A stretch of DNA of 64,000 nucleotides from Clostridia bacterium (GTDB lineage Bacteria; Bacillota; Clostridia; Monoglobales; Monoglobaceae): the NCBI GenBank assembly GCA_900769795.1, contig CAAGHZ010000001.1, forward strand, positions 25,178 through 89,177, read 5' to 3'. Position 1 is the stretch's first letter, and the number at the start of each line of letters is the position of its first letter. This document shows, piece after piece, positions 1-64,000 of the stretch. The notes under the pieces are model-generated. The model did not search any database. It had not been told where the DNA came from and saw only the letters and a list, made by a program, of their open reading frames with translations. The position numbers and the translations under genes are program-made.

Positions 1-94
1 CAATTTTGTTGCTGATATCTTCTCTTACTCTTTCTTCAGGTGTGAGTTCTTTTTCGTTCTCTACACTCTGAAAATCCTTGTTTTCATTTTCCAC
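1..94 (-). CDS. N-terminal fragment of an unidentified protein; the gene continues past the left edge
   Basis: The minus-strand frame is open from a GTG at 94 to base 1 (VENENKDFQSVENEKELTPEERVREDISNKI). An in-frame TAA lies just upstream and GGAGAG sits 7 nt before the GTG. It is too short to assign a family. Confidence 0.3.
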   Translation of the reverse strand, partial: MENENKDFQSVENEKELTPEERVREDISNKI

Positions 95-200
95 TTCTAT
101 TCTCTCCTTTGTGTTTTATTGCAAAATATAATTTACTTGAAAAACATTATACAATACTTTTTTAAAATTATCTACCCTTTTTTTTAAAATTTTCAAATTA

Positions 201-3200
201 TTAACAATCTTGTTCCTCTTCTTCATCATTTGGCACCAGACTTTCCAGAAGAGTGCACAATTCTCTCAGATACGCAGACTCTGTTTTAAAGTTCGGTTTT
301 GCCAATTTAAAATGCAGTTTTGGCTGATTTGGACTCGTCATAAACAAACTTCCGCCACGCTCATTCATAACCTCAACAAGCCCACCCATATCAGGTACAT
401 TTTCAGGGTCAAACCTCATTATTATCTGCTCTGCTCCACCTGTAAGTTCGGCAATACCAAACCTACTTGCATATTTTTTAATAAGCGCAACCTCCATCAG
501 GTTGGATACAGATTGAGGCACTGTACCATATCTGTCCTCAATTTCGTCGTAGGTATCATAAAAAGCATCTCTGCTGTCTATTGAGGCAATCCTCTTGTAT
601 GCACCAATTCTGCGACTGTGGTCTGCGATGTAACTTTCAGGAATATACGCCGTAACAGGAAGGTCAATAGACGTCTCTGTCTCCGACTTTGCCATAATAC
701 CCTTTTGCTCGCTCACGGCTTCTTCTAAAATTCGGCAGTACATTTCATAGCCGACACTGTCCATATGCCCGCTTTGTTGAGCACCTATCAAATTTCCTGT
801 ACCTCTTATCTCAAGGTCACGCATTGCAATCTTAAATCCAGACCCAAACTCTGTAAACTCCCTCATGGCAAGAAGACGTTTTTCCGCATCCTCTGACAAG
901 ACCTTGTCACGTCTGTAAGTAAGATATGCATATGCAAGTCGATTACTTCTGCCCACTCTGCCTCTGAGCTGATAGAGTTGAGAAAGTCCGAGACGATCCG
1001 CGTTTTCTATTATTATAGTATTTACATTGGCAATATCAAGGCCCGTCTCAATAATGGTAGTACAAACAAGGACATCTACCTCTCCGCCATCTACCTCCAT
1101 CATAATATTTTCGATTTCTGTCTCGTTCATCTTTCCATGAACCACCGCCACCCTTGCGTTTGGCACAAGTTCTGCAATACGATTGGCAACTTTATAAATT
1201 CCATCAACACGATTATATAAATAATAAACCTGTCCGCCTCTTGCGATCTCCCTCTCTATTGCCTCTCTCGTTACTTCCTCATCGTATTCCATTACGTAGG
1301 TCTCAACGGGATATCTGTCGCTCGGTGGCTGATTTATAATGCTCATATCCCTGATTCCGCTGAGGGACATATGAAGCGTCCTCGGAATCGGCGTTGCTGA
1401 AAGGGTAAGCACGTCAACCTCCGTCTTTAGTTCTTTGATTTTTTCCTTGTGGCCTACACCAAAACGCTGCTCTTCGTCTATAATCAAAAGCCCAAGTTTC
1501 TTAAAGTTCACATTTTTTCCAAGCAACTTATGAGTGCCAACTACTATATCAACCTCTCCCGTAGACAAGCCTTTTATAATATTTTTCTGACTTGTAGGCG
1601 TAGTAAACCTCGACAGCATACTAATATTTACCGGATAGTCCATCATTCTCTGCTTAAACGTGTTATAGTGCTGACTTGCAAGAATTGTTGTCGGCACAAG
1701 ATATGCCACCTGATAACCGCTCATCACCGCTTTAAATGCTGCACGCAGAGCAACTTCCGTTTTGCCATAGCCTACATCTCCGCACAACAGTCTGTCCATG
1801 GGATATGGCTTTTCCATATCCTCTTTTACCTCTTCTATCGACCTGAGCTGGTCATCTGTCTCGTCATAAGGGAAGGTCGCCTCAAAACTTCTCTGCCACT
1901 CAGTATCGGCAGCAAACGAAATCCCCTTTATATTCGCTCTTTTTGCATACAACTCCACAAGTTTCTTTGCCATATCAGCGGCGGCAGCTTTTACTCTTTG
2001 CTTTGTCTTGTTCCAATCGGTTCCGCCAAGGCTGCTAAGGCGAACAGATGCCCCTTCTTTTCTGTCATATCGATATACCATATCAAGTTGGTCTGTTGGC
2101 ACATACAGCGCATCATTGTTTTTATAACTAATCTTTAAATAATCTTTCAAAACTCCTTCAACGCTAAGTTGCTCTATCCCGAGATATAGTCCTATTCCGT
2201 GGTTTCGGTGGACAACATAATCACCCGGATTAAGCGTCGTAAAGTCTGAAATCTTATCTCCCTTTTTCCCTCGGTACAGCGGACGTTTTTTCTTCTTTCG
2301 TTCTCCTCCGAACACCTCTCGGTTTCCTATTACAACTGTTCTTATCAAAGGATACTCAAAGCCCCTGAGCAATGACCCGCCGCAAACAACAACGCCTCCG
2401 TCTGTCGGCAGCTTTTCAAGACGGCTCTGATACGAGCAGCTGATTCCCTCTTCCTCAAGTCTTAGTTGAAGAGTTCTTGCCCTCTCTGCAGTGCCGGCAA
2501 GTATAACAGCCTTGTAATGGTTGGCCTTGTAATATTCTAAGGCCTCGCGCAAAAGTTCGGGCTTACCTCCAAATCCACCAAGACTTCTTGCTCCTATATC
2601 AAAAATCTGATTTGATTTTATGTCTCCAAAACTTCTCGAAACTGTGTTCATGCACACAACTTCTCTGTCTGCAAGTTTTTTAACCAGTTCACTGTATGGC
2701 ATAGAAAAGTCACCCTTTATGTCAGCCATAATTCCTCTGTCATAAAGGTCAGTTAAAGTGTTTGTGCGCTCCGTCTCTCGCTCCTCTATACGCTCGGCAA
2801 TACGAGTTGGCTCCTCTATAAAAATCTTAAAATCCCCCGGAATATAATCCATAAGGGTTGTTTTTCTTCCATATATATCACAAATAAGAGGAATATACTT
2901 ATCCATGGACGGGAAATAAATTCTCTCTCTTATCCTCTCTCCATCACGGCGAAGAGTTGCCGCTGCCTTTGCGTCTCTCTCCTTGGTCTCATCATGCGAC
3001 AACGCCTTCTCAAAAAGTTTCTGTGAAAGTTTCTCCGCCATCTCTGCATCCAGAAGTATCTCACCCGATGGCGGCACCTCAAACACCTCGGCTCTGTCAA
3101 TTGTCCTTTGGGTCTGTACATCAAATATACGAATAGAATCAACCTCTGTATCAAAGAATTCCACTCTCATCGGATTATCGCATGCACAAGGGAATACATC

Positions 3201-3743
3201 GACTATTCCGCCTCTTATGCTGAACTGTCCCGCGCCCTCTACCATTTCTTCTCTGCGATAGCCAAGGCTTACAAGTCGGTCTGCCAAAGCATCTATTTCA
3301 ATCTCGTCTCCCACCGTCAGGCAGATTTTAAACCTCTCCCAAATATCTTTAGAAGCGGTTATTCCAAGCAACCCCTCCGGTGATGTAACAACAAATTGCT
3401 TTTCGTCGCTCATCAGGGAGTTCAAAGTTTTAAGTCTTGAACTTATCACATCTCTGCCCCTTGCCTCTATGTCATAAAACATAAGTTCGGATGAACGAAA
3501 TCTTAAAACTCTGTCATCCCCCGCAAAATTACATAAATCGTCATAAATTTCGGCCGCAGAGGTTTCATTTTTTGCAATAACAAGTCCGCCGCAGTTCAGT
3601 TTTTCGCATGCACAAAAAACAAGGTGTGCCCTGACCGAGTCTGACACACCTGTTACGCCAAGCGGTGCTTTATTGGATTTAAGCGCAGAGGTAAGTTCAG
3701 AAAACTCCGAGAGCCCCTCCATAATACCCAAAAAACTGCTCAT
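201..3743 (-). CDS. mfd: Transcription-repair coupling factor Mfd
   Basis: 1180 aa. Walker A GDVGYGKTEVA, DEEQ box LIIDEEQRFGV and LSATPIPRTL typical of Mfd/RecG helicases. The pth-mfd synteny is conserved and its ATG overlaps the pth stop (TAATG). Confidence 0.97.
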   Translation of the reverse strand: MSSFLGIMEGLSEFSELTSALKSNKAPLGVTGVSDSVRAHLVFCACEKLNCGGLVIAKNETSAAEIYDDLCNFAGDDRVLRFRSSELMFYDIEARGRDVISSRLKTLNSLMSDEKQFVVTSPEGLLGITASKDIWERFKICLTVGDEIEIDALADRLVSLGYRREEMVEGAGQFSIRGGIVDVFPCACDNPMRVEFFDTEVDSIRIFDVQTQRTIDRAEVFEVPPSGEILLDAEMAEKLSQKLFEKALSHDETKERDAKAAATLRRDGERIRERIYFPSMDKYIPLICDIYGRKTTLMDYIPGDFKIFIEEPTRIAERIEERETERTNTLTDLYDRGIMADIKGDFSMPYSELVKKLADREVVCMNTVSRSFGDIKSNQIFDIGARSLGGFGGKPELLREALEYYKANHYKAVILAGTAERARTLQLRLEEEGISCSYQSRLEKLPTDGGVVVCGGSLLRGFEYPLIRTVVIGNREVFGGERKKKKRPLYRGKKGDKISDFTTLNPGDYVVHRNHGIGLYLGIEQLSVEGVLKDYLKISYKNNDALYVPTDQLDMVYRYDRKEGASVRLSSLGGTDWNKTKQRVKAAAADMAKKLVELYAKRANIKGISFAADTEWQRSFEATFPYDETDDQLRSIEEVKEDMEKPYPMDRLLCGDVGYGKTEVALRAAFKAVMSGYQVAYLVPTTILASQHYNTFKQRMMDYPVNISMLSRFTTPTSQKNIIKGLSTGEVDIVVGTHKLLGKNVNFKKLGLLIIDEEQRFGVGHKEKIKELKTEVDVLTLSATPIPRTLHMSLSGIRDMSIINQPPSDRYPVETYVMEYDEEVTREAIEREIARGGQVYYLYNRVDGIYKVANRIAELVPNARVAVVHGKMNETEIENIMMEVDGGEVDVLVCTTIIETGLDIANVNTIIIENADRLGLSQLYQLRGRVGRSNRLAYAYLTYRRDKVLSEDAEKRLLAMREFTEFGSGFKIAMRDLEIRGTGNLIGAQQSGHMDSVGYEMYCRILEEAVSEQKGIMAKSETETSIDLPVTAYIPESYIADHSRRIGAYKRIASIDSRDAFYDTYDEIEDRYGTVPQSVSNLMEVALIKKYASRFGIAELTGGAEQIIMRFDPENVPDMGGLVEVMNERGGSLFMTSPNQPKLHFKLAKPNFKTESAYLRELCTLLESLVPNDEEEEQDC

Positions 3744-4318
3744 TATTCCATCACTACTCCATTATATTGGTTCATAGCTGACTTTGCGCCGTTTCTTATT
3801 ATCTCTTCTACTGCAGAAGCAGCACATATCGCCGCTTTGATTAACACTTTAGTCTCTTCATCCGAGAAATGGCCAAGCACATAATCCTTCATATCATAAT
3901 CTTTATGTTCAGGTGCGCCGACCCCGATTTTTATTCTTGGAAATATATCGCTCTGCAACTGATAAATTATGTTCTTTATTCCATTGTGTCCGCCGGCACT
4001 GCCCTTTTCACGTATTCTCAGTTTGCCAACCGGCAAGGATACGTCGTCATATATTATGATTATGTCCTCGTCATCTATCTTATACCAGTCCGCAATCTCT
4101 CGGATAGCCTCGCCACTGAGGTTCATATAGGTCTGTGGTTTTACAACAATAACCTTTTCTCCGGCTATTCTGCCATCGCCAAAAACTGCCCTGAACTTTT
4201 CTTTATTCAGTTTAATATCATACTTGGCACATATAGCGTCAGCAACCTCAAAACCTACATTGTGACGAGTACCCACATACTCTCTGCCCGGGTTTCCGAG
4301 CCCTGCAATAAGATACAT
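3743..4318 (-). CDS. pth: Peptidyl-tRNA hydrolase
   Basis: 191 aa. The N-terminus GLGNPGREYVGTRHNVGF is the canonical Pth signature. Confidence 0.97.
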   Translation of the reverse strand: MYLIAGLGNPGREYVGTRHNVGFEVADAICAKYDIKLNKEKFRAVFGDGRIAGEKVIVVKPQTYMNLSGEAIREIADWYKIDDEDIIIIYDDVSLPVGKLRIREKGSAGGHNGIKNIIYQLQSDIFPRIKIGVGAPEHKDYDMKDYVLGHFSDEETKVLIKAAICAASAVEEIIRNGAKSAMNQYNGVVME

Positions 4319-4335
4319 TTTATTTACCCCTGATT

Positions 4336-5706
4336 TTAGTTCTTCCTGTACTTTGTCTTTCTCCAGCCTTGTTTTACCACCTGACGCGCCCTTGCAATTG
4401 CCAATGATTCCTCGGGCACTTCGTCAGTAATTGTAGACCCTGCCGCTGTGTAAGAATACTTCTTTACTGTAACGGGGGCAACAAGATTTGTGTTACATCC
4501 GATAAAGCAATCATCCTCAATTGTTGTGCGGTGTTTGTTAACTCCATCATAATTTACTGTCACGGTTCCGCAACCAAAGTTTACTCTCTCACCTACATCT
4601 GCATCACCCACATATGTAAGATGAGAAATCTTAGTACCATTGCCAATTGTCGCATTTTTCACCTCAACAAAATCTCCAACCTTGATGTTGTTGCCGATTT
4701 TTGAGTTAGGTCTTATATATGCAAATGGGCCAACGGATGTATTATCACCAATCTCACTGTCAAGAGCAACCGATGACTGCACTTCTGTTCCGTTGCCGAT
4801 TTTGCAGTTCTTTATTCTTGTGTTTGGTCCGATTACGCAATCCTCGCCAATAATAGTGTTGCCCTCTAAAATAGTTCCCGGATAAATCACTGTATCGCAT
4901 CCAACCTTGACGTCTGCCTCAACTCTTACAGTTTCGGGGTTTATAACACAAACCCCATCTCTCATAAGGTTATATACCATTCTTTTATTTAGTATTCTGT
5001 CTGCCTCTGCAAGTTGAATTCTGTCATTAACACCAATGGTTTCTTCAAAGTCTGCAACGTATGCTCCGATTGTCTCGCCCTCGTTTATTAAAATTTCAAT
5101 TACGTCAGTGAGGTAATACTCACCCTGAGCATTGTTGTTGCTAAGTTTTGACAGAGCGGCCTTCAGTTTTTGTATATCAAACATATACATCCCTGAATTC
5201 ATCTCTTTGATTGCCTTTTCTTCTTCCGTTGCATCCTTCTGTTCAACAATTTTTACGACATTACCATTGTTGCGCACAATTCTGCCATAGCCTGTCGGGT
5301 CATCACAAACCGCCGTAATAACCGTCGCGGCTCTGTCTGATGCACTATGTTCGCAATACGCAGCCTTTAATGTTTCCGCTGTTACTATCGGGGCATCTCC
5401 GCAAACAACCATAACGGTACCATTTTCTGCCGAGATAGGCTCTATACCCTGCATCACCGCGTGACCCGTGCCAAGCTGCTCATGCTGAGTGGCATACTCA
5501 ACCGCTTCGCCAAGATGAGCGCGCATACTATCTGCCATGTGACCGATAACCACGATGTTACGCTCTGCACCGGCACCACTGACCGCGTCCAAAACCCAAT
5601 CTATAAGAGCCTTGCCACCTGCAACTTGAAGTGGCTTTGCTATTTTCGACTTCATTCTCTTACCCTCGCCTGCTGCGAGTATAATACTACATATCGACAT
5701 ATACAT
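4336..5706 (-). CDS. glmU: Bifunctional UDP-N-acetylglucosamine pyrophosphorylase / glucosamine-1-phosphate N-acetyltransferase
   Basis: 456 aa. Nucleotidyltransferase motif LAAGEGKRMKS plus a long C-terminal hexapeptide-repeat region (left-handed beta helix). Confidence 0.95.
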   Translation of the reverse strand: MYMSICSIILAAGEGKRMKSKIAKPLQVAGGKALIDWVLDAVSGAGAERNIVVIGHMADSMRAHLGEAVEYATQHEQLGTGHAVMQGIEPISAENGTVMVVCGDAPIVTAETLKAAYCEHSASDRAATVITAVCDDPTGYGRIVRNNGNVVKIVEQKDATEEEKAIKEMNSGMYMFDIQKLKAALSKLSNNNAQGEYYLTDVIEILINEGETIGAYVADFEETIGVNDRIQLAEADRILNKRMVYNLMRDGVCVINPETVRVEADVKVGCDTVIYPGTILEGNTIIGEDCVIGPNTRIKNCKIGNGTEVQSSVALDSEIGDNTSVGPFAYIRPNSKIGNNIKVGDFVEVKNATIGNGTKISHLTYVGDADVGERVNFGCGTVTVNYDGVNKHRTTIEDDCFIGCNTNLVAPVTVKKYSYTAAGSTITDEVPEESLAIARARQVVKQGWRKTKYRKN

Positions 5707-5724
5707 CCTCCTAATTTAAGTTTT

Positions 5725-6462
5725 TTATATAGATGGAACAGTAGCAATAGTTGCCGCGTATACCCTGAATGCTCCACTCTCTTTAAGTACCTTTGCACAT
5801 TCTTCAAGGGTTGCACCCGTCGTACACACATCGTCTATCAGCAAAACTGTCTTCTTATCTATCTTTTCGGGTTTCCTCACTGCAAAATTACCTTTTACAT
5901 TCTCTATTCTGGCATCAAATGACAAAGAACTCTGTTTTTTGATGACCTCTTTTTGAACAAGTGCGTTTGAAATATAGTTTAAGCCAAGCCTTCTTGAAAC
6001 TGCCGCCGCAAGACACGCCGCCTGATCAAAATGCTCATCCGAAAACCCCTTTTTTCTGGGCGGCACAGATACTACAACATCAAAATCCACTCCGCCAAAA
6101 TCACTCTTTACCATTTGTGCGACATAGATTGCCAGAGTACTCGCAAAACCCGCATTCTTTTCTTTTTTAAAGCCCACAACTGCACGTTTCGCACCATCCG
6201 CATAAACAAACGCAGATGTTATCCGCGTATTATAGTGCCGCCTTTTGTAGCAATCCTTACACATATTTGTATCAGAGACCGCAACAGGTTTACCACAGCG
6301 CCTGCACCTATGATATGCCTTGCAATAAGGCAATTCATTTGCACAATCCGAGCAAACGTGCTTACTTGTCTTTGGCGACAGCCTTTTGCCGCAAAATATA
6401 CACTTTGGCGGAAATATAAGATTGAGTAAAACTTTCTTTACATCATATCCCACACAAACCAC
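5725..6462 (-). CDS. comF: ComF-family protein (phosphoribosyltransferase domain with N-terminal Cys-rich zinc finger)
   Basis: 245 aa. Four CxxC pairs at the N-terminus and the PRTase motif LLIDDVCTTGATL. The start is uncertain: the GTG at 6462 is only 2 nt from AAAAGG, and an in-frame GTG at 6453 has better spacing. Confidence 0.8.
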   Translation of the reverse strand: MVCVGYDVKKVLLNLIFPPKCIFCGKRLSPKTSKHVCSDCANELPYCKAYHRCRRCGKPVAVSDTNMCKDCYKRRHYNTRITSAFVYADGAKRAVVGFKKEKNAGFASTLAIYVAQMVKSDFGGVDFDVVVSVPPRKKGFSDEHFDQAACLAAAVSRRLGLNYISNALVQKEVIKKQSSLSFDARIENVKGNFAVRKPEKIDKKTVLLIDDVCTTGATLEECAKVLKESGAFRVYAATIATVPSI

Positions 6463-6493
6463 CGCCTTTTATAATTATTCCCAAATCTACATT

Positions 6494-6522
6494 AGTATAT
6501 CATACCAAAATATGAAATGCAA
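6494..6522 (-). promoter_or_regulatory. Sigma-A-type promoter for comF(-glmU-pth-mfd)
   Basis: On the minus strand: TTGCAT, a 17-nt spacer, then TG-A-TATACT (extended -10). It sits directly after the repeat-borne terminator. Confidence 0.5.
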
Positions 6523-6550
6523 GAAATAAATATGGACGCAGTGTTTATAC

Positions 6551-6578
6551 AAAAAAGGCTCCCTTGTGTAAAGGGAGC
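6551..6578 (-). terminator. Intrinsic terminator of the orphan gene, embedded in repeat copy 1
   Basis: On the minus strand an 8-bp stem (GCTCCCTT/AAGGGAGC) with a 5-nt loop is followed by TTTTTT. Confidence 0.6.
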
Positions 6579-6606
6579 TGTCAGCGTAGCTGACTGAGGG
6601 ATTGTC
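6551..6606 (-). repeat. GC-rich double-hairpin repeat, copy 1 (left half; GAGGGATTG end faces the orphan gene)
   Basis: Its reverse complement matches copy 2 at 14/15 and 28/28 flanking positions around a 9-10 nt divergent core. Internal hairpins are GCTCCCTT/AAGGGAGC and GTCAGC/GCTGAC. Confidence 0.85.
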
Positions 6607-6625
6607 TTGATTTACAGCTACTTTA

Positions 6626-7672
6626 TCAGTTAATAGTTTCTTTTGGCAGAACATTATATAAAACAACTGCACCTGCATTTCCTTGGTTATCTACATCATA
6701 GACCGCAACAGGGGTGTTTGGGTATACTACCTTTATGTGCTCCGCTCCTTTTAAAACCTTAGAATGTGCCTTACTTGCTTCGAAAGAGTTACCCATATTT
6801 ATCGTTTTGCTTTTCCCTATAATATAAAAGACATACGTTTCATCTGTTATCTTATAGCTTTTTAAACCACCAAGAGTTATTTCCCGTGTTGTCTTGTCAT
6901 ATAAATTCCCGCTTTCCGAATACTCATCCTGACAAGGCAATCCATTTGCAAATGCCGTATTTGCCTCGGTTGTTGCTAAGTATATTCCCGTAATCCCTTT
7001 AAACTCATTCATTGTATACTTTATAAGCCGATTTTTCAATTGGCTTGCAAGATTTTCATAATTTATCTTACCGTCGCTTGAATAATTTAAAATCTCAACC
7101 CTCTCATATGGATACTCTTCAACAACGATACCAGATTTGTCAAGAAGTTGAATCTTAATATTTTCTTCATCCCAATCATCTAATAGAGTTACCGCATTTA
7201 GAACATAAGCATATCTTGAGGCAGTTTTGTTCTCACCATCCTCAAACTTAATACCTTCGGATCCTCCCCCCATAGTTGCAGCGTTACTTAGATTTTTCTT
7301 TTTCTCTTTAGCATATGGTTTATTCTTATCATCCCATATAAAAAGCTTCACATAATTTCTATTATGTGATACATAATTTGGAATATCTGTAGAAAAAGAA
7401 ATCATTTCCCCCATAGGTATCCTTGTTTTATCTAACTTTTGAATGTTAAAAAGCTGACCTTCCTCTGTATATGCAGCTACAAATGGCTCTATTTCGTAAT
7501 CCTTTATTCCGTTATTTAAAACAGAAAAGCTAACACTGGTCCTTCTTGCAGACATAGACAATATATACAACTCTGCCTCGGATGCATAACTCATTGGTTG
7601 CATCAAAGCCAACAATACAATAGCAAATAATAATATCCTTACTGTCACCAACTTTGCATATTTAAAGCACAT
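6626..7672 (-). CDS. Hypothetical secreted protein; no family recognised
   Basis: About 348 aa. N-terminal signal-like segment (KLVTVRILLFAIVLLALMQPMSYA/SE). GGGGGG lies 6 nt before the ATG at 7672. The coding region is visibly AT-rich. It has its own promoter and terminator. Confidence 0.8.
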   Translation of the reverse strand: MCFKYAKLVTVRILLFAIVLLALMQPMSYASEAELYILSMSARRTSVSFSVLNNGIKDYEIEPFVAAYTEEGQLFNIQKLDKTRIPMGEMISFSTDIPNYVSHNRNYVKLFIWDDKNKPYAKEKKKNLSNAATMGGGSEGIKFEDGENKTASRYAYVLNAVTLLDDWDEENIKIQLLDKSGIVVEEYPYERVEILNYSSDGKINYENLASQLKNRLIKYTMNEFKGITGIYLATTEANTAFANGLPCQDEYSESGNLYDKTTREITLGGLKSYKITDETYVFYIIGKSKTINMGNSFEASKAHSKVLKGAEHIKVVYPNTPVAVYDVDNQGNAGAVVLYNVLPKETIN

Positions 7673-7721
7673 CACATACCCCCCAATGCCTTATTTTACA
7701 TATTTGTCACTTATATTTGTC

Positions 7722-7750
7722 ATTGTATCACGGTTTGATGATATTGTCAA
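7722..7750 (-). promoter_or_regulatory. Near-consensus sigma-A promoter of the orphan gene
   Basis: On the minus strand: TTGACA, a 17-nt spacer, then TG-A-TACAAT. The -35 lies 7 nt inside repeat copy 2. Confidence 0.65.
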
Positions 7751-7756
7751 CAAATC

Positions 7757-7813
7757 AACAATCCCTCAGTCTCGCAAGCTCGACAGCTCCCTTTACACAA
7801 GGGAGCCTTCTTC
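7757..7813 (+). repeat. GC-rich double-hairpin repeat, copy 2 (right half; CAATCCCTC end faces the orphan gene)
   Basis: CAACAATCCCTCAGTC...GACAGCTCCCTTTACACAAGGGAGCCTT is inverted relative to copy 1. Its T-tract is degenerate (TTCTTC). Confidence 0.85.
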
Positions 7814-8000
7814 AACTATCTAACATCACCCCTATATGTTTTAAGTAGGGCATAGCCCCTTTGTTCAATGAATAAACAATCTTTCTTTGTCATATCATAG
7901 AGTTATAGCGTTTTTTCATTTTATACAAAAATAATCGTTCTTGATTGTGCATTATATGTACGGATTTAATCTATACACAAAACGTCGGGGGGGCACACAT

Positions 8001-9947
8001 ATGAAAAAAGCACTAAACAATACTTGTGTCAAAAAATTCATTGACGAGACTTCATTATATCTCTTCAACAATGGAACAAACTATGAAAGCTACCATATGC
8101 TTGGGGCGCATCCGGCAACAGACGCCCATGGGGTCTTTGGTTATCTCTTTGCCCTATGGGCACCAAATGCAGAATCCGTCTCTGTGGTCTGCGACAACAA
8201 CGGTTGGGACAGGTCCCGCAATATAATGCACAAAATATCAACCTCCGGTGTCTGGGAAGTTTTCGTTCCACATATTACAGAGGGTCAGAATTATAAATTC
8301 AGCATTGAAGATACAAATGGTAATGTGTTTTTAAAATCCGACCCATTTGCATTTTACTCAGAAGTTCGCCCTTTGACAGCATCTGTCACAACTGATTTAT
8401 CATATGGTTGGAACGACAAAGTATGGATGGACAGTCGCAAAGCGACACCTCCCTATGACAAACCCCTCAACATCTACGAAATGCACTTTGGCTCTTTCAA
8501 GACCAAGAATGACGGCAGTTTTTATACCTACACCGAGATGATAGATATTCTTATACCATACATCAAAAAACTCGGATACACCCATATTGAACTTATGCCG
8601 ATTTGCGAGTATCCCTTTGACGGCAGTTGGGGATATCAGGTGACCGGTTATTACAGCGCAAACAGCCGCTATGGTAAACCAACAGAACTCAAATCATTTA
8701 TCGACGCCTGCCATAGGGAGGGCATAGGTGTGATTATGGATTGGGTGCCTGCCCACTTTCCAAAAGATGCCCATGGGCTTGCTAACTTTGACGGCACCCC
8801 TTTATTTGAGCATCCCGACGCAAGGCGTGGTGAACATAAAGAGTGGGGCACTCTTGTTTTTGACTGGACAAAAACGGAGATTTTCTCATTTCTTATCTCC
8901 AACGCCATCTTCTGGCTCTCGGAATATCATATAGATGGTCTTCGTGTTGATGCGGTATCCAGTATGCTATATCTTGATTACAACCGCCAGGGCGGAGAGT
9001 GGCTACCCAACAAATACGGTGGCAAAGAGAATTTAGAAGCAATTGACTTTTTGCAAAAATTAAACACCGCAGTTTTCGAGAGATTCCCTAATGTTTTAAT
9101 GATTGCCGAAGAATCCACCGCCTGGAGCGGTGTTACTGCGCCTGCAGACACAGGCGGACTTGGGTTTAACTTTAAATGGAATATGGGTTGGATGCACGAT
9201 ATTCTCGATTATATGCAATGCGACCCGCTCTTCCGCAAATACAACCATAACAAACTGACTTTTTCTATGATGTACGCTTCTTCAGAAAATTATATCCTTG
9301 CCCTGTCTCACGACGAGGTTGTTCACGGGAAACGCTCGCTTCTTGACAAAATGTGGGGCAGTTACGAAGAAAAGTTTGCTCAGCTTCGGCTTTTGTATGC
9401 ATATATGTACGCACACCCGGGCAAAAAACTTCTGTTTATGGGCAGCGAATTCGGGCAATTTACCGAATGGCGATTTGCCGAAGAACTTGATTGGCTCCTC
9501 GACGATTACGATCTGCACTCGAAAATGCGGGCATATTGTTCTACTCTTAATAAATTCTACAAGGACCATAGTTCATTTTATGAAATCGAGCGCGAAGGCG
9601 AAGACTGGCGTGGCTTTAAGTGGCTTTGTGCAGACGATTTCTCAAACAGCGTGCTGTCTTTTATGCGCGCCAACAAAAAAGGCGACGAGAAAATTGTCGT
9701 TATAATAAACTTTACTCCTGTAAGTCGGCCTAACTACGTTGTGGGGGTTCCGGAATATGGAGAATTTGAGGTTGTAATGTCCTCCAACGCAAAGTCTTTT
9801 GGCGGAGATGGCAGAGGCTCTCGCAAACTTAGCGCAAAACTCAAACCACACAATGATTTTAATTATTCAATCAGACTAAACCTCCCTCCACTTACGGCTT
9901 TATATTTAAAATTTAAACCACTTTCTGAAAAACCAAAGCAAAGCTGA
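8001..9947 (+). CDS. glgB: 1,4-alpha-glucan branching enzyme (GH13)
   Basis: Motifs DWVPAHFPKD, GLRVDAVSSM and MIAEESTAW. The ATG at 8001 is preceded by GGGGGGG and is preferred over the track start at 7941. Confidence 0.95.
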   Translation: MKKALNNTCVKKFIDETSLYLFNNGTNYESYHMLGAHPATDAHGVFGYLFALWAPNAESVSVVCDNNGWDRSRNIMHKISTSGVWEVFVPHITEGQNYKFSIEDTNGNVFLKSDPFAFYSEVRPLTASVTTDLSYGWNDKVWMDSRKATPPYDKPLNIYEMHFGSFKTKNDGSFYTYTEMIDILIPYIKKLGYTHIELMPICEYPFDGSWGYQVTGYYSANSRYGKPTELKSFIDACHREGIGVIMDWVPAHFPKDAHGLANFDGTPLFEHPDARRGEHKEWGTLVFDWTKTEIFSFLISNAIFWLSEYHIDGLRVDAVSSMLYLDYNRQGGEWLPNKYGGKENLEAIDFLQKLNTAVFERFPNVLMIAEESTAWSGVTAPADTGGLGFNFKWNMGWMHDILDYMQCDPLFRKYNHNKLTFSMMYASSENYILALSHDEVVHGKRSLLDKMWGSYEEKFAQLRLLYAYMYAHPGKKLLFMGSEFGQFTEWRFAEELDWLLDDYDLHSKMRAYCSTLNKFYKDHSSFYEIEREGEDWRGFKWLCADDFSNSVLSFMRANKKGDEKIVVIINFTPVSRPNYVVGVPEYGEFEVVMSSNAKSFGGDGRGSRKLSAKLKPHNDFNYSIRLNLPPLTALYLKFKPLSEKPKQS

Positions 9948-10038
9948 AAAATATATGACATTGTACAAAAACTTTTGTTGGTGCTCGCAAACAAAAGACG
10001 TGTAATAATCAGTGAGCAGAAAGGTCAAAAACAATATT

Positions 10039-11262
10039 ATGAAATCAAAAGAATGTGTAGCTATGATTCTTGCCGGCGGTCAGGGCAGCCGACTTGGTAT
10101 TCTGACACGAAACGTTGCAAAACCCGCAGTTCCTTTTGGCGGAAAGTATAGAATCATTGATTTTCCCCTGAGCAACTGTACTCATTCAGGAATTGACACC
10201 GTCGGAGTTTTAACCCAGTATCAACCTCTCGAGCTTAATACCTACATTGCAAGCGGACAATCCTGGGATCTTGACCGTTCAAATGGTGGCGTCTATGTTC
10301 TGCCCCCATATACTTCAGCAGACAAAGGTGAGTGGTACAAAGGCACTGCCAACGCAATATATCAGAATTTAAGCTTTATATCACAGTTTAACCCCAAATA
10401 TGTAATTATTCTCTCAGGCGACCACATATATAAAATGGATTACAACAAAATGGTTCGTCAACACAAAAATTCGGGCGCTGATGCAACCATTGCAGTTATT
10501 GAAGTTCCATGGGACGAGGCATCTCGCTTTGGAATAATGAATACCGACGCTGATTCTAACATTATAGAATTTGAGGAAAAGCCCCAAACCCCCAAAAGCA
10601 ATCTGGCATCAATGGGTGTATACTGCTTTAGCTGGGATGTTCTTCGCAAATTTTTGACAGAAGACGAAAACGACCCTGAGTCCGACAATGATTTTGGCAA
10701 GAATATTATTCCGAAAATGCTCGAATCGGGTTTAAAACTTGTTGCACACAGATTTAATGGTTATTGGAAGGATGTTGGTACAATCCAAAGTCTGTGGGAA
10801 GCGAATATGGAACTCCTCGACGACAACGAGGGGCTGACCCTTGAAGATGACGGATGGAGGATATACAGTAAAGCGCCTAACAAACCACCTCACTATGTGT
10901 CATCAGACGCCAGTCTTCGCAACTGTTATATAACCGAGGGTTGTGAGATTTACGGAGAGATAAACCACTCGGTTGTTTTTGAAGGGGTAACCGTCGAAGA
11001 AGGGGCAAAGATAGAAGACTCTATCATCTTTCCCGGAGCGGTTATCAAAAAAGGTGCCGCCGTATACAAAGCCCTTATTGGCTCAGGATCAATAATTGGC
11101 AGTGATGCCCGCATCGGTTCTGACGACAAAAGCGCAAACAACGATTGGGTTAACAAAAAAATCTGTTCTGACAACATCTCCCTTATTGCCCCCGAGGTTA
11201 AAATCGGCGACGGCATAAGGGTAGCACAAAACTCTATGGTTGTTGAAAATATTATAAAATAG
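10039..11262 (+). CDS. glgC: Glucose-1-phosphate adenylyltransferase, catalytic subunit
   Basis: Motifs [14 protein letters not shown] and [19 protein letters not shown]. The start could be the ATG at 10039 or the GTG at 10012. Confidence 0.95.
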
Positions 11263-11295
11263 TGCTCGTCATCATCGCAGAAAGGATACAAGGAC

Positions 11296-12423
11296 ATGAA
11301 AAACGATTTAATGGGTCTTATCTTTGCAGAAAACCCCGAGGCCGCCATGGGAGAACTGACAAGCGTTCGTGCTCTTGCGGCTATTCCGTTTGGAGGCAGA
11401 TACAGAATCATAGATTTTATACTTTCAAACATGGTCAATTCTTCAATAATAAACGTTGGTATCACCACGCCTTATAACTATCGTTCTCTGTCTGACCACC
11501 TGGGCACGGGAAAAGATTGGGATCTTGACAGAAAAGGTAACGGACTTTTTATTCTCCCGCCGAGAGAACCGGGCGATATTTCGGACATTAAAAGCGGGAT
11601 TGATATTATACACGATATTTCTTACTTTCTAAGCAAAAGCCGCAAGGACTATGTCTTGGTTACAAACTGCAACACTATCTGTAATATAAATTATTCTGAG
11701 GTCTTAAAGTTTCATTTAGAGCACGAGGCAGATATTACCCTGATATATAACGAGGTAGGTACCCTGAGTTCAAAAGAATTGACTACAAGAATTCTCCTCG
11801 ATGTAGACAGGGATGAAACAGTCAGGGATATTCAGGTATACCCAATACAACAAAGCTCCAATTTTTCTTATATGCATATGTTCATAATAAGAAAGGAACT
11901 GCTTTTAAAACTTGTCGGCGATGCAGTTGCACACAACAAGCACTATATATCAAAAGACTTGCTTCTGCCCGCTCTTGATCGTTTTAAGGTATATGGGTAT
12001 AAGCACGAAGGATACACAAGACAGATTGACAATGTCAAATCATTCTTCTCGGCAAATCTTGAACTTTTAAACAAAAACATTCGCGATGACCTTTTTGGCC
12101 AAAAATCTGATATGCCCATATACACAAAGATTAAGGACTCAGTCCCCACAAGATATTGTCATAGCGCAGATGTCAGCAACTCTATAGTTGCTGATGGTTG
12201 TGTAATTGAAGGCACCGTAAGAAACAGCATTCTCTTCCGAGGGGTTCATATAGGCAAGGGTGCAACAGTTGAAAACAGCATCATAATGCAAAAATCCAAC
12301 ATTATGGACAATTGTCTGATTCAAAATGTAATTTTTGACAAAGAGGTTGTTTTGCGCAGCGGCAAAAAACTTGTAGGTCAGGACACTTATCCTATGGTCA
12401 TCGGCAAGAAAGCCATTATATAA
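11296..12423 (+). CDS. glgD: Glucose-1-phosphate adenylyltransferase, GlgD regulatory subunit
   Basis: 375 aa GlgC paralog (AIPFGGRYRIIDFILSNMVNS) that lacks the GGxGxRL loop. It occupies the Firmicute glgC-glgD position. Confidence 0.9.
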   Translation: MKNDLMGLIFAENPEAAMGELTSVRALAAIPFGGRYRIIDFILSNMVNSSIINVGITTPYNYRSLSDHLGTGKDWDLDRKGNGLFILPPREPGDISDIKSGIDIIHDISYFLSKSRKDYVLVTNCNTICNINYSEVLKFHLEHEADITLIYNEVGTLSSKELTTRILLDVDRDETVRDIQVYPIQQSSNFSYMHMFIIRKELLLKLVGDAVAHNKHYISKDLLLPALDRFKVYGYKHEGYTRQIDNVKSFFSANLELLNKNIRDDLFGQKSDMPIYTKIKDSVPTRYCHSADVSNSIVADGCVIEGTVRNSILFRGVHIGKGATVENSIIMQKSNIMDNCLIQNVIFDKEVVLRSGKKLVGQDTYPMVIGKKAII

Positions 12424-12459
12424 AACCACTTACAGACTTTACAAGAAAGGATGTGTAAT

Positions 12460-13893
12460 ATGAGCAAAATATTGATGTGTTCCTCCGAGGTTGCTCCCTT
12501 TGCAAAAACAGGAGGGCTTGGCGATGTCCTTGGCGCCTTGCCTCAGGCACTTCTTGACCGTGGTCACGATATCAGAGTAATTATGCCTAAATATGGGTGT
12601 ATCCCCGATGAGTTCCGTGATAAAATGGAATTTCTCTTCTTCACATATGTGCCTCTCGGCTGGCGCAGAAAATACTGTGGCATCTTTAAACTTGAGCAAG
12701 GCGGCATCACCTACTACTTTGTAGACAATGAATATTACTTTAGTGACCCATATCTTTATATGTGGAACGATCTTGAAAGGTTTGCTTTTTATGACAAGGC
12801 TTGTCTTGAGGTTATCAAAATTCTTGACTTTAAGCCCGACATAATCCATTGCCACGACTGGCAGGCAGGAATGATACCTGTGCTGCTCAACGCATACTAT
12901 GTAAACGACAAATTCTATCGCGGCATAAAAACTGTGTTCACTATTCACAACCTCAGATATCAGGGTATATACTCAACAGATGCCGTGGCCGACTTTTACT
13001 CTCTCGGTCCTGATTTTTTTACAGACGACAAACTTGAGTTCTATGGGTGTGCTAACCTCCTAAAGGGCGGCATTGTGTACTCTGACTATATTACTACAGT
13101 CAGTCCTACCTATGCAAATGAAATTAAAACACCGCTCGGCGGCGAAAAATTGGACGGGCTTTTACTCGCACGTTCAAATTCTCTGTCGGGAATAATCAAT
13201 GGCATAGACTACTCCGTGTACAACCCACAGACAGACCCGTATCTTTACGAGAACTTCACATCGCTATCTGTTGAAGACGGAAAAAAATTAAATAAAATAA
13301 AACTGCAAGAACAATTAGGTCTGCCTGTTGACGGCAAAAAAGCAATGGTTGCCATCATATCAAGGCTTGTTGATCAAAAAGGTTTTGATTTAATTGCCAA
13401 GGCTATGGGTGACCTGATACAACTTGATATTCAACTTGTTATCATCGGCACGGGTGAGGCAAAATACGAGGAAATGCTCCGCCATGCCGCATGGTGCAAT
13501 CCCACAAAGGTTTCGGCAAACATTATGTTCTCAAATGATTTGGCTCATAAACTGTATGCGGCGGCAGATTTGTTCCTTATGCCGTCGCTCTATGAGCCTT
13601 GCGGTCTGAGTCAGCTTATATCCTTCTCCTACGGCACAATCCCTATAGTGCGCGAGACGGGCGGCCTTATAGACACTGTCGTTCCCTATAACAAGTATAC
13701 GGGGGAGGGTAACGGTTTCAGCTTTGCTCCATACGATTTCCATGATATGATGTACACTCTCCGCATGGCGCTTGAACATTTTGGAGATAAAGAAACGTGG
13801 AACAATCTTGTTAAGACCGCAATGAAACAAAAGTTTTCCTGGGATAAATCTGCCACAGAATACGAAAGCATCTATAATTCCCTGACGGGGTAG
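12460..13893 (+). CDS. glgA: Glycogen synthase (ADP-glucose type, GT5)
   Basis: N-terminal EVAPFAKTGGLGDV. The ATG at 12460 follows GAAAGGA. Confidence 0.95.
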   Translation: MSKILMCSSEVAPFAKTGGLGDVLGALPQALLDRGHDIRVIMPKYGCIPDEFRDKMEFLFFTYVPLGWRRKYCGIFKLEQGGITYYFVDNEYYFSDPYLYMWNDLERFAFYDKACLEVIKILDFKPDIIHCHDWQAGMIPVLLNAYYVNDKFYRGIKTVFTIHNLRYQGIYSTDAVADFYSLGPDFFTDDKLEFYGCANLLKGGIVYSDYITTVSPTYANEIKTPLGGEKLDGLLLARSNSLSGIINGIDYSVYNPQTDPYLYENFTSLSVEDGKKLNKIKLQEQLGLPVDGKKAMVAIISRLVDQKGFDLIAKAMGDLIQLDIQLVIIGTGEAKYEEMLRHAAWCNPTKVSANIMFSNDLAHKLYAAADLFLMPSLYEPCGLSQLISFSYGTIPIVRETGGLIDTVVPYNKYTGEGNGFSFAPYDFHDMMYTLRMALEHFGDKETWNNLVKTAMKQKFSWDKSATEYESIYNSLTG

Positions 13894-13904
13894 ACTATTC
13901 ACAA

Positions 13905-13941
13905 AAATACAGATACACGCCTTGCTGCATCTGTATTTTTA
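13905..13941 (+). terminator. Intrinsic terminator after glgA
   Basis: A 10-bp stem (AAATACAGAT/ATCTGTATTT) with a 14-nt loop, running into TTTTTAT. Confidence 0.6.
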
Positions 13942-14013
13942 TGTCTATTATGTCTGTCCTCTCATTTATATTTATGTAACTGCCGTCAATTTAACCAAAA
14001 ATCAAAAAAACAC

Positions 14014-14042
14014 TTGAAAAAATGTGCAAAATGAGGTAATAT
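14014..14042 (+). promoter_or_regulatory. Candidate promoter for glgP
   Basis: TTGAAA, a 17-nt spacer, then TAATAT. Confidence 0.35.
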
Positions 14043-14113
14043 TATAAAGATGCGTATTTGATTATGCCTTACCTCTAAAGATGCACAGTTAAACACCACA
14101 TTTTAGGAAAGGT

Positions 14114-16579
14114 ATGGTATATTCAATGAAAAAGATTGCATCAAACTCTTCCGAATACGAAAAGCGTAAAGAGTTTATAAAAAACGAAATTGTCGGCAAA
14201 GTTCGCAGATGCTTTGGCAAAACTGTTGAACAAGCCACTACAAAAGAAATATACAACGCTGTTTCGTTCACCATTCGTGACGAAATTATGGAAAAATGGA
14301 TAGCCTACAAAGAACAAGCTGACAAGAAGCCTCAGAAAGAGCTTTATTATCTTTCTTTCGAATTTTTAATGGGTCGTGCCATGGGCAACAACCTTATGAA
14401 CATTGCAGAAACAGAGCTCTATCGCGATGCACTGTCAGATCTTAACATCTCTCTTGACGATATTGAAGAACAAGAGAACGATGCAGGTCTCGGCAATGGT
14501 GGTCTTGGAAGACTTGCGGCATGTTTTCTTGACTCTCTTACAAATTTAGAGTTTCCTGCCTTCGGCTGCGGAATCCGCTATGAATACGGTCTCTTCCGCC
14601 AGAAGATTGTTGACGGATACCAGATAGAGATGCCCGACCCCTGGCTTCAGGGCGGCAACGTATGGGATATCGCAAGACCCGAGGATACAAAAGAAATTCA
14701 CTTCGGCGGCAAGATTGAAGAATATTTCGAATATGGCAAAATAAAATTCCGTCATATTGACTACAACACAGTTTTAGCAGAGCCATTTGATATGCCAATT
14801 ACAGGCTTTAACAGCAAAACGATAAACACCCTCCGTCTTTGGAAGGCACAGTCCCCCGAGATAATTGATATGAGCAAGTTTAACCGCGGCGATTATGCCA
14901 AGGCAAGCGAAAACAAAGAGCTTGCTGAGGTTATCTCAAAGGTGCTCTATCCTGAGGATAATCACTATGAAGGAAAATTGCTTCGTCTGAAGCAACAGTA
15001 CTTCTTTGTCTCTGCGACAATCCAATGGATTCTTGACAAACACAAGAAAAAGAATCTGACCATGCAGCAGATACCTGACTATATTCAAATTCATATCAAT
15101 GATACTCATCCAACCATCGCAATCCCCGAGTTTATGCGTATCCTTATGGATGAAGAGGGTCTTGGTTGGGACGAAGCATGGGATATTGTAGGCAAAACCT
15201 TTGCCTACACCAACCACACAATTCTCTGCGAGGCCCTTGAAAAATGGCCTATGGCCATGGTTGATGCTCTTCTGCCAAGACTTGGGCAGATTATTCACGA
15301 GATTGACCGCCGCCAGAGAGAATACCTGTGGGAGCGTTTCCCCGGGGACTTTGGCAAAGTTGAATATATGGCAGTTATCGCACACGGTCAAGTCAGCATG
15401 GCAAACCTCTGCCTCACCGCTTGCCACAGTGTAAACGGCGTTGCGGCGCTTCACACAGAAATATTAAAGCAAGAAACTTTCAAGGATTACTACAGTATTT
15501 ACCCGTATAAGTTCAAGAATATGACCAACGGAGTTACCTTCCGCAGATGGTTATACAAGGCAAATCCGAAACTATCGCACCTCATCAGCGAATCCATTGG
15601 CGACGACTGGATAAAGGATTATCGTCAGCTTGATAAATTGACACCTTTTGCAGATGACAGCGCCTTTTGCGAGAAGTTTGCAAAAATCAAGCACGAAAAC
15701 AAAGAAAGACTTGCCAAATATATTCAAGACACAAGTGGCATCGTCGTAAACCCCGATTCTCTATTTGATGTGCAAATTAAGAGACTTCACGAGTACAAGA
15801 GACAACTTCTCAAGGCCATGCATATTATTTACAGATATCAGAAAATTACCGACGGTGATGCTTCGGCAAATCTTCAGCCCACCACCTTTATCTTTGGTGC
15901 AAAGGCAGCACCGGGCTACCACATGGCAAAACTTATTATCAAGTTCATCAATGATGTGGCGCAGGTTGTAAATAATGACCCGAGAACAAAAGACATAATG
16001 AAGGTTGTCTTTATGGAAAACTACAGCGTTTCAAGCGCAGAGCGTATAGTTGCCGCCGCAAACCTGAGCGAACAGATTTCAACTGCATCAAAAGAAGCAT
16101 CAGGCACAGGCAATATGAAACTTATGCTAAACGGTGCACTGACAATCGGCACAATGGATGGTGCAAACATAGAGATTCGCCAGCAGGTAGGCGACGATAA
16201 TATGTTTATCTTCGGTCTTTCTTCTCAGGAGGTTTTAAACATCTACGCAAGCGGCAAATCACCAAGTTCTGAGATATATGCCACCAACCCCGTAATCAAG
16301 AGAGTTATTGATACCATGATTGACGGCACCCTTAACAATGACAATATCTACTATGATTTATATAAGTCACTTGTTATAGGCAATGGCGGATTTGCAGACA
16401 ACTATTTGTTACTTGCAGACTTTGAATCATATCTGCGTGCAAATGCGGCAGTAAATGAGAAGTACCTTGACCAAGAAGCATGGAACCGCTCTGCGGTTAT
16501 CAACACCGCAAAGGCAGGATTTTTCTCAAGCGACAGAACTATTGAGGATTATAACAGAGAGATTTGGCACCTTAGATAA
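14114..16579 (+). CDS. glgP: Glycogen/maltodextrin phosphorylase (GT35)
   Basis: 821 aa. PLP-site motif EASGTGNMKLMLNGALTIGTMDGANIE. The start could be the ATG at 14114 or at 14126; neither has ideal spacing from AGGAAAGG. Confidence 0.95.
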   Translation: MVYSMKKIASNSSEYEKRKEFIKNEIVGKVRRCFGKTVEQATTKEIYNAVSFTIRDEIMEKWIAYKEQADKKPQKELYYLSFEFLMGRAMGNNLMNIAETELYRDALSDLNISLDDIEEQENDAGLGNGGLGRLAACFLDSLTNLEFPAFGCGIRYEYGLFRQKIVDGYQIEMPDPWLQGGNVWDIARPEDTKEIHFGGKIEEYFEYGKIKFRHIDYNTVLAEPFDMPITGFNSKTINTLRLWKAQSPEIIDMSKFNRGDYAKASENKELAEVISKVLYPEDNHYEGKLLRLKQQYFFVSATIQWILDKHKKKNLTMQQIPDYIQIHINDTHPTIAIPEFMRILMDEEGLGWDEAWDIVGKTFAYTNHTILCEALEKWPMAMVDALLPRLGQIIHEIDRRQREYLWERFPGDFGKVEYMAVIAHGQVSMANLCLTACHSVNGVAALHTEILKQETFKDYYSIYPYKFKNMTNGVTFRRWLYKANPKLSHLISESIGDDWIKDYRQLDKLTPFADDSAFCEKFAKIKHENKERLAKYIQDTSGIVVNPDSLFDVQIKRLHEYKRQLLKAMHIIYRYQKITDGDASANLQPTTFIFGAKAAPGYHMAKLIIKFINDVAQVVNNDPRTKDIMKVVFMENYSVSSAERIVAAANLSEQISTASKEASGTGNMKLMLNGALTIGTMDGANIEIRQQVGDDNMFIFGLSSQEVLNIYASGKSPSSEIYATNPVIKRVIDTMIDGTLNNDNIYYDLYKSLVIGNGGFADNYLLLADFESYLRANAAVNEKYLDQEAWNRSAVINTAKAGFFSSDRTIEDYNREIWHLR

Positions 16580-16785
16580 ACGCTAAAAAATTCAGCAATC
16601 TTTGTTCTCCGCTTCGCCTTTTTGAATCGAATTTGGCCACATTACCGCAGGGGATGGCTAGGATTTGGGCACAGCACATTGTTCAAAGGCAAATTTGATT
16701 TGGCAATTGCCTTATCATACACCCCAACACAAAAGAAAAAATAAAATTATTATTATAAAACACAAAAGTGAAAGGATGTTTTAAA

Positions 16786-17649
16786 ATGAAGAAGTTAGTA
16801 GCATTGTTATTAGTTACAGTATTGGCGCTCAGTTTGGTTGCCTGCGGTCAGCAGACACCTGCCACAGATGCGGCAAGCGATTGGGAGTACATCAAAGATA
16901 AGGGTGTTCTTACAGTTGGCGTAACCAACTATCCGCCAATGAACTACCTTGATGACAACGGCGAGTGGACCGGTTTTGACACAGAGTTTGCTCAGGCAGT
17001 AGGCGAAAGCCTCGGCGTTGATGTAGAGTTCGTTGAAATCAGCTGGGAAGCAAAAGAGACCGAGCTTGCATCAAAGAACATTGACGTTCTCTGGAACGGT
17101 ATGTGCATAACCGAAGACAGAAAAGAAATGTGGGAAGTTACAAAGCCTTATATGTACAACACACAGGCTATGGTTATGAAGGCTGACAAAGCTGAAGAAA
17201 TCATGGCTGATGTTACAGGCAAAAAGGTTGTTGCAGAAGCAGGTTCTACAGGTGAAGAAAAGATTACAGGCGCAATTGATGACACAAACGACGCAACAGT
17301 AGAAGTTATGGCAAAGGATTACTTTGCAAACTGTGACTACACAGGTGTTGAATCAATGGCAACCGCTCTCATGGATGTACAGAACGGCGTAGCTGATATC
17401 GCAGTTGTTGACTCTGTAATCGCACAGGGCATGGTAGGTGGCGAAGGTTCTACTCTCACTGACCTTGTAATAAACACCGATAACAAATTCGGTGCACAGT
17501 ACTTTGGTATCGCATTCAGAAAGGGCAGTGACGCATGCGAAATGGTAAACAATGCGATTGCTGAACTTACAGAGAGCGGAAAGCTCAACGAAATTGCTGA
17601 AAAGTATGGTCTTACAGACGGCATTGCTGCTGCAAAGGACGCTCAGTAA
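16786..17649 (+). CDS. Polar amino-acid ABC transporter substrate-binding lipoprotein (SBP family 3)
   Basis: Lipobox LSLVAC/G after MKKLVALLLVTVLA. The ATG at 16786 follows AAAGGA. The body is typical of HisJ/GlnH-like binding proteins. Confidence 0.9.
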   Translation: MKKLVALLLVTVLALSLVACGQQTPATDAASDWEYIKDKGVLTVGVTNYPPMNYLDDNGEWTGFDTEFAQAVGESLGVDVEFVEISWEAKETELASKNIDVLWNGMCITEDRKEMWEVTKPYMYNTQAMVMKADKAEEIMADVTGKKVVAEAGSTGEEKITGAIDDTNDATVEVMAKDYFANCDYTGVESMATALMDVQNGVADIAVVDSVIAQGMVGGEGSTLTDLVINTDNKFGAQYFGIAFRKGSDACEMVNNAIAELTESGKLNEIAEKYGLTDGIAAAKDAQ

Positions 17650-17662
17650 TTTATAAATATTA

Positions 17663-17702
17663 TTTTACAAAGGTTTCCGCAGCCGCGGAAACCTTTGTAA
17701 AA
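17663..17702 (+). other. Perfect 18-bp stem-loop between the SBP gene and the next gene
   Basis: TTTTACAAAGGTTTCCGC, loop AGCC, then GCGGAAACCTTTGTAAAA. No U-tract follows on the plus strand, so it reads as an attenuating or stabilising hairpin rather than a clean terminator. Confidence 0.8.
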
Positions 17703-17742
17703 TAACCGGATCTTTATTGGTTATCGAGAGGTTTGTATACAT

Positions 17743-18819
17743 ATGAAACAGTGTTATTTTACGGATTACACAATAGGAAGAGATGCATACGAAAATATAA
17801 AAGACGTATGTTCCCCTCTTGGCAAAAGGGCATTGATTGTAGGTGGCGAAACAGCGCTGTCTAAATCAATTGACAAGTTAAGGGCAGCTATGCGCGACTT
17901 CGAAATCGTCGACGTTGTTGTCTACGGCAAGGAATGTACCCGAAAACGCGTAGAGGAATTATATAACATCTACAAATCAAACGCCATAGACTTTGTTGTA
18001 GGAGTTGGCGGCGGCAAAGCCATAGACACATCGAAGTGCCTCTCTGATTTGCTTGGAGTTATGATTGTTACCATCCCTACACTTGCATCCACCTGTGCCG
18101 CTTCATCAGCACTTGCAGTCACATATACCGAGAACCACGCCTATGACGGATTCTGGTACTTTAAGTCACCTGCATATCATACCTTTATTGATACCGATAT
18201 AATAATTAATACCCCAATAGAGTATTTCAGGGCAGGGATGGGAGACACCCTTGCAAAATATTATGAGGTAGAATTTTCTGCCAGGGGAAAAGAAAAAACC
18301 TTCGAAGACGAAATGGGCTTATCAATCAGCCGAATGTGCAGTGCACCATTGCTCGAATCGGCAGCGGGCGCTCTTGAAGATTTTAAAAACGGCTGCATAA
18401 CCGATAGGTTTGAACAGGCAGTTCTTATAATTCTTGTCAGCACAGGAATGGTCAGCATGCTTATAAATCATGATTTCAACGGGGCCGTTGCCCACGCTTT
18501 GTTTTATGGGCTGACCGAAATTGAAGGCTTTGAAGAAAGATTTCGACATGGAGATGTTATAGGTTATACAACTGCCGTTCAGTTAATGCTTGACGGACAG
18601 GATGATGAAGCAATAAAAATCGGAAACCTGATTAAACAGCTTGGGGTAGAAGCAACCCTTAGCGAACGTGGAATGCCCGTTGACTTTGAATATCTCTTAC
18701 CCGTTTTAAGGGCAACACTTAAGGATCCTGATATGAACGTTGTCCCCTATGAGATAACCGAAAAAATGATATTTGATGCAATAGTAAAGATGGAAGTTGC
18801 GTTTGGAGGAAAAGCATAA
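17743..18819 (+). CDS. Iron-containing alcohol dehydrogenase family protein, glycerol-dehydrogenase-like
   Basis: 358 aa. Motifs VGVGGGKAIDTSK and GMGDTLAKYYE, with His ligand candidates in AVAHAL and FRHGDVIGY. Its TAA overlaps the permease ATG (TAATG at 18817-18821). Confidence 0.8.
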   Translation: MKQCYFTDYTIGRDAYENIKDVCSPLGKRALIVGGETALSKSIDKLRAAMRDFEIVDVVVYGKECTRKRVEELYNIYKSNAIDFVVGVGGGKAIDTSKCLSDLLGVMIVTIPTLASTCAASSALAVTYTENHAYDGFWYFKSPAYHTFIDTDIIINTPIEYFRAGMGDTLAKYYEVEFSARGKEKTFEDEMGLSISRMCSAPLLESAAGALEDFKNGCITDRFEQAVLIILVSTGMVSMLINHDFNGAVAHALFYGLTEIEGFEERFRHGDVIGYTTAVQLMLDGQDDEAIKIGNLIKQLGVEATLSERGMPVDFEYLLPVLRATLKDPDMNVVPYEITEKMIFDAIVKMEVAFGGKA

Positions 18820-19451
18820 TGAATATATGGATGCAATTACTTGAAGGATTTGGTACAAACTGTTTTTTGTTTTTAATAACACTTGTACTTTCAATCCCTC
18901 TTGGACTTTTAATAACATTATGTAGTATGTCAAAATGGGCACCTATTCGTATCATATCCAAAACATTTGTATGGATTATACGAGGAACCCCTCTTATGCT
19001 TCAGCTTTTTGTCGTTCTCTACGCACCGGGGCTTATATTTAACTACCCCATATCCTCGAGAATGACTGCGGCGATAATTGCATTTGTAATAAACTATGCG
19101 GCATACTTCTCCGAAATTTATCGTGGCGGAATCGAGAGCATTTCTGTGGGACAGTACGAAGCAGGACAAGTTCTTGGCCTTACGAAAACACAGGTTTTCT
19201 TTAAGGTTGTTCTGTTTCAGGTTGTAAAGCGCATCACACCATCTATGGGCAATGAGGTAATTACACTTGTAAAGGACAGTGCTCTTGCCCGCGTTATCGG
19301 TGTTACAGAGATTATTATGAATGCGCAACGTTTTGCATCAAAAGGAATAATATGGCCGCTTTTTGGAACAGGTCTTTACTTCCTTGCATTCACAGGAGTC
19401 CTTTCCCTTATTCTCTCTTATGTAGAGAAAAAGATAAATTACTTTGAGTAA
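18819..19451 (+). CDS. Amino-acid ABC transporter permease (HisM/GlnP type)
   Basis: 210 aa and multi-TM, with an EAA-like loop EAGQVLGLTKTQVFFKVVL. GGAGG lies 9 nt upstream. Confidence 0.9.
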   Translation: MNIWMQLLEGFGTNCFLFLITLVLSIPLGLLITLCSMSKWAPIRIISKTFVWIIRGTPLMLQLFVVLYAPGLIFNYPISSRMTAAIIAFVINYAAYFSEIYRGGIESISVGQYEAGQVLGLTKTQVFFKVVLFQVVKRITPSMGNEVITLVKDSALARVIGVTEIIMNAQRFASKGIIWPLFGTGLYFLAFTGVLSLILSYVEKKINYFE

Positions 19452-19463
19452 AGGGGTGGTAAT

Positions 19464-20249
19464 ATGTCTATACTTGAAATAAAAAACCTTTATAAAAGCT
19501 TTGGCAAAACAGAAGTCCTAAAGGGCGTCAACTTTTCTATGAACGAGGGCGAGGTTGTCTCGATAATAGGCTCTTCAGGTAGTGGCAAAACCACTCTCCT
19601 TCGTTGTACAAACTTTTTAGAGCGCGCCGATGAAGGTAAAATCTTCCTCGATGGCGAGCTTCTTCTTGATGCAGCAAGCGACAAAAAGATGTCTGCATCA
19701 GAACTTAGAAAAAAGCAACTTAACTTTGGTCTTGTTTTTCAGGACTTTAATTTGTTTCCACAGTACAATGTAATCGACAATGTTATGCTTGCGCCAAAAC
19801 TTTTGGCAAAAGAGCGACCCGACTTTAAGGAAAATAAAAAAGAAATATACGAAGAAATCCGCCAAAATGCAGAGAAAATTCTTGCACGTGTCGGACTTTC
19901 GGAAAAACTTGAAAATTACCCATGCGAGTTGTCAGGCGGACAAAAACAGCGTGTTTCTATCGCACGCGCTCTTGCACTTAAGCCAAGGATTTTGTTCTTT
20001 GATGAACCGACTTCCGCTCTCGACCCTGAGCTAACAGGCGAGATTCTCAAGGTTATACGCTCTCTCGCAGCTGAAAATGTTACTATGGTTATTGTTACCC
20101 ACGAGATTGATTTTGCCGCAAATGTCAGCGATAAGGTTATCTTTATGGCAGACGGTGTTGTGGTTGAATCAGGAACCCCCGACGAGGTAATATCAAACCC
20201 AAAATGTGAGCGCACTCGTTTGTTTTTACACAAACTTAACGATAAATAG
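19464..20249 (+). CDS. Amino-acid ABC transporter ATP-binding protein (GlnQ type)
   Basis: Walker A GSSGSGKTTLLR, signature LSGGQKQRVSIARAL and Walker B ILFFDEPTSALD. Confidence 0.95.
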   Translation: MSILEIKNLYKSFGKTEVLKGVNFSMNEGEVVSIIGSSGSGKTTLLRCTNFLERADEGKIFLDGELLLDAASDKKMSASELRKKQLNFGLVFQDFNLFPQYNVIDNVMLAPKLLAKERPDFKENKKEIYEEIRQNAEKILARVGLSEKLENYPCELSGGQKQRVSIARALALKPRILFFDEPTSALDPELTGEILKVIRSLAAENVTMVIVTHEIDFAANVSDKVIFMADGVVVESGTPDEVISNPKCERTRLFLHKLNDK

Positions 20250-20304
20250 ATTTTTTAGGTTTAAAAATATGTTAAATTTTTAACAACTATTTTTAAAAAA
20301 GTAC

Positions 20305-20333
20305 TTGTATATTTCTGCTTTATAAGGTAAAAT
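20305..20333 (+). promoter_or_regulatory. Candidate promoter for gapA
   Basis: TTGTAT, a 17-nt spacer, then TAAAAT. Confidence 0.45.
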
Positions 20334-20398
20334 ATACTATGTACGTATTTAACTTTGCAAAAGATAATTTCTAATATATATTCTAGGAGGTTTTTACT

Positions 20399-21409
20399 AT
20401 GTCAGTAAAAGTTGCTATTAATGGTTTTGGACGTATCGGTCGTTTGGCTTTCCGCCAGATGTTCGGTGCAGACGGCTACGAGGTAGTTGCAATCAACGAC
20501 CTTACAGATCCTAAGATGCTTGCTCATCTTCTCAAGTATGACTCTTCACAGGGCAGATACGATGGTCACACCGTAGAAGCTGCTGAGGGTGCAATCATTG
20601 TAGATGGCAAGAAAATCACAATCTACAGCGAGCCAAAAGCCGCTGATCTTCCTTGGGGAGAACTCGGCGTAGACGTTGTACTTGAGTGTACAGGTTTCTA
20701 CTGCTCAAAAGAAAAGTCACAGGCACACATCGATGCAGGTGCTAAGAAGGTAGTTATTTCTGCTCCGGCAGGCAATGACCTTAAGACTATCGTTTTCAGC
20801 GTAAACGAAGATACTCTTACAGCTGATGATACAATCATCTCTGCTGCATCATGTACAACAAACTGTCTTGCTCCTATGGCAAAGGCTCTTAACGACTACG
20901 CTCCTATCCAGACAGGTATCATGGCTACAATCCATGCTTACACAGGCGACCAGATGATTCTTGACGGTCCTCACAGAAAGGGCGACCTCAGACGTGCAAG
21001 AGCAGGCGCTGTAAACATCGTTCCTAACTCAACAGGTGCTGCAAAGGCTATCGGTCTTGTTATCCCTGAGCTCAACGGTAAGCTCATCGGTGCTGCACAG
21101 AGAGTTCCTGTTCCTACAGGTTCTACAACAATCCTTACAGCTGTTGTTAAGGGCAAGGATGTTACAAAGGACAGCATCAACGCTGCTATGAAGGCTGCAG
21201 CTTCTGAGTCATTTGGCTACAACGAAGACGAAATCGTATCTTCAGATATCATCGGTATCAGATACGGCTCACTCTTTGATGCTACTCAGACAATGGTTGC
21301 TCAGATTTCTGACGATCTTTATGAGGTTCAGGTTGTTTCCTGGTATGACAACGAGAACAGCTACACAAGTCAGATGGTTAGAACAATCAAATACTTTGCA
21401 GAACTCTAA
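20399..21409 (+). CDS. gapA: Type I glyceraldehyde-3-phosphate dehydrogenase
   Basis: Motif NGFGRIGR and active site [11 protein letters not shown] strong AGGAGG ribosome-binding site precedes it. Confidence 0.97.
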
Positions 21410-21424
21410 TCTGTATATTCAAAA

Positions 21425-21453
21425 GGCGGTGCCAATCGGCACCGCCTTTTTTT
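21425..21453. terminator. Bidirectional intrinsic terminator between convergent gapA and nth
   Basis: GGCGGTGCC, loop AATC, then GGCACCGCC. It is flanked by TTTTTTT on the plus strand and TTTT on the minus strand. Confidence 0.8.
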
Positions 21454-21509
21454 GCGGCAGGAGCAAGACCCTGTCCTACAATTGTTTATCATTATTCTTC
21501 TTTGTAGGG

Positions 21510-21527
21510 GCGGATGCCCACATCCGC
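21510..21527. other. GC-rich 7-bp hairpin (GCGGATG-CCCA-CATCCGC) in the gapA/nth spacer
   Basis: A perfect stem seen directly in the sequence. No U-tract follows on either strand. Only one copy occurs in this window. Confidence 0.6.
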
Positions 21528-21538
21528 TCGAAACCTTT

Positions 21539-22189
21539 TTACACTCCAACTTTTGGGCAGATATGGTTGATTGGGCAAACGTCACACTTTGGGCCTCTTG
21601 CCATACAATACTCACGTCCGTGATAGACAAGACAATGACAAAACTGCGACCAATCTTTAGGTGGCAAGAGTTTTTGTAAATCAATCTCTATCTTATACGG
21701 ATCGGTATTTTTTGTCAGTCCCATTCTGTTTGACAGTCTCGTTGCGTGGGTGTCCACCACAACCCCGGGTATACCATAAAAATCGCCAAGCACAAGATTG
21801 GCAGTCTTTCTGCCCACCCCCGGCAACTTTAAAAGTTCTTCCATTGTTTTTGGCACCTCGCCGCCATACTCCTCTATCAACATACGGCAGCATCCTATTA
21901 TATTTTTTGCCTTATTGCGATAAAACCCTGTGGAGCGAATATCCTCTCTCAGTTCAAGTTCATCTGCATTTGCAAAGGCATATACATCAGGATATTTTGC
22001 AAAAAGGGCAGGGGTCACCATATTCACTCTTGCGTCGGTGCACTGTGCCGCAAGCTGCGTCGCAATAAGCAGCTGCAAAGCGTTGTCGTATTCAAGGGTA
22101 CAATCAGCATCGCTGTATACCACATTAAAAACCCTGTTTATTTCCGTTGCTCTTTCTCTTTTTGCCGTCAAACTCTCCCTCATACACAA
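21539..22189 (-). CDS. nth: Endonuclease III
   Basis: HhH motif LPGVGRKTANLVL and the 4Fe-4S cluster loop CMARGPKCDVCPINHIC. Confidence 0.95.
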   Translation of the reverse strand: MCMRESLTAKRERATEINRVFNVVYSDADCTLEYDNALQLLIATQLAAQCTDARVNMVTPALFAKYPDVYAFANADELELREDIRSTGFYRNKAKNIIGCCRMLIEEYGGEVPKTMEELLKLPGVGRKTANLVLGDFYGIPGVVVDTHATRLSNRMGLTKNTDPYKIEIDLQKLLPPKDWSQFCHCLVYHGREYCMARGPKCDVCPINHICPKVGV

Positions 22190-22237
22190 TCTTTCCTCTC
22201 AATTTACTGTATATATAGACAAACTTTTAAATTACTA

Positions 22238-22266
22238 TTGCAAAACTACCTATAATCAATTATAAT
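22238..22266 (+). promoter_or_regulatory. Sigma-A-type promoter for glyA
   Basis: TTGCAA, a 17-nt spacer, then TATAAT. Confidence 0.55.
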
Positions 22267-22320
22267 ATTAAATGAGATAATTTGCAATAATTAAAATTTC
22301 ATATAAACGGAGGATACACA

Positions 22321-23559
22321 ATGTTCGAACTTGAAAACATCAAAAAATACGATCCTGAGGTAGCCGAGGCTATCAACAAGGAAATTAACAGACAACGCGG
22401 CAAAATAGAACTGATCGCCTCAGAAAACTTTGTCAGCCCTGCAGTTATGGAGGCAATGGGAACTCCTCTCACCAATAAGTATGCAGAGGGATATCCCGGC
22501 AAACGCTACTACGGTGGTTGCGAGTATGTTGACATTGTAGAAGATTTGGCAAGAGACCGCGCCAAGGAACTCTTTGGGGCAGAATTTGCAAATGTTCAGC
22601 CACACTCAGGTGCATCTGCAAACCTTGCAGTTTTCTTTGCGGCTATGGAGCCGGGCGACACATACCTTGGTATGAATCTTGCACACGGCGGACACCTGAG
22701 CCATGGTTCACCTGTAAATATTTCAGGCAAGTACTTTAACGTTGTTCCCTATGGCGTAAACGCCGAGACACATATGATAGACTATGACGAGGTAAGACGT
22801 CTTGCCCACGAGAATAAGCCAAAACTTATTTTGGCAGGTGCAAGCGCTTATGCCCGCGAAATTGACTTTGCAAAATTCCGCGAAATCGCTGACGAGGTTG
22901 GCGCATATCTTATGGTTGATATGGCACACATCGCAGGTCTTGTCGCTGCAGGTCTTCACCAGAGCCCTGTACCTTACGCAGACTTTGTAACAACCACAAC
23001 CCACAAAACATTGAGAGGTCCAAGAGGCGGCCTTATCCTCTGCAAAGAAGAATATGGTGCAATGATTAACAAGGCTGTATTCCCCGGATGTCAGGGCGGA
23101 CCTTTGATGCACGTAATTGCCGGCAAGGCAGTATGTCTTAAAGAAGCTCTCTCACCTGAGTTTAAAGCATACCAGACTCAGGTTAAGACAAACGCTGCAA
23201 AACTTGCAGCCGAGCTTATGGCAAGAGATATCGACATCGTATCAGGCGGCACAGACAACCACCTTATGCTTGTAAGCCTCTTAAAGCAGGACAAAACAGG
23301 CAAAGAGGTTGAAGCAAATCTTGATAAGGTTGGCATCACCTGTAACAAGAACACAATCCCCAACGACCCCAAGAGCCCCTTTGTTACAAGCGGCGTAAGA
23401 CTTGGTACCCCTGCGGTTACAACAAGAGGATTTAAAGAAGAAGATATGACAGAGGTTGCTGATTTGATTTCTATGGTAATCAAAGACTTTGACGGCAACT
23501 GCGATGAGGTTGCTGACCGCGTCCAGGCTCTCTGCAAAAAGCATCCGCTTTATGAATAA
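22321..23559 (+). CDS. glyA: Serine hydroxymethyltransferase
   Basis: PLP-lysine motif [15 protein letters not shown]. Confidence 0.97.
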
Positions 23560-24832
23560 GCCACTTGCAGACAGAATTCGCCCCACCTGCCTTGACGATG
23601 TTGCAGGTCAACGCCACATCCTCGGCAAAGGGCGAATTTTAAGAAACATAATAGAGAGCGGAAAAATCCCGTGTATGATTTTCTACGGTCCGTCAGGCAC
23701 AGGTAAGACGACTGTTGCAAACATTGCAGCATCTATCAGCAACCGCCCCCTCTATCGCCTCAATGCAACAAATGCATCGGTTGCCGATATAAAGGCGATT
23801 GTAAAAGAGAGCGAAGGTCTGTTCGGTCAGGAAGGCGTTCTTCTGTACCTTGACGAGATACAGAACTTTAACAAAAAGCAGCAGCAATCGCTGCTTGAGT
23901 ACACAGAGAATGGCAAGATAACCCTGATTGCAAGCACAACCGAAAATCCTTACTTCTATGTTTATAATGCGATTCTCAGCAGAAGTACGGTTTTTGAGTT
24001 CCGCCCTCTTACAAATGCAGATATATGCGATGTACTCAGGCGTGCAATTAAGATTCTTCAAGATGAAGATTTTCACAAAGATTCTCTTGTTTCCGAGGAG
24101 GATTTCCTCTTTGCCATTGCAGAAAAATCAGGCGGTGATGTAAGGCGTGCGCTTAACTCTCTTGAACTTGCTGTATGCTATACCGCCCCCAATGCCGGTG
24201 GCAAGATTGTTCTCACCCCCGAGGTTGCAGAACAATGCACCCAAAAGAAAGTCTTTCAGTATGATAAAATGGGCGACAGCCACTACGACATACTCAGCGC
24301 CTTTCAAAAATCAATAAGGGGCAGCGACCCCGATGCGGCGGTGCACTACCTTGCAAGACTTGTGGCGGCTGATGATATTCAGTCAATTTGCAGACGGCTT
24401 ATGGTCATAGCCTGTGAGGATGTAGGCCTTGCCTACCCAAGCGCAATAACTATTGTAAAGTCCTGTGTGGACAGTGCGCTTATGCTTGGTTTCCCCGAGG
24501 CAAGAATACCTCTCGCTCATGCGACCGTATTGCTTGCCACTGCTCCCAAGTCAAACTCTGCCTATATGGCAATTAACTCTGCTCTTTATGATATAGAGCA
24601 TATTGATACAGGCTCAATCCCGAGACAACTGCAGAATATGCATCTTGATGGCGAGGGAGATTTGCCAAAAGGACAGAACTATCTCTATCCCCACGACTAT
24701 CCAAATCACTATGTTGAGCAACAATATCTGCCCGACAAGATAAAAGACAAGGTATACTATACTGCCGGCAACAATAAGGCAGAGCAAAACGCAAAAGAAT
24801 ATTGGGACAACATCAAAAAGGGCAACCGATAA
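23552..24832 (+). CDS. rarA: Replication-associated recombination protein A (AAA+ ATPase)
   Basis: Walker [12 protein letters not shown] and the MgsA C-terminal motif [17 protein letters not shown]. The ATG at 23552 overlaps the glyA stop (ATGAATAA). The track start at 23489 lies inside glyA. Confidence 0.93.
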
Positions 24833-24845
24833 GGCTGCCCTTTTT
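24816..24845. terminator. Possible bidirectional terminator between rarA and the S4-domain gene
   Basis: AAAAGGGCA, an 11-nt loop, then TGCCCTTTT. It overlaps the rarA stop. The large loop keeps confidence low. Confidence 0.4.
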
Positions 24846-24850
24846 AAACT

Positions 24851-25093
24851 TTATTCTACTGCTTCGTACATTCCTCTTGCATCGTCCTTAAAGGCGGTGT
24901 CTTTTACCTCTAAGACACGTACCGTAAGGGGTCTTGCACCGAACAAGATGGTAATCTCGTCCCCTACCTTTACATCATAGGATGCTCTTGCGACCTTTCC
25001 ATTTACGCTGACACGTCCGCCGTCGCAGGCTTCGTTGGCAACGGTTCTTCTCTTTATCAGTCTTGAAACCTTTAAATATTTATCAAGTCTCAT
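24851..25093 (-). CDS. S4-domain RNA-binding protein (YabO/Hsp15-like)
   Basis: 80 aa. [22 protein letters not shown] is a typical S4 domain. It follows mazG as yabO does in Bacillus, with an ATGA overlap. Confidence 0.8.
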
Positions 25094-25755
25094 TTCTTAC
25101 TCTCCTCAAACTTTTCAAATTCATCAATATACTTTCTTAAATATCCCGACAGAGCCACCTCTGCATCTATATCATACTTGTTACATGCTGATATAACCTC
25201 AAAAAGCAGTTTGCCAAATTCCTCCTCTGTCTTTGCACCAACCTCTGCATCTATTCGCTCATATCCGTTCTTTACTGCCTTTTTCTCTACCTTTTGGGCA
25301 CGCATAAGGGATGGCAAATATGCAGAAACCCCGCGCATCTCGTCAGCGATTGTACCCTGTTCCCTGTCTGCCCTCTTTATGGCATCCCAATTTTTAATAA
25401 CCGCCTCGCTGTTTTCTACCTCTACATTCCCAAATACATGAGGGTGACGATGTATTAACTTGCGGCAGATTGCATCTGTTACATCTTCCATCTCATACTC
25501 TCCGTCATCCTTTGCAATCTGTGCATGAAGCACTACCTGAAGAAGCACATCTCCGCTCTCATCAGCTATCTTTTCTGCTCTTTTGCCGTCTATTGCCTCA
25601 ACAAGTTCATACGCCTCTTCTATCATGCTCTTGCGTATACTCTCGTGGGTTTGCTCCATATCCCACGGGCAACCGCCCGGCGCACGAAGTTTTGCGACTA
25701 TGTCTACAAGTTCTTCAAATGTGTATTTTCCATCTTTATATTTCATTTGTATCAC
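25090..25755 (-). CDS. mazG: MazG-family nucleoside triphosphate pyrophosphohydrolase
   Basis: 221 aa. Motifs [10 protein letters not shown] and [11 protein letters not shown]. There is no N-terminal methylase domain, unlike B. subtilis YabN. Confidence 0.9.
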
Positions 25756-25766
25756 CTTTTCTGTAC

Positions 25767-27503
25767 CTATTTAATTAACTTATATCTCTCAAGTATTCCT
25801 GCAATTTTCTGGCCCTTTGGCAGCATCATTATATCTTCTTTTTTAACTGCCGAAATTGCAAACACCGCTATTGTATAAACTATTGCACAAACAGCAATTT
25901 CTGCAAGGCACATTACCTTACCGATTGGCAGGAATGTAGACATTACAAATCCTGCCCCACCCATGATTAACGCTGCAAGTATGGGCTTGATCACAAAACT
26001 GTTCCATTTAAACTCTATTCCCGCTACCTTGATTATTGATATAACATTTAAAACCGCTATAATTAAATAGCATACACCCGTACCAACAGGTGCGCCGTCT
26101 ATCCCAAGATATGGTATGCAAAGATAGTTGACCATAATCTTTACCACTCCGCCTATAACCATATGTATAACGGGCTTATACACCTTGCCGTAGGCTTGCA
26201 GAATTGCGTTGGAAACCTGAACGATACCCACAGGAATAATCGCAAGGGACAATATCTTTAAAACTGTATGGGCGTTATAATCGCCAAAAAGAAAACTCAG
26301 TATCTCTTTTGACAAGACCGCCATACCTATAGCACAAGGTGCTGCAAACAAAACTGCAATTCTGATCGTACTCTCGGTAATCGTCTTTGCATCTACCCTC
26401 TTTGCTCTTGCAACTGCCGCAGATATAGCAGGTACAAAACTTGTACCAAGTGCCACAACCAATGTCAGCGGAAGATTAAACATAGTCAGCGCCTTGCCTG
26501 TATACATGCCATAGAGAGTCGCTGCTTTTTGCGTTAAGAGCTCTGCTCCGCTCCACCCCTCCGTCACCATCTTTTCAAAGAAAGAAGTTCCTCTCTCAAA
26601 CATATGAGCATATGCGTCAAAAACCTCAGGACGTATTACAAGACGATGGCTGATTGTACCCATATCAATAAGTGTGGTAAGACTTGAAACCGATGCACCA
26701 ATTGTGATGGGTATTGCAATTTTAACAAGTTCTTTAAGAATTGTTTTGCTGTTTCTTGGTTCTATACCATCAGAAACCACTTGCTTCTTTCTTCTGTTCC
26801 CAATGTATATAACGCTCAATAGCAGACAAGACAAAAGCGTTCCGACTGTTACACCGAAAATCGCACCTGCCGAGGCAAATACAGTTTGAGTATGAGGTGA
26901 ATTTACTTCCTTTGCGCCAAAATCAACAAGTCCTCCGAGCGCCCCATTGACAGTCATACTCATAAAAATCCATGCGCCCGCAAGACCGATGAGCATCTTG
27001 CCCGTAGATTCTATAACCTCACTGAATGCGGTTGGATACATATTCTGTCTACCCTGAAAATATCCGCGATACGCTGAGGTCATCGCCACAAAGAATACCG
27101 CCGGTGCTATGGCAGTTATACCAAGAGTTGCATCGGGGATTCCTACGAGGGTTGCAAGCTTATCCGCAAATATAAACATAATAAGCGTGCCGATAAGACC
27201 GACTACCGCCAAAAATCCAAAGGCAACCCTGAAAATCTTACGCGACTCTTTCTCTGCCCCTTTTGCAGCACTCTCTGATACCATCTTGGAAATCGCAACA
27301 GGAAATCCCGCCGTCGCAATAATAAACATAAACGTATATATTTGATAAGCAACATTAAAATAGCCGCTACCATCATCCCCAATGAGGTTTATTAGCGGAA
27401 CCTTAAAAAATGCACCTATAATTTTTACAATCAAATTTGCAAGGCCAAGTACAAGCGCTCCTTTTACAAAGCTCTGTCCTTTGCTTTTAATATTTTCAGA
27501 CAT
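25767..27503 (-). CDS. MOP-superfamily polysaccharide/lipid II flippase (SpoVB/YabM-like)
   Basis: 578 aa and about 14 hydrophobic segments. Its position next to mazG/yabO mirrors B. subtilis yabM. Confidence 0.75.
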   Translation of the reverse strand: MSENIKSKGQSFVKGALVLGLANLIVKIIGAFFKVPLINLIGDDGSGYFNVAYQIYTFMFIIATAGFPVAISKMVSESAAKGAEKESRKIFRVAFGFLAVVGLIGTLIMFIFADKLATLVGIPDATLGITAIAPAVFFVAMTSAYRGYFQGRQNMYPTAFSEVIESTGKMLIGLAGAWIFMSMTVNGALGGLVDFGAKEVNSPHTQTVFASAGAIFGVTVGTLLSCLLLSVIYIGNRRKKQVVSDGIEPRNSKTILKELVKIAIPITIGASVSSLTTLIDMGTISHRLVIRPEVFDAYAHMFERGTSFFEKMVTEGWSGAELLTQKAATLYGMYTGKALTMFNLPLTLVVALGTSFVPAISAAVARAKRVDAKTITESTIRIAVLFAAPCAIGMAVLSKEILSFLFGDYNAHTVLKILSLAIIPVGIVQVSNAILQAYGKVYKPVIHMVIGGVVKIMVNYLCIPYLGIDGAPVGTGVCYLIIAVLNVISIIKVAGIEFKWNSFVIKPILAALIMGGAGFVMSTFLPIGKVMCLAEIAVCAIVYTIAVFAISAVKKEDIMMLPKGQKIAGILERYKLIK

Positions 27504-27660
27504 TTAACCACCTCGTATACTACCAATCACCGCATAATTGTTAATTACTACAAGTATACACTACTTTATTGAAAAAAACAACCAAAACACCATAAATTTT
27601 TTGTGACATAGCGGTTACAGATACCAAGTGTGCTACACCTACACATGTCATAGCAGAAAG

Positions 27661-27693
27661 ATAAAGCGAGGTATATTATACCTCGCTTTATTT
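27661..27693 (-). terminator. Intrinsic terminator after the acyltransferase gene
   Basis: AAAGCGAGGTATA/TATACCTCGCTTT hairpin, followed on the minus strand by TTTATCTTT. Confidence 0.6.
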
Positions 27694-27734
27694 ACAGTTA
27701 TTAAACACGGCCTAGAACTATTATTTCGTCTTTT

Positions 27735-28805
27735 TTATTGATGCCTTTTTGTGCGACCACCCAGAAATATCGCATAAACCCCGGGCAGAAACTTCTCAAG
27801 AAAGGCACATGCACCATTTATGATTACAATTGTAAGAACAACCATAACCATAAACTTAGGAATCTCCAGCCACTCATTTTGCGGCGCGAAGAAAGAAAGT
27901 ACTTTAAGTATAATTATTGCAATATTGAGATGCATTGCATAAATAGCAAATGAACGGCGATAAATTGCTCTTGGTTTAATTCGCTCAATAAAAATATCTA
28001 CCACGTTCCACAAAGCAAATGATGCAAGGGTATATACGATAGTCTCTATTAAATAATTACTGATATGTAATCCTTGCGGAACTATATTCTTCGCGAAAAT
28101 ATATGCACAAAGCAACACAACAGACACAATTTGCATTGGCTTTGACGATTTGTTTGAAGCAAAATCAAAGAAATGATAACCGATAATTGCCCCTATTAAA
28201 TAAAAAACGATTGACATGGGATAATAAAATACATCCGTCGGAATGTAAAAACCAAACAAAGATACTATGGACAAACATATAATCGTAGTTATACCAATAT
28301 ACTTATTTCGGATAAACACAAACAACAAAGGTGCCGCAAGGGAAAATATAATTATATCAAATATAAACCAAAACGGCATATTGCTCCCATAGAAGAAAAT
28401 ACCTTTTAGTATACTTACAGGCGTCAAAGGATATGGCTCGCTTATTGCAGAAAATTTTGAAACAAAGGAGTAGGAGCACAAAATATCCCAAAGCATCCAT
28501 ACGGCATTCCAAAGCAAATAGGGTATAATCAGAGTATATACTCTGGATTTGATTTTCCTCAGGTATTTTTTGTTGCTATAATCTTTAAAAAAAGATATTC
28601 CCGACAACATAAAAAACATAGGGACCGCAAATTGTGTAATGGATCGCGAGAAAAAATAGGATGTTTTATGATTAACAACAGAAATAAAGTTATCACTCAC
28701 GCATTCCTGAGCAAAATATGAATGGATAAATAACACAAGAATACTTAATAAAAAAGAGATAAACTCTTTCTTCTTCCAGAAATTTGTTTCACTTTTATCG
28801 TTCAT
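27735..28805 (-). CDS. Acyltransferase family 3 integral membrane protein
   Basis: 356 aa and about 10 TM segments. VLFIHS near the N-terminus and VPMFFMLSGISFF resemble Acyl_transf_3 motifs. The gene is AT-rich by eye. Confidence 0.6.
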   Translation of the reverse strand: MNDKSETNFWKKKEFISFLLSILVLFIHSYFAQECVSDNFISVVNHKTSYFFSRSITQFAVPMFFMLSGISFFKDYSNKKYLRKIKSRVYTLIIPYLLWNAVWMLWDILCSYSFVSKFSAISEPYPLTPVSILKGIFFYGSNMPFWFIFDIIIFSLAAPLLFVFIRNKYIGITTIICLSIVSLFGFYIPTDVFYYPMSIVFYLIGAIIGYHFFDFASNKSSKPMQIVSVVLLCAYIFAKNIVPQGLHISNYLIETIVYTLASFALWNVVDIFIERIKPRAIYRRSFAIYAMHLNIAIIILKVLSFFAPQNEWLEIPKFMVMVVLTIVIINGACAFLEKFLPGVYAIFLGGRTKRHQ

Positions 28806-28834
28806 TTTTAGTCACCTCAGGTTTTTATTGGATA

Positions 28835-28863
28835 ATTATATCATATATGTGGTAAAAAGTAAA
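28835..28863 (-). promoter_or_regulatory. Promoter of the acyltransferase gene
   Basis: On the minus strand: TTTACT, a 17-nt spacer, then TG-A-TATAAT. Confidence 0.5.
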
Positions 28864-28933
28864 TCCCACCATTTTCCTTACATAAAAATTCCTTGATTGC
28901 ACAAAATACATTTATAAAATTAATCAAAGCAAA

Positions 28934-29040
28934 GCCTCCATCACCTAGAGGGAGGGGGACCGCTTGCGGTGGAGGGATTTTGAAAAATCAGCAATCCCCC
29001 AGTCGCCTTACGGTGCCAGTCCCATTTAGGCAAGTGGGTC
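28934..29040. repeat. Inverted dimer of the double-hairpin repeat family (both halves back to back), filling the spoVT leader
   Basis: The left half AAGCCTCC..AGAGGGAG..ACCGCTTGCGGT..GGAGGGATT parallels copy 1. The right half CAGCAATCCCCCAGTC..CAGTCCCATTTAGGCAAGTGGGTCTT parallels copy 2. GGGATT and AATCCC pair across a 13-nt loop. Confidence 0.7.
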
Positions 29041-29063
29041 TTAATTATCAAAGGAGTATCAAA

Positions 29064-29600
29064 ATGAAAGCAACAGGAATTGTAAGAAGAATCGACGACC
29101 TCGGTCGAGTTGTTATACCCAAAGAAATCCGCAGAACCATGAGAATAAGAGAGGGCGACCCGCTGGAAATATTCACCGAGAGTAACGGCACAGTTATATT
29201 TAAAAAATACTCACCCATCGGAGAACTTGGCGAGTTTGCCACACAATACGCAGAGTCTCTTGCAAAATCAGCGGGCCTTGCGGCATGCATAACCGACAAG
29301 GACAATATTATCGCGGTATCCGGCGCACCAAAGAAGGAACTCAGAGAGAAGAAGATCTCAACCGATCTTGAGAGAGTTATGCAAAGCAAATCACTCTTTC
29401 TCTCAAGTCCCGGCAGCAAAAGCATCTCTGTATCAGACGAGACAGACAAATACGAGGCAGGGGTAATCGCACCCATTATTTACGACGGTGACAGTATTGG
29501 CTCGGTTGTATTTATCGCAGATCCATCTGCAAAACTTGGTGAGTTAGAGTCAAAACTTGCAGAAACGGCGGCAGGATTTCTTGGGAAAACAATGGAGTAA
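29064..29600 (+). CDS. spoVT: Stage V sporulation protein T (AbrB-family regulator)
   Basis: MKATGIVRRIDDLGRVVIPKEIRRTMRIREGDPLEIF is the SpoVT/AbrB swapped-hairpin domain, followed by a GAF-like C-terminus. AAAGGAG lies 7 nt before the ATG at 29064. Confidence 0.93.
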   Translation: MKATGIVRRIDDLGRVVIPKEIRRTMRIREGDPLEIFTESNGTVIFKKYSPIGELGEFATQYAESLAKSAGLAACITDKDNIIAVSGAPKKELREKKISTDLERVMQSKSLFLSSPGSKSISVSDETDKYEAGVIAPIIYDGDSIGSVVFIADPSAKLGELESKLAETAAGFLGKTME

Positions 29601-29610
29601 TCATACACAG

Positions 29611-29650
29611 GTGCAATGGTTTTAGTAAAAACCATTGCACATTTTTTTTT
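29611..29650 (+). terminator. Strong intrinsic terminator after spoVT
   Basis: A 13-bp stem (GTGCAATGGTTTT/AAAACCATTGCAC) with a 4-nt loop, followed by A and T9. Confidence 0.85.
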
Positions 29651-29697
29651 AATATGTTAAAATAGGAATATTAAATACGAAAGGTTGCAAACAGTAT

Positions 29698-30441
29698 ATG
29701 AATAACGATATAATTTACGGAAGAAACCCCATAATAGAAGCTCTTGAGGCAAACCATACAATGGATAAAATCCTGATTCAGGATGGTGTGCGCCACTCTC
29801 AGATAGGCTATATCCGAAACCTTGCAAAAGATAGAGGCATCCTCTATCAGTTTGTTGACAAGCGAAAACTTGATAAAATGACAGATGGAGAAAACCATCA
29901 AGGCGTGGTAGCTCTTGCAGCGGCGCATTCATATACTGATTTAAGTGATATTTTAGCCGCAGCAAAAGAATCAGGCGAGGCACCATTCTTAGTTATTGCC
30001 GACGGCATAACCGACCCGCAAAACCTTGGCAGCATAATCAGAACCGCCAACGCAGCAGGGGCACACGGTGTAATTATCCCCAAAAACAGAAGTGTATCAT
30101 TGAATTCTGTAGTTGCAAAAGTCTCTGCCGGTGCGATAGAGCACACACCGGTTGCGAGAGTGACAAATATTGCACAGACCCTTGAACTTCTAAAAAAAGA
30201 AGGCTTGTGGATTGCAGGCACCGCACTTGAAGCGACTCAGCTTTGCTATGAGTGCGACCTGACAGATCCTCTTGGCATCGTTATTGGCAGCGAGGGCGAA
30301 GGTATGAGTCGAATAGTGCGCGAACACTGCGACTATCTCGTTAAAATCCCTATGCTCGGCAAGACGGAGTCTTTAAACGCATCCGTTGCGGCAGGGGTGC
30401 TTTTATACGAGGCAGTAAGACAGCGAATAAACAAAAAGTAG
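29698..30441 (+). CDS. rlmB: SpoU/TrmH-family 23S rRNA 2'-O-methyltransferase (RlmB-like)
   Basis: 247 aa. Motifs IVIGSEGEGMSR and ESLNASVAAGVLLYE. Confidence 0.85.
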   Translation: MNNDIIYGRNPIIEALEANHTMDKILIQDGVRHSQIGYIRNLAKDRGILYQFVDKRKLDKMTDGENHQGVVALAAAHSYTDLSDILAAAKESGEAPFLVIADGITDPQNLGSIIRTANAAGAHGVIIPKNRSVSLNSVVAKVSAGAIEHTPVARVTNIAQTLELLKKEGLWIAGTALEATQLCYECDLTDPLGIVIGSEGEGMSRIVREHCDYLVKIPMLGKTESLNASVAAGVLLYEAVRQRINKK

Positions 30442-30473
30442 GTTGCAAACCAACACAGAAAGGCTTGAAGTAT

Positions 30474-31250
30474 ATGAGAATTCTCACTATAGGAGATATA
30501 AACGGCGAAGAAGGCAGAGAGTTTGTCTATAATAACCTTGGCAGAATAAAAAACAAGTATAGCATCGACTTTTGTATTGCAAACGGAGAAAACAGCGGTG
30601 ACCCCAACGGCATAACCCGTGATATCGCAAGCACTCTTATCACTTGCGGAGTGGACGTCATCACTATGGGCAACCACACTTATGACAACAAAGAGTCAGG
30701 ACTTGTGCTTGAAGAAAACGAAAGAGTAATCAGACCTCTTAACTTCCCACCCGAACTCGAGGGCTGCGGATATTACACCGCCGATCTTGGAAACGCAAAA
30801 ATTGCCGTTGTAAATTTAAGCGGCAGAATCGGCATGACTCCCGTTGACTGTCCATTTCACGCGATTGAACGCCTTTTGCCAAAGCTTGACGCAGATATAA
30901 TTGTAATAGATATGCACGCAGAGGCAACAAGCGAAAAAATTGCCTTTGCCAACTTTGTTGACGGCAAAGTAAGTGTAGTTTTCGGCACGCATACTCATGT
31001 GCAGACGGCAGATGATAGAATTCTGCCAAATGGCACAGGATATATCACAGACCTTGGTATGACAGGGGTTGAAGACTCTGTACTTGGGGTAAAAAAAGAA
31101 ATCATTATCGACTACTATTACAGTGCAGTAAAAAAATTCAGATTTGAAAAAGCCCATGGCGAGGTTACATTCCACGGGTGTATCTTCGACGTTGATATAA
31201 AAAGCGGTAAGACAACCGCAGTAGAGAGAGTTAGATTCAATCGACTGTAA
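30474..31250 (+). CDS. ymdB: YmdB-like metallophosphoesterase (2',3'-cyclic-nucleotide phosphodiesterase family)
   Basis: Motifs MRILTIGDINGEEGRE and MGNHTYD. The ATG at 30474 lies 10 nt after AGAAAGG; the TTG at 30465 is too close to it. Confidence 0.85.
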   Translation: MRILTIGDINGEEGREFVYNNLGRIKNKYSIDFCIANGENSGDPNGITRDIASTLITCGVDVITMGNHTYDNKESGLVLEENERVIRPLNFPPELEGCGYYTADLGNAKIAVVNLSGRIGMTPVDCPFHAIERLLPKLDADIIVIDMHAEATSEKIAFANFVDGKVSVVFGTHTHVQTADDRILPNGTGYITDLGMTGVEDSVLGVKKEIIIDYYYSAVKKFRFEKAHGEVTFHGCIFDVDIKSGKTTAVERVRFNRL

Positions 31251-31263
31251 CGGAGGCCTGCAG

Positions 31264-32055
31264 ATGAGTTTTTATGAACAGGGTTTTGAAAACAGATTAT
31301 ACTTAAAATCAAATTTATTTGACAACAATATAATAACACACTGCTTTACAACAAAATGTGGTGGCGTCAGCAAGGGAGATATCAATGGCCTAAACCTTGG
31401 TTTCAGGGTGAATGATAACGAAGCCTCCGTGAGAGAAAACTACCGCCTGATTGCATGCGACATGGAGCTTGACCTGAACAAAGCCGTCCTGTCAAAGCAA
31501 ACCCACACCGACAACATACGTATCATATCAAAAGATGACTTCGGGAAAGGCATTATGCGCACCAGTGACATTGAAGACACTGACGGACTCGTCACCAACA
31601 TTGAGGGCGCTGCCCTTGTTGTTTTTTCAGCAGATTGCACCCCTGTTTTGCTCTTTGACCCTATACAAAAGGTGGCTGCAGCCGTCCACTCCGGATGGCG
31701 GGGCAGCGTCAAAAAGATTGCACCAAAATGTGTAGAACTTATGGAGACAGAATTTGGTTCAAATCTCCACGACATACTTGTTGCAATTGGTCCATGTATC
31801 GGGCAATGTTGTTTTGAGTTCGGCAATGATGCAACAAATTATTTTGACGCAAACTATCTCAAACCCTCAGGCAACGACAAGTATATGGTTGACCTAAGAT
31901 TATATATTTCAGACAGCCTGATATCTGTTGGCATTGATAAAAATAATATTGATATATGCGACGCTTGTACAATGTGCAACACGGATAAGTTTTATTCCTA
32001 CCGTGCAAACAAGGATAAGACAGGTCGTCAGGCAGCAATAATAATGATAAAATAA
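31264..32055 (+). CDS. pgeF: YfiH/PgeF laccase-domain protein (DUF152)
   Basis: Motifs VHSGWRGS and CTMCNTDKFYSYR. Confidence 0.85.
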   Translation: MSFYEQGFENRLYLKSNLFDNNIITHCFTTKCGGVSKGDINGLNLGFRVNDNEASVRENYRLIACDMELDLNKAVLSKQTHTDNIRIISKDDFGKGIMRTSDIEDTDGLVTNIEGAALVVFSADCTPVLLFDPIQKVAAAVHSGWRGSVKKIAPKCVELMETEFGSNLHDILVAIGPCIGQCCFEFGNDATNYFDANYLKPSGNDKYMVDLRLYISDSLISVGIDKNNIDICDACTMCNTDKFYSYRANKDKTGRQAAIIMIK

Positions 32056-32089
32056 AATAGACCCGCAGGCATATGAACTGCAACAGTTT

Positions 32090-32500
32090 ATGCAGACAAC
32101 AAAAAAAGTTATACATCTCGGTGATTGAATATTTGTCTTTGTGATAATATATAATCATACATTTTATACTTGCCCGCACATCCTTTCTGTGAGCGAGAAA
32201 AAATCCCGCAACAGTTCATTTTCCATCTTCAATCTTTTATTTTCATATTTGTATTCCTGCACTGTCTTTGCAGGCTTTCTTCCTCGTTGTTTCGGAACAT
32301 TAAAATTACATAATTTATTATTTTCTTGTGTACACATATTTTTTATTGTCTTAAATGGTTTATTGTATTCTACGGCTAACGATTTAAATGTTTCTCCTCC
32401 ATGATGTCTTCTTACAATTTCATCAATAATTACTTGTGGTGTGTTTGGTATTCCTTTTTTGTCTTGGCATAAAAATACCACCTATGTTTTTAATATTATA
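32090..32500 (-). mobile_element. IS3-family insertion sequence remnant (orfA plus the first codons of orfB; 3' part deleted)
   Basis: orfA has an HTH region and a leucine-zipper-like KRLKMENELLRDF. A following frame reads YHKDKYSITEMYNFF, like the start of an IS3 OrfB, then similarity stops. No intact transposase and no recognisable second end. The boundaries are approximate. Confidence 0.5.
32164..32481 (-). pseudogene. IS3-family transposase OrfA, probably frameshifted at its 5' end
   Basis: The ATG at 32470 reads MPRQK, then an A6 run (plus strand T6, 32455-32460) shifts frame. Removing one A would fuse MPRQK to GIPNTPQVIIDEIV. The track ORF starts at a GTG with no ribosome-binding site. 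Confidence 0.55.
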
Positions 32501-32503
32501 CCA

Positions 32504-32543
32504 TAAAAAATGATGGCAGACGCAAAAAAGTGTCTGCCATCAT
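32504..32543 (-). terminator. Intrinsic terminator after the locus A AraC regulator
   Basis: A 12-bp stem (ATGATGGCAGAC/GTCTGCCATCAT) with a 10-nt loop, followed on the minus strand by TTTTTTAT. Confidence 0.75.
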
Positions 32544-32559
32544 TATATCACTTCACTCA

Positions 32560-33384
32560 TTAGTCACCATATTTATACTCAATATTTTTCCTGCGATATA
32601 TCAGCGGGGATTCTCCGCATTTTTGCCTGAATCTGCGGGAAAAGTAAAACTGATCGCAGAATCCCAGGGTCGCGCTTATCTCACCAATGGACAACTCTCT
32701 ATTTAGCAACATTAGTTTTGCCTTTTCTATTAAAAGAGTATCTATATATTCACCTGTTGACTGTCCAAATTCTCGTCGAAAATGATTATTTAGCGTGTTT
32801 CTGCAGATAAACAAATCCTCGCATACATGTTTTACCGTCAGCCGTGCAGAGAGATGCTCCTTTATATAGTCAACGGCCATAATAACATCCGGCGAATGAT
32901 TTTGATAAGATACGGCTATGCCACACGACTTTAAAAATCTGACAATATCCAGAGAAATCCGACTGCGAAGGGCAAACAGGTCTTTCTCGTCTGTGCTGTG
33001 ATAAAGGTCAACAAGTTCTTCTATATAATCGCATCGGAATCCCTCTTGCATACTGCATAATGAAAGAATATCCTTCCCTGTAAAATCAACAACCTTAACA
33101 TGAAAAAACAGTTGCTTTACATCACCACTAATTACAGTTCTAATCGTCTGTCCGGCAGGAATCAGGTACACATTTCCCTTTCGCATCACATATTTCTTTC
33201 TGCTTACCTCAATTTCCTGCTCTCCGTCAATAATATAGTAAAGTCGTGAAAACGGAGGCGATGTCAGTTCCCACGAATATTTTGGTGCAATATGAGCAAA
33301 ACCGCTTTCGACAACCTCTAGATTTACGGTTCCTTTATTAAATTCACGCGAGTGAAAAACCTTAATCATTGTGCATTTCTCCAT
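32560..33384 (-). CDS. AraC-family transcriptional regulator (cupin-like N-terminus, HTH C-terminus)
   Basis: 274 aa. The C-terminal FCDQFYFSRRFRQKCGESP is a typical AraC HTH. It is divergent from the GH29 operon. Confidence 0.85.
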   Translation of the reverse strand: MEKCTMIKVFHSREFNKGTVNLEVVESGFAHIAPKYSWELTSPPFSRLYYIIDGEQEIEVSRKKYVMRKGNVYLIPAGQTIRTVISGDVKQLFFHVKVVDFTGKDILSLCSMQEGFRCDYIEELVDLYHSTDEKDLFALRSRISLDIVRFLKSCGIAVSYQNHSPDVIMAVDYIKEHLSARLTVKHVCEDLFICRNTLNNHFRREFGQSTGEYIDTLLIEKAKLMLLNRELSIGEISATLGFCDQFYFSRRFRQKCGESPLIYRRKNIEYKYGD

Positions 33385-33506
33385 ATATTGTTATCAGATA
33401 TTTATGGACTTTACTGTAGTTTTGCAATAAAATCTGTTTAAAATACATATTATTTATATCATTTATTTTGGCTAATGTCAATATTTTATGAAGATTGGAG
33501 ATTGTT

Positions 33507-34811
33507 ATGTTAGATTATGGAGTAAGAAAAACCCCCGGAAACACCGCCTGGTTTACCCACGACCGTCTTGGGCTTTTTATTCACTTTGGTCTGTATGCTA
33601 TGCCTGCCTGCGGCGAGTGGTGTAAACTTACAAAGCAAATTTCAGAAGAAAAATATCAAAAATACTTTGACTACTTTAATCCTGACCTTTTTGATGCACG
33701 AGAGTGGGCTAGAGCGGCAAAAAATGCAGGTATGAAATACGCCGTTCTGACAACTAAGCACCACGAGGGATTTTGTCTCTTTGACACAAAATACACAGAC
33801 TATAAAATAACCAACACTTCATTTGGCAGGGATCTTGTCAGGGAATACGCAGATGCCTTTCGAGCAGAGGGATTACATGTGGGCCTATATTACTCTCTAA
33901 TAGACTGGCATCATCCTGATTTTACAGTTGACCGCTTTCACCCAAGAGGAAAGGATAATGATACTCAGAATATAAATGACGGTCGCGATATGAAAAAATA
34001 TGCAGAGTATATGCGCAATCAGGTTTCAGAACTTCTCTCAAACTACGGCAAGATTGATATTCTGTGGCTCGACTTTTCTTACGAAGGGAGCGATAAATGG
34101 CCACAGGGCAAAGGTAAAAATGAATATGAATCTCAGAAATTGATTGACCTTGCGCGGAAACTTCAGCCTGAAATCATTATAGATAACCGCGCAGATATTG
34201 ACCAGGACATCTGGACACCCGAACAATATCAACCCACCGAGTGGGTTAAGCACAGGGAGACCGGCGAGCCTGTTGTGTGGGAGGCATGTCATACAATGTC
34301 AGGCCTATGGGGATATAATCGTGACGAATTAAAAGTCAAAAGTCCCGAGATGCTGATTAAGATGATTATCAAATCCGTCTCTCTTGGCGGAAATATAATT
34401 CTTAACGTCGGGCCTGACGCACGAGGCCGCTTTGACGAGTACTCTGAAAAAACTCTTAAAGAAATCGGCAAATGGATGAGTCTTAACAGTCGCTCTGTAT
34501 ATGGCTGCACCATGGCAATGCCGGAATTCAAATCTCCAAACGGCTGTCTGTACACACAAAGTCAAGATGGCAAGCGCCTTTATGTGCATCTTATCGATTA
34601 TCCCTTCCGCTTTCTTGAGTTACCTGGACTGGTTGGCAAAATTGACTATGCACAGTTCTTAAATGACGGAAGTGAAATTATTTTTACCGAAAACAAAGTA
34701 ACGAGCCTTGCAGATTCGTATGCAAAGGATTTATCAGGCATCGTAATGCTTGAACTTCCGACAATAAAGCCTAACGTAACCATCCCTGTTATCGAACTGT
34801 TTTTAAAATAA
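33507..34811 (+). CDS. GH29 alpha-L-fucosidase, no signal peptide
   Basis: Motifs LTTKHHEGFCLFDT and IDILWLDFS. The ATG at 33507 follows GGAG. Confidence 0.85.
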   Translation: MLDYGVRKTPGNTAWFTHDRLGLFIHFGLYAMPACGEWCKLTKQISEEKYQKYFDYFNPDLFDAREWARAAKNAGMKYAVLTTKHHEGFCLFDTKYTDYKITNTSFGRDLVREYADAFRAEGLHVGLYYSLIDWHHPDFTVDRFHPRGKDNDTQNINDGRDMKKYAEYMRNQVSELLSNYGKIDILWLDFSYEGSDKWPQGKGKNEYESQKLIDLARKLQPEIIIDNRADIDQDIWTPEQYQPTEWVKHRETGEPVVWEACHTMSGLWGYNRDELKVKSPEMLIKMIIKSVSLGGNIILNVGPDARGRFDEYSEKTLKEIGKWMSLNSRSVYGCTMAMPEFKSPNGCLYTQSQDGKRLYVHLIDYPFRFLELPGLVGKIDYAQFLNDGSEIIFTENKVTSLADSYAKDLSGIVMLELPTIKPNVTIPVIELFLK

Positions 34812-34824
34812 AGGAGTGATTGAT

Positions 34825-36090
34825 TTGAAAAAAGAAAAGTTACGAATTGCCCTTGTAGGTTGCGGTCAGTTTTGTCGCAATTTTGTGCCTTTGTTTCGCG
34901 ACCATCCGGCAGTCGAATATGTGGCCGTATGTGACAAATTCCGCAACCGTGCAGAAGACTTTCAAACCACATATGGCGTGGGCCGTGTTATAGACACCTT
35001 CGACGATGTACTTGCTGCTGATGACATTAACGCAGTTGCAATTTTCACACAACGTGACCTCCATGGTGATATGGCAATGCGCTCACTTATGGCGGGCAAG
35101 CATGTGTATTCGGCCGTGCCAATGTCTCTTAAAGCAGAAGACATTCTTGAGATTGTTAGACTTGTCAAAGAAACCGGCCTGACATATTCAATGGGGGAGA
35201 CAGGTGTATACAGACCTGCAGCAATCTTCTGCCGCAAAAAATTTGCCTCCGGCGAAATGGGCGACATGGTTTACGCCGAGGCACAATACAATCACGATAT
35301 GAAGCGTCTTTACCATGTGTTTCAAAACACAGAGGGTGACAAATGGAGATTAATGGCAGGACTTCCTCCTATGTTATATCCAACACACTCAACCTCTATG
35401 GTGTTATCGTCAGCAAACACACACGCTGTAAAGGTTGCGGCGTTTGGTATGGAGGATAGATATGACACTGATATTTTTGGCAAAGGTAAAAATTATTGGG
35501 ATAATCCTTTTTCAAATACCTCAATGCTCTTAAAACTCAACAACGGGGCTATTGCGCGCATCAGCGAGAACAGACGAATAGCGTGGCACTTTCCAGAAAC
35601 TTACCTCTCATCTTTTAATGGTACTAAAGCCTCTTACGAATGTTCCCTTGCGCAGCACAGTTATGTACAGATGAAAGAAGACGGTCTTGTTGACTTTACC
35701 GATGTGAGTGACCTACTCAACCCAACTGAACTGACCGCTCATAAACACGACATTGACTTTATGAAACAAATTTCCAACAACAAGTGGTCTCGTGGCGAGG
35801 CTCCTATTCAGATGACCGCACGTCTTCCCAAAGAGTTTGTCTCCCTCCACACAGGACACGGTGGCACACATAAGTTTATGGTAGACGACTTCTGTCAGGC
35901 TTACGCAACTGGCAAACTCTCTCCTACCAACGCATGGACGGCTGCAAGGTATAACCTTCCCGGCCTTATTGCTCACCAAAGCGCATTAAACGGCGGTGCA
36001 ACCATGGATATCCCCGACCTAGGAGACCCTCCTGCACATCTTGAAGTTCTATCTCTTGACCGCACTGAAAACGAGGACGACTACAGATGA
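34825..36090 (+). CDS. Gfo/Idh/MocA-family NAD(P)-dependent oxidoreductase (long form, about 421 aa)
   Basis: Rossmann start RIALVGCGQF. The TTG at 34825 lies 8 nt after AAGGAG, whereas the track GTG at 34816 sits inside the Shine-Dalgarno sequence. Confidence 0.8.
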   Translation: MKKEKLRIALVGCGQFCRNFVPLFRDHPAVEYVAVCDKFRNRAEDFQTTYGVGRVIDTFDDVLAADDINAVAIFTQRDLHGDMAMRSLMAGKHVYSAVPMSLKAEDILEIVRLVKETGLTYSMGETGVYRPAAIFCRKKFASGEMGDMVYAEAQYNHDMKRLYHVFQNTEGDKWRLMAGLPPMLYPTHSTSMVLSSANTHAVKVAAFGMEDRYDTDIFGKGKNYWDNPFSNTSMLLKLNNGAIARISENRRIAWHFPETYLSSFNGTKASYECSLAQHSYVQMKEDGLVDFTDVSDLLNPTELTAHKHDIDFMKQISNNKWSRGEAPIQMTARLPKEFVSLHTGHGGTHKFMVDDFCQAYATGKLSPTNAWTAARYNLPGLIAHQSALNGGATMDIPDLGDPPAHLEVLSLDRTENEDDYR

Positions 36091-36959
36091 AATACTTAGT
36101 AATGACAGTTTCCATTTTATTATCCGTACTCAATGCTTGTTTGCTTAAAAGCTATACCAACGGGCAAAATAAGACATATAACACCCTTCTCTTTAACAGT
36201 GGGGTCTGTGCTATGTGGGCAACGCTTCTCTCCGGCCTCCTAGCCATTTCAGTCAATGAAGTAAACCTAACAACGGTAGGTTTTGGAATCGTATATGGAG
36301 TAATTCTGTTTGCCTTCTTATTTTATAAGACCTCAACTATGCAAACAGGTCCCATTACTCTTGGAACTTTGGTTGGCAGTTGCGCATTTTTGATTACAAT
36401 CATATATGGAGTTGGCTTTTGCGATGAAAGTATAAACATCGAGCAAATTTCAGGAATTCTTCTGTTAATTATATCGCTTGTTTTTTGTATAAACCCTAAA
36501 AAAAGTACAGAAATTCTAACCGGTAAATGGCTCTTTAATTGCACATGTTTTTTCCTTGCAGGTGGCGCGGTAGGAATTTTATACAAAATTTTTGGTGCTT
36601 CTCCCGTCAAAGATAATGCTGATGCTATGCTTTGTACTGCGGCAATTGTCGGTTTTCTGCTCTTTCTTATAAGCAATATAATATTTTCTGCAAAGAATAA
36701 ATGTAACATAAAGCCTTGCAAACGCACCGTTGTATATATGATACTAAGTGGGATTGCAAGCTGCATATATATTAGACTTAATATTTCTTTGTCAGCTATA
36801 ATTCCAAGCGTTGTTTTCTTTCCGGTAAGCAACGGAGGCATGGTTATTCTGTCCGCACTATGCGGAAAATTAGTGTACGGCGAAAAACTCAACCGCAGAC
36901 AATCAGCCGGTATAATTCTCGGTTGTGTCGCTATATTGATTATTGGGTGTGCCCAATAG
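36087..36959 (+). CDS. 10-TM membrane protein, DMT/EamA-like putative sugar permease
   Basis: 290 aa and about 10 hydrophobic segments in two halves. An ATGA overlap couples it to the oxidoreductase gene. The family call rests on topology and size only. Confidence 0.5.
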   Translation: MKYLVMTVSILLSVLNACLLKSYTNGQNKTYNTLLFNSGVCAMWATLLSGLLAISVNEVNLTTVGFGIVYGVILFAFLFYKTSTMQTGPITLGTLVGSCAFLITIIYGVGFCDESINIEQISGILLLIISLVFCINPKKSTEILTGKWLFNCTCFFLAGGAVGILYKIFGASPVKDNADAMLCTAAIVGFLLFLISNIIFSAKNKCNIKPCKRTVVYMILSGIASCIYIRLNISLSAIIPSVVFFPVSNGGMVILSALCGKLVYGEKLNRRQSAGIILGCVAILIIGCAQ

Positions 36960-36981
36960 TTTATCAGTTTTTAACATAAAA

Positions 36982-37010
36982 AAAGAACTACAGATTGATT
37001 GTAGTTCTTT
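36982..37010. terminator. Bidirectional terminator between the permease gene and mgsA
   Basis: An 11-bp stem (AAAGAACTACA/TGTAGTTCTTT) with a 7-nt loop, flanked by an A-run and a T-rich run. Confidence 0.7.
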
Positions 37011-37020
37011 ACTTTTATCT

Positions 37021-37425
37021 TTATGCTTTTGGGTTAACGATGTCTCTCCAGCCGAGGTCACCGCGCTCAATACCCATAATCAGCACTTCTGCCGTTGCAA
37101 TGTTAGTTGCAAGAGGCACGTTGTGAACATCGCAGAGTCTGAAAAGCGAACTGATATCCGGTTCATGAGGCTGTGCAGTAAGCGGGTCTCTGAAAAACAA
37201 TACGCAGTCAATCTCGTTATATGCAACTCTGGCGCCAATCTGCTGGTCGCCACCCTCAGGACCTGAAAGGAATTTACTTATCGGAAGTCCGGTAGCCTCT
37301 TCAACAAGGTTTCCGGTTGTACCTGTAGCAAACAAGTTGTGTTTTTTAAGTATACCACTGTATGCTATACAAAAGTCAACCATTAGTTCCTTCTTCTTAT
37401 CATGAGCAATTAATGCAATGTTCAT
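37021..37425 (-). CDS. mgsA: Methylglyoxal synthase
   Basis: 134 aa. Motifs [10 protein letters not shown] and LFATGTTG. Confidence 0.95.
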
Positions 37426-37563
37426 AAGCTTTCACCTCTTTGCAATTCTACCATTTAGGTTCTGCATACACTTGCCAAGATATATGTATGCTATGCGGCT
37501 TGTAAATATATCTTTTTTCTCTACGCAAACCGCACTGATAACAACTTCTTCTTTATGTTATCT

Positions 37564-37592
37564 ATAATATCATAATCTTTTCCAAAAGTCAA
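37564..37592 (-). promoter_or_regulatory. Candidate promoter for mgsA
   Basis: On the minus strand: TTGACT, a 17-nt spacer, then TATTAT. This would leave a leader of about 130 nt. Confidence 0.4.
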
Positions 37593-37643
37593 AGATAAAT
37601 ACAGTATTTTTTTATATTTTACTCTTGATGTCCGGACAAATCT

Positions 37644-39953
37644 CTACAAAGTCCCTTCTCCCTCGGATTCGGATGGTGTTTTTTCTATTGAATTTTCCGG
37701 TTTCTTTCCATCTGCATTGTCTTTATTGCTATTTTTATTGGAAGTTGCACCGTTGTCTTTATTGCTTGGCAATACTGCATCAGGGATGCTTGTGCCTTCC
37801 TTTTGGCTCTCGCCATCTTCCCGGTCATCGTATTTTCCATCTTTAATATCCATATAGGCATCAAACACAGCTCGTGCCACATTTGCCGCAAACACACTCT
37901 TTTCGCCATGTTCTATTATTACCGCTATTACGATTTCAGGGTCATCGTATGGTGCAAAGCCCACAAACAACACATTGTCTTTTCCATCAGGCACTTCGGC
38001 TGTACCCGTCTTGCCCGCCGCCTTATATTTGCTCGTAGCAAAAGCTGCCTGCGCTGTTCCCATGGTTACAACCTGACGCATTCCTGATTTCACCGCATTA
38101 AATGTACTATCTGAGATCGGTGTGTTTGACAATACTTTATGTTCATTTTTAAACACAACCTCATCTGTGTCATAATCAACAATCTCGTCAACCAAATGCA
38201 GAGAGTATCTCTTGCCTCTGTTAAGAATAGTACATACATATGACGCAAGTTGCGCAGGGGTAAACATATTATCAGACTGTCCTATTGACGCCTGCAAAAC
38301 GTCACCCGGATACCATATTCCACCAGATGCCTCACGCGCCTTGGGGCTTGCGAGAATTCCTGTGCTCTCGGGGAGTTCAATACCGGTATTCTCTCCAAGT
38401 CCAAACCCTGTCGCATATTCATCTATGGTTTCGATGCCCGTACGTCTACCTACATCATAAAAGAAATAGTTGCACGAAACCCCAATAGCCTCAGAGACCT
38501 CTATCGTTCCGTGAGTTGCCCCTGTCGATGAATACACAAGACAAGTCGGCTGATATGAATCATAATAGGTATACTTACCTTTATCTGCAATATAAGTTCC
38601 GGGGGTTATTACGCCTGTTTCCAACGCCGCAATAGCCGTCAAGGGCTTAAAGGTAGACCCCGGAGAATACGTTCCGCTGAGAACTCTGTTTATAAGCGGC
38701 TTTGCCTTAGAGCTCAATAATTTCTCATAATCCTCGTTAAATGTTGTCAAATCATAAGACGGATACGAAGCCATAGCAAGCACGCCACCCGTTTTGGGAT
38801 TTACTGCAATTGCCGCTCCTGCGCCGTTTGTGCCAACCGATGTCAGCACTTGCGCACTCAACGCTCTTTCCATCTCTTTTTGCAGATCAATATTAATAGT
38901 AAGTCTTGCAAAGTTGCCCGGTTTTGGCTCACTGTTTCCTATTATCTGCGTAACTCCACCACTGCGGTTCATCTCTACACTTTTGTATCCATCCTGCCCC
39001 TTAAGATATGGTTCAAGCACCTTCTCAAGTCCGTCTTTTCCAATAATATCGGTCATCCCGTAGCCTTCATTCTTCATTTCCTCATATTCTTCAGCATAAA
39101 TCCTGCCTGTTCTTCCAAGAATATGAGCCGCCATAGTGCCGTTTGCAAAAGACCTTATTGGCTCTATTACGATTTCCACTCCTCTAAATCTCATAAACTG
39201 CTCTTTTATCTGTTGTTGCACAATCTTGTCTACATCATGAGAGAGTATATACGGGTTTTTCTCGCTGAACCTTGCCTTATCCATAGCATATCTTATAGCG
39301 ACAACAGTCAGCGCTTTTTTATCGTCAAACTCCGATGAAACCGAGTATTTTTTCTTATAAAAGTCAAAAATCTGATCAGCAGATGTATATTCAGTCAGTT
39401 TATTATCCTTTTTCCATTTGTCCAGGGCTTTCTCGTCTTTTTTTCTTTTTTCTTCTATTCTTTTCTGTCCGGACTCTGCGTCCTCGTCATCTTTTTCTTC
39501 TTTATCTGTGCCTTCAATCTTTTTTATTGGGCTTACCCCTTCGACTTTTCTTGTTCCGCCATTGCTTTCTATGTCAAAATCAAATTCAAGTTCTCCTGTA
39601 ATTTTATTCCTTACAATAGGAAACAAACTCTCAATCTCTCCTCCATAAAGAGCTGTAAGATGTGCAGCATCATAAAGTATGCGATTGAGCTCATCCTCTG
39701 TTATGTCTATTTTCTGAATCTGTATACTGGCACCCATCCTGTTTTCTACAATCGGTCTATCATTGCAATCAAGAATTTCTCCTCTTGGCGCAGGGATGGA
39801 ATACGCTCGAACCAGACGTCTGTTTGCCTGCCCTTCATAATCCGACCCCTTTACAATCTGTAAATCAAAGAGGCGCACGAAACAAACCATTGCCAGAACA
39901 AGTGCAATAGCAATAACTATACCAAGTCTTCTCCCTGATACCATGTTTCGCAT
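37644..39953 (-). CDS. mrdA: Penicillin-binding protein 2 (class B transpeptidase, elongasome type)
   Basis: 769 aa. N-terminal TM segment, then SxxK (STFK), SxN (SCN) and KTG (KTGTAE). It follows mreBCD. It carries a K/E-rich insertion and a long low-complexity tail. Confidence 0.9.
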   Translation of the reverse strand: MRNMVSGRRLGIVIAIALVLAMVCFVRLFDLQIVKGSDYEGQANRRLVRAYSIPAPRGEILDCNDRPIVENRMGASIQIQKIDITEDELNRILYDAAHLTALYGGEIESLFPIVRNKITGELEFDFDIESNGGTRKVEGVSPIKKIEGTDKEEKDDEDAESGQKRIEEKRKKDEKALDKWKKDNKLTEYTSADQIFDFYKKKYSVSSEFDDKKALTVVAIRYAMDKARFSEKNPYILSHDVDKIVQQQIKEQFMRFRGVEIVIEPIRSFANGTMAAHILGRTGRIYAEEYEEMKNEGYGMTDIIGKDGLEKVLEPYLKGQDGYKSVEMNRSGGVTQIIGNSEPKPGNFARLTINIDLQKEMERALSAQVLTSVGTNGAGAAIAVNPKTGGVLAMASYPSYDLTTFNEDYEKLLSSKAKPLINRVLSGTYSPGSTFKPLTAIAALETGVITPGTYIADKGKYTYYDSYQPTCLVYSSTGATHGTIEVSEAIGVSCNYFFYDVGRRTGIETIDEYATGFGLGENTGIELPESTGILASPKAREASGGIWYPGDVLQASIGQSDNMFTPAQLASYVCTILNRGKRYSLHLVDEIVDYDTDEVVFKNEHKVLSNTPISDSTFNAVKSGMRQVVTMGTAQAAFATSKYKAAGKTGTAEVPDGKDNVLFVGFAPYDDPEIVIAVIIEHGEKSVFAANVARAVFDAYMDIKDGKYDDREDGESQKEGTSIPDAVLPSNKDNGATSNKNSNKDNADGKKPENSIEKTPSESEGEGTL

Positions 39954-39975
39954 TTTTTCGCCTCATTTCATATTT

Positions 39976-40485
39976 TTATATGCCATATCTTCTATTTATC
40001 AATCCAAAACTTTTTTCTATAAGTCTGTATATAACAAAACAAAGTACAGACGAATATAATGACTCAAGAATAATAACACGGGTAAAGGCCAACCAGAATC
40101 CTAAGCCTCCCCACACCATATTATAAGCAATATAATATACGATTCCGCTTATCATCGATATAGCAAAAACTATCACCGTTGCCGCAACGCTGCCCGTACC
40201 GCTTATAAACCTTTCGCAAAGTAATCCCGCAAAGAGACCGGCATACATATAAAGCAACGCATTTACGCCTATCATTCTACCAATAATAAAATCAAAGACC
40301 AGACCATAAACAAATCCACAGACAGCCCCGGTCTTTTTTCCTTTTATCATGGCTGCCGCCAATACAAAAACAAGGAACAAATTTGGTGCAATCCCAAACA
40401 CACTTATTGAACTGATTAACGTCGGCTGCAAGACGGCTATCACAAAAAGCCATATCGCATAAAACAAAACATTTATTACCTTCAT
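39976..40485 (-). CDS. mreD: Rod shape-determining protein MreD
   Basis: 169 aa and about 5 TM segments, immediately downstream of mreC. Confidence 0.8.
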   Translation of the reverse strand: MKVINVLFYAIWLFVIAVLQPTLISSISVFGIAPNLFLVFVLAAAMIKGKKTGAVCGFVYGLVFDFIIGRMIGVNALLYMYAGLFAGLLCERFISGTGSVAATVIVFAISMISGIVYYIAYNMVWGGLGFWLAFTRVIILESLYSSVLCFVIYRLIEKSFGLINRRYGI

Positions 40486-40501
40486 ATTTTATAAACTCTT
40501 T

Positions 40502-41419
40502 CTACTCATCAAGATTATCATCGTCATCAGACTCAGTCTCTTCAGTCTCATCGTATGTTTCGTAATCTTCTTCGGTCAAATCTGCCTCTGTGTAATCAAT
40601 TACAACAAAAACCTCGTTAACCTTTGATATATCTGCCAGCGGCTCGATTGTGGCCGCCTTTGACATAGTTGCGTTTTCGTCATACACTTCTGTAACCACA
40701 CCGACCAACAGCCCTTTTGGGAAAATCCCTCCAAGCCCTGAGGTTTCTATGAAATCCCCTTGTTTTATATCTGTATCTCTTGCTATATACCCAAGACGGC
40801 ATTTACCTGAAAATCTGAGTTCTGCATTGCCCTCTATAATGCCAACCTCTTTTGACCTTTTTATAATCGCTCCAACTGATGACTGGGGGTCAAGAATAGT
40901 TATTACATCTGCCCAATCTTTGCCAACTCGGGATACTTGTCCTATAAGTTCTCTGTTCGAGTTCACAACGGGCTGATTTATCTCAACTCCATCATCGCTC
41001 CCGCTGCTTATTGTAAACGAAGAATACCAGTTTGTAGGGTCTTTTGCAATAACCGACGCCGCAACCATATCTATTCTTGTCTCACGCTCAAATAGTTTTA
41101 ACATTTTGCGGAACTCATTATTCTCATTTTCAAGTCCCCTCATTTCAAGAATCTGTTTTTGCAAATTAGTATTTTCATTTCTCAATCTCTCGTTTTCAGC
41201 CCCGAGTTTTTTTACATTGCCAAAATATTCAGCAAACCCTGAAAGCCATCCACCGGCGCCCGATACAGCCCCCTGAGATGGCGCAACTACGCCTCCTCCT
41301 ACGTTCTCAATCACTGAGGTCTGTCTGCCGCGAGCGCTGTATACCCCTATAATTACGGCCGCACCTATCGTCACCAAAACCAAAAATAGAGCCAGTCTGT
41401 TTTGGAATAATCTTCTCAC
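40502..41419 (-). CDS. mreC: Rod shape-determining protein MreC
   Basis: 305 aa. TM segment, coiled coil (LGAENERLRNENTNLQKQILEMRGLENENNEFRKM) and beta-barrel domains. The C-terminal tail is acidic. Confidence 0.9.
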   Translation of the reverse strand: MRRLFQNRLALFLVLVTIGAAVIIGVYSARGRQTSVIENVGGGVVAPSQGAVSGAGGWLSGFAEYFGNVKKLGAENERLRNENTNLQKQILEMRGLENENNEFRKMLKLFERETRIDMVAASVIAKDPTNWYSSFTISSGSDDGVEINQPVVNSNRELIGQVSRVGKDWADVITILDPQSSVGAIIKRSKEVGIIEGNAELRFSGKCRLGYIARDTDIKQGDFIETSGLGGIFPKGLLVGVVTEVYDENATMSKAATIEPLADISKVNEVFVVIDYTEADLTEEDYETYDETEETESDDDDNLDE

Positions 41420-41455
41420 ATTATCACTCCTATGTATAGAGTCAATTTACCTTCC

Positions 41456-42448
41456 CTAAAACCACTTGCCGTATCCGCCAAACATATACTCGGTGGCTTT
41501 TCCTGCTCCCACCGCTGTACATTCAAGGGGATTTTCTGCAATATATACAGGGATGTCTGTGTTTACATTAATTAGTCTGCCAAGGCCTCTGAGCTGCGCA
41601 CCACCACCTGTTAATACAATTCCGCTCTCCATTACATCTGCTGCAAGTTCGGGCGGCGTGTTCTCAAGAGTTACTTTAACCGCATCAACAATTGTATCTG
41701 CAAGTTCTGTAAGGCACATTCTTATCTCATCACTGGTAACCTTAGCGGATTTTGGCAGGCCTTCTACCATATCTCTGCCGTTTACCTCCATTACCTCGCT
41801 GTTCATACCCGTATATACAGAACCAAGATTGATTTTTATATTTTCGGCAGTAGCATCACCTATTATCATATTATACTGCTTTTTGATATGCTGAACGATA
41901 GCCGCATCAAAGCTCGCCCCCGCTGTACGCACCGTATGGGAAACAACTATTCCTCCAAGAGACACAACGGCAACCTCACATATTCCGGCACCGATATCAA
42001 CTATCATACTGCCGTGAGGCATAGCAAGGTCAACTCCGCAACCGCTTGCCGCCGCAAGGACAGACTCCATCAACACAACCTCTTTTATGCCGGCGCCTCT
42101 TGCCGCCTCCTGAACTGCTCTGCGTTCAACTTCGCTTATTCCACAAGGCACAGCAATTACCGCTCTGATACGATAAAAAGAACTGCCTATTGTGTTCTTT
42201 ATAAAATGCTTGAGCATAGCAACAGTCGCATTATATCCCGTGATTGCGCCACCTCTTATTGGCGCAATGGCAGAAACACCCTCGGGGGTTCTTCCCATCA
42301 TTTCGTTTGCTTCTGCACCAACGGCTACAATCTGACCTGTAGTATTGCTTTTGATAACCATTGACGGCTCGTTTAAAACGACACCTATATCCTTCATATA
42401 AAATAATGTACTTGAAGTTCCTAAATCAATTCCAATATCTATAGCCAT
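41456..42448 (-). CDS. mreB: Rod shape-determining protein MreB (actin-like ATPase)
   Basis: 330 aa. Phosphate-1 motif IDLGTSSTL and the MreB-typical NEPSMV. Confidence 0.95.
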   Translation of the reverse strand: MAIDIGIDLGTSSTLFYMKDIGVVLNEPSMVIKSNTTGQIVAVGAEANEMMGRTPEGVSAIAPIRGGAITGYNATVAMLKHFIKNTIGSSFYRIRAVIAVPCGISEVERRAVQEAARGAGIKEVVLMESVLAAASGCGVDLAMPHGSMIVDIGAGICEVAVVSLGGIVVSHTVRTAGASFDAAIVQHIKKQYNMIIGDATAENIKINLGSVYTGMNSEVMEVNGRDMVEGLPKSAKVTSDEIRMCLTELADTIVDAVKVTLENTPPELAADVMESGIVLTGGGAQLRGLGRLINVNTDIPVYIAENPLECTAVGAGKATEYMFGGYGKWF

Positions 42449-42477
42449 ATTTCCCTCCCGGCAATATTGCCTTATTA

Positions 42478-43065
42478 TTATACTTCGTAATTAAAATTCT
42501 CTTTAAGTGATTTAAAAAGAGTGCACAGAGGAAGCCCTACAACGTTGAAATAATCTCCTTTTATTCCCTCTACAAAGAGTGCACCGACTCCCTGTATTCC
42601 GTAGGCTCCTGCCTTATCCATAGGCTCGCCTGATTTTATATATTTCTCAATCTCGTCATCAGTCAATAGTCTGAATTTTACCACTGTCCTCTCAAAATCA
42701 CGTACTGTTTCTCCCGTTGTATTATCAACTATTGCAAATCCCGTACATACGTGATGCTCTCTGCCCGAGAGCAGTTTTAACATCTCTTTTGCCTCTGCCT
42801 CGTCCTTTGGCTTACCAAGGACCCTGCCGTCTATGCAGACGACCGTATCTGCTCCGATCACAAGAGCATCACCATCTGCCATTTTCGCCACGTTCTGTGC
42901 CTTTTGCAAAGCAAGGCATTTGACGAGTTCTTCCGGTGTCAAATCAGGGGCTGCTACTTCTTCAGTGGTGTCAATCATTATGTCAAATTCGGATATTAAT
43001 CCGCCAAGAAGTTCCCTTCGCCTTGGTGACTGAGATGCCAATACAATTCTTTTCTTCTCACTCAT
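42478..43065 (-). CDS. maf: Maf-like nucleoside triphosphate pyrophosphatase
   Basis: Motif LASQSPRRRELL, in the conserved position upstream of mreB. Confidence 0.93.
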   Translation of the reverse strand: MSEKKRIVLASQSPRRRELLGGLISEFDIMIDTTEEVAAPDLTPEELVKCLALQKAQNVAKMADGDALVIGADTVVCIDGRVLGKPKDEAEAKEMLKLLSGREHHVCTGFAIVDNTTGETVRDFERTVVKFRLLTDDEIEKYIKSGEPMDKAGAYGIQGVGALFVEGIKGDYFNVVGLPLCTLFKSLKENFNYEV

Positions 43066-43074
43066 AGTTCTTCA

Positions 43075-43512
43075 CTACTTTCCTGTAGAGCCAAATCCAC
43101 CGGCTCCACGTTCTGTACTCTCCAATGTTTCCGCAATAAACAGTTTTGCCTTCTCTACCGGCAAAAATACAAGTTGGGCAATTCTGTCACCGGGATTTAT
43201 TGTGTAATCCTCTTTTGATACGTTTATAGCAGCAACCTTAACCTCACCTGTATAATCTGTATCAATTACGCCGACGCTGTTGCACATTGTAATACCCTGC
43301 TTGAATGACAACCCTGACCTCGGGAAAACAAAAGCCCCATATCCCTCAGGAATCTTAATAGCAAAACCGAGGGGGATGAGTTGTCTCTCTCCTGCCTTTA
43401 TGGTAACAGGCGCGTCTATCGCCGCTGACAAATCCATACCAAGGCTGCCATCAGTTGCGTACTCCGGCATTTTTGCAAACTCTGACAATATCTTAATCTT
43501 TACATCAATCAT
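43075..43512 (-). CDS. dut: dUTP diphosphatase
   Basis: 145 aa. Motifs RSGLSFKQG and C-terminal GGFGSTG. Confidence 0.93.
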   Translation of the reverse strand: MIDVKIKILSEFAKMPEYATDGSLGMDLSAAIDAPVTIKAGERQLIPLGFAIKIPEGYGAFVFPRSGLSFKQGITMCNSVGVIDTDYTGEVKVAAINVSKEDYTINPGDRIAQLVFLPVEKAKLFIAETLESTERGAGGFGSTGK

Positions 43513-43526
43513 TTAAAACACTCCTT

Positions 43527-45578
43527 TTATAAAAGCGCACCTTTGAGATAATTTAACCTTGTGTATTCAAAATCAACAGCTTGTCCTTCGCCTTGATACG
43601 CCCGGCATATTTTTCTGCATTCGTTTTTATCTTCTGTAGTAAACATCAGTCTCAGATAATCTGCACCTGTGTTTTTTAACTCAACAATCTTATCTCCCAT
43701 ATAAAGTGGCACAGAATTGAGAACAACACTTCTGCAGATATCTCCATCTTTCACAATTGGGAAAGTGGCTCCCGTACGGTCGGTCATCTCTCCTGAGCCA
43801 TCGCACGGACACTTCTTCATATTCTTTAAAATACAATTCTCTGTCGTCATCAGCGGAAGCCTGCCGTACGCTATTACCTCTGTTTTTACGCGCTTTGCCA
43901 CATCTCTTGCCTGAGGCAAATTCATCTCTGCTGACAAGCACAGTAAATCAACCCCCATTGACGCAACCTCACACAATGCACGGCTGTTGGTGATATTCAT
44001 GCGATAACTTCCAAAGATTTCAAACCCCTCTGCTATTGCCAGTGCATCTATGGTCATAATTTCTGCCTTTAAAAATCCTTCACCCTTTAGACGCAAAAGC
44101 CTTTGTCTGTATTGTTGTCGCACAGGCTCTTTTATTATTGCAGGCAAAGAAACCACTATTCTCTCCGCATCTGTCGATAACTCCTCCCGATGCTTCTCTA
44201 TAATGTGTAATGGCACATATATATGCTCAAATTCAAACTCTTTGACTACCCTGTATTGTTCTATATCAAAAACAGAGCACGTAAATTCTCCGCTGCCTTT
44301 ATGGTCTGTCTTCCTGATTTCTTTTGCATCTTCCAGCCTTTTGTCTCTGTGTTTTTTTAGTATTTCTTGTTCAAAGGCCGCTATCCCTTTTCTTCTGAGT
44401 TCATTTATAACCGACACAGGCACAAAGGCACTTTGCGACAGCACAACCTCTATTCTATTCACCCTAAATGCTGTACCACCTGTTTTTTCAAGTTGGGTTA
44501 CTACCCCTTCTTTTATTGCAGGCCTGTTTGCTGCAGTTTGTATTTCTTCGTCGCCAAAAACCGTTACTGAGTTCTCTGCACCCTTTACAATAAGGCATGG
44601 TTTTTTGCCCTCTTCAAACGTAGCCGACATACAGACAGGAATCTGTTTATCTTTCGGTTTCTCATGTGTTTCTTCATTCTTCAGATATGGGTTATCAGGT
44701 TTATCAAAAGCAAACATCTGCGGTCCTTTGTCACCCATATAATATCCGTCAGTCAATCCGCCGCGGAAGAATATACGATTAAGCCTGTCCTTTTCTTCTT
44801 TTGACGGAAGTCTGTCTTCATCTATCAGCCGCCTGTAAGTAGATACAACTTCTCTTACATAGGCTTCTCCTTTCATTCTTCCCTCAATTTTAAGAGAAGC
44901 AACTCCATCGCTTTTCAACTCTCTGATATGTTCTGCAAGAGACATATCCTTTAAACTAAGATAGTACTTAGCCTCGGCGCCTGACGAATATAAAAGCCTG
45001 CATGGCTGTGCACACTTTCCTCTGTTGCCGCTTCTGCCACCTATAACACTGCTGAAGAGACATTGCCCCGAATAACTCATACACATTGCACCGTGGACAA
45101 ACACCTCTGCCTCTGCAGATATATTTTTTATAATTTTTCTGATTTCCTCGCCTGACAGTTCTCTTGAAAGCACAACCCTTGAAACTCCCATTTTTTCAAG
45201 CACCCTTACTCCATCCGCCGAATGTACTGTCATTTGTGTACTTCCGTGAAGTTCCAAATCAGGCGACATTTCACGGATTAAGCCAAGAACTCCCATATCT
45301 TGAACGATAGCCGCATCAACGCCTGCTTTGGTAATAACCTTTATAAACTTTTCAAGTTCTTTGTACTCTCTGTCATACACAAGTGTATTTACCGTAATAT
45401 AACATTTTGCCCCCCTAATATGACAAAAATCTGCGGCTTTGCAGATTTCATCATCAGTAAGGTTGCCCGCATAACTTCGCGCACCAAAGCCCTGTCCGGC
45501 AAAATATACTGCGTCGGCTCCGCTGTTTACCGCAGCCAAAACACACTCATAAGTTCCTGCAGGTGCAAGTAGTTCCAT
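43527..45578 (-). CDS. Peptidase U32 family protein (long form)
   Basis: 683 aa. N-terminal ELLAPAG and the U32 signature EVFVHGAMCMSYSGQCLFS. Confidence 0.85.
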   Translation of the reverse strand: MELLAPAGTYECVLAAVNSGADAVYFAGQGFGARSYAGNLTDDEICKAADFCHIRGAKCYITVNTLVYDREYKELEKFIKVITKAGVDAAIVQDMGVLGLIREMSPDLELHGSTQMTVHSADGVRVLEKMGVSRVVLSRELSGEEIRKIIKNISAEAEVFVHGAMCMSYSGQCLFSSVIGGRSGNRGKCAQPCRLLYSSGAEAKYYLSLKDMSLAEHIRELKSDGVASLKIEGRMKGEAYVREVVSTYRRLIDEDRLPSKEEKDRLNRIFFRGGLTDGYYMGDKGPQMFAFDKPDNPYLKNEETHEKPKDKQIPVCMSATFEEGKKPCLIVKGAENSVTVFGDEEIQTAANRPAIKEGVVTQLEKTGGTAFRVNRIEVVLSQSAFVPVSVINELRRKGIAAFEQEILKKHRDKRLEDAKEIRKTDHKGSGEFTCSVFDIEQYRVVKEFEFEHIYVPLHIIEKHREELSTDAERIVVSLPAIIKEPVRQQYRQRLLRLKGEGFLKAEIMTIDALAIAEGFEIFGSYRMNITNSRALCEVASMGVDLLCLSAEMNLPQARDVAKRVKTEVIAYGRLPLMTTENCILKNMKKCPCDGSGEMTDRTGATFPIVKDGDICRSVVLNSVPLYMGDKIVELKNTGADYLRLMFTTEDKNECRKICRAYQGEGQAVDFEYTRLNYLKGALL

Positions 45579-45643
45579 AGCCGGAGCCTCCGTTTCAGAA
45601 TTACAGGGATTAAGATTTTCGTCTTATACCATTTTTCAATAAT

Positions 45644-46039
45644 TTATCTGTGTCCCATAGGATTTCTTCTCAAACTCGAGAGTTCTGTTTCCTTTTTAGC
45701 AATCTCTATCTGAAGTTTGTGTACATCCTCACGAAGCTTTTCTACCTCAAGACGCTTTGCCTCAAGTTCTGTGCTGAGACCTCTTGCCTCTTCCATATAA
45801 CCTTTAAGCTCAACGCGAAGATTATCAAGGACACCCTCGTTCTTTAAATAATCATCTGCAATGGTTATTGCCGACAATACTGCCTTCATGGCAGTGCTAA
45901 GTTGAGGGTTACCTTCTGAAATCTTGTTCATATGCTTATTTACCATAAGCGCAACCCTCTGCACATACTCCTCGGGCTCGTTTGTCACAAGCGTGTACTC
46001 GATATTATTGATTTTTACTTCAACTTTTTTGCTTTCCAT
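45644..46039 (-). CDS. zapA: Cell division protein ZapA
   Basis: 131 aa. The N-terminal KVEVKINNIEYTLVTNEPEEYVQRVA matches the ZapA fold pattern, and the C-terminus is a coiled coil. Confidence 0.8.
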   Translation of the reverse strand: MESKKVEVKINNIEYTLVTNEPEEYVQRVALMVNKHMNKISEGNPQLSTAMKAVLSAITIADDYLKNEGVLDNLRVELKGYMEEARGLSTELEAKRLEVEKLREDVHKLQIEIAKKETELSSLRRNPMGHR

Positions 46040-46100
46040 GACTTATCCTCCAATGGAAAATTTTTATTAAACAAATGTTGCAGTATAAAACATTTTTGTC

Positions 46101-46643
46101 TTACTTTGTTTTGTTTCTTATTGCCATATATTTAAGAATACCAAAAACTGATTTTGCATCATTTATCTCACCTGACATAACCATGTCAAATACCTTTTCT
46201 GCGGGAATCTTTTCAATCTCCAAAAACTCCCCTTCGTCAGGATGGCATTCTCCTTCCTGCAAATCTTCTGCAAGATAAACATGTGTAACCTCATCTGTAA
46301 ACCCCGGAGACGGATACATAAAACCAAGGTATTCAAAACCTTGTGCCGTATATCCCGTTTCTTCTTCAAGTTCACGGATTCCGCATGCTCTGTGATGCTC
46401 GCCCGGGTCAAGTTTCCCTGCCGGGATTTCATAAATTGCTTTTTCTATAGGCTTGCGATACTGCCTCACCAATATTATCTCATCGTTATCAGTGACGGCC
46501 ACAATGCCTACTCCACCCGGATGTCCGACTATTTCTCGTGTCGTAACTCTTCCGCCCGGCATCAAGACCTTATCTACCCTAAGTTTTACTATCCTGCCAT
46601 CAAATATTATATCCGAAGAAACGCTTTTTTCCTCATAAATCAT
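46101..46643 (-). CDS. NUDIX hydrolase (ADP-ribose pyrophosphatase-like)
   Basis: Nudix box GKLDPGEHHRACGIRELEEETGY. The ATG at 46643 has GGAGA 7 nt upstream. The track start at 46754 would add a 37-aa Cys-rich extension. Confidence 0.85.
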   Translation of the reverse strand: MIYEEKSVSSDIIFDGRIVKLRVDKVLMPGGRVTTREIVGHPGGVGIVAVTDNDEIILVRQYRKPIEKAIYEIPAGKLDPGEHHRACGIRELEEETGYTAQGFEYLGFMYPSPGFTDEVTHVYLAEDLQEGECHPDEGEFLEIEKIPAEKVFDMVMSGEINDAKSVFGILKYMAIRNKTK

Positions 46644-46753
46644 ATCTGCATCTCCAACATCATCAGAATATTTAATAAATATGTCTCTGTCTGAGGCACA
46701 TTTATTAAATATTCTGCAAGTTCCGCAAAAGCGGAACTTGCAGATGTATTTCA

Positions 46754-48109
46754 TTAGATAATACCCTGTGCCATCATAGCATTTGCAACTTTCTTAAAAC
46801 CTGCAATGTTTGCGCCTGCAACAAGGTCATAGCCAAGACCGCATTCCTCAGCAGCCTCAACTGATGCATTATGAATATTTCTCATAATGCCCTTAAGTTT
46901 TTCATCAACTTCTTCTGCTTCCCATGCGTATCTCATAGAGTTCTGCGCCATCTCAAGAGCAGAAACTGCAACGCCGCCGGCGTTAACTGCCTTTGAAGGA
47001 CCAATGATAAGACCCTTGCTGCGGAGGAACGCCATAGCCTCATTTGTGGTAGGCATATTAGCAACCTCGATATAGTATTTTGTACCATTTGCAAGAATCT
47101 GCTCTGCTTCTTTCATGCCGATTTCATTCTGAGTTGCACAAGGCATGCAAATGTCAACCTTTACGCCCCATGGCTTTTCACCGGCATGGAACTCGCAACC
47201 AAACTTCTCAGCATAATCCTGAGCGCGGTCACGTCCTGATGATCTCATCTCAAGAAGATAATTGAACTTCTCTTCAGTTGCAACACCATCGGGATCATAT
47301 ACATAACCGTCAGGACCTGAAATAGTAACAACCTTTGCGCCGAGTTCTGTCATCTTCATACATACGCCCCAAGCAACGTTACCAAAGCCTGAAACTGCAA
47401 CAGTCTTACCCTCTAAGGTGTCGCCCTCGTGCTTCATAACCTCGTTTGCATAGTATGTAGCACCAAAACCTGTAGCCTCAGGTCTGATGAGAGAGCCGCC
47501 GTATTCAAGGCCTTTACCTGTGAGAACACCATTCTCCCAGCCGCCTCTGATTCTCTTATACTGACCATAGAGGAAGCCGATTTCTCTTCCGCCAACACCG
47601 ATATCACCTGCAGGAACGTCAATATCCTGACCGATATGTCTGTAAAGTTCTGTCATAAATGCCTGACAGAATCTCATGATTTCTGCATCACTCTTACCTC
47701 TTGGATCAAAGTCAGAACCACCCTTACCGCCGCCGATAGGAAGACCTGTAAGGCTGTTTTTAAATGTCTGCTCAAAGCCAAGGAACTTAATAATACCTGA
47801 GTATACTGACGGATGGAAACGCAAGCCACCCTTATAAGGACCAATTGCACTGTTGAACTGTACGCGGTAACCTCTGTTTACCTGAATCTTACCATTGTCA
47901 TCAACCCATGATACTCTGAAAGTAATCATTCTCTCGGGCTCAACGATTCTCTCCATAAGCCCAACCTTCTCGTACTCAGGATGACGCTCTACGATAGTCT
48001 CGAGAGATTCAAAAACCTCTTCAACTGTCTGGAGGAACTCAGGTTCATTCTTGTCTCTTGCCTGAACTTGTTCAAACACACGCTTGAGATACTCATTCTT
48101 AATTGCCAT
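46754..48109 (-). CDS. gdhA: NADP-specific glutamate dehydrogenase
   Basis: 451 aa. Catalytic-lysine region LPIGGGKGGSDFDPRGKS. Confidence 0.95.
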   Translation of the reverse strand: MAIKNEYLKRVFEQVQARDKNEPEFLQTVEEVFESLETIVERHPEYEKVGLMERIVEPERMITFRVSWVDDNGKIQVNRGYRVQFNSAIGPYKGGLRFHPSVYSGIIKFLGFEQTFKNSLTGLPIGGGKGGSDFDPRGKSDAEIMRFCQAFMTELYRHIGQDIDVPAGDIGVGGREIGFLYGQYKRIRGGWENGVLTGKGLEYGGSLIRPEATGFGATYYANEVMKHEGDTLEGKTVAVSGFGNVAWGVCMKMTELGAKVVTISGPDGYVYDPDGVATEEKFNYLLEMRSSGRDRAQDYAEKFGCEFHAGEKPWGVKVDICMPCATQNEIGMKEAEQILANGTKYYIEVANMPTTNEAMAFLRSKGLIIGPSKAVNAGGVAVSALEMAQNSMRYAWEAEEVDEKLKGIMRNIHNASVEAAEECGLGYDLVAGANIAGFKKVANAMMAQGII

Positions 48110-48153
48110 TTAAAAAGACTCCTTTTTTCCTGCATATACAGGTTTATATAAAT

Positions 48154-49551
48154 TTAATTTTTTTGCTTAATATATTCATCTATGGCAGATGCAGCAGATT
48201 TACCCGCTCCCATTGCCAAAATTACTGTTGCGGCACCTGTTACAACATCGCCGCCTGCCCAAACACCTTGCTTGCTGGTCTTGCCGGTATCGTCAAGAGC
48301 AACTATACATCCCCACTTGTTTGTCTCAAGATCGGGAGTTGTATCCTTGATAAGCGGGTTCGGGCTTTGTCCAATCGCTATAACAACAGCGTCTGCATCT
48401 ATCATAAACTCGCTGCCCTCAACTGCTTGCGGACGGCGACGTCCCGATTCGTCAGGCTCGCCAAGTTCCATGCGAACGCACTCAACCTGTTTTGTCCAGC
48501 CGTCCTCTGTGCCGAGAATCCTTGTAGGGTTACAAAGAAGACAGAAGTTTATACCCTCTTCTTTTGCATGGTGGATTTCTTCAAGTCTTGCAGGCATCTC
48601 TTCTTCGCTTCTTCTGTAAACAATGCTTACATTCTCCGCTCCGAGACGCTTTGCGCTTCTCGCCGCATCCATAGCAACATTACCGCCACCAACTATAACA
48701 ACATTTTTGCCTATATAAATAGGTGTGTCAAAATCAGGGAAACGATAAGCCTTCATAAGATTTATACGAGTCAGAAATTCATTTGCAGAATACACACCGT
48801 TGAGGTCCTCGCCTTCTATCTTCATGAAACTTGGAAGACCCGCTCCGGTACCTACAAATACTGCGTCAAAACCTTCTTCTGTCAAAAGTTCATCTATCGA
48901 CAACACCTTGCCGATAACCATATCTGTGTGTATCTCTACACCGAGATTTTCAAGCTTTGAAATCTCTGCCTTTACAATATCCTTAGGCAGACGGAACTCA
49001 GGGATTCCATACACCAAAACTCCGCCGGGAGTATGAAATGCCTCAAAAATCGAAACCTTGTATCCCATCTTCGCAAGGTCTCCTGCACAGGTAAGCCCTG
49101 CCGGCCCTGCGCCTACAACCGCAACTTTCTTACCGTTGGGTTCCGGCTTTTCTGTCTTGGCATTACAATTTGCCATATACCAGTCTGCAACAAATCTTTC
49201 AAGTCTGCCGATGGCAACAGGCTCACCCTTGATGCCTCTTACGCAGTACTTCTCGCACTGACTCTCCTGAGGGCAAACCCTTCCGCAAACTGCAGGGAGA
49301 GAACTTGTCTCCTGAATCTTATGGTAAGCATCTTCAAACTTACCATCAGCCACAAGCGCAATAAATTCAGGGATTTTTACAAACACAGGACAACCGCCGA
49401 TGCAAGGCTTGTGCTTACACTGAAGACAACGCTCCGCCTCTTCTATTGCCATTTCCTCGGTGTATCCTGTCGCAACTTCTAAAAAATTTTTATTTCTCAC
49501 ATCTGGTTCCTGCTCAGGCATAGGGACCTTGTTTAATGACATATTAGGCAT
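48154..49551 (-). CDS. nfnB: GltD-like FAD/NAD(P)H oxidoreductase with 4Fe-4S clusters (NfnB/SudA type)
   Basis: 465 aa. Motifs CLQCKHKPCIGGCPV and VAVVGAGPAGL. GGAGAG lies 7 nt before the ATG at 49551, overlapping the upstream stop. Confidence 0.8.
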   Translation of the reverse strand: MPNMSLNKVPMPEQEPDVRNKNFLEVATGYTEEMAIEEAERCLQCKHKPCIGGCPVFVKIPEFIALVADGKFEDAYHKIQETSSLPAVCGRVCPQESQCEKYCVRGIKGEPVAIGRLERFVADWYMANCNAKTEKPEPNGKKVAVVGAGPAGLTCAGDLAKMGYKVSIFEAFHTPGGVLVYGIPEFRLPKDIVKAEISKLENLGVEIHTDMVIGKVLSIDELLTEEGFDAVFVGTGAGLPSFMKIEGEDLNGVYSANEFLTRINLMKAYRFPDFDTPIYIGKNVVIVGGGNVAMDAARSAKRLGAENVSIVYRRSEEEMPARLEEIHHAKEEGINFCLLCNPTRILGTEDGWTKQVECVRMELGEPDESGRRRPQAVEGSEFMIDADAVVIAIGQSPNPLIKDTTPDLETNKWGCIVALDDTGKTSKQGVWAGGDVVTGAATVILAMGAGKSAASAIDEYIKQKN

Positions 49552-50389
49552 TGTTCATTCTCTCCATTTTGCACCTGTGATTTTCTCTTGATACTCCTTC
49601 TTCCTTTGAGAACATCCTGGATCTGCGTATAGCCTGATCAAAATCAACAAGATGTCCGTCAAAATCAGGGCCATCCACGCAGGCAAACTTTGTCTCTCCG
49701 CCAACAGTTACGCGACATCCGCCGCACATACCTGTTCCGTCTATCATGACAGGGTTCATACTTACTATTGTTTTGATTCCATACTCACGTGTAAGGTCGC
49801 AGACAGCCTTCATCATTACAAGAGGGCCGATTGCAACTACAACATCGTATTTCCTGCCTGCCTTGATTAACTCTTCAAGTTTGGCAGTAACAAAACCTTT
49901 GTTTCCGTTTGAGCCGTCATCTGTCATGGTGTAGAGATTAGTGCACGCTGCGCGACACTCATCTTCAATAATAACAAAATCTTTGTTTCTGAATCCATTT
50001 ATCATATCGACCTCTACTCCCATAGAGTGAAGTTTCTTAGCCTGCGGATATGCAATCGCTGTGCCGAGGCCACCACCGATAATTGCTGCAGTCTTGACAT
50101 CCTCAAAATGAGATGCCTTCCCAAGAGGTCCGACAAAGTCAAGAAGGGCGTCGCCTGCCTCAAGCTTGTTAAGCCTTTCGGTAGTCGCACCCACAACCTG
50201 GAAAATAATTGTTATTGTTCCGGTTTCTCTGTTATAATCTGCTATGGTAAAAGGTACTCTCTCACCCTTTTCATCGATTCTCAGAATAATAAACTGTCCG
50301 GGTTCTGCCTTCTTTGCAATGTATGGCGCATCAACTTCAATCAAAGATACATATGGATTGAGCTCTTGCTTTCTTACTATCTTGTACAA
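49544..50389 (-). CDS. nfnA: PyrK-like FAD/2Fe-2S ferredoxin-NADP reductase subunit (NfnA/SudB type)
   Basis: C-terminal 2Fe-2S loop DGTGMCGGCRV. The TTG at 50389 (LYKIVRKQEL) lies 7 nt after GAAAGGGG. The track ATG at 50452 is overlapped by a TATAAT hexamer and has no ribosome-binding site. Confidence 0.8.
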   Translation of the reverse strand: MYKIVRKQELNPYVSLIEVDAPYIAKKAEPGQFIILRIDEKGERVPFTIADYNRETGTITIIFQVVGATTERLNKLEAGDALLDFVGPLGKASHFEDVKTAAIIGGGLGTAIAYPQAKKLHSMGVEVDMINGFRNKDFVIIEDECRAACTNLYTMTDDGSNGNKGFVTAKLEELIKAGRKYDVVVAIGPLVMMKAVCDLTREYGIKTIVSMNPVMIDGTGMCGGCRVTVGGETKFACVDGPDFDGHLVDFDQAIRRSRMFSKEEGVSRENHRCKMERMNNA

Positions 50390-50545
50390 TTCTATACCCC
50401 TTTCACATACATTATTGCAAAACGTTGCTCTACACTTACGAAAATTTCCCATTATACTACAACTAATTTATTTTATCACAAAAAGCCGAAAAAGGCAAGT
50501 TTTTTATGCTATTCATGTAATATTTATAAAATTTACTCAAAATAT

Positions 50546-51559
50546 TTATTTTACAAGTTCCGCAAGATAAAGTTCGACCGCCGTCCATGCCGAAATTCTG
50601 CCTTGTTTATACTCTACATCGTAGTACAACCCCTTGTCTATCATCCTCTTGAGGTACTTTTCTCCAAACATGCGGCTCTCTTCTATTGTTTTATTCACCG
50701 CGAAGGTTGGCTTCTTAAAATCAAAATACGTCGATATCTCATTTACAGACAAGCCGTCTTCTTTAAGTAGTTTGCACATCAGAAGCTCAGACAACCTGGA
50801 CATCATAAGGCCAAGAATATATGTCGGATCTTCTCTTGCAACATCACGCAGGTATTTTAACTGTTCAAACGCTTTTGTCCCACGCCCCGACACTACATTG
50901 TCAAGCATATCATAAACTCTGTACTCCACCGTCTTATCAACCACTGCATCTATATCGTCGCGGGTTACCTTCATCCTCTCGGCAGTATAGTTTATAAGTT
51001 TTTCGCTTTCTTTGGACAACTTACCGAGAGACTGCCCACAAAGGCTTATCATATAGCGTATATCTTTTTCGATAATACTCTTCTCTGCCTTTTTAAAGAC
51101 CTCTGTCAGCCATATCTCTATTTTGTTTACAGGTAAGTATTCAAAGTTTACAATTCCACCGTTTTCTTCTATAAATTCAATATTCTTCAGTTTTTTCTTA
51201 TCAAAACTGTGCTCCACAATTATAAGACAAGTGTCGGCAGGGATATGCTCTGCCGCACTTTTGAGCAGTTTGAAATCGGAGAGGACCGCATTGTTGAGAA
51301 TACCCGTGTTTTTGACCAGCACCAACTTCATCTCCGACATCTGCGGAAACTGATCAACCGCCGCAAGCACATCGGCAAACGACGTCTTTTCGCCCTCAAA
51401 TTTAAACAGGTTAAAAGCCTCTGTTCCGGGGGTAATAATCTTTTTCTCTATTGCCTCAAGTTTCTTTTCAAGAAGATATTGTTCCTCTCCATAGAAGAAG
51501 TATATCCCGGATAAACTTCCCTTTTTTATAAGTCCGTTCAAATCTTCAACTCTCATCAA
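50546..51559 (-). CDS. holA: DNA polymerase III delta subunit
   Basis: 337 aa. N-terminal IYFFYGEEQYLL is typical of HolA, and the comEC-holA synteny is conserved. Confidence 0.85.
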   Translation of the reverse strand: MMRVEDLNGLIKKGSLSGIYFFYGEEQYLLEKKLEAIEKKIITPGTEAFNLFKFEGEKTSFADVLAAVDQFPQMSEMKLVLVKNTGILNNAVLSDFKLLKSAAEHIPADTCLIIVEHSFDKKKLKNIEFIEENGGIVNFEYLPVNKIEIWLTEVFKKAEKSIIEKDIRYMISLCGQSLGKLSKESEKLINYTAERMKVTRDDIDAVVDKTVEYRVYDMLDNVVSGRGTKAFEQLKYLRDVAREDPTYILGLMMSRLSELLMCKLLKEDGLSVNEISTYFDFKKPTFAVNKTIEESRMFGEKYLKRMIDKGLYYDVEYKQGRISAWTAVELYLAELVK

Positions 51560-52437
51560 CCCTCACTCCTTTCCCGACTACCGCTTATATTTCTTACGTC
51601 ATCTTCTGTCATAATTATAGAAATCGTCCCATCCAGGTCTGTGCGCATAACAGGAATTTCAAGTCCTTCCAAAATCGTCATAGTTTGCTTTGACGGATGC
51701 CCGTATTTGTTGTCCTCTCCTACACTTACAACAGCCATCATAGGGCTGACTGCATCTATAAACTCCTTCCCCGACGAGGTATAAGAGCCATGATGCCCTA
51801 CCTTTAAAAAGTCTGTATCTATGTCGGCCTCTCTCAAAATCTGAGTTTCCTGACGTCTTGTAGCATCCCCCGTGAAGAGAAAAGAGTTTTCTCCATAATC
51901 CATTCTTATCACAAGAGAATTCTCGTTCTCGTTCTTGTTACTTCCTAAACCTTTATACCCCGATGACACCACTCTAAATATCATGTCGTCAAGTTCTATC
52001 ACATCATCCTCAGAAAGAGCAACAACCTCTGTGCCGTTATCATCAGCAAGACCTTTTATCTTATCGTATCCACCGGCATCTGCTGCACAATCTGACACAT
52101 AAATCGTTTTAATAGGATAATCTTCTTCCATAAGTTCCTTTATCCCCGTTGTATGATCATCATGAATATGGGATATAAATACTGCATCAAGTTTAAGTGC
52201 CGCATTCTTTTTCAAAAAATATTTCAGGGTATACTTGCCCGCGCCTTTATCTCCGCCATCAATCAAAATATTTCCTCCGCCATCTGTCTTGATAAAACAT
52301 GCGTCTCCCTGACCCACGTCCACAAAACAAACCTCTGCAAATCCGCAGTCAATAAATGTAAGATATGAGGCATAAAGCGAAAGCACTATGGCAACCACCC
52401 ATAGTATCACAACTGTGTTTCTTCTCTTTTTGCTCAC
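51556..52437 (-). CDS. ComEC/Rec2-related protein reduced to one TM segment plus the metallo-beta-lactamase domain
   Basis: 293 aa. Motifs VDVGQGDA, HxHxDH (FISHIHDDHTTG) and VGHHGS. An ATGA overlap couples it to holA. Confidence 0.75.
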   Translation of the reverse strand: MSKKRRNTVVILWVVAIVLSLYASYLTFIDCGFAEVCFVDVGQGDACFIKTDGGGNILIDGGDKGAGKYTLKYFLKKNAALKLDAVFISHIHDDHTTGIKELMEEDYPIKTIYVSDCAADAGGYDKIKGLADDNGTEVVALSEDDVIELDDMIFRVVSSGYKGLGSNKNENENSLVIRMDYGENSFLFTGDATRRQETQILREADIDTDFLKVGHHGSYTSSGKEFIDAVSPMMAVVSVGEDNKYGHPSKQTMTILEGLEIPVMRTDLDGTISIIMTEDDVRNISGSRERSEG

Positions 52438-52463
52438 ATCCTACACCCCCTGTAATTTTTGTT

Positions 52464-53723
52464 TTACCCAAGCATCCCAATTACATAAGCTGCCATGGTC
52501 TTTGTATAATCTACAAGTTTATCACACTCAATAAACTCATTGGGCTGGTGGGCACCGCCTTTTTCAGAGAAATCTCTGCCTGCTCCAAATCCAAAAGCAC
52601 GACTGCTGCCATATTTTGAAATCACAGACAAGTCAGACAGGCACGACCCACACACAATAGGCTCTGTCCCCGTTGCCTCATTTGATGCATCAAGCATCAA
52701 CTTTACATCCTCACTATCCGGCTCGCAGAAAACATAATGGAAAAATCGTGTCGCCGGCTCAAAACCATCCCCGATTATACCAAGAGGCAAAAGACGCTCC
52801 TTGATTTCTGCGTCGATTGCTTCAAACTCTGCATATATCTCTTCTTTGGTCTTATCTGTATAAAATACAAAATACACCTCACCGATACCAAGGTCGGCCC
52901 CTGCGTTTCCTGCTTTTACGCCCATATACCTCAGGGATGTGTGGGGGATTACAGTACCCTTATAAAACCTGTTTTCTTCGAGTTCTCTCGCTCTGTTTTG
53001 CGCAAACTTTTCTATTACCTCAATAATAACCGGGATTGCCATAGCAGCAGTTTTTGCGCTGTCAACAGTTTCTTTTGTGTGGAATATATATTTCATCTCT
53101 CCACCACCGCTGCCGCAATGCCATATCTGCCCCGCTCTTCCATCGGCGCTTACTATATGGTTGCATGGATATTTTGTTACTGCCGCCAACGCCCCGTGAG
53201 AGCCACCGTACTCCTCGTCGCTGTATGCCGCAAATAGCAAGTTTGCATTAGGCTCAAACCCCGCTTCCTTCAGGATTTTTATAATAAACAGGATTGCCGC
53301 AATAGCGTATTTATCATCACATGCACCACGCCCAAAAATCTTTCCGTCTTTGATTGCACCGCTGAGGGGATCATCATCCCAATTTGCAATATCACCAATT
53401 TTAACCGTATCACTGTGAGCCATAAGCATAAGCTCGTCCCTGTCCTCTACGCCTCTCCATCTTGCAACAACATTGTATCTGTTCTCAAGGTTTCTGCCCG
53501 GCATATAATCAGGATGTTTATCAAACCCATCTATATCAATGGGCGAAAACAAGTCACTCTCAAGACCCAAATCCTGACACAATTTATGTATGTATCTTGC
53601 GCACTCTTCCTCGTTGCCATAATCGCCAAAACTTTCTGAGTTTATTTTTATAAGTGCCGAGAGCATCTCAAAGAGATCTTCTTTTCTTTCTTCTACCTTT
53701 TTGCATATTTCTTTGATTTCCAT
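52464..53723 (-). CDS. M20-family metallopeptidase (ArgE/DapE/ACY1 type)
   Basis: 419 aa. Motifs LMAHSDTV, GRGACDDK and YSDEEYGG. Confidence 0.8.
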   Translation of the reverse strand: MEIKEICKKVEERKEDLFEMLSALIKINSESFGDYGNEEECARYIHKLCQDLGLESDLFSPIDIDGFDKHPDYMPGRNLENRYNVVARWRGVEDRDELMLMAHSDTVKIGDIANWDDDPLSGAIKDGKIFGRGACDDKYAIAAILFIIKILKEAGFEPNANLLFAAYSDEEYGGSHGALAAVTKYPCNHIVSADGRAGQIWHCGSGGGEMKYIFHTKETVDSAKTAAMAIPVIIEVIEKFAQNRARELEENRFYKGTVIPHTSLRYMGVKAGNAGADLGIGEVYFVFYTDKTKEEIYAEFEAIDAEIKERLLPLGIIGDGFEPATRFFHYVFCEPDSEDVKLMLDASNEATGTEPIVCGSCLSDLSVISKYGSSRAFGFGAGRDFSEKGGAHQPNEFIECDKLVDYTKTMAAYVIGMLG

Positions 53724-53840
53724 TTTAATTCTCCTTTTTGTCAGTAGAGTTCAGTATTTTTATAGTTCGTGTCAAGTTGGTACTAAAATTTATCCTAATT
53801 CAGCCCAATATTTTTGCGCATAGTAATTATATCACAAACA

Positions 53841-53870
53841 TAAAAAAATGACAACCCAAAGGGTTGTCAT
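53841..53870 (-). terminator. Intrinsic terminator ending the locus B operon
   Basis: A 10-bp stem (ATGACAACCC/GGGTTGTCAT) with a 3-nt loop, followed on the minus strand by T7. Confidence 0.8.
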
Positions 53871-53897
53871 TTAATCACCTTATTTTATTTTCGTCTC

Positions 53898-55142
53898 TTA
53901 GTATCTGCTCTCCTGTACATCTTCAATCTCATACACAATCGCATCCTCGGCGTTTTCAAACTCAAGTTTAATGATTATAACCTCAGAGCAGATGCGGTTA
54001 ACCGGGATTTTGTTTATGTGAAACACAGGGTCGTTCTTCTTTCCTTTTTCGTACAGTGTAGGCATCTTATCCATAGATATTTCAAGTTCTGTTCCGTCAT
54101 TGAGGACACTTGCCCTTGTTGGAAGAGCCTTTATGTTCTTCACAAAAAATCCTGTTGCATCAAGCCCTTTTGAAAAATGAAGATATATAGTATTATCCTT
54201 TTTTGTTGAAAGAAACTCTTTTTCAGATACCCATTTACAACTGTACGGCTCTGCAAAAAGAGCCTCTCTTACACGCTTGTACCAATCCCCCACCAACAAA
54301 AGCGACTCCCTCGCCACCTCAGGAATAACACCGTTTTCGTCAGGGCCAACGTTTAGCACATAGTTGCCACCCATAGCCATAATTCTGTCTATGGCAGATG
54401 TAAGATAAAGGTTTGAGTAATAGTCCTCGTTCCGTCTGTATCCCCACGCCTGTCGTCCGACAGAATTGCACGCCTCGGTATAAGAATCAAATCTGTTGCC
54501 ATCAGGGACCTCTCTCTCGGGAGTTGAAAAATCGCCGTCGTCGTAGCCTCTGTTGTTTATAAATATGCCGGGCTGAAGTTTTCTTATAAGTTCATTTATC
54601 GAGGCATCACGAGTCTTGGGGGGAATATCCCAAAAGAAACTTTGGATTTTACCATAATTGGTCAACAACTCTGTAACCTGATTTTTTACATACTCAATAT
54701 ACAACGCTTCATTAGGACTATCCCCTTCCTTTGGCTCTGCAAGTTCATGACTTGCGCCAAAGTTCGGATAGTTTGGATGGTGCCAGTCAGGAACCGAGTA
54801 ATACAACGACAAACCTATGCCTGCCTTGTGACACTCTTCTGAAAGTTCTTTTAAAACATCTCTGCCACAAGGAGAGTTAGTTATCTTAAAACCCGTATAC
54901 TTGCTATCCCACATACAAAATCCGTCATGATGCTTTGTGGTAAAACATATGTAGTCCATGCCTGTTTCTTTCGCAAGCTTTACCCACTCTTTTGGATTAT
55001 AACTTTGCGGATTAAACCTGTCTATATAACTTTGATACGCCTTGCTTTCTATGGGATAACGCCATTGCATCTGCTCGTGCCAGCCCTCTATCGCATATAG
55101 CCCCCAATGAACAAACATACCAAATCTTTTTGTCTTAAACAT
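53898..55142 (-). CDS. GH29 alpha-L-fucosidase paralog, no signal peptide
   Basis: Motifs FTTKHHDGFCMWDS and SFFWDIP. The ATG at 55142 lies 7 nt after AAGGAG; the track start at 55166 is a TTG. Confidence 0.85.
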   Translation of the reverse strand: MFKTKRFGMFVHWGLYAIEGWHEQMQWRYPIESKAYQSYIDRFNPQSYNPKEWVKLAKETGMDYICFTTKHHDGFCMWDSKYTGFKITNSPCGRDVLKELSEECHKAGIGLSLYYSVPDWHHPNYPNFGASHELAEPKEGDSPNEALYIEYVKNQVTELLTNYGKIQSFFWDIPPKTRDASINELIRKLQPGIFINNRGYDDGDFSTPEREVPDGNRFDSYTEACNSVGRQAWGYRRNEDYYSNLYLTSAIDRIMAMGGNYVLNVGPDENGVIPEVARESLLLVGDWYKRVREALFAEPYSCKWVSEKEFLSTKKDNTIYLHFSKGLDATGFFVKNIKALPTRASVLNDGTELEISMDKMPTLYEKGKKNDPVFHINKIPVNRICSEVIIIKLEFENAEDAIVYEIEDVQESRY

Positions 55143-55179
55143 ACCTATTCTCCTTATACCCCTCAATTATATACAGACT

Positions 55180-56025
55180 TTATACCCCACTGTATGCAGA
55201 AAATCCTCCATCCACAGGAATAACCGTTCCGTTTACAAAACCCGATGCTTCCTTTGAAACAAGGAACAAAAGAGTTCCTACAAGTTCTTCGGGCTTACCG
55301 AATCTTCCCATTGGTGTTGCAGCAAGAATTTTATCTGTTCTTGGGGTTGGCTCTCCACTCTCTGTGAACAAAAGTTTTTCGTTCTGCTTTGTTACAAAAA
55401 AGCCCGGAGCAATAGCGTTACATCTGATATTTGTCTTTGAAAAATGCACCGCCAGCCACTGCGTAAAGTTTGAGATTGCCGCCTTTGCACCGCTATACGC
55501 AGGAATCTTGGTAAGAGGTGTGTATGCATTCATGCTTGATATATTTATGATGCATGCATCCTCCTTATCTGTCATATCCTTTGCAAAAGCCTGCGTCGGC
55601 AAAAGTGTACCAAGAAAGTTAAGATTAAACACAAACTCTACCCCTGACTTATCAAGGTCGAAAAATGTTTTTACTCCCTCTGCCGCCTCAGGGTCAAAAT
55701 ACTCGCAATCTGTTGTTGCCTTAGGATTATTACCGCCTGCGCCGTTAATCAGAATATCACAAGTGCCAAAATCCTTTATAATTTCCGCACGTGCGTTTTC
55801 TATGCTTTCTTTTTCAAGCACGTTACAAGCATAGCCTTTGGCTATACCGCCATCCTTTACGATTTTGTCCGCATATTCTTTCGCCGCATCAACGTTCAGG
55901 TCTAAAAGTGCTATCTTTGCTCCTGTTTTTGCCATAGCCTGTGCAAACATAGAACAAAGTACGCCACCTGCACCCGTTATAACGCAGACCTTGTTTTTTA
56001 AATCTACTTCAAATGGCAACTTCAT
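55180..56025 (-). CDS. SDR-family oxidoreductase (UxuB/fructuronate-reductase-like by context)
   Basis: 281 aa. Motifs VITGAGGVL and catalytic YSGAKAA. A TAATG overlap couples it to uxuA. Confidence 0.75.
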   Translation of the reverse strand: MKLPFEVDLKNKVCVITGAGGVLCSMFAQAMAKTGAKIALLDLNVDAAKEYADKIVKDGGIAKGYACNVLEKESIENARAEIIKDFGTCDILINGAGGNNPKATTDCEYFDPEAAEGVKTFFDLDKSGVEFVFNLNFLGTLLPTQAFAKDMTDKEDACIINISSMNAYTPLTKIPAYSGAKAAISNFTQWLAVHFSKTNIRCNAIAPGFFVTKQNEKLLFTESGEPTPRTDKILAATPMGRFGKPEELVGTLLFLVSKEASGFVNGTVIPVDGGFSAYSGV

Positions 56026-57068
56026 TACTTATTTCCTCCCTTTTCAAGAGTCTCCCATATTCCTGCCATGTACATAGCTCCGAGAGCTCTGTCATAAAGG
56101 CCGTAGCCGGGCTTGCCTGTCTCGCCCCATATCATTCTTCCGTGGTCAGGGCGCAAATATCCCTTAAACCCTGTCTCGTGATACGCCTTTAAAATCTCCA
56201 CCACGTCAAGAGAGCCGCACTCACTGAGATGTCCGCTCTCTTCAAACGAGCCATCATCTAAAATCTTTATATTTCTTACGTGGGCAAAGTGAATTCTGCC
56301 CATAGCACCGTATTTTTTTACCATGGCAGTATAGTCATTAAACTTTGCACAACCGAGGCTTCCGCTGCACAATGTGAGTCCATGGTGGACATCATCATAC
56401 AGCGACAAAAATCTGTCTATATTTTCTTCTGTTGTAATGATTCTCGGAATCCCAAAAATTGGCCAGGGCGGATCATCCGGATGTATAGCCATGTTAACAT
56501 CGCACTCCGCTGCAACGGGAATAATCTCTTTTATAAAATACTCAAGATTACTCCACAGGCCTTCTTCGCCTATTTCCTTATACTTATCTATCAAACCGCT
56601 CATCTCGTCAGGAGTGTAAGAAGCATCCCAACCGGGAAGAGTCATCTTTGTCGGGTCCATCTTATCTACATCACCCTTATAGTATACAAGAGCATTAGAA
56701 CCATCAGGAAGCGGTTGATCAAGACGGGAGCGTGTCCAGTCAAATACGGGCATGAAGTTATAGCAAATACACTTAACCCCCGCCTTGGCAAGACGACGGA
56801 TGTTTTCCTTGTAGTTATCAATATAGCGTTGATAGTCACCCTGTCTGAGTTTTATATCCTCATGGACGGGCACACTCTCTATTACTTCCATCTCAAGGCC
56901 CTTGGCATTTACCTCCGCCTTCATTCTATCTATCTCTTCCTGTGACCACACTTCGCCAACAGGGACAGAATAAACAGCAGTTACTACCCCCGACACACAA
57001 GGGATTTGTCTGATTTTGCTAAGTGTTACGGGATCGTCATCTCCGTACCACCTGAAAGTCATTTTCAC
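56025..57068 (-). CDS. uxuA: Mannonate dehydratase family protein
   Basis: 347 aa. The N-terminus MKMTFRWYGDDDPV is characteristic of UxuA. Confidence 0.9.
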   Translation of the reverse strand: MKMTFRWYGDDDPVTLSKIRQIPCVSGVVTAVYSVPVGEVWSQEEIDRMKAEVNAKGLEMEVIESVPVHEDIKLRQGDYQRYIDNYKENIRRLAKAGVKCICYNFMPVFDWTRSRLDQPLPDGSNALVYYKGDVDKMDPTKMTLPGWDASYTPDEMSGLIDKYKEIGEEGLWSNLEYFIKEIIPVAAECDVNMAIHPDDPPWPIFGIPRIITTEENIDRFLSLYDDVHHGLTLCSGSLGCAKFNDYTAMVKKYGAMGRIHFAHVRNIKILDDGSFEESGHLSECGSLDVVEILKAYHETGFKGYLRPDHGRMIWGETGKPGYGLYDRALGAMYMAGIWETLEKGGNK

Positions 57069-57111
57069 TTGTCATCACTCCAATCTTATCTTTTGTTTGC
57101 TAAAATACATC

Positions 57112-57888
57112 TTAATAAAAACCTTTTGTTTTTAAGAAATCATAACTTTGCTTCAGCGACTCAAATGGGTCATCATTTACCCAGTCGCTGTCCTGCTCTA
57201 CCATCGCCCACTCGGAACCGGCCTCCTCGCAGGCAGCGATGATTCCATCCCAATCAAGATTTCCGCTGCCAATTTCTCGCATAACAGGTACGTTTCTTTT
57301 GTCAAAGTCCATGCCGCAATCCTTAAAATGTATTATCTTCGCTCTCTCCCCGAGTTTACGTATGACATCAGCAGGATTTTTTCCGCCAATTTGGAGCCAG
57401 TAGACATCAACTATAAAGTTGAAAAGTTCAGGGTCTGATTCTTCAAGTATAATATCAAACATGGTTTTTCCGTCAATTTTGCCAAACTCAAAAGCATGGT
57501 TATGGTATCCAAATTGCAGTCCCTCTTTTTTTAGTTCTGCGCAAAATCTGTTGATATCATTAATAAACTGCATCAGGTTTTCCTTGTTACCGATTATAGC
57601 ATCAGGCATACAGCCAATCCCACACATATCTACGCCAAGCACCTTGTTATACTCTATAACCTCATCAAGATTATTTTTAAAATCATCAAATCTTCTGTGG
57701 GTTACAACGGTCCTTAAATCATACTTATCAAGAATGGGTCTCATTTCCCGCGCAGGCAGTCCCACACCCGAAACCTGAACAATTTTGTACCCCATATCCT
57801 TCAGTTTTTTGCATGACGCTTCAAAATCTTCAATTGTTCTAAGATGATCTCTTATGGTCATAAGTTGTGCACCAATTCTCTTATCCAT
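57112..57888 (-). CDS. Xylose-isomerase-like TIM-barrel protein (sugar phosphate isomerase/epimerase family)
   Basis: 258 aa. The pattern is typical of the AP_endonuc_2 fold (HNHAFEF, IIHFKD, WAMVEQD). A 1-nt overlap couples it to the upstream gene. Confidence 0.75.
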   Translation of the reverse strand: MDKRIGAQLMTIRDHLRTIEDFEASCKKLKDMGYKIVQVSGVGLPAREMRPILDKYDLRTVVTHRRFDDFKNNLDEVIEYNKVLGVDMCGIGCMPDAIIGNKENLMQFINDINRFCAELKKEGLQFGYHNHAFEFGKIDGKTMFDIILEESDPELFNFIVDVYWLQIGGKNPADVIRKLGERAKIIHFKDCGMDFDKRNVPVMREIGSGNLDWDGIIAACEEAGSEWAMVEQDSDWVNDDPFESLKQSYDFLKTKGFY

Positions 57889-59042
57889 TAATAAGTACCC
57901 TCCATATCCAAAACTTCTCTCTTGTCAACCTTTACAACCTTTGAGTTTTTAATCTTCTCCTGCAGAAGTTCATAGAACCTGTCATCCGGGAAATTCTTAA
58001 CATCTACCGTCTCTCCTGTCCAACTACTCAAATGTATCGCATTTGATATGGTAAGTCCAAAGATTCCTTCCTCTCCTTTGGCAATAAGTTCGCTGCCATT
58101 GAGCAGAGCATTTGTGTAGTTTTTAAGAATACCAACATGCTGCTCTCCGCCTGAGGAGTCGCATGGTATATCACAAACCCAGCACTCAGGATTGCCGCGC
58201 CTGCCCTCTGCGTTGTGAACTCTCTCGGAAATTACGTTTCTTGAGAAAGTAATTTTGTTATTCTCCACAACAACCTTACCCATATCACAAGCGATTTCAA
58301 GACGATTCGTGCCCGGTGCCTCTCCTGTCGATGTTATATACTCACCGGTTGTGCCGTTGTCATATTCAAAATAAGCCATAACATCGTCTTCTACCTCAAT
58401 GTCATAGTACTTACCATAAGATGCCTTTGCAAAAATTCTGTCAGGCATACCAAAGAGCCACTGCCACAAATCAAGTTGATGTGGGTTTTGGTTAATCAAT
58501 GTACCGCCGCCCTCATCCTTCCAGGTAGAGCGCCATGCACTACTGTCATGATACGCCTGCGGTCTGTACCACGTTGTGATAATCCAAGTTACTCTCTTTA
58601 TATGACCAAGGTCGCCTCTTTTTATCATCTCTCTGAGTTTTTGATATACAGGATTTGTTCTCTGGTTGTACATAATACCAAAAAGTTTATCTGACTTTGC
58701 CGCCGCCTCGTTCATCTCTTTTACCTGCTTTGTATATACGCCTGCAGGCTTTTCAACTAAAACATTAAGTCCGTAATCAAAAGCCATCATTGCAAGAGAC
58801 GGATGGTCATAGTGCGGCACCGCAATAAGAATCATATCGCAAAGTCCGCTTTTGTACATCTCTTCTGCGTTTTCAAAAATACCTATATTCGGATATTTTT
58901 CCGCCGCATCCTTTCGTCTGTCTTCACACGTGTCGCATATAGCCGCAAGTTCCATCTTCGGTACCATTCCGTCATATATTTTTCTTGCATGGATAGTACC
59001 CATATTTCCAAATCCGATTATGCCTATTCTTACCTTTTCCAT
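57888..59042 (-). CDS. Gfo/Idh/MocA-family NAD(P)-dependent oxidoreductase
   Basis: 384 aa. Rossmann start RIGIIGFGNMG and the EKP motif VLVEKPAG. Confidence 0.85.
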   Translation of the reverse strand: MEKVRIGIIGFGNMGTIHARKIYDGMVPKMELAAICDTCEDRRKDAAEKYPNIGIFENAEEMYKSGLCDMILIAVPHYDHPSLAMMAFDYGLNVLVEKPAGVYTKQVKEMNEAAAKSDKLFGIMYNQRTNPVYQKLREMIKRGDLGHIKRVTWIITTWYRPQAYHDSSAWRSTWKDEGGGTLINQNPHQLDLWQWLFGMPDRIFAKASYGKYYDIEVEDDVMAYFEYDNGTTGEYITSTGEAPGTNRLEIACDMGKVVVENNKITFSRNVISERVHNAEGRRGNPECWVCDIPCDSSGGEQHVGILKNYTNALLNGSELIAKGEEGIFGLTISNAIHLSSWTGETVDVKNFPDDRFYELLQEKIKNSKVVKVDKREVLDMEGTY

Positions 59043-59044
59043 TT

Positions 59045-59902
59045 TTATTCCACTCCTATTCTTTCTACTATTTTACAGAGCGCATTGTATGCTATTTCAA
59101 AAGTCCCCTCTCCACTCTTTGGAAGACTCATCATTTCATCGCCAAGTTCTAAATCCGCAAGCCCCTCAAACGACCCGAGATGTGGCTCAAGGCTTAAGTA
59201 TCCGCGATAACCTTTTTCAAAAAGATCTGTCAGAATATATTCTACATTTCCGTCTCCCATACCTGCAGGAACAACTCTGCCACTCTCGCAATAAGCATCT
59301 TTTATATGCATATACTCTATATATTTATATAGCATATCATAAGCCTTCTTAGTATCTACTCCGCTTTGAACAAAGTTGGCAGGGTCAAATACTGCCTTAA
59401 AGTTATCGCAATAAAGTCTCTCCATCAGTTCTAGGCAATTTTCTGCCGACTCACCATAGATGTCCTTTTCGTTTTCGTGCAGAAGAATAATTCCCTCCGC
59501 TTTTGCGTACTCAATCATTCTGCCAAGTTTTTCAAAAATCTGTCGTATGTCATCCTCGCTCCAGTTTCCCTTTTCATCAGGATAAAAACTGAATATTCGT
59601 ATATATTCAGCGCCTATAATTTTTGCAACCTTTACAGTGTTTTTAAAAACTTCAAAATGGCTTTCAAAATCACCCGATATCTTTATCTTACCAATCGGTG
59701 ATCCCACAGATGACACCTCAATCCCATGCTTATCCATCTTCTCTTTAAGGGCATGTGCTTCTTCTTCTGTGAACTCCGAAATATTCTTGCCATCAACAAA
59801 TCTCGGCTCAAAGTATTTTATACCAAGTTTGTTTAAGACCTCAAACTGTTTATCCACCATTTTATCAATCTCGTCCGCGAATCCGCTTATGTATCTGTAC
59901 AT
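59045..59902 (-). CDS. Xylose-isomerase-like TIM-barrel protein (second paralogous fold member)
   Basis: About 285 aa. Motifs LLHENE, YMHIKD and YLSLEPH. The ATG at 59902 lies 6 nt after GAGGAGAG. Confidence 0.75.
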   Translation of the reverse strand: MYRYISGFADEIDKMVDKQFEVLNKLGIKYFEPRFVDGKNISEFTEEEAHALKEKMDKHGIEVSSVGSPIGKIKISGDFESHFEVFKNTVKVAKIIGAEYIRIFSFYPDEKGNWSEDDIRQIFEKLGRMIEYAKAEGIILLHENEKDIYGESAENCLELMERLYCDNFKAVFDPANFVQSGVDTKKAYDMLYKYIEYMHIKDAYCESGRVVPAGMGDGNVEYILTDLFEKGYRGYLSLEPHLGSFEGLADLELGDEMMSLPKSGEGTFEIAYNALCKIVERIGVE

Positions 59903-59918
59903 CACATTCTCTCCTCTC

Positions 59919-59935
59919 TATAATCACGTACAGTA
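59919..59935 (+). promoter_or_regulatory. Operator-like motif copy 1 (TATAATCACGT-ACAGTA)
   Basis: The 11-nt core is identical to the copy at 60009. It lies in the 5' UTR of the minus-strand operon. Confidence 0.35.
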
Positions 59936-59937
59936 TA

Positions 59938-59965
59938 ATTATATCGCAAATTTTTATATTTTCAA
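59938..59965 (-). promoter_or_regulatory. Promoter of the six-gene locus B operon
   Basis: On the minus strand: TTGAAA, a 16-nt spacer, then TATAAT. Confidence 0.5.
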
Positions 59966-59985
59966 CACTTTTTTTGTCTCAGATA

Positions 59986-60014
59986 TTGCATATCTTGCTC
60001 TTTTGTGATATAAT
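59986..60014 (+). promoter_or_regulatory. Near-consensus promoter of the locus B AraC gene
   Basis: TTGCAT, a 17-nt spacer, then TG-A-TATAAT. Confidence 0.6.
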
Positions 60015-60030
60015 CACGTCAATTACAGTA
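60009..60030 (+). promoter_or_regulatory. Operator-like motif copy 2 (TATAATCACGT-CAATT-ACAGTA)
   Basis: It has the same 11-nt core plus ACAGTA, sits 90 bp from copy 1, and overlaps the -10 of the AraC promoter. Confidence 0.35.
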
Positions 60031-60045
60031 AGGAGGTGATATCAG

Positions 60046-60819
60046 ATGCCTTTATATTCAGCAGAAGAGTCCATGGTAGAGCACAGCAACAACTCTCGTT
60101 ATTTTTTGCATACCCATCAGGAATACGAAATTTTCATGTTTCTTGAGGGTGATTCTGAATATGTTATAGAGGAAAAAACCTACCCTTTGGAGAGCGGCGA
60201 TATCATTATTATCCGAAAAAACAAAATGCACAGGATATTTCATAATTCATCATCAAGATATCACCGCATCTGCCTTATGATTTCTCCTGATTTTTTTGCG
60301 GAGAAAAACTGCCCCGAGTACGAAGACGTTTTTATTAACGCCCCCGATGACAGAGGCAGTAAAATAGATGCCCGTATCGCACACGAAAGCGGTCTTTATG
60401 ACGCGATTAACAGACTTAAAAAATACTCGGATAATTTCAAAAACATGTACACACCTCTTTGTGATGCCGTTGTCACGGAGATTCTATACATCATAAATAA
60501 GGCAGTAAGTTTCTCTGCCCCAAAGCAGGCCAATCACCACATAAACAAGGTTATCTCCCACATTAACTCAGCATTTACCCAAAAGATAACTCTTGATGAA
60601 CTGTCCGAGAAATTTTTTATTTCAAAATATCATTTGTGCAGACTCTTCAAGCAGGCAACGGGGCTTACCATCCACGACTACATAAAGAACAAGAGAGTCG
60701 CCCTCGCCGAGGATCTTATCAGTAAGGGCTACAATATGACAGAGGCAGCTGCACTATCAGGCTTTAGTGATTATGCAGCCTTTTACCGCGCAAAAAAATC
60801 TAAAACAACCGAAAAGTAA
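60046..60819 (+). CDS. AraC-family transcriptional regulator
   Basis: 257 aa. Cupin-like N-terminus (HTHQEYEIFMFLEG) and a C-terminal HTH (LSGFSDYAAFYRAKK). It is divergent from the operon. Confidence 0.85.
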   Translation: MPLYSAEESMVEHSNNSRYFLHTHQEYEIFMFLEGDSEYVIEEKTYPLESGDIIIIRKNKMHRIFHNSSSRYHRICLMISPDFFAEKNCPEYEDVFINAPDDRGSKIDARIAHESGLYDAINRLKKYSDNFKNMYTPLCDAVVTEILYIINKAVSFSAPKQANHHINKVISHINSAFTQKITLDELSEKFFISKYHLCRLFKQATGLTIHDYIKNKRVALAEDLISKGYNMTEAAALSGFSDYAAFYRAKKSKTTEK

Positions 60820-60847
60820 AACATTTATATAAAAACCCAAATAATTC

Positions 60848-60876
60848 TTTACAAATCAGCATTTATATTATATAAT
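60848..60876 (+). promoter_or_regulatory. Sigma-A-type promoter for ileS
   Basis: TTTACA, a 17-nt spacer, then TATAAT, about 40 nt before the ATG. Confidence 0.6.
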
Positions 60877-60915
60877 AAATAAGTATGTAAACTTATAGAA
60901 AATGGAGGTTTTTCT

Positions 60916-63900
60916 ATGTATCGCAAGGTATCGACAGATCTTTCTTTTGTAGAGCAGGAGAAAAAGATTGTAGATTTCTGGAAAGAAAATGACATATTCA
61001 AAAAAAGTATAGAGAATCGTGAAGATGGAGAGATATTCACATTCTTTGACGGCCCTCCGACCGCCAATGGCAAACCTCACATCGGTCACGTTTTAACCCG
61101 TGCAATAAAGGACCTGATTCCACGTTATCGCACAATGAAGGGCTATAAGGTACTTCGTAAAGCAGGTTGGGACACACATGGTCTCCCGGTTGAACTCGAG
61201 GTTGAGAAGGCTCTCGGCATCAGCGGTAAGCCTGAAATCGAGAAGTATGGTATTGAAGATTTTATCAAAAAGTGCAAGGACAGTGTATTTACTTATCAGA
61301 GCGAATGGGAAGAAATGAGTGACCGTGTCGGCTTCTGGGCTGATATGGATGACCCATATGTTACCTATCACAACAACTATATTGAGTCTGTTTGGTGGGC
61401 GCTCCGTCAGATTTGGGATAAAGACCTTTTATACAAAGGCCACAAGATTATGCCATACTGTCCTCGTTGCGGAACCTCTCTTTCGAGCCACGAGGTTGCA
61501 CAGGGATACAAGGACGTAAAGGAAAATTCTCTTATTGCCAAATTCCCTGTAAAGGGCGCAGACAATGAGTTTATCCTCGCATGGACAACCACACCCTGGA
61601 CACTTCCGTCAAACATTGCTCTTTGCGTAAACCCATTTGAAAAGTATGTTAAGTTCACCGCGCAGGACGGCACAAAATATATTATGGCAGAGGCTCTTAT
61701 CAAATCAGTCTTTGGCGACGAAGAAGTCGAAATCACCGACACCTATGTTGGCGATGACTTAGTTGGTCTTGAATATGTACCTCTCTACAACTTTATCGAG
61801 CCTGACGGAAAGGCGCACTATATTGTATCCGATACCTATGTTACAATGGACGATGGTACAGGTATAGTTCACATTGCACCTGCATTTGGTGAGGATGACT
61901 CACGCGTGTGCAAGGACAAGGGTCTGCCATTTATCAATCACGTTAACCTTCAGGGTAACTTTGTAGAAGCAACAGGCGAGTGGAGCGGCGTATTCGTAAA
62001 GGATGCCGACAAGCTTGTTATCCGCGACCTTAAAGAGAGAAATCAGTGCTTCTCGGTTATCCCCTTTGAGCACAGTTATCCTTTCTGCTGGAGATGTGAT
62101 ACTCCGCTTCTTTACTACGCATGCGACACATGGTTTATCAAGATGACCGCAGTTCGCGACAGACTTCTTGCCAACAACGAAAAGGTGAACTGGCTGCCTG
62201 ATAACATCAAGCACGGCCGTTTTGGTAACTTCCTTGAAAATATTATTGACTGGGGTCTCTCCCGTACACGTTATTGGGGCACACCACTTCCTATCTGGGA
62301 ATGTTCTTGCGGTCACAAGCATGTTGTAGGCTCTATTGCAGAACTTAAAGAAATGGGCATTAACTGTCCCGATGATATTGAACTTCACAAGCCATATGTT
62401 GACAACGTACTCTTAAAGTGCGAAAAGTGTGGCGGCGAGATGAAGCGTGTACCTGAGGTTATTGACTGTTGGTTCGACTCAGGCTCTATGCCTTTTGCAC
62501 AGTGGCACTATCCATTTGAAAACAAAGACAAGTTTGAGCAGAACTTCCCTGCAGACTTTATCAGCGAAGCAATTGACCAGACCCGTGGATGGTTCTATAC
62601 CCTTATGGCAATTTCTACATTACTTTTTGACGATGCGCCATATAAGAATGTAGTTGTTCTCGGTCACGTTCAGGACGACAAGGGTATAAAGATGAGCAAG
62701 CACAAGGGCAACGTAATTCTGCCTATGGATATACTCAACGACCAGGGCAGTGACGCAGTAAGATGGTACTTCTATTCAAACTCTGCACCATGGCTCCCTA
62801 ACCGTTTCTCTGCAAAGAACGTATCAGAGTCACAGCGTAAGTTCCTCGGCACACTCTGGAACACTTATGCATTCTATGTGCTCTATGCAAACATAGACAA
62901 ATTTGACCCGACAAAATACAGTCTTGACACTAACAAGCTCACCGTTCTTGATAAATGGATTTTATCAAAGCTCAACAACCTCATTAAAGTTGTTGACAAC
63001 TACCTCGAAAATTACAAGATTACCGAGGCAACCCGTGCAATGACAGACTTTGTAGATGAACTCAGTAACTGGTATGTTCGCCGTAGCCGTACAAGATTCT
63101 GGGCAAGCGAGCTTACAGACGATAAGATTTGCGCATATATGACACTTTACACCGTTTTGGTTGAGTTCTCAAAACTCTGTGCACCATTTATCCCATTTAT
63201 GACAGAAGAGATTTACAACAACCTCGTTGTTTCTGTTGACAAGAACGCTCCACAGAGTGTTCACATGTGTGACTTCCCTAAATACAATGAGGAACTTAAC
63301 TTCCCTGAAATCGAGGCAGATATGGATGCAATCGCAAAGATTGTAAACCTTGGTCGTGCCGCAAGAAACGAGGCAAACATCAAGAACAGGCAGCCACTTT
63401 CTAAGGTATTTGTTCAGGCTGAGTCAGAAATCAACAAGGCTTATGCGGATATTATTCTTGAAGAACTTAACATCAAGGATGTTGAATTTACAAATGATGC
63501 TTCATCCTTTATCAGTTATAGCTTCAAGCCACAGATGCGTACAATGGGACCAAAGTATGGCAAACTTATGCGCCCCATCTTTGATGCAATTGGAACAATG
63601 GATTCAGTCGAGGTTATGGCAACTCTCAATAGCGGAGAGGCACTTAAACTCACTGTTGATGGCACAGATGTAGAAATCTTTAAAGAAGACGTACTTGTAG
63701 ACACTCAGCAGAAAGACGGCTTTGTTGCATCTGCAGACAACGGCTTTACTGTTGTTCTTGACACAAATCTTACAGATGCACTTATTGAAGAAGGATATGT
63801 CCGTGAGATTATAAGTAAGATTCAGACAATGCGTAAAGACAGTGGCTTTGAGGTTACTGATAAAATTTCAGTAGGCTTTAGCGGAAGCGATAAGATTGCA

Positions 63901-64000
63901 GAAATCATGGCAGCAAATAACGCCGAGATAAAAGCGCAGACCCTTGCAGAGACCATTTCTCCAGGATGTTGCGAAAGTGCAAAGGAATGGAACATCAACG
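60916..64000 (+). CDS. ileS: Isoleucine-tRNA ligase, type 2 (partial; runs off the right edge)
   Basis: Not in the ORF track because no stop occurs in the window. GGAGG lies 7 nt before the ATG at 60916. The translation reads MYRKVSTDLSFVEQEKKIVDFWKEN, with an HIGH region PPTANGKPHIGHV and KMSKS as KMSKHKGN near 62690. Confidence 0.95.
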   Translation, partial: MYRKVSTDLSFVEQEKKIVDFWKENDIFKKSIENREDGEIFTFFDGPPTANGKPHIGHVLTRAIKDLIPRYRTMKGYKVLRKAGWDTHGLPVELEVEKALGISGKPEIEKYGIEDFIKKCKDSVFTYQSEWEEMSDRVGFWADMDDPYVTYHNNYIESVWWALRQIWDKDLLYKGHKIMPYCPRCGTSLSSHEVAQGYKDVKENSLIAKFPVKGADNEFILAWTTTPWTLPSNIALCVNPFEKYVKFTAQDGTKYIMAEALIKSVFGDEEVEITDTYVGDDLVGLEYVPLYNFIEPDGKAHYIVSDTYVTMDDGTGIVHIAPAFGEDDSRVCKDKGLPFINHVNLQGNFVEATGEWSGVFVKDADKLVIRDLKERNQCFSVIPFEHSYPFCWRCDTPLLYYACDTWFIKMTAVRDRLLANNEKVNWLPDNIKHGRFGNFLENIIDWGLSRTRYWGTPLPIWECSCGHKHVVGSIAELKEMGINCPDDIELHKPYVDNVLLKCEKCGGEMKRVPEVIDCWFDSGSMPFAQWHYPFENKDKFEQNFPADFISEAIDQTRGWFYTLMAISTLLFDDAPYKNVVVLGHVQDDKGIKMSKHKGNVILPMDILNDQGSDAVRWYFYSNSAPWLPNRFSAKNVSESQRKFLGTLWNTYAFYVLYANIDKFDPTKYSLDTNKLTVLDKWILSKLNNLIKVVDNYLENYKITEATRAMTDFVDELSNWYVRRSRTRFWASELTDDKICAYMTLYTVLVEFSKLCAPFIPFMTEEIYNNLVVSVDKNAPQSVHMCDFPKYNEELNFPEIEADMDAIAKIVNLGRAARNEANIKNRQPLSKVFVQAESEINKAYADIILEELNIKDVEFTNDASSFISYSFKPQMRTMGPKYGKLMRPIFDAIGTMDSVEVMATLNSGEALKLTVDGTDVEIFKEDVLVDTQQKDGFVASADNGFTVVLDTNLTDALIEEGYVREIISKIQTMRKDSGFEVTDKISVGFSGSDKIAEIMAANNAEIKAQTLAETISPGCCESAKEWNIN

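Follow-up and report, generated by a model that had tools for sequence, protein, structure and literature searches.

The 1.26-kb block lying between comF and glgB in the window (the whole 64-kb stretch of DNA analysed) is probably a cargo-carrying variant of a nuclease-associated palindromic repeat family, in which foreign DNA was taken into the centre of a repeat dimer and the bracketed block was gained as one piece. The two ends of this block, copies 1 and 2, are both type-1 units; they belong to a modular hairpin family, highly abundant and conserved in structure, that is found in Oscillospiraceae-type genomes of human-gut Clostridia. The source lineage carries the block, whereas its nearest sampled relatives lack it, repeats included. 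As a rule, two units of the family stand head to head, their GAGGGATTG and CAATCCCTC ends directed at a variable centre, which in full-length members is a DUF559 ORF, a predicted nuclease with a Vsr-like PD-(D/E)xK fold. No description of this hairpin repeat family was found in the searchable literature, and the nuclease-associated palindromic repeat family is apparently undescribed.

Two inverted units bracket the comF-glgB block

The inverted copies which the initial annotation described at 6551-6606 and 7757-7813, with 28/28 and 14/15 identical positions, are real: their arms (6552-6582 and 7782-7812; 31 nt, 97% complementary) form the longest inverted repeat in the 64-kb window. One unit consists of an A-run, hairpin A, a variable hairpin B and then CTGAGGGATTG, exact copies of which are located at 6594-6604 (+) and 7759-7769 (-). 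When one mismatch is tolerated, this motif has four matches in the window against 0.96 expected, a number reached by 0 of 100 shuffles. As also claimed, the GGGATTG ends face inward and the ends carrying the hairpin plus A/T-run (the T-tract of the initial annotation) face outward; as read, the ends are AAAGGCTCCC and CTGAGGGATTG. The divergent core of the two copies is hairpin B, which reads GTCAGC-GTA-GCTGAC in copy 1 and is degenerate in copy 2 (GTCGAGCTTGCGAGAC). The identity of the remaining positions is not specific to these copies, since the hairpin-A 26-mer GGCTCCCTTGTGTAAAGGGAGCTGTC is found unchanged in at least >120 unrelated metagenome contigs, mostly from human gut. The near-identity of the arms is a property of the unit family and reflects no special mutual link.

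A profile of the unit matches copies 1 and 2 with E ~1e-13 each and detects only four units in the window. It finds both halves of the element near 28934-29040, confirming the back-to-back arrangement with about 13 nt between GGGATT and AATCCC; these halves are diverged (E 2.7e-11 and 2.6e-8). This short dimer separates an acyltransferase gene from spoVT, within their divergent promoter region. No empty site was found for it, the sole other contigs being from the same species and all carrying the dimer.

Table 1. Features of the bracketed block and of the short dimer near spoVT (positions of the window)
Feature	Position	Strand	Basis
Whole 1,263-bp block, indel versus closest relatives	6551..7813	.	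Spacer alignment
Copy 1, type-1 unit	6551..6606	+	Profile match 6554-6605 +
Copy 1 A-run	6551-6556	+	Sequence
Copy 1 hairpin A	6558-6578	+	Sequence
Intrinsic-terminator-like site of cargo gene, within copy 1	6578-6558	-	GC-rich hairpin, then T-run
Copy 1 hairpin B, GTCAGC-GTA-GCTGAC	6580-6594	+	Sequence
Copy 1 core CTGAGGGATTG	6594-6604	+	Motif match
Cargo gene, 348 aa	6626..7672	-	ORF; N-terminal hydrophobic signal-peptide-like helix
Ribosome-binding-site-like run GGGGGG, 6 nt upstream of ATG at 7672	7679..7684	-	Sequence
Sigma-70-type promoter, TTGACA, 17 nt, TG-n-TACAAT	7722..7750	-	11/12 consensus matches
Copy 2, type-1 unit, inverted	7757..7813	-	Profile match 7758-7809 -
Copy 2 core CAATCCCTCAG (letters as on +)	7759-7769	-	Motif match
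Copy 2 degenerate hairpin B	7769-7784	-	Sequence
Copy 2 hairpin A, then tail CTTCTTC	7786-7806 (hairpin A)	-	Sequence
ORF-less short dimer of unit family	28931..29045	.	Unit profile, both halves
Type-2-like unit of dimer	28931-28986	+	Unit profile
Type-1-like unit of dimer	28990-29045	-	Unit profile

The cargo gene and its signals

The bracketed gene is an unrelated, AT-rich and lineage-specific gene for a predicted secreted protein, with its own promoter. Measurement bore out the AT-richness proposed for the insert: the GC content of the cargo ORF is 0.348 against a window mean of 0.421, which places it in the lowest 2% of same-size windows, and its GC3 is 0.30. The near-consensus promoter was likewise recovered at 7750-7722 (-), with 11/12 matches and an upstream TG, and begins 3 nt past the inner extension of copy 2. 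The left unit had been named as the source of the terminator, in agreement with the intrinsic-terminator-like site at 6578-6558 (-) in copy 1, whose minus-strand letters are GCTCCCTTTACACAAGGGAGC CTTTTTTGTA; terminator scoring covered copy 1, and the tail of copy 2 reads CTTCTTCAAC.

No Pfam or NCBIfam family matched the cargo protein. The gene, described earlier as an orphan, is not a strict one: it shows weak similarity (best homologue 37% identity, E 3e-46) to internal regions of proteins of ~350-1,300 aa. SLH domains are present in two of the five homologues scanned. Against 5.8 billion proteins, the sole match was the cargo gene itself. By exact look-up, the 348-aa ATG form is recorded on two contigs from one species only, and the 349-aa GTG-start form of the ORF gave no record. 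The source species is present in the metagenomes ERZ27229650, ERZ28633647, ERZ28633681 and SRR36269590. AlphaFold on the cargo protein alone returned a mean pLDDT of 42.7, too low for a fold search.

The block is missing from close relatives

In the relatives L003 and L004 (ComF 88% identical) and L006 (86%), glgB and comF are divergent and 282-342 nt apart. Their comF-glgB spacer contains no gene and no unit, and the 1.26-kb block is therefore an indel. In-silico removal of 6551-7813 from the window yields an alignable comF-glgB spacer again, the indel edges being resolved to within a poorly conserved stretch of ~70 nt. The flanks are ~12% diverged in this variable stretch, and neither a target-site duplication nor an exact junction was definable at 6551-7813.

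The proposal that the comF-glgB spacer resembles the unit palindrome with a 1.15-kb foreign segment at its centre is thus well founded: the head-to-head pair is the dominant form of the family, its centre is hypervariable and the block is absent in relatives. The further proposal that a gene was inserted into a pre-existing palindrome found no support at this locus. The uninterrupted dimer that it predicts was not found among the relatives compared, and a pre-existing palindrome is unproven since these relatives have no repeat at all there.

An abundant family of two-hairpin units

The local unit profile identified 221 units in 0.82 Mb of metagenome loci. Hairpins A and B covary, with 93.9% of cells paired against 79% in shuffles and 215 double-sided changes against 61, values that 0 of 500 shuffles reach; slid controls gave 38-56% paired. 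The loops of hairpin B are strand-specific (G..A in 79/109, T..C in 1/109). Solo type-1 units often lie directly past the stop codons of ordinary genes. As to the condition that the repeats be ubiquitous terminators, the units are indeed ubiquitous and solo copies often follow stop codons, so that copy 1 as a terminator is ordinary.

Rfam searches of the whole window (gathering threshold) and of both sites and the canonical element (E-value mode) returned noise only. A genome-contig collection scanned with ACTGRGGGATTGYTGATTT gave ten matches; one of them, in an Oscillospiraceae MAG (L016), was read and confirmed as a member. The others were rejected as family members, as they come from unrelated phyla, fit the unit profile only in the searched core and are about as numerous as expected by chance. 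The window copies fitting the searched pattern were not among the ten, and the source genome is apparently no part of this collection. Viral contigs scanned for the unit pattern had no matches, and a plasmid collection contained one unit, in Vescimonas fastidiosa, and nothing further.

Head-to-head pairs and the DUF559 element

The 99 neighbouring unit pairs comprise 57 in +- orientation, 17 in --, 13 in -+ and 12 in ++. The gap of the +- pairs is 0-98 nt in 44 cases, 345-357 nt in 12 and 1152 nt in one, the window block. Most unit pairs are ORF-less short dimers, like the one at 28931-29045 of the window, and the centres of unit pairs are hypervariable. Every 345-nt centre is a DUF559 ORF of ~122 aa (Pfam E 1.5e-29; PDB 3HRL E 4e-11). 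DUF559, Vsr and the I-Bth0305I structure 3r3p have been grouped together (PMC3424549).

The units are interlocked with these Vsr-like ORFs, which occupy 12 of the 57 head-to-head pairs. The 5' unit gives the DUF559 ORF its ribosome-binding site (GGAGG), and the inverted 3' unit its last seven codons, stop codon and terminator hairpin; GGAGGGATTGTCATG marks the start of the ORF and CAATCCCTCAGTC...TGA its end. Each of the 14 DUF559 ORFs in the loci adjoins units, 12 of them on both sides, and in two extra loci picked by protein, not by DNA pattern, the DUF559 ORF is bracketed by units as well. Canonical nuclease elements have a type-2 unit 5' and a type-1 unit 3', unlike the window block, which is a type-1/type-1 pair; short dimers of this latter composition were found in seven cases elsewhere. 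There is no DUF559 gene in the 64-kb window and no DUF559 remnant inside the cassette at 6551-7813.

A word-limited protein search for DUF559 returned at least 8,000 candidates, all with E <= 1e-10 and many on short contigs. In Faecalibacterium prausnitzii A2-165, a DUF559 gene flanks mam (PMC8836110). Identical DUF559 proteins share one genomic context per protein, with no multi-locus copies, so that nothing points to recent copying from locus to locus. A comparison of filled and empty sites across 98 unit clusters yielded no clean case; a flank common to L099 and L028/L044, considered as an orthologous site, proved to be another repeat module.

As to whether other copies flank single genes, 12 of the 57 pairs hold a DUF559 ORF, 44 are short dimers and one, in the window, carries another cargo. 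The suggestion that the repeats bound or insulate gene cassettes in general is not supported, since DUF559 is the only recurrent cargo (12/57 pairs, in ~0.88 Mb of unit-rich DNA) and the window block is the single other case.

Origin of the block

We infer the following route for the capture and movement of the block. Foreign DNA would have been captured in the centre of a dimer, or substituted for it. This centre is the hypervariable point of the family and may constitute a palindromic site which a homodimeric Vsr-fold nuclease could in principle cut; one homing endonuclease with the Vsr fold is described as a homodimer whose pseudopalindromic target has the cut site at its centre (PMC3239194). 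The bracketed block would afterwards have been gained in the comF-glgB spacer as a single piece. There, copy 1 would end the cargo transcript ahead of comF, and copy 2 would place a strong hairpin between the promoters of the cargo gene and of glgB. Either such capture is rare or the window case is accidental, as only one non-DUF559 cargo has been observed. Other points count against capture into a dimer: the window has no DUF559 gene and the cassette no remnant of one, no empty-dimer allele was found at comF-glgB, no target-site duplication or exact junction was definable there, the pair is of type-1/type-1 composition, and identical DUF559 proteins each keep to one context.

A broader and more tentative extension of this proposal, possible though doubtful, is that gut Clostridia harbour a selfish system, not described before, which consists of the DUF559 nuclease and the two-hairpin units and is REPIN-RAYT-like yet built on a Vsr-fold nuclease. 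The enzyme would cut the palindromic centre GAGGGATTG-N-CAATCCCTC, and repair would copy in the nuclease gene, delete it or occasionally trap foreign DNA, the window representing a trapped gene.

The bracket could also be a coincidence. On this view the gene arrived by horizontal transfer and is terminated by an ordinary solo unit, while another solo unit of independent origin lies upstream by chance, pointing the other way, and the bracket has no common history or function. The ubiquity of the units, the frequent position of solo type-1 units just past the stop codons of ordinary genes and the family-wide nature of the similarity between copies 1 and 2 all fit this explanation, as does the lack of head-to-head excess among unit pairs more than 400 nt apart (+- 1, -+ 7, ++ 4, -- 4). 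We nevertheless regard it as unlikely. The gene and both units are jointly missing in relatives, and the spacer can be aligned again once exactly the bracketed block is taken out. The block has the orientation of the dominant family architecture and, with four units per 64 kb, the chance of a second, right-oriented unit within ~100 nt of the promoter is only ~0.5% by a rough estimate.

Transposition of the whole block as a mobile insertion cassette or cargo MITE, the units serving as terminal inverted repeats for a conventional transposase encoded elsewhere, appears improbable. The 47 distinct paired elements inspected showed no target-site duplication. The one ORF that recurs between the ends encodes a small PD-(D/E)xK nuclease, and no transposase type of this kind is known; variability lies in the centres and not in the ends; and identical nuclease copies are locus-fixed. 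These observations are set against inverted ends which, in paired elements, extend to AAAG...CTTT, indel edges which coincide with the outer unit ends, and short ORF-less dimers which are MITE-like, one of them being present in some strains and absent in others.

Still less credible is the idea that the units are selected as RNA-level expression modules, namely a structured 5' leader with a ribosome-binding site and a terminator, for any gene that they flank. While the hairpins covary, the type-2 unit provides the ribosome-binding site of DUF559 genes, the inverted type-1 unit provides their terminator and copy 1 is terminator-like, the G..A loop polarity, taken from each element end, is constant. 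That makes the 3' unit antisense in the mRNA, in keeping with selection acting on the DNA. Divergent promoter regions, where a terminator is needless, are the setting of both copy 2 and the spoVT dimer; copy 2 is not used as the cargo ribosome-binding site, since the ORF starts ~85 nt further on; and no Rfam family matched. Finally, integron attC sites (no RYYYAAC/GTTRRRY core sites, and an ORF with its own 11/12 promoter), IS200/IS605 ends (unit ends inverted rather than direct) and an invertible promoter (flipping a self-contained gene would alter nothing) were rejected.

Significance

The units are among the commonest non-coding sequences of human-gut Oscillospiraceae-type genomes and are a source of spurious 'hypothetical proteins' of the NPSVSFADSSLYTREP type. 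Were the DUF559 nuclease to act on these palindromes, a function would be assigned to a large domain of unknown function, and a second, unrelated enzyme class would join the REP/RAYT paradigm. The window cassette would then exemplify how palindromes can admit a new surface-protein gene between housekeeping operons while leaving these undisturbed and, should the selfish-system reading be true, repeat dimers would be natural landing pads for gene gain. Even if the bracket is accidental, gene callers should mask the unit family, and its copies should be borne in mind as a source of breaks in assemblies.

Comparison with known systems

Integron attC cassettes similarly associate a single gene with an imperfect palindrome conserved in structure rather than sequence. 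The present block differs by its two inverted units, its own promoter and the lack of RYYYAAC/GTTRRRY, with no array or integrase in the window. In the mobile insertion cassettes of the MIC231 type from Bacillus cereus, too, a passenger gene without transposase lies between inverted ends and the whole is an indel; here, however, the ends are not those of an IS, no duplication can be seen and there is a single non-DUF559 cargo case.

MITEs (Correia of Neisseria, ERIC, RUP, BOX) and BIME-type mosaics are, like the short dimers, palindromic intergenic elements of ~100-150 bp which show presence/absence between strains, possible terminator or promoter activity and clustering with other GC-rich modules. 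In contrast to these elements, no target-site duplication was seen at the 47 paired elements, no parent IS with a transposase was found (unit pairs in 0.82 Mb of loci enclose no transposase), and it is the centre which varies rather than the whole body.

Free-standing or intron-borne homing endonuclease genes of the Vsr-fold (EDxHD) family, such as that of I-Bth0305I (PMC3239194), share with the DUF559 ORFs a related nuclease fold, a preference (putative for DUF559) for pseudopalindromic targets and the appearance of a small selfish ORF. The DUF559 ORFs are distinguished by being ~122 aa long and single-domain, and by residing in a repeat dimer instead of an intron or intein.

REP/REPIN-RAYT systems of Proteobacteria also consist of many short, structure-conserved extragenic hairpin units (here in metagenome loci), among which the inverted doublet is dominant. 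In both cases one small nuclease-type gene lies between two inverted units, with gene copies that are locus-fixed and not freshly transposed. While RAYTs are Y1 HUH (IS200-like) transposases, the gene bracketed here encodes a DUF559/Vsr-like PD-(D/E)xK nuclease; the units are ~55 nt long with two hairpins, the second of which is variable, they overlap the ribosome-binding site and stop codon of the gene, and their hosts are gut Clostridia.

The Inverted-Repeat Cassette Between comF and glgB

The initial annotation described a gene between comF and glgB bracketed by inverted repeats and equipped with its own promoter and terminator, and these parts (arms, ORF, promoter and copy-1 hairpin) have all been found. 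Read from 6301-8100, copy 1 is AAAAAAGGCTCCCTTGTGTAAAGGGAGCTGTC-AGCGTAGCTGA-CTGAGGGATTGTC and copy 2, reverse-complemented, GAAGAAGGCTCCCTTGTGTAAAGGGAGCTGTC-GAGCTTGCGAGA-CTGAGGGATTGTT, their arms forming the longest inverted repeat of the window. CTGAGGGATTG is also enriched in the window (4 matches vs. 0.96 expected). In each copy, a unit of about 55 nt, two hairpins fold in succession, A (GGCTCCCTT/AAGGGAGCC) and then B, with perfect pairing of B in copy 1 and a degenerate form in copy 2. That the two copies are nearly identical, a point stressed in the initial annotation, carries no weight since unrelated copies are equally alike. Read-through of copy 1 creates a spurious ORF (..NPSVSYADSSLYTREP..), and units of this repeat family will give rise to many false "hypothetical proteins" when gut Clostridia are annotated.

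Features of the cassette and other palindromic sites of the window
Feature	Position	Strand	Remarks
Copy 1	6551-6606	+	type 1
Copy 2	7757-7813	-	type 1
Inverted-repeat arms	6552-6582 / 7782-7812		31 nt
Cargo gene (ORF)	6626-7672	-	between copies 1 and 2
Cargo promoter	7750-7722		11/12 matches; between copies 1 and 2
Terminator-like site	hairpin A of copy 1	-	minus-strand reading
Spurious ORF	6487-6678	-	63 aa
Small GC hairpin (GGGCATAGCCCC)	7846-7862		just outside copy 2
spoVT-upstream dimer	28931-29045		107-nt imperfect palindrome
Acyl_transf_3 gene	27735-28805	-	membrane protein
Palindrome	46664-46716		24-nt arms, 92% complementarity, 5-nt gap
Palindrome	17660-17705		21-nt arms, 100% complementarity, 4-nt gap

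The cargo gene matched no Pfam or NCBIfam family, and a word-indexed search of 5.8 billion proteins returned its product alone. Exhaustive HMMER search yielded 15 weak relatives (best E 3e-46, 37% identity), most matches being internal regions of proteins of ~350-1,300 aa, with SLH domains in two of the five relatives scanned. The protein starts with a hydrophobic helix, and its single-sequence structure model is of poor quality. With a GC content of 0.348 (window: mean 0.421, sd 0.027) and a GC3 of 0.30, the gene is probably of foreign origin; it looks like a real, lineage-specific gene encoding a secreted or surface protein.

ComF homologs at 88%, 86% and 83% identity were found and their contigs compared. 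In L003/L004 and L006, contigs of ComF relatives, glgB and comF are divergent neighbors 342 and 282 nt apart, and these spacers contain neither an ORF nor a unit. The window spacer minus 6551-7813 aligns to them, sharing CTATGATATGAMAAAGAAA..GTTTATTCA toward glgB and TATTTATTTCTTGCA... toward comF. The 6551-7813 block is clearly an indel; its junction falls within a ~70-nt poorly conserved stretch, which limits the precision of its ends and blurs any duplication. In the spacers of these close relatives (86-88% ComF), the gene and both units are absent together. The contigs carrying the 83% homolog (L007 and L008) break off 207 nt upstream of comF, within GC-rich repeats of other kinds (1-206 in each; modules TCATTCCGAGCCTGTCGAGGAATC.., GGGGACGATGCCCACATCGTCCC), so that more than one lineage seems to have gathered repeats in the comF-glgB spacer. 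The small GC hairpin beside copy 2 belongs to a window-specific part of the spacer and was not found in the relatives' spacers.

A Repeat Family Integrated With DUF559 Nuclease Genes

With an iterated local profile, 221 units were recovered from the window and 120 further loci. Neighboring units form 57 head-to-head (+-), 17 --, 13 -+ and 12 ++ pairs, the head-to-head gap being 0-98 nt in 44 pairs, 345-357 nt in 12 and 1152 nt in one, that of the window. Each 345-nt center is a single DUF559 ORF (PF04480 E 1.5e-29; PDB 3HRL match), a family whose NCBIfam name follows E. coli YcjD; no DUF559-like sequence was found inside the cassette. The nuclease gene is integrated with its units: the 5' unit is of type 2 (GCCTCCC..GGGAGGTGGC..GACGGAGGGATTG), with its GGAGG 7 nt ahead of the DUF559 ATG, while the inverted type-1 unit codes for the C-terminal QSLSQLR, contains the TGA and ends with hairpin A and T's. 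Each of the 14 DUF559 ORFs of these loci is adjoined by units (both sides in 12, a single recognized unit in one, one cut by the contig end), and two more loci chosen by protein and not by DNA pattern are likewise bracketed (two genomic contexts, ~20 contigs). The DUF559 proteins are 65-100% identical, whereas the units are nearly invariant. This subfamily has at least 8,000 scored candidates in a word-limited search, its named members, among the matches listed, being Faecousia, Oscillospiraceae and Clostridia MAGs.

Short dimers are mainly type-1/type-2 (type-1/type-1, n=7), and their centers have nothing in common beyond the flanking GAGGGATTG and CAATCCCTC. Copies 1 and 2 both match the 3' end of canonical DUF559 elements, and the window block combines the head-to-head arrangement typical of the family with an atypical center. 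To this extent the initial interpretation holds, a head-to-head pair with a foreign-looking interior present as an indel; the idea that units generally bracket arbitrary genes does not extend to the family, since the window is the sole such case among the 57 head-to-head pairs. The main rival explanation is that two solo units were juxtaposed by chance around the cargo gene, as solo units commonly sit after stop codons and no orientation is favored among widely spaced pairs. However, all three parts are jointly missing from relatives and unit density is low (4 in 64 kb of the source genome). A transposase-driven cargo MITE is a less likely rival, no duplication having been seen at 47 distinct paired elements and no transposase between unit pairs in 0.82 Mb of loci.

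Upstream of spoVT, the palindrome consists of two more diverged units arranged as a type-2/type-1 short dimer (fold -49 kcal/mol, z -3.8). It is kept in two other same-species contigs (L151 553-603, L152 217-267), where the four substitutions that separate them from the window are confined to the dimer, between identical flanks. Should the spoVT promoter be upstream of it, the dimer would be part of the spoVT leader. The adjacent Acyl_transf_3 gene, the window's most AT-rich kilobase (GC 0.31-0.34), has an ordinary terminator alone and no unit on its other side, and may be a second acquired gene adjoining a repeat dimer. The two remaining palindromes are AT-rich and unrelated to the family.

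A ~85-nt sequence (TTTCTTGAAAGAAAAGTAACTAAAAGAACTAATAGACCCACGAACGGGTTGCACGGTAT) stands ahead of a type-1 unit in L099 (1780-1905) and in L028 and L044, loci otherwise unrelated in context, and appears to be a further recurrent module that accompanies units. In the cultured human-gut Oscillospiraceae isolate Vescimonas fastidiosa MM35 (pMM35_01, about 69.5 kb; L163 2470-3010), a unit with hairpin A GGCCCCCTTGCCTAAAGGGGGC is part of an unannotated 600-nt cluster in which GC-rich hairpin modules of several kinds occur together. In E. coli K-12 (L164, NC_000913.3 1351180-1351830), ycjD, the named DUF559 equivalog, has its stop codon within a GC-rich hairpin (CCCTCTCCCTGAAAGAGCGAGGGGG). Next come a partial duplication of the 3' end of ycjD and a second GGGGAGAGGGTTAGGGTGAGGGG module, and the start codon is covered by a perfect palindrome of 17 nt. 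As a lead, this layout may parallel the Clostridial arrangement.

Structural Conservation and Strand Polarity of the Units

Among species-representative genomes, the core motif had essentially a single genuine match, an Oscillospiraceae MAG; the exact 26-mer GGCTCCCTTGTGTAAAGGGAGCTGTC occurs in at least 120 metagenome contig stretches, mostly from human gut. Oriented extraction revealed that the scaffold is invariant (AAA, hairpin A, TGTC, hairpin B, GACTGAGGGATTG), with hairpin B differing between units in both sequence and length and its two sides changing in step (AGC-GAA-GCT, ACC-GAA-GGT, AGCC-GTAA-GGCT, AAAATGATTT...AAATCATTTT). Across 109 distinct units, 93.9% of cells pair vs. 79% in 500 shuffles, double-sided changes number 215 vs. 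61, and the covariation score of 0.335 vs. 0.094 was reached by 0/500 shuffles, every slid control remaining far below the observed value. Loops are G..A in 79 of these 109 units (GAA, GCA, GTA, GTAA, GTCA) and almost never T..C, which indicates that one strand is under selection. C(GNA)G triloops, e.g., GCGAAGC, are exceptionally stable DNA mini-hairpins. As both element ends show the same loop polarity, recognition at the DNA level fits better than an mRNA role; purely RNA-level expression modules conflict with this polarity and with units located in divergent promoter regions.

Rfam contains no family matching the units. The literature on repeats and DUF559 that was searched, with few subscription journals in it, gave no account of them, nor of DUF559 tied to palindromic repeats; such absence is no proof. 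A DUF559 gene beside mam was noted, nothing more, in a Faecalibacterium paper (PMC8836110), and a conserved-MITE survey mentions Faecalibacterium merely in passing (PMC11602168). The repeat family is apparently undescribed.

Proposed Mechanism and Relation to Known Systems

We infer that the dimer center is a point of DNA gain and loss, of which the DUF559 nuclease would be the agent. This proposal is based on the grouping of DUF559 with the Vsr and I-Bth0305I fold (PMC3424549) and on I-Bth0305I being a homodimer whose pseudopalindromic target is centered on its cut site (PMC3239194). Active copying is disfavored because identical DUF559 proteins occupy one locus each, no flanking duplications were found at the elements and no clean empty site was recovered for a dimer, except for a strain polymorphism within a mosaic of other modules. 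There, strains of one species with an identical DUF559 protein (L139 2140-2570, L141 1950-2545, L140 1140-1460) differ in the presence of a sub-family short dimer (core GGAGGGAGAGAAT / ATTCTCTCCCTCAG) within a GC-rich module mosaic.

As a single atypical case, the window cassette is modest alone, the repeat family being the more interesting part: the cassette brings to light a very abundant nuclease-associated repeat system of human-gut bacteria, with a mechanism that lends itself to direct tests. The window block itself is a variant of familiar kinds of element, namely palindromic extragenic repeats and cargo cassettes. Domesticated RAYT genes are a closer likeness than insertion sequences to stable DUF559 copies with strongly conserved units, a resemblance that also argues against active copying.

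Follow-up and report, generated by a model that had tools for sequence, protein, structure and literature searches.

Six genes lie in tandem on the minus strand of the 64-kb window (the whole stretch of DNA analysed). They encode, in order of transcription, a TIM barrel, TIM1 (59045–59905; 286 aa from a GTG start or 285 aa from the ATG at 59902), a Gfo/Idh/MocA oxidoreductase, Oxi1 (57888–59042; 384 aa), a second TIM barrel, TIM2 (57112–57888; 258 aa), the D-mannonate dehydratase UxuA (56025–57068; 347 aa), an SDR protein (55180–56025; 281 aa) and a GH29 protein, the longest ORF of which spans 53898–55166 (422 aa). The gene of an AraC/XylS-family regulator (60046–60819, plus strand; 257 aa) is divergent from this array. 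With the longest ORFs the successive junctions from TIM1 to GH29 are a 2-nt gap, a 1-nt overlap, a 43-nt gap, a 1-nt overlap and 13 nt, which reproduces the 1-nt overlaps and gaps of 2 to 43 nt claimed originally. The GH29 start has since been revised: the ATG at 55142 (53898–55142; 414 aa) is more likely than that of the 422-aa ORF, as AGGAG lies 8 nt upstream of it and the same start is called in an identical ENA contig; the SDR–GH29 gap is then 37 nt.

A promoter-like site (TTGAAA-16-TATAAT; 11 of 12 consensus matches) is present at 59965–59938 on the minus strand. Such sites are not enriched across the whole region (26 found versus 18.4 ± 5.0 expected), and the assignment as operon promoter is based on position and cross-species conservation: a TTTGyGATATAAT-type −10 element recurs in orthologous loci with its relative position unchanged. 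A mirror copy, at 60002–60014, faces the araC gene. At the other end of the array is an intrinsic terminator (53836–53872, minus strand) made of a 12-bp stem with a 3-nt loop (53872–53846) followed by a T-run; its RNA fold has a free energy of −20.5 kcal/mol (z = −5.35), equalled by 0 of 200 shuffled sequences. A terminator scan found none between the SDR and GH29 genes. Judging from the tight spacing and the single strong terminator, the six genes most likely form one AraC-linked operon. The original prediction of six co-directional genes with a divergent AraC gene, a promoter-like site and a strong terminator was confirmed in all these respects, and the HMM searches that it proposed confirmed the family assignments of all six proteins and of AraC. 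It had also stated that transporter, kinase and aldolase genes are missing, which the Pfam list bears out for the operon and about 8 kb on either side. The local lack of uxaC, kdgK and kdgA was borne out too: these genes and an importer are absent from the window (tblastn in the case of uxaC), so that the pathway is incomplete as locally encoded.

The regulator combines a cupin sensor domain with HTH_18 (Pfam PF12833, PF00165, PF02311 and PF07883). Conservation was counted in 45 well-flanked species-level Clostridia loci, 29 of which carry an AraC orthologue (47–53% identity) divergently upstream of TIM1. A site with three GCAA-type repeats (GCAAGATATGCAATATCTGAGACAA; 59974–59998, minus strand) ends 8 nt upstream of the −35 element. 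The corresponding pattern was found in 25 of 33 AraC–TIM1 intergenic regions, at about 4.3 per kb compared with 0.027 per kb when both strands of 2.56 Mb of locus sequence were scanned, having been derived post hoc from the same intergenic sequences in which the 25 were counted. The GCAA-repeat site is a putative AraC operator: AraC would bind it next to the −35 element and activate transcription on a glucuronide-related ligand.

The first three products were compared with those of the P2B11 cluster (Iso1-Oxido1-Oxido2-Iso2; Nasseri et al., bioRxiv 10.1101/2024.03.25.586180; PDB 8TDI). According to that preprint, the P2B11 enzymes cleave α- and β-(thio)glucuronides and are stimulated by Mn2+ or Co2+, and adding NAD(P)(H) makes no difference. 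Activity depends on Oxido1, is raised by Iso1 and Iso2 and is little affected by Oxido2; the text available assigns Iso1 no specific role. Oxi1 is 41% identical to Oxido1 (BLASTP) and matches 8TDI, a ‘glucuronide-3-dehydrogenase’, with E = 1.7e-94 and 320 bits, the next structure scoring 99 bits. Its pocket residues N126, W158, R160, Y164, N184 and H188, which correspond to N147, W179, R181, Y185, N205 and H209 in Nasseri et al., are conserved without exception across 79 sequences. Oxi1 is most likely a glycoside 3-dehydrogenase, the counterpart of Oxido1. Both barrels are xylose-isomerase-like (PF01261; 105 bits for TIM1). TIM2 shares 31% identity with Iso2 (E = 7e-33), and its family profile retrieves AtOGE (8BVK; 1.6e-36), 8TCS and 8TCD (3e-30) and 8TCT (1.3e-27) from the PDB. 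The invariant residues H129, H131, D161, H187 and E231 align with the Mn ligands (H132, D163, H189 and E233) and catalytic base (H134) of OGE, and TIM2 is most likely a barrel of the 3-keto-glycoside 1,2-lyase (β-eliminase) type, equivalent to Iso2. TIM1 is 41% identical over its full length (E = 5e-65) to Iso1 of a P2B11-type locus; its family conserves H142-E-N-E145, D173, H199 and E239, and its nearest solved structures, Art22 and AsbF, are distant. We infer that it serves as a second 3-keto-glucuronide lyase and/or a 2-hydroxy-3-keto-glycal hydratase. The gene combination had initially been matched to no described pathway. However, TIM–Gfo–TIM is the one-to-one equivalent of the P2B11-type cassette for oxidative (3-keto) glucuronide cleavage. 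The operon is a variant of this cassette type, described only recently (2024), and not a new pathway.

Besides these homologies and shared pocket residues, the two systems have in common the lack of a DUF1080 protein, a Gram-positive gut origin and the lack of an adjacent importer. They differ in that (i) Oxi1 belongs to a sister clade with proteins of about 386 aa versus about 397–402 aa, (ii) Oxido2 is absent here, giving the order Iso1-Oxi1-Iso2 instead of Iso1-Oxi1-Oxi2-Iso2, (iii) uxuA, an SDR-type uxuB and GH29 are added and (iv) there is a dedicated divergent AraC with a candidate operator, whereas Nasseri et al. report neither a regulator nor a transporter near the P2B11 genes. The 3-keto-glucoside systems AL1-3 of Alistipes and BT2156-2160 of Bacteroides likewise proceed by oxidation, elimination, hydration and re-reduction (lyase and hydratase roles are described in 10.1101/2024.03.25.586180), and 8TCD, 8TCS and 8TCT, to which TIM2 is homologous (~1e-30 with the family profile), are AL1/BT1-type lyases. 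There, however, a DUF1080 protein acts as α-lyase/hydratase on neutral glucosides, whereas here TIM1 would replace it and the context points to uronides. In the GlycDH/AtOGE/AtHYD pathway of Agrobacterium tumefaciens (Bitter et al. 2023, PMC10628242; PDB 8BVK), which provides the AtOGE mechanism and the best solved relative of TIM2 (Mn ligands and catalytic His conserved), a second ‘sugar phosphate isomerase’ also serves as hydratase; unlike the present system it uses a flavoenzyme oxidase rather than a Gfo/Idh/MocA protein, acts on plant O-glucosides and has no link to hexuronate catabolism.

UxuA scores 487 bits with PF03786, 483 bits with NF003027 (cut-off 191) and 399.5 bits with the TIGR00695 equivalog (cut-off 199.55). 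The SDR, with 448 bits against NF006132 ‘D-mannonate oxidoreductase’ (cut-off 281), most likely has that activity (fructuronate reductase, UxuB function) and, beside the cassette in related loci, is invariably paired with UxuA. This enzyme combination had been considered unusual, but once the cassette is recognized as glucuronide-cleaving, uxuA and an SDR-type uxuB are its expected downstream continuation. Among the 45 loci TIM1–Oxi1 is near-universal (TIM1 in 44), TIM2 is present in 30, UxuA with the SDR in 11 and UxaC in 3 (3 of the 11 uxuA/uxuB-linked loci). A neighbourhood search had been called for to see whether the six-gene order recurs: the cassette and AraC do, but uxuA–SDR is restricted to those 11 loci and GH29 is not conserved. 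Most cassettes stand alone, uxuA/uxuB occurring in about a quarter of related loci; 8 loci carry a MATE transporter in their place and 7 have a CE15 glucuronoyl esterase beside the cassette. TIM1 occurs with an adjacent uxaC in four loci: in L037, L038 and L045 uxaC follows the SDR gene, and in L009 it lies directly upstream of TIM1, behind UxuA–SDR. The P2B11-type locus has an MFS_2 permease and UxaC ~3–5 kb away. Over ~80 species uronate genes are the only catabolic genes recurring beside the cassette; glucose, sulfosugar, altronate and galacturonate genes were not found among the recurrent neighbours. The suggestion of a dedicated route for sugar-acid glycosides is supported by the P2B11 homology and by these uronate-gene neighbours.

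We therefore favour, with a probability of about 0.7, AraC-activated glucuronide catabolism in this gut Clostridia bacterium that dispenses with a Koshland-type glucuronidase and passes the released sugar acid on to ordinary catabolism. Points against this reading are the modest identity (31–41%) to the characterized enzymes, the missing Oxido2, the local gaps in the pathway and the limited share of related loci with uxuA/uxuB. Modelled on the homologous P2B11, AL/BT and AtOGE systems, the steps would be: (i) oxidation by Oxi1, with tightly bound NAD, of the C3-OH of an imported α- or β-glucuronide to the 3-keto-glucuronide, (ii) abstraction of H2 by the conserved His of TIM2, an Mn2+/Co2+ lyase of the OGE/AL1 type, with expulsion of the aglycone by β-elimination, (iii) action of the Iso1-like TIM1 as complementary lyase and/or hydratase to give 3-keto-glucuronate, (iv) reduction of the latter by Oxi1-NADH to D-glucuronate, so that cleavage would be redox-neutral, (v) conversion of glucuronate to fructuronate by a UxaC encoded elsewhere and (vi) reduction of fructuronate to D-mannonate by the operon SDR and dehydration of mannonate by UxuA to KDG, for KdgK and KdgA encoded elsewhere.

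GH29 (PF01120, 238 bits; no signal peptide) looks catalytically intact: the Asp of FFWD and the Glu of STPE align with D207 and E260 of its best solved match (6GN6, 1.8e-63). It is probably a cytoplasmic exo-α-L-fucosidase co-transcribed with the operon. Were it integral, the operon would be dedicated to a fucosylated (or L-galactosylated) glucuronide, e.g. from fucosylated chondroitin, RG-II side chain A or the GlcA branches of fucoidan, with removal by GH29 of a fucose blocking O-3 or O-2 of GlcA before Oxi1 acts. The position of the gene within the transcription unit, its intact catalytic residues, the requirement of the oxidative mechanism for a free 3-OH and the context of its closest relative (70% identity), which follows a GH88 protein and a PL8 uronate-polysaccharide lyase, are in line with this. 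However, GH29 occurs in only 1 of the 45 cassette loci, where distant paralogues (29–31% identity) belong to an N-glycan cluster that also contains GH38, GH18 and a transglutaminase-like protein, and none of 83 loci of GH29 relatives has the cassette or uxu genes, other relatives being in unrelated contexts. It is also absent from the two closest relatives of the operon with a readable sixth position: the nearest has an unrelated sixth gene with a weak GDSL match and the next has none. The fucosylated substrate proposed originally is thus unsupported and we consider it improbable; on this distribution GH29 is a lineage-specific passenger or accessory sixth gene, joined to the cassette only in this lineage.

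It is similarly doubtful that the cassette acts on other glycosides (sulfoquinovosides, 6-phospho- or 6-sulfo-glycosides, neutral O-glycosides or C-glycosides), with uxuA and the SDR merely co-located or acting on another sugar acid. Slow cleavage by the P2B11 enzymes extends to 6-PO4, 6-SO4 and sulfoquinovoside substrates, and AL3 of the glucoside system can oxidize glucuronides, a sign of loose specificity (10.1101/2024.03.25.586180 for both); in addition, uxu genes are missing from most related cassettes and Oxi1 weakly matches DgpA (61 bits) and IolG (98 bits). Yet no structure other than 8TDI exceeds 99 bits, none of the models for IolG, IolE, levoglucosan dehydrogenase and BT_2158/2159 comes anywhere near its cut-off, and the recurrent neighbours (UxuA, UxuB, UxaC and CE15) belong specifically to the glucuronate pathway. 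The C-glycoside deglycosidase of gut strain PUE (DgpA and DgpB-C) also pairs a Gfo/Idh/MocA 3-dehydrogenase with an Mn-dependent TIM-barrel eliminase, but no match to a DgpB/C-like heterodimer subunit was found and C–C cleavage is unsupported here.

Least probable of all is a UxaC-independent variant spanning glucuronide to KDG, in which a TIM barrel, most likely TIM1, isomerizes 3-keto-glucuronate to a 2,3-diulosonate that Oxi1-NADH reduces to fructuronate: we consider the chemistry plausible, TIM1 has an E-D-H-E-type metal pattern as in ketose epimerases/isomerases (tagatose 3-epimerase is among its nearest solved relatives) and uxaC is lacking both here and from most uxuA/uxuB-linked loci, but uxaC is often unlinked to other hexuronate genes, and the loci with TIM1 and adjacent uxaC, like the P2B11-type locus, favour the standard route.

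Glucuronide cleavage followed by the standard route shares UxuA and an SDR-type mannonate oxidoreductase with the Ashwell pathway of E. coli and B. subtilis (uxaC, uxuB, uxuA, kdgK, kdgA), a module that uxaC completes in the four related loci. It differs in the local absence of uxaC, kdgK, kdgA and exuT, in its AraC-type rather than GntR/LacI-type regulator and in entry by oxidative cleavage instead of free glucuronate or a GUS enzyme. The proposed function, liberating aglycone and glucuronate from glucuronides as a carbon source, is that of gut loci with GH2 β-glucuronidase (GUS), but enzymes and mechanism are unrelated, and the cassette is expected to accept both anomers as well as thio-linkages. 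GUS active-site inhibitors would be expected to have no effect on it. On the reading favoured here, the operon gives the glucuronidase-independent glucuronide route a physiological role, a regulator and a candidate operator.

In the original prediction, the six-gene combination could not be matched to a described pathway. However, the trio formed by two TIM-barrel genes (TIM1 and TIM2) and a Gfo/Idh/MocA dehydrogenase gene (Oxi1) was found to correspond one to one to components of the P2B11 cluster (Iso1-Oxido1-Oxido2-Iso2). The best structural match of Oxi1 is PDB 8TDI, annotated as 'P2B11 Glucuronide-3-dehydrogenase' (E = 1.7e-94, 320 bits), versus 99 bits for the second-best structure. The source of 8TDI is the preprint of Nasseri et al. 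(bioRxiv 10.1101/2024.03.25.586180); according to this work, alpha- and beta-(thio)glucuronides are split by the joint action of the four P2B11 proteins via C3 oxidation, elimination and hydration. The activity is stimulated by Mn2+ or Co2+ and is unaffected by added NAD(P)(H); it depends on Oxido1 and is raised by Iso1 and Iso2, the effect of Oxido2 being minor, and neither a transporter nor a regulator was seen nearby. Most of the 8TDI sequence was rebuilt from the alignment and used as a query, which retrieved a 99% identical protein (P0241) on a contig (L095) having the published P2B11 layout, followed after a few kb by genes for an MFS_2 permease and for UxaC. In BLASTP comparisons with this contig, TIM1 paired with Iso1 (41% identity, E = 5e-65), Oxi1 with Oxido1 (41%, E = 2e-105) and TIM2 with Iso2 (31%, E = 7e-33); each TIM barrel thus pairs with a different Iso protein, no cross-match being listed at E <= 1e-3.

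The binding pocket supports the same assignment. The Oxido1 pocket residues named in the preprint (N147, W179, R181, Y185, N205 and H209; 10.1101/2024.03.25.586180) are invariant in 79/79 family members, including the window protein, where their counterparts are N126, W158, R160, Y164, N184 and H188 (the mapping uses a numbering offset of +10, deduced from the exact reproduction of all spacings). The gene of this Oxido1-homologous dehydrogenase is adjoined by two distinct TIM-barrel genes, one coding for an Iso1 homologue and the other for an Iso2 homologue. The second, shorter oxidoreductase, Oxido2, was not found among the ORFs and Pfam matches of the operon; since its reported effect is minor, Oxido2 is probably dispensable. 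Oxido2-like proteins (Oxi2) encoded in related loci are 32–37% identical to P2B11 Oxido2 and 35–40% identical to Lacrimispora saccharolytica Oxi2. The gene order differs from that of P2B11. The enzymes follow the logic of the P2B11, AL/BT and AtOGE pathways and, by analogy with P2B11, the window cassette would act on alpha- and beta-(thio)glucuronides by way of a 3-keto intermediate.

A profile of 34 TIM2 sequences retrieved from the PDB the Agrobacterium O-glycoside beta-eliminase AtOGE (8BVK, 1.6e-36), followed by 8TCS and 8TCD (3e-30) and 8TCT (1.3e-27). In AtOGE, Mn2+ is liganded by H132, D163, H189 and E233, and H134 is the catalytic base (PMC10628242). These residues align with H129, D161, H187, E231 and H131 of TIM2, all of which, together with N130, are invariant in the 34 sequences; TIM2 thus has both the His-Asp-His-Glu ligand set and the catalytic His of the H-N-H motif that characterize 3-keto-glycoside 1,2-lyases of the AtOGE/AL1/BT1 type. 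TIM1 constitutes a separate branch, with remote kinship only to TIM2 (hhalign probability of 62%) and with solved relatives that are all distant (Art22, AsbF, MJ1311 and tagatose 3-epimerase). Its invariant residues are H-E-N-E (142–145), D173, H199 and E239. They include the E-D-H-E pattern with which metal-dependent enolate chemistry is typically associated in the superfamily and, on the precedents of AL/BT and AtHYD, TIM1 may be the lyase for the other anomer and/or a glycal hydratase. A single-sequence AlphaFold model of TIM1 was unusable (mean pLDDT of 41).

Other assignments of the trio fared poorly. A C-glycoside deglycosidase of the DgpA/B/C type was rejected on the Oxi1 score of 61 bits against DgpA, compared with 320 for 8TDI, and no DgpB/C or CarB/C chain was present among the structure matches of either TIM barrel. 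Myo-inositol catabolism (IolG, 98.5 bits for Oxi1 versus a cut-off of 355; IolE, 55.8 bits for TIM2 and 26.3 bits for TIM1 versus a cut-off of 290) and the levoglucosan and BT_2158/2159 assignments all fell far under the model cut-offs.

The next two genes of the operon would take over after cleavage. The UxuA protein exceeds the cut-off of the TIGR00695 equivalog (399.5 versus 199.55 bits), and the SDR protein that of NF006132, 'D-mannonate oxidoreductase' (448 versus 281 bits); they correspond to UxuA and UxuB of the Ashwell pathway, NF006132 being a subfamily model, so that the SDR is a predicted mannonate oxidoreductase. No UxaC was detected by tblastn in the 64-kb window, and no PfkB kinase or aldolase by Pfam in the operon or ~8 kb on each side; the locus thus lacks the grouping of UxaC, KdgK and KdgA expected of a complete Ashwell locus. 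Since neither an importer nor UxaC, KdgK or KdgA is present in the operon or its flanks, these functions must be encoded elsewhere. A seven-step route can be proposed, with homology as the basis for every step: (i) Oxi1-NAD+ would oxidize C3 of the glucuronide, (ii) TIM2 would eliminate the aglycone, (iii) TIM1 would complement it as a lyase and/or hydratase, so that 3-keto-glucuronate results, (iv) Oxi1-NADH would reduce the latter to glucuronate, (v) an unlinked UxaC would form fructuronate, (vi) the SDR would yield mannonate and (vii) UxuA would produce KDG.

The distribution of the cassette was analysed by a scan using one genome per species, which led to 80 loci with an Oxi1 at 66–80% identity, all in Clostridia MAGs (Acetatifactor, Lachnospiraceae, Oscillospiraceae, Monoglobales and others). 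Of the 45 loci whose flanks sufficed for a count of gene content, 44 encode TIM1, 30 TIM2, 29 a divergent AraC regulator, 27 Oxi2, 11 UxuA plus SDR and 3 UxaC; in 8, a MATE transporter gene lies right behind Oxi1. UxaC is encoded directly 3' of the SDR gene in L037, L038 and L045; in L009, UxuA-SDR-UxaC precedes the cassette, with UxaC between the SDR gene and TIM1. When all flanking ORFs were clustered, the only recurrent catabolic neighbours were uronate genes (those for UxuA, the SDR, UxaC and, in 7 loci, a CE15 glucuronoyl esterase), which provides independent support for uronide specificity of the clade and argues for the standard glucuronate, fructuronate, mannonate and KDG route after cleavage.

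The exact architecture of the window operon is unique among the loci examined. Its closest relative, L086 (Oxi1 85% identical), has AraC divergent from TIM1-Oxi1-TIM2-UxuA-SDR, followed by a gene whose 371-aa product is unrelated and has no more than a GDSL match below threshold (E = 0.003); the notion of a 'de-decoration slot' at the sixth position therefore lacks support beyond anecdote. In the next relative, L088 (83%), Oxi2 replaces TIM2 and the sixth gene is absent. These differences in content indicate that cassette composition is modular, in agreement with the remark, in the preprint, that the components are interchangeable (10.1101/2024.03.25.586180). L088 (8855–15803) occupies the same chromosomal site as the window operon, beside the IleRS, Zip and C_GCAxxG genes, and displays TIM1-Oxi1-Oxi2-UxuA-SDR, behind which lie an AraC gene in convergent orientation and one more TIM barrel; the difference between the two is module swapping between close lineages.

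Several other arrangements were observed. Eight minimal loci (L028, L031, L036, L040, L042, L052, L053 and L059) consist of TIM1-Oxi1 and a MATE-family transporter gene (PF01554) starting ~1.2 kb after the Oxi1 start, without TIM2, Oxi2 or uxu genes; in L057, the MATE gene follows Oxi2 and is ~3.9 kb away from the start of Oxi1. These transporters may serve to expel the aglycones set free by cleavage. A CE15 glucuronoyl esterase (PF22244) is encoded within a few kb of the cassette in 7 loci (L014, L015, L032, L075, L077, L083 and L085), at times along with an additional Gfo/Idh/MocA gene and one for a YitT membrane protein; this recurrence is a hint that the natural substrates may be (4-O-methyl)glucuronoyl esters derived from xylan/lignin. 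In L083–L085 (e.g. L083:12144–14633), Oxi2 is directly followed by a conserved gene for an 829-aa protein without Pfam match, and then by one for a protein of more than 2200 aa.

The sixth gene of the operon was part of the combination from which a fucosylated or otherwise decorated substrate had been suggested. Its product matches PF01120 (238 bits) and no NCBIfam model, has no signal peptide, and begins, in the alignment with 6GN6, at residue 34 of the latter. D207 and E260 of 6GN6 have as counterparts the Asp in FFWD and the Glu in STPE, presumably the nucleophile and the acid/base of the GH29 catalytic domain; in the numbering of the paper, the catalytic pair of 6GN6 would be Asp186 and Glu239, with the same spacing of 53 residues. 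Some GH29 members are alpha-L-galactosidases (e.g. 7LNP), and the protein is best described as a predicted member of the family that could act as an alpha-L-fucosidase, an alpha-L-galactosidase or otherwise. One reading would give it a part in a hybrid Koshland/non-Koshland route: the cytoplasmic GH29 would strip an alpha-L-fucose or alpha-L-galactose masking O-3 or O-2 of GlcA and so expose the 3-OH needed by the oxidative cassette, TIM1 would possibly confer independence from UxaC, and the six genes would convert a decorated glucuronide to KDG. The decorated fragment could come from fucosylated chondroitin, RG-II chain A, fucoidan or bacterial capsules. The location of the gene inside the transcription unit fits such a role, and the closest GH29 relative (P0122, 70% identity; L092:1–9245) follows genes for a 1753-aa GH88-containing protein and a 1386-aa PL8 lyase, a uronate-polysaccharide context which, albeit unlike that of the window, is a hint toward a GH29-uronide link. 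However, conserved coupling of GH29 to the cassette was found neither in the genome and metagenome scans nor in the closest relatives or the contexts of GH29 relatives: among the 45 loci, GH29 is absent save for distant GH29 genes near Oxi1 in L065, an N-glycan cluster that also encodes GH38, GH18 and a transglutaminase-like protein; none of 83 loci with GH29 relatives contains the cassette, UxuA or UxaC, and other GH29 relatives have unrelated contexts. On these grounds, we regard GH29 as an accessory or passenger gene specific to this lineage, and consider it improbable that it unmasks fucosylated glucuronides or that the hybrid route operates. What stands of the original prediction is a dedicated route for a glycoside of a sugar acid, shorn of its link to fucose.

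A second small AraC-linked cluster lies at 32560–36959 of the window. It comprises an AraC gene (32560–33384, minus strand), a GH29 gene (33495–34811; PF01120, 297 bits; 31% identical to the operon GH29), a gene for a 424-aa Gfo/Idh/MocA protein (34816–36090; best PDB match DgpA, 2e-15, with weak GH109 matches) and one for an EamA-type membrane protein (36087–36959). A cytoplasmic GH29 is thus paired with an NAD-dependent oxidoreductase twice in 64 kb.

As to organization, 53898–60819 contains, as predicted, six ORFs that all run on the minus strand and one that diverges from them on the plus strand, and profile searches upheld the families proposed for them (two PF01261 TIM barrels, Gfo/Idh/MocA, UxuA, SDR, GH29 and AraC). 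Counted from TIM1, the first and third junctions are gaps of 2 and 43 nt, the second and fourth are overlaps of 1 nt, and the fifth measures 13 nt; the more likely GH29 start is nevertheless the ATG at 55142, which is preceded at 8 nt by AGGAG and is the start called on an identical ENA contig, and which makes the last junction 37 nt rather than 13. A terminator with a 12-bp stem is predicted at 53872–53846 on the minus strand (−20.5 kcal/mol, z = −5.35). The putative promoter (TTGAAA-16-TATAAT, 59965–59938, minus strand) is a pattern match; since such matches are not enriched in the region (26 versus 18.4 ± 5.0 expected), its assignment depends on position and conservation.

The AraC protein possesses an N-terminal cupin domain (PF02311/PF07883) and a C-terminal HTH (PF12833/PF00165, HTH_18), i.e. 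the ligand-binding domain and double HTH of the AraC/XylS family by Pfam. A three-repeat element, GCAAgaw-wTGCAATrt-N5-6-rCAA, was found in 25 of the 33 divergent AraC-TIM1 spacers, at a density of ~4.3 per kb compared with 0.027 per kb in 2.56 Mb of loci sequence; this enrichment, though large, is descriptive because the pattern was derived from the same spacers. In the window, the element (59998–59974, minus strand) ends 8 nt upstream of the -35 and is a candidate AraC operator; AraC/XylS activators usually sit at such a site. It is flanked by a 13-nt inverted repeat (59938–59950 and 60002–60014) made of two back-to-back -10-type elements, TTTGyGATATAAT, one directed at the operon and the other at araC, an arrangement that suggests autoregulation of araC. 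The spacer also contains an exact 11-nt direct repeat, TATAATCACGT, at 59919–59929 and 60009–60019, 90 nt apart, one copy lying within the operon 5' UTR and the other past the candidate operator. In an Acetatifactor MAG (L066, ~8800–9020), the AraC-TIM1 spacer has about three tandem units of ~50 nt (cagcgaaatcatgggcagtatgagaattgtggtctgactgggacgctttc), which displace the GCAA operator far upstream.

The mechanism is not new, which makes the value of these observations incremental. What is new with respect to the literature is the fusion of uxuA/uxuB, sometimes with uxaC, to the cassette, the dedicated AraC regulator with its candidate operator, the breadth and modularity of the sister clade and the one-off addition of GH29; our literature search found no later paper linking the cassette to uxuAB. 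Gut GH2 beta-glucuronidases (GUS) are treated as the microbial route by which glucuronidated drugs, hormones and dietary compounds are reactivated. The 2024 work on P2B11 established that an oxidative alternative exists, presented without regulator, transporter or metabolic context (10.1101/2024.03.25.586180). With ~80 species-level relatives, the cassette is widespread in MAGs of Lachnospiraceae, Oscillospiraceae and other Clostridia, many of them, judging by record titles, from animal or human gut samples, and it is modular, Oxi2, TIM2, MATE, CE15 and GH29 being gained and lost among loci. Its linkage to uxuA/uxuB in about a quarter of the loci, sometimes with uxaC, supports glucuronide catabolism as its physiological role, and the AraC regulator with its conserved candidate operator makes induction, the identity of the effector and prevalence directly testable.
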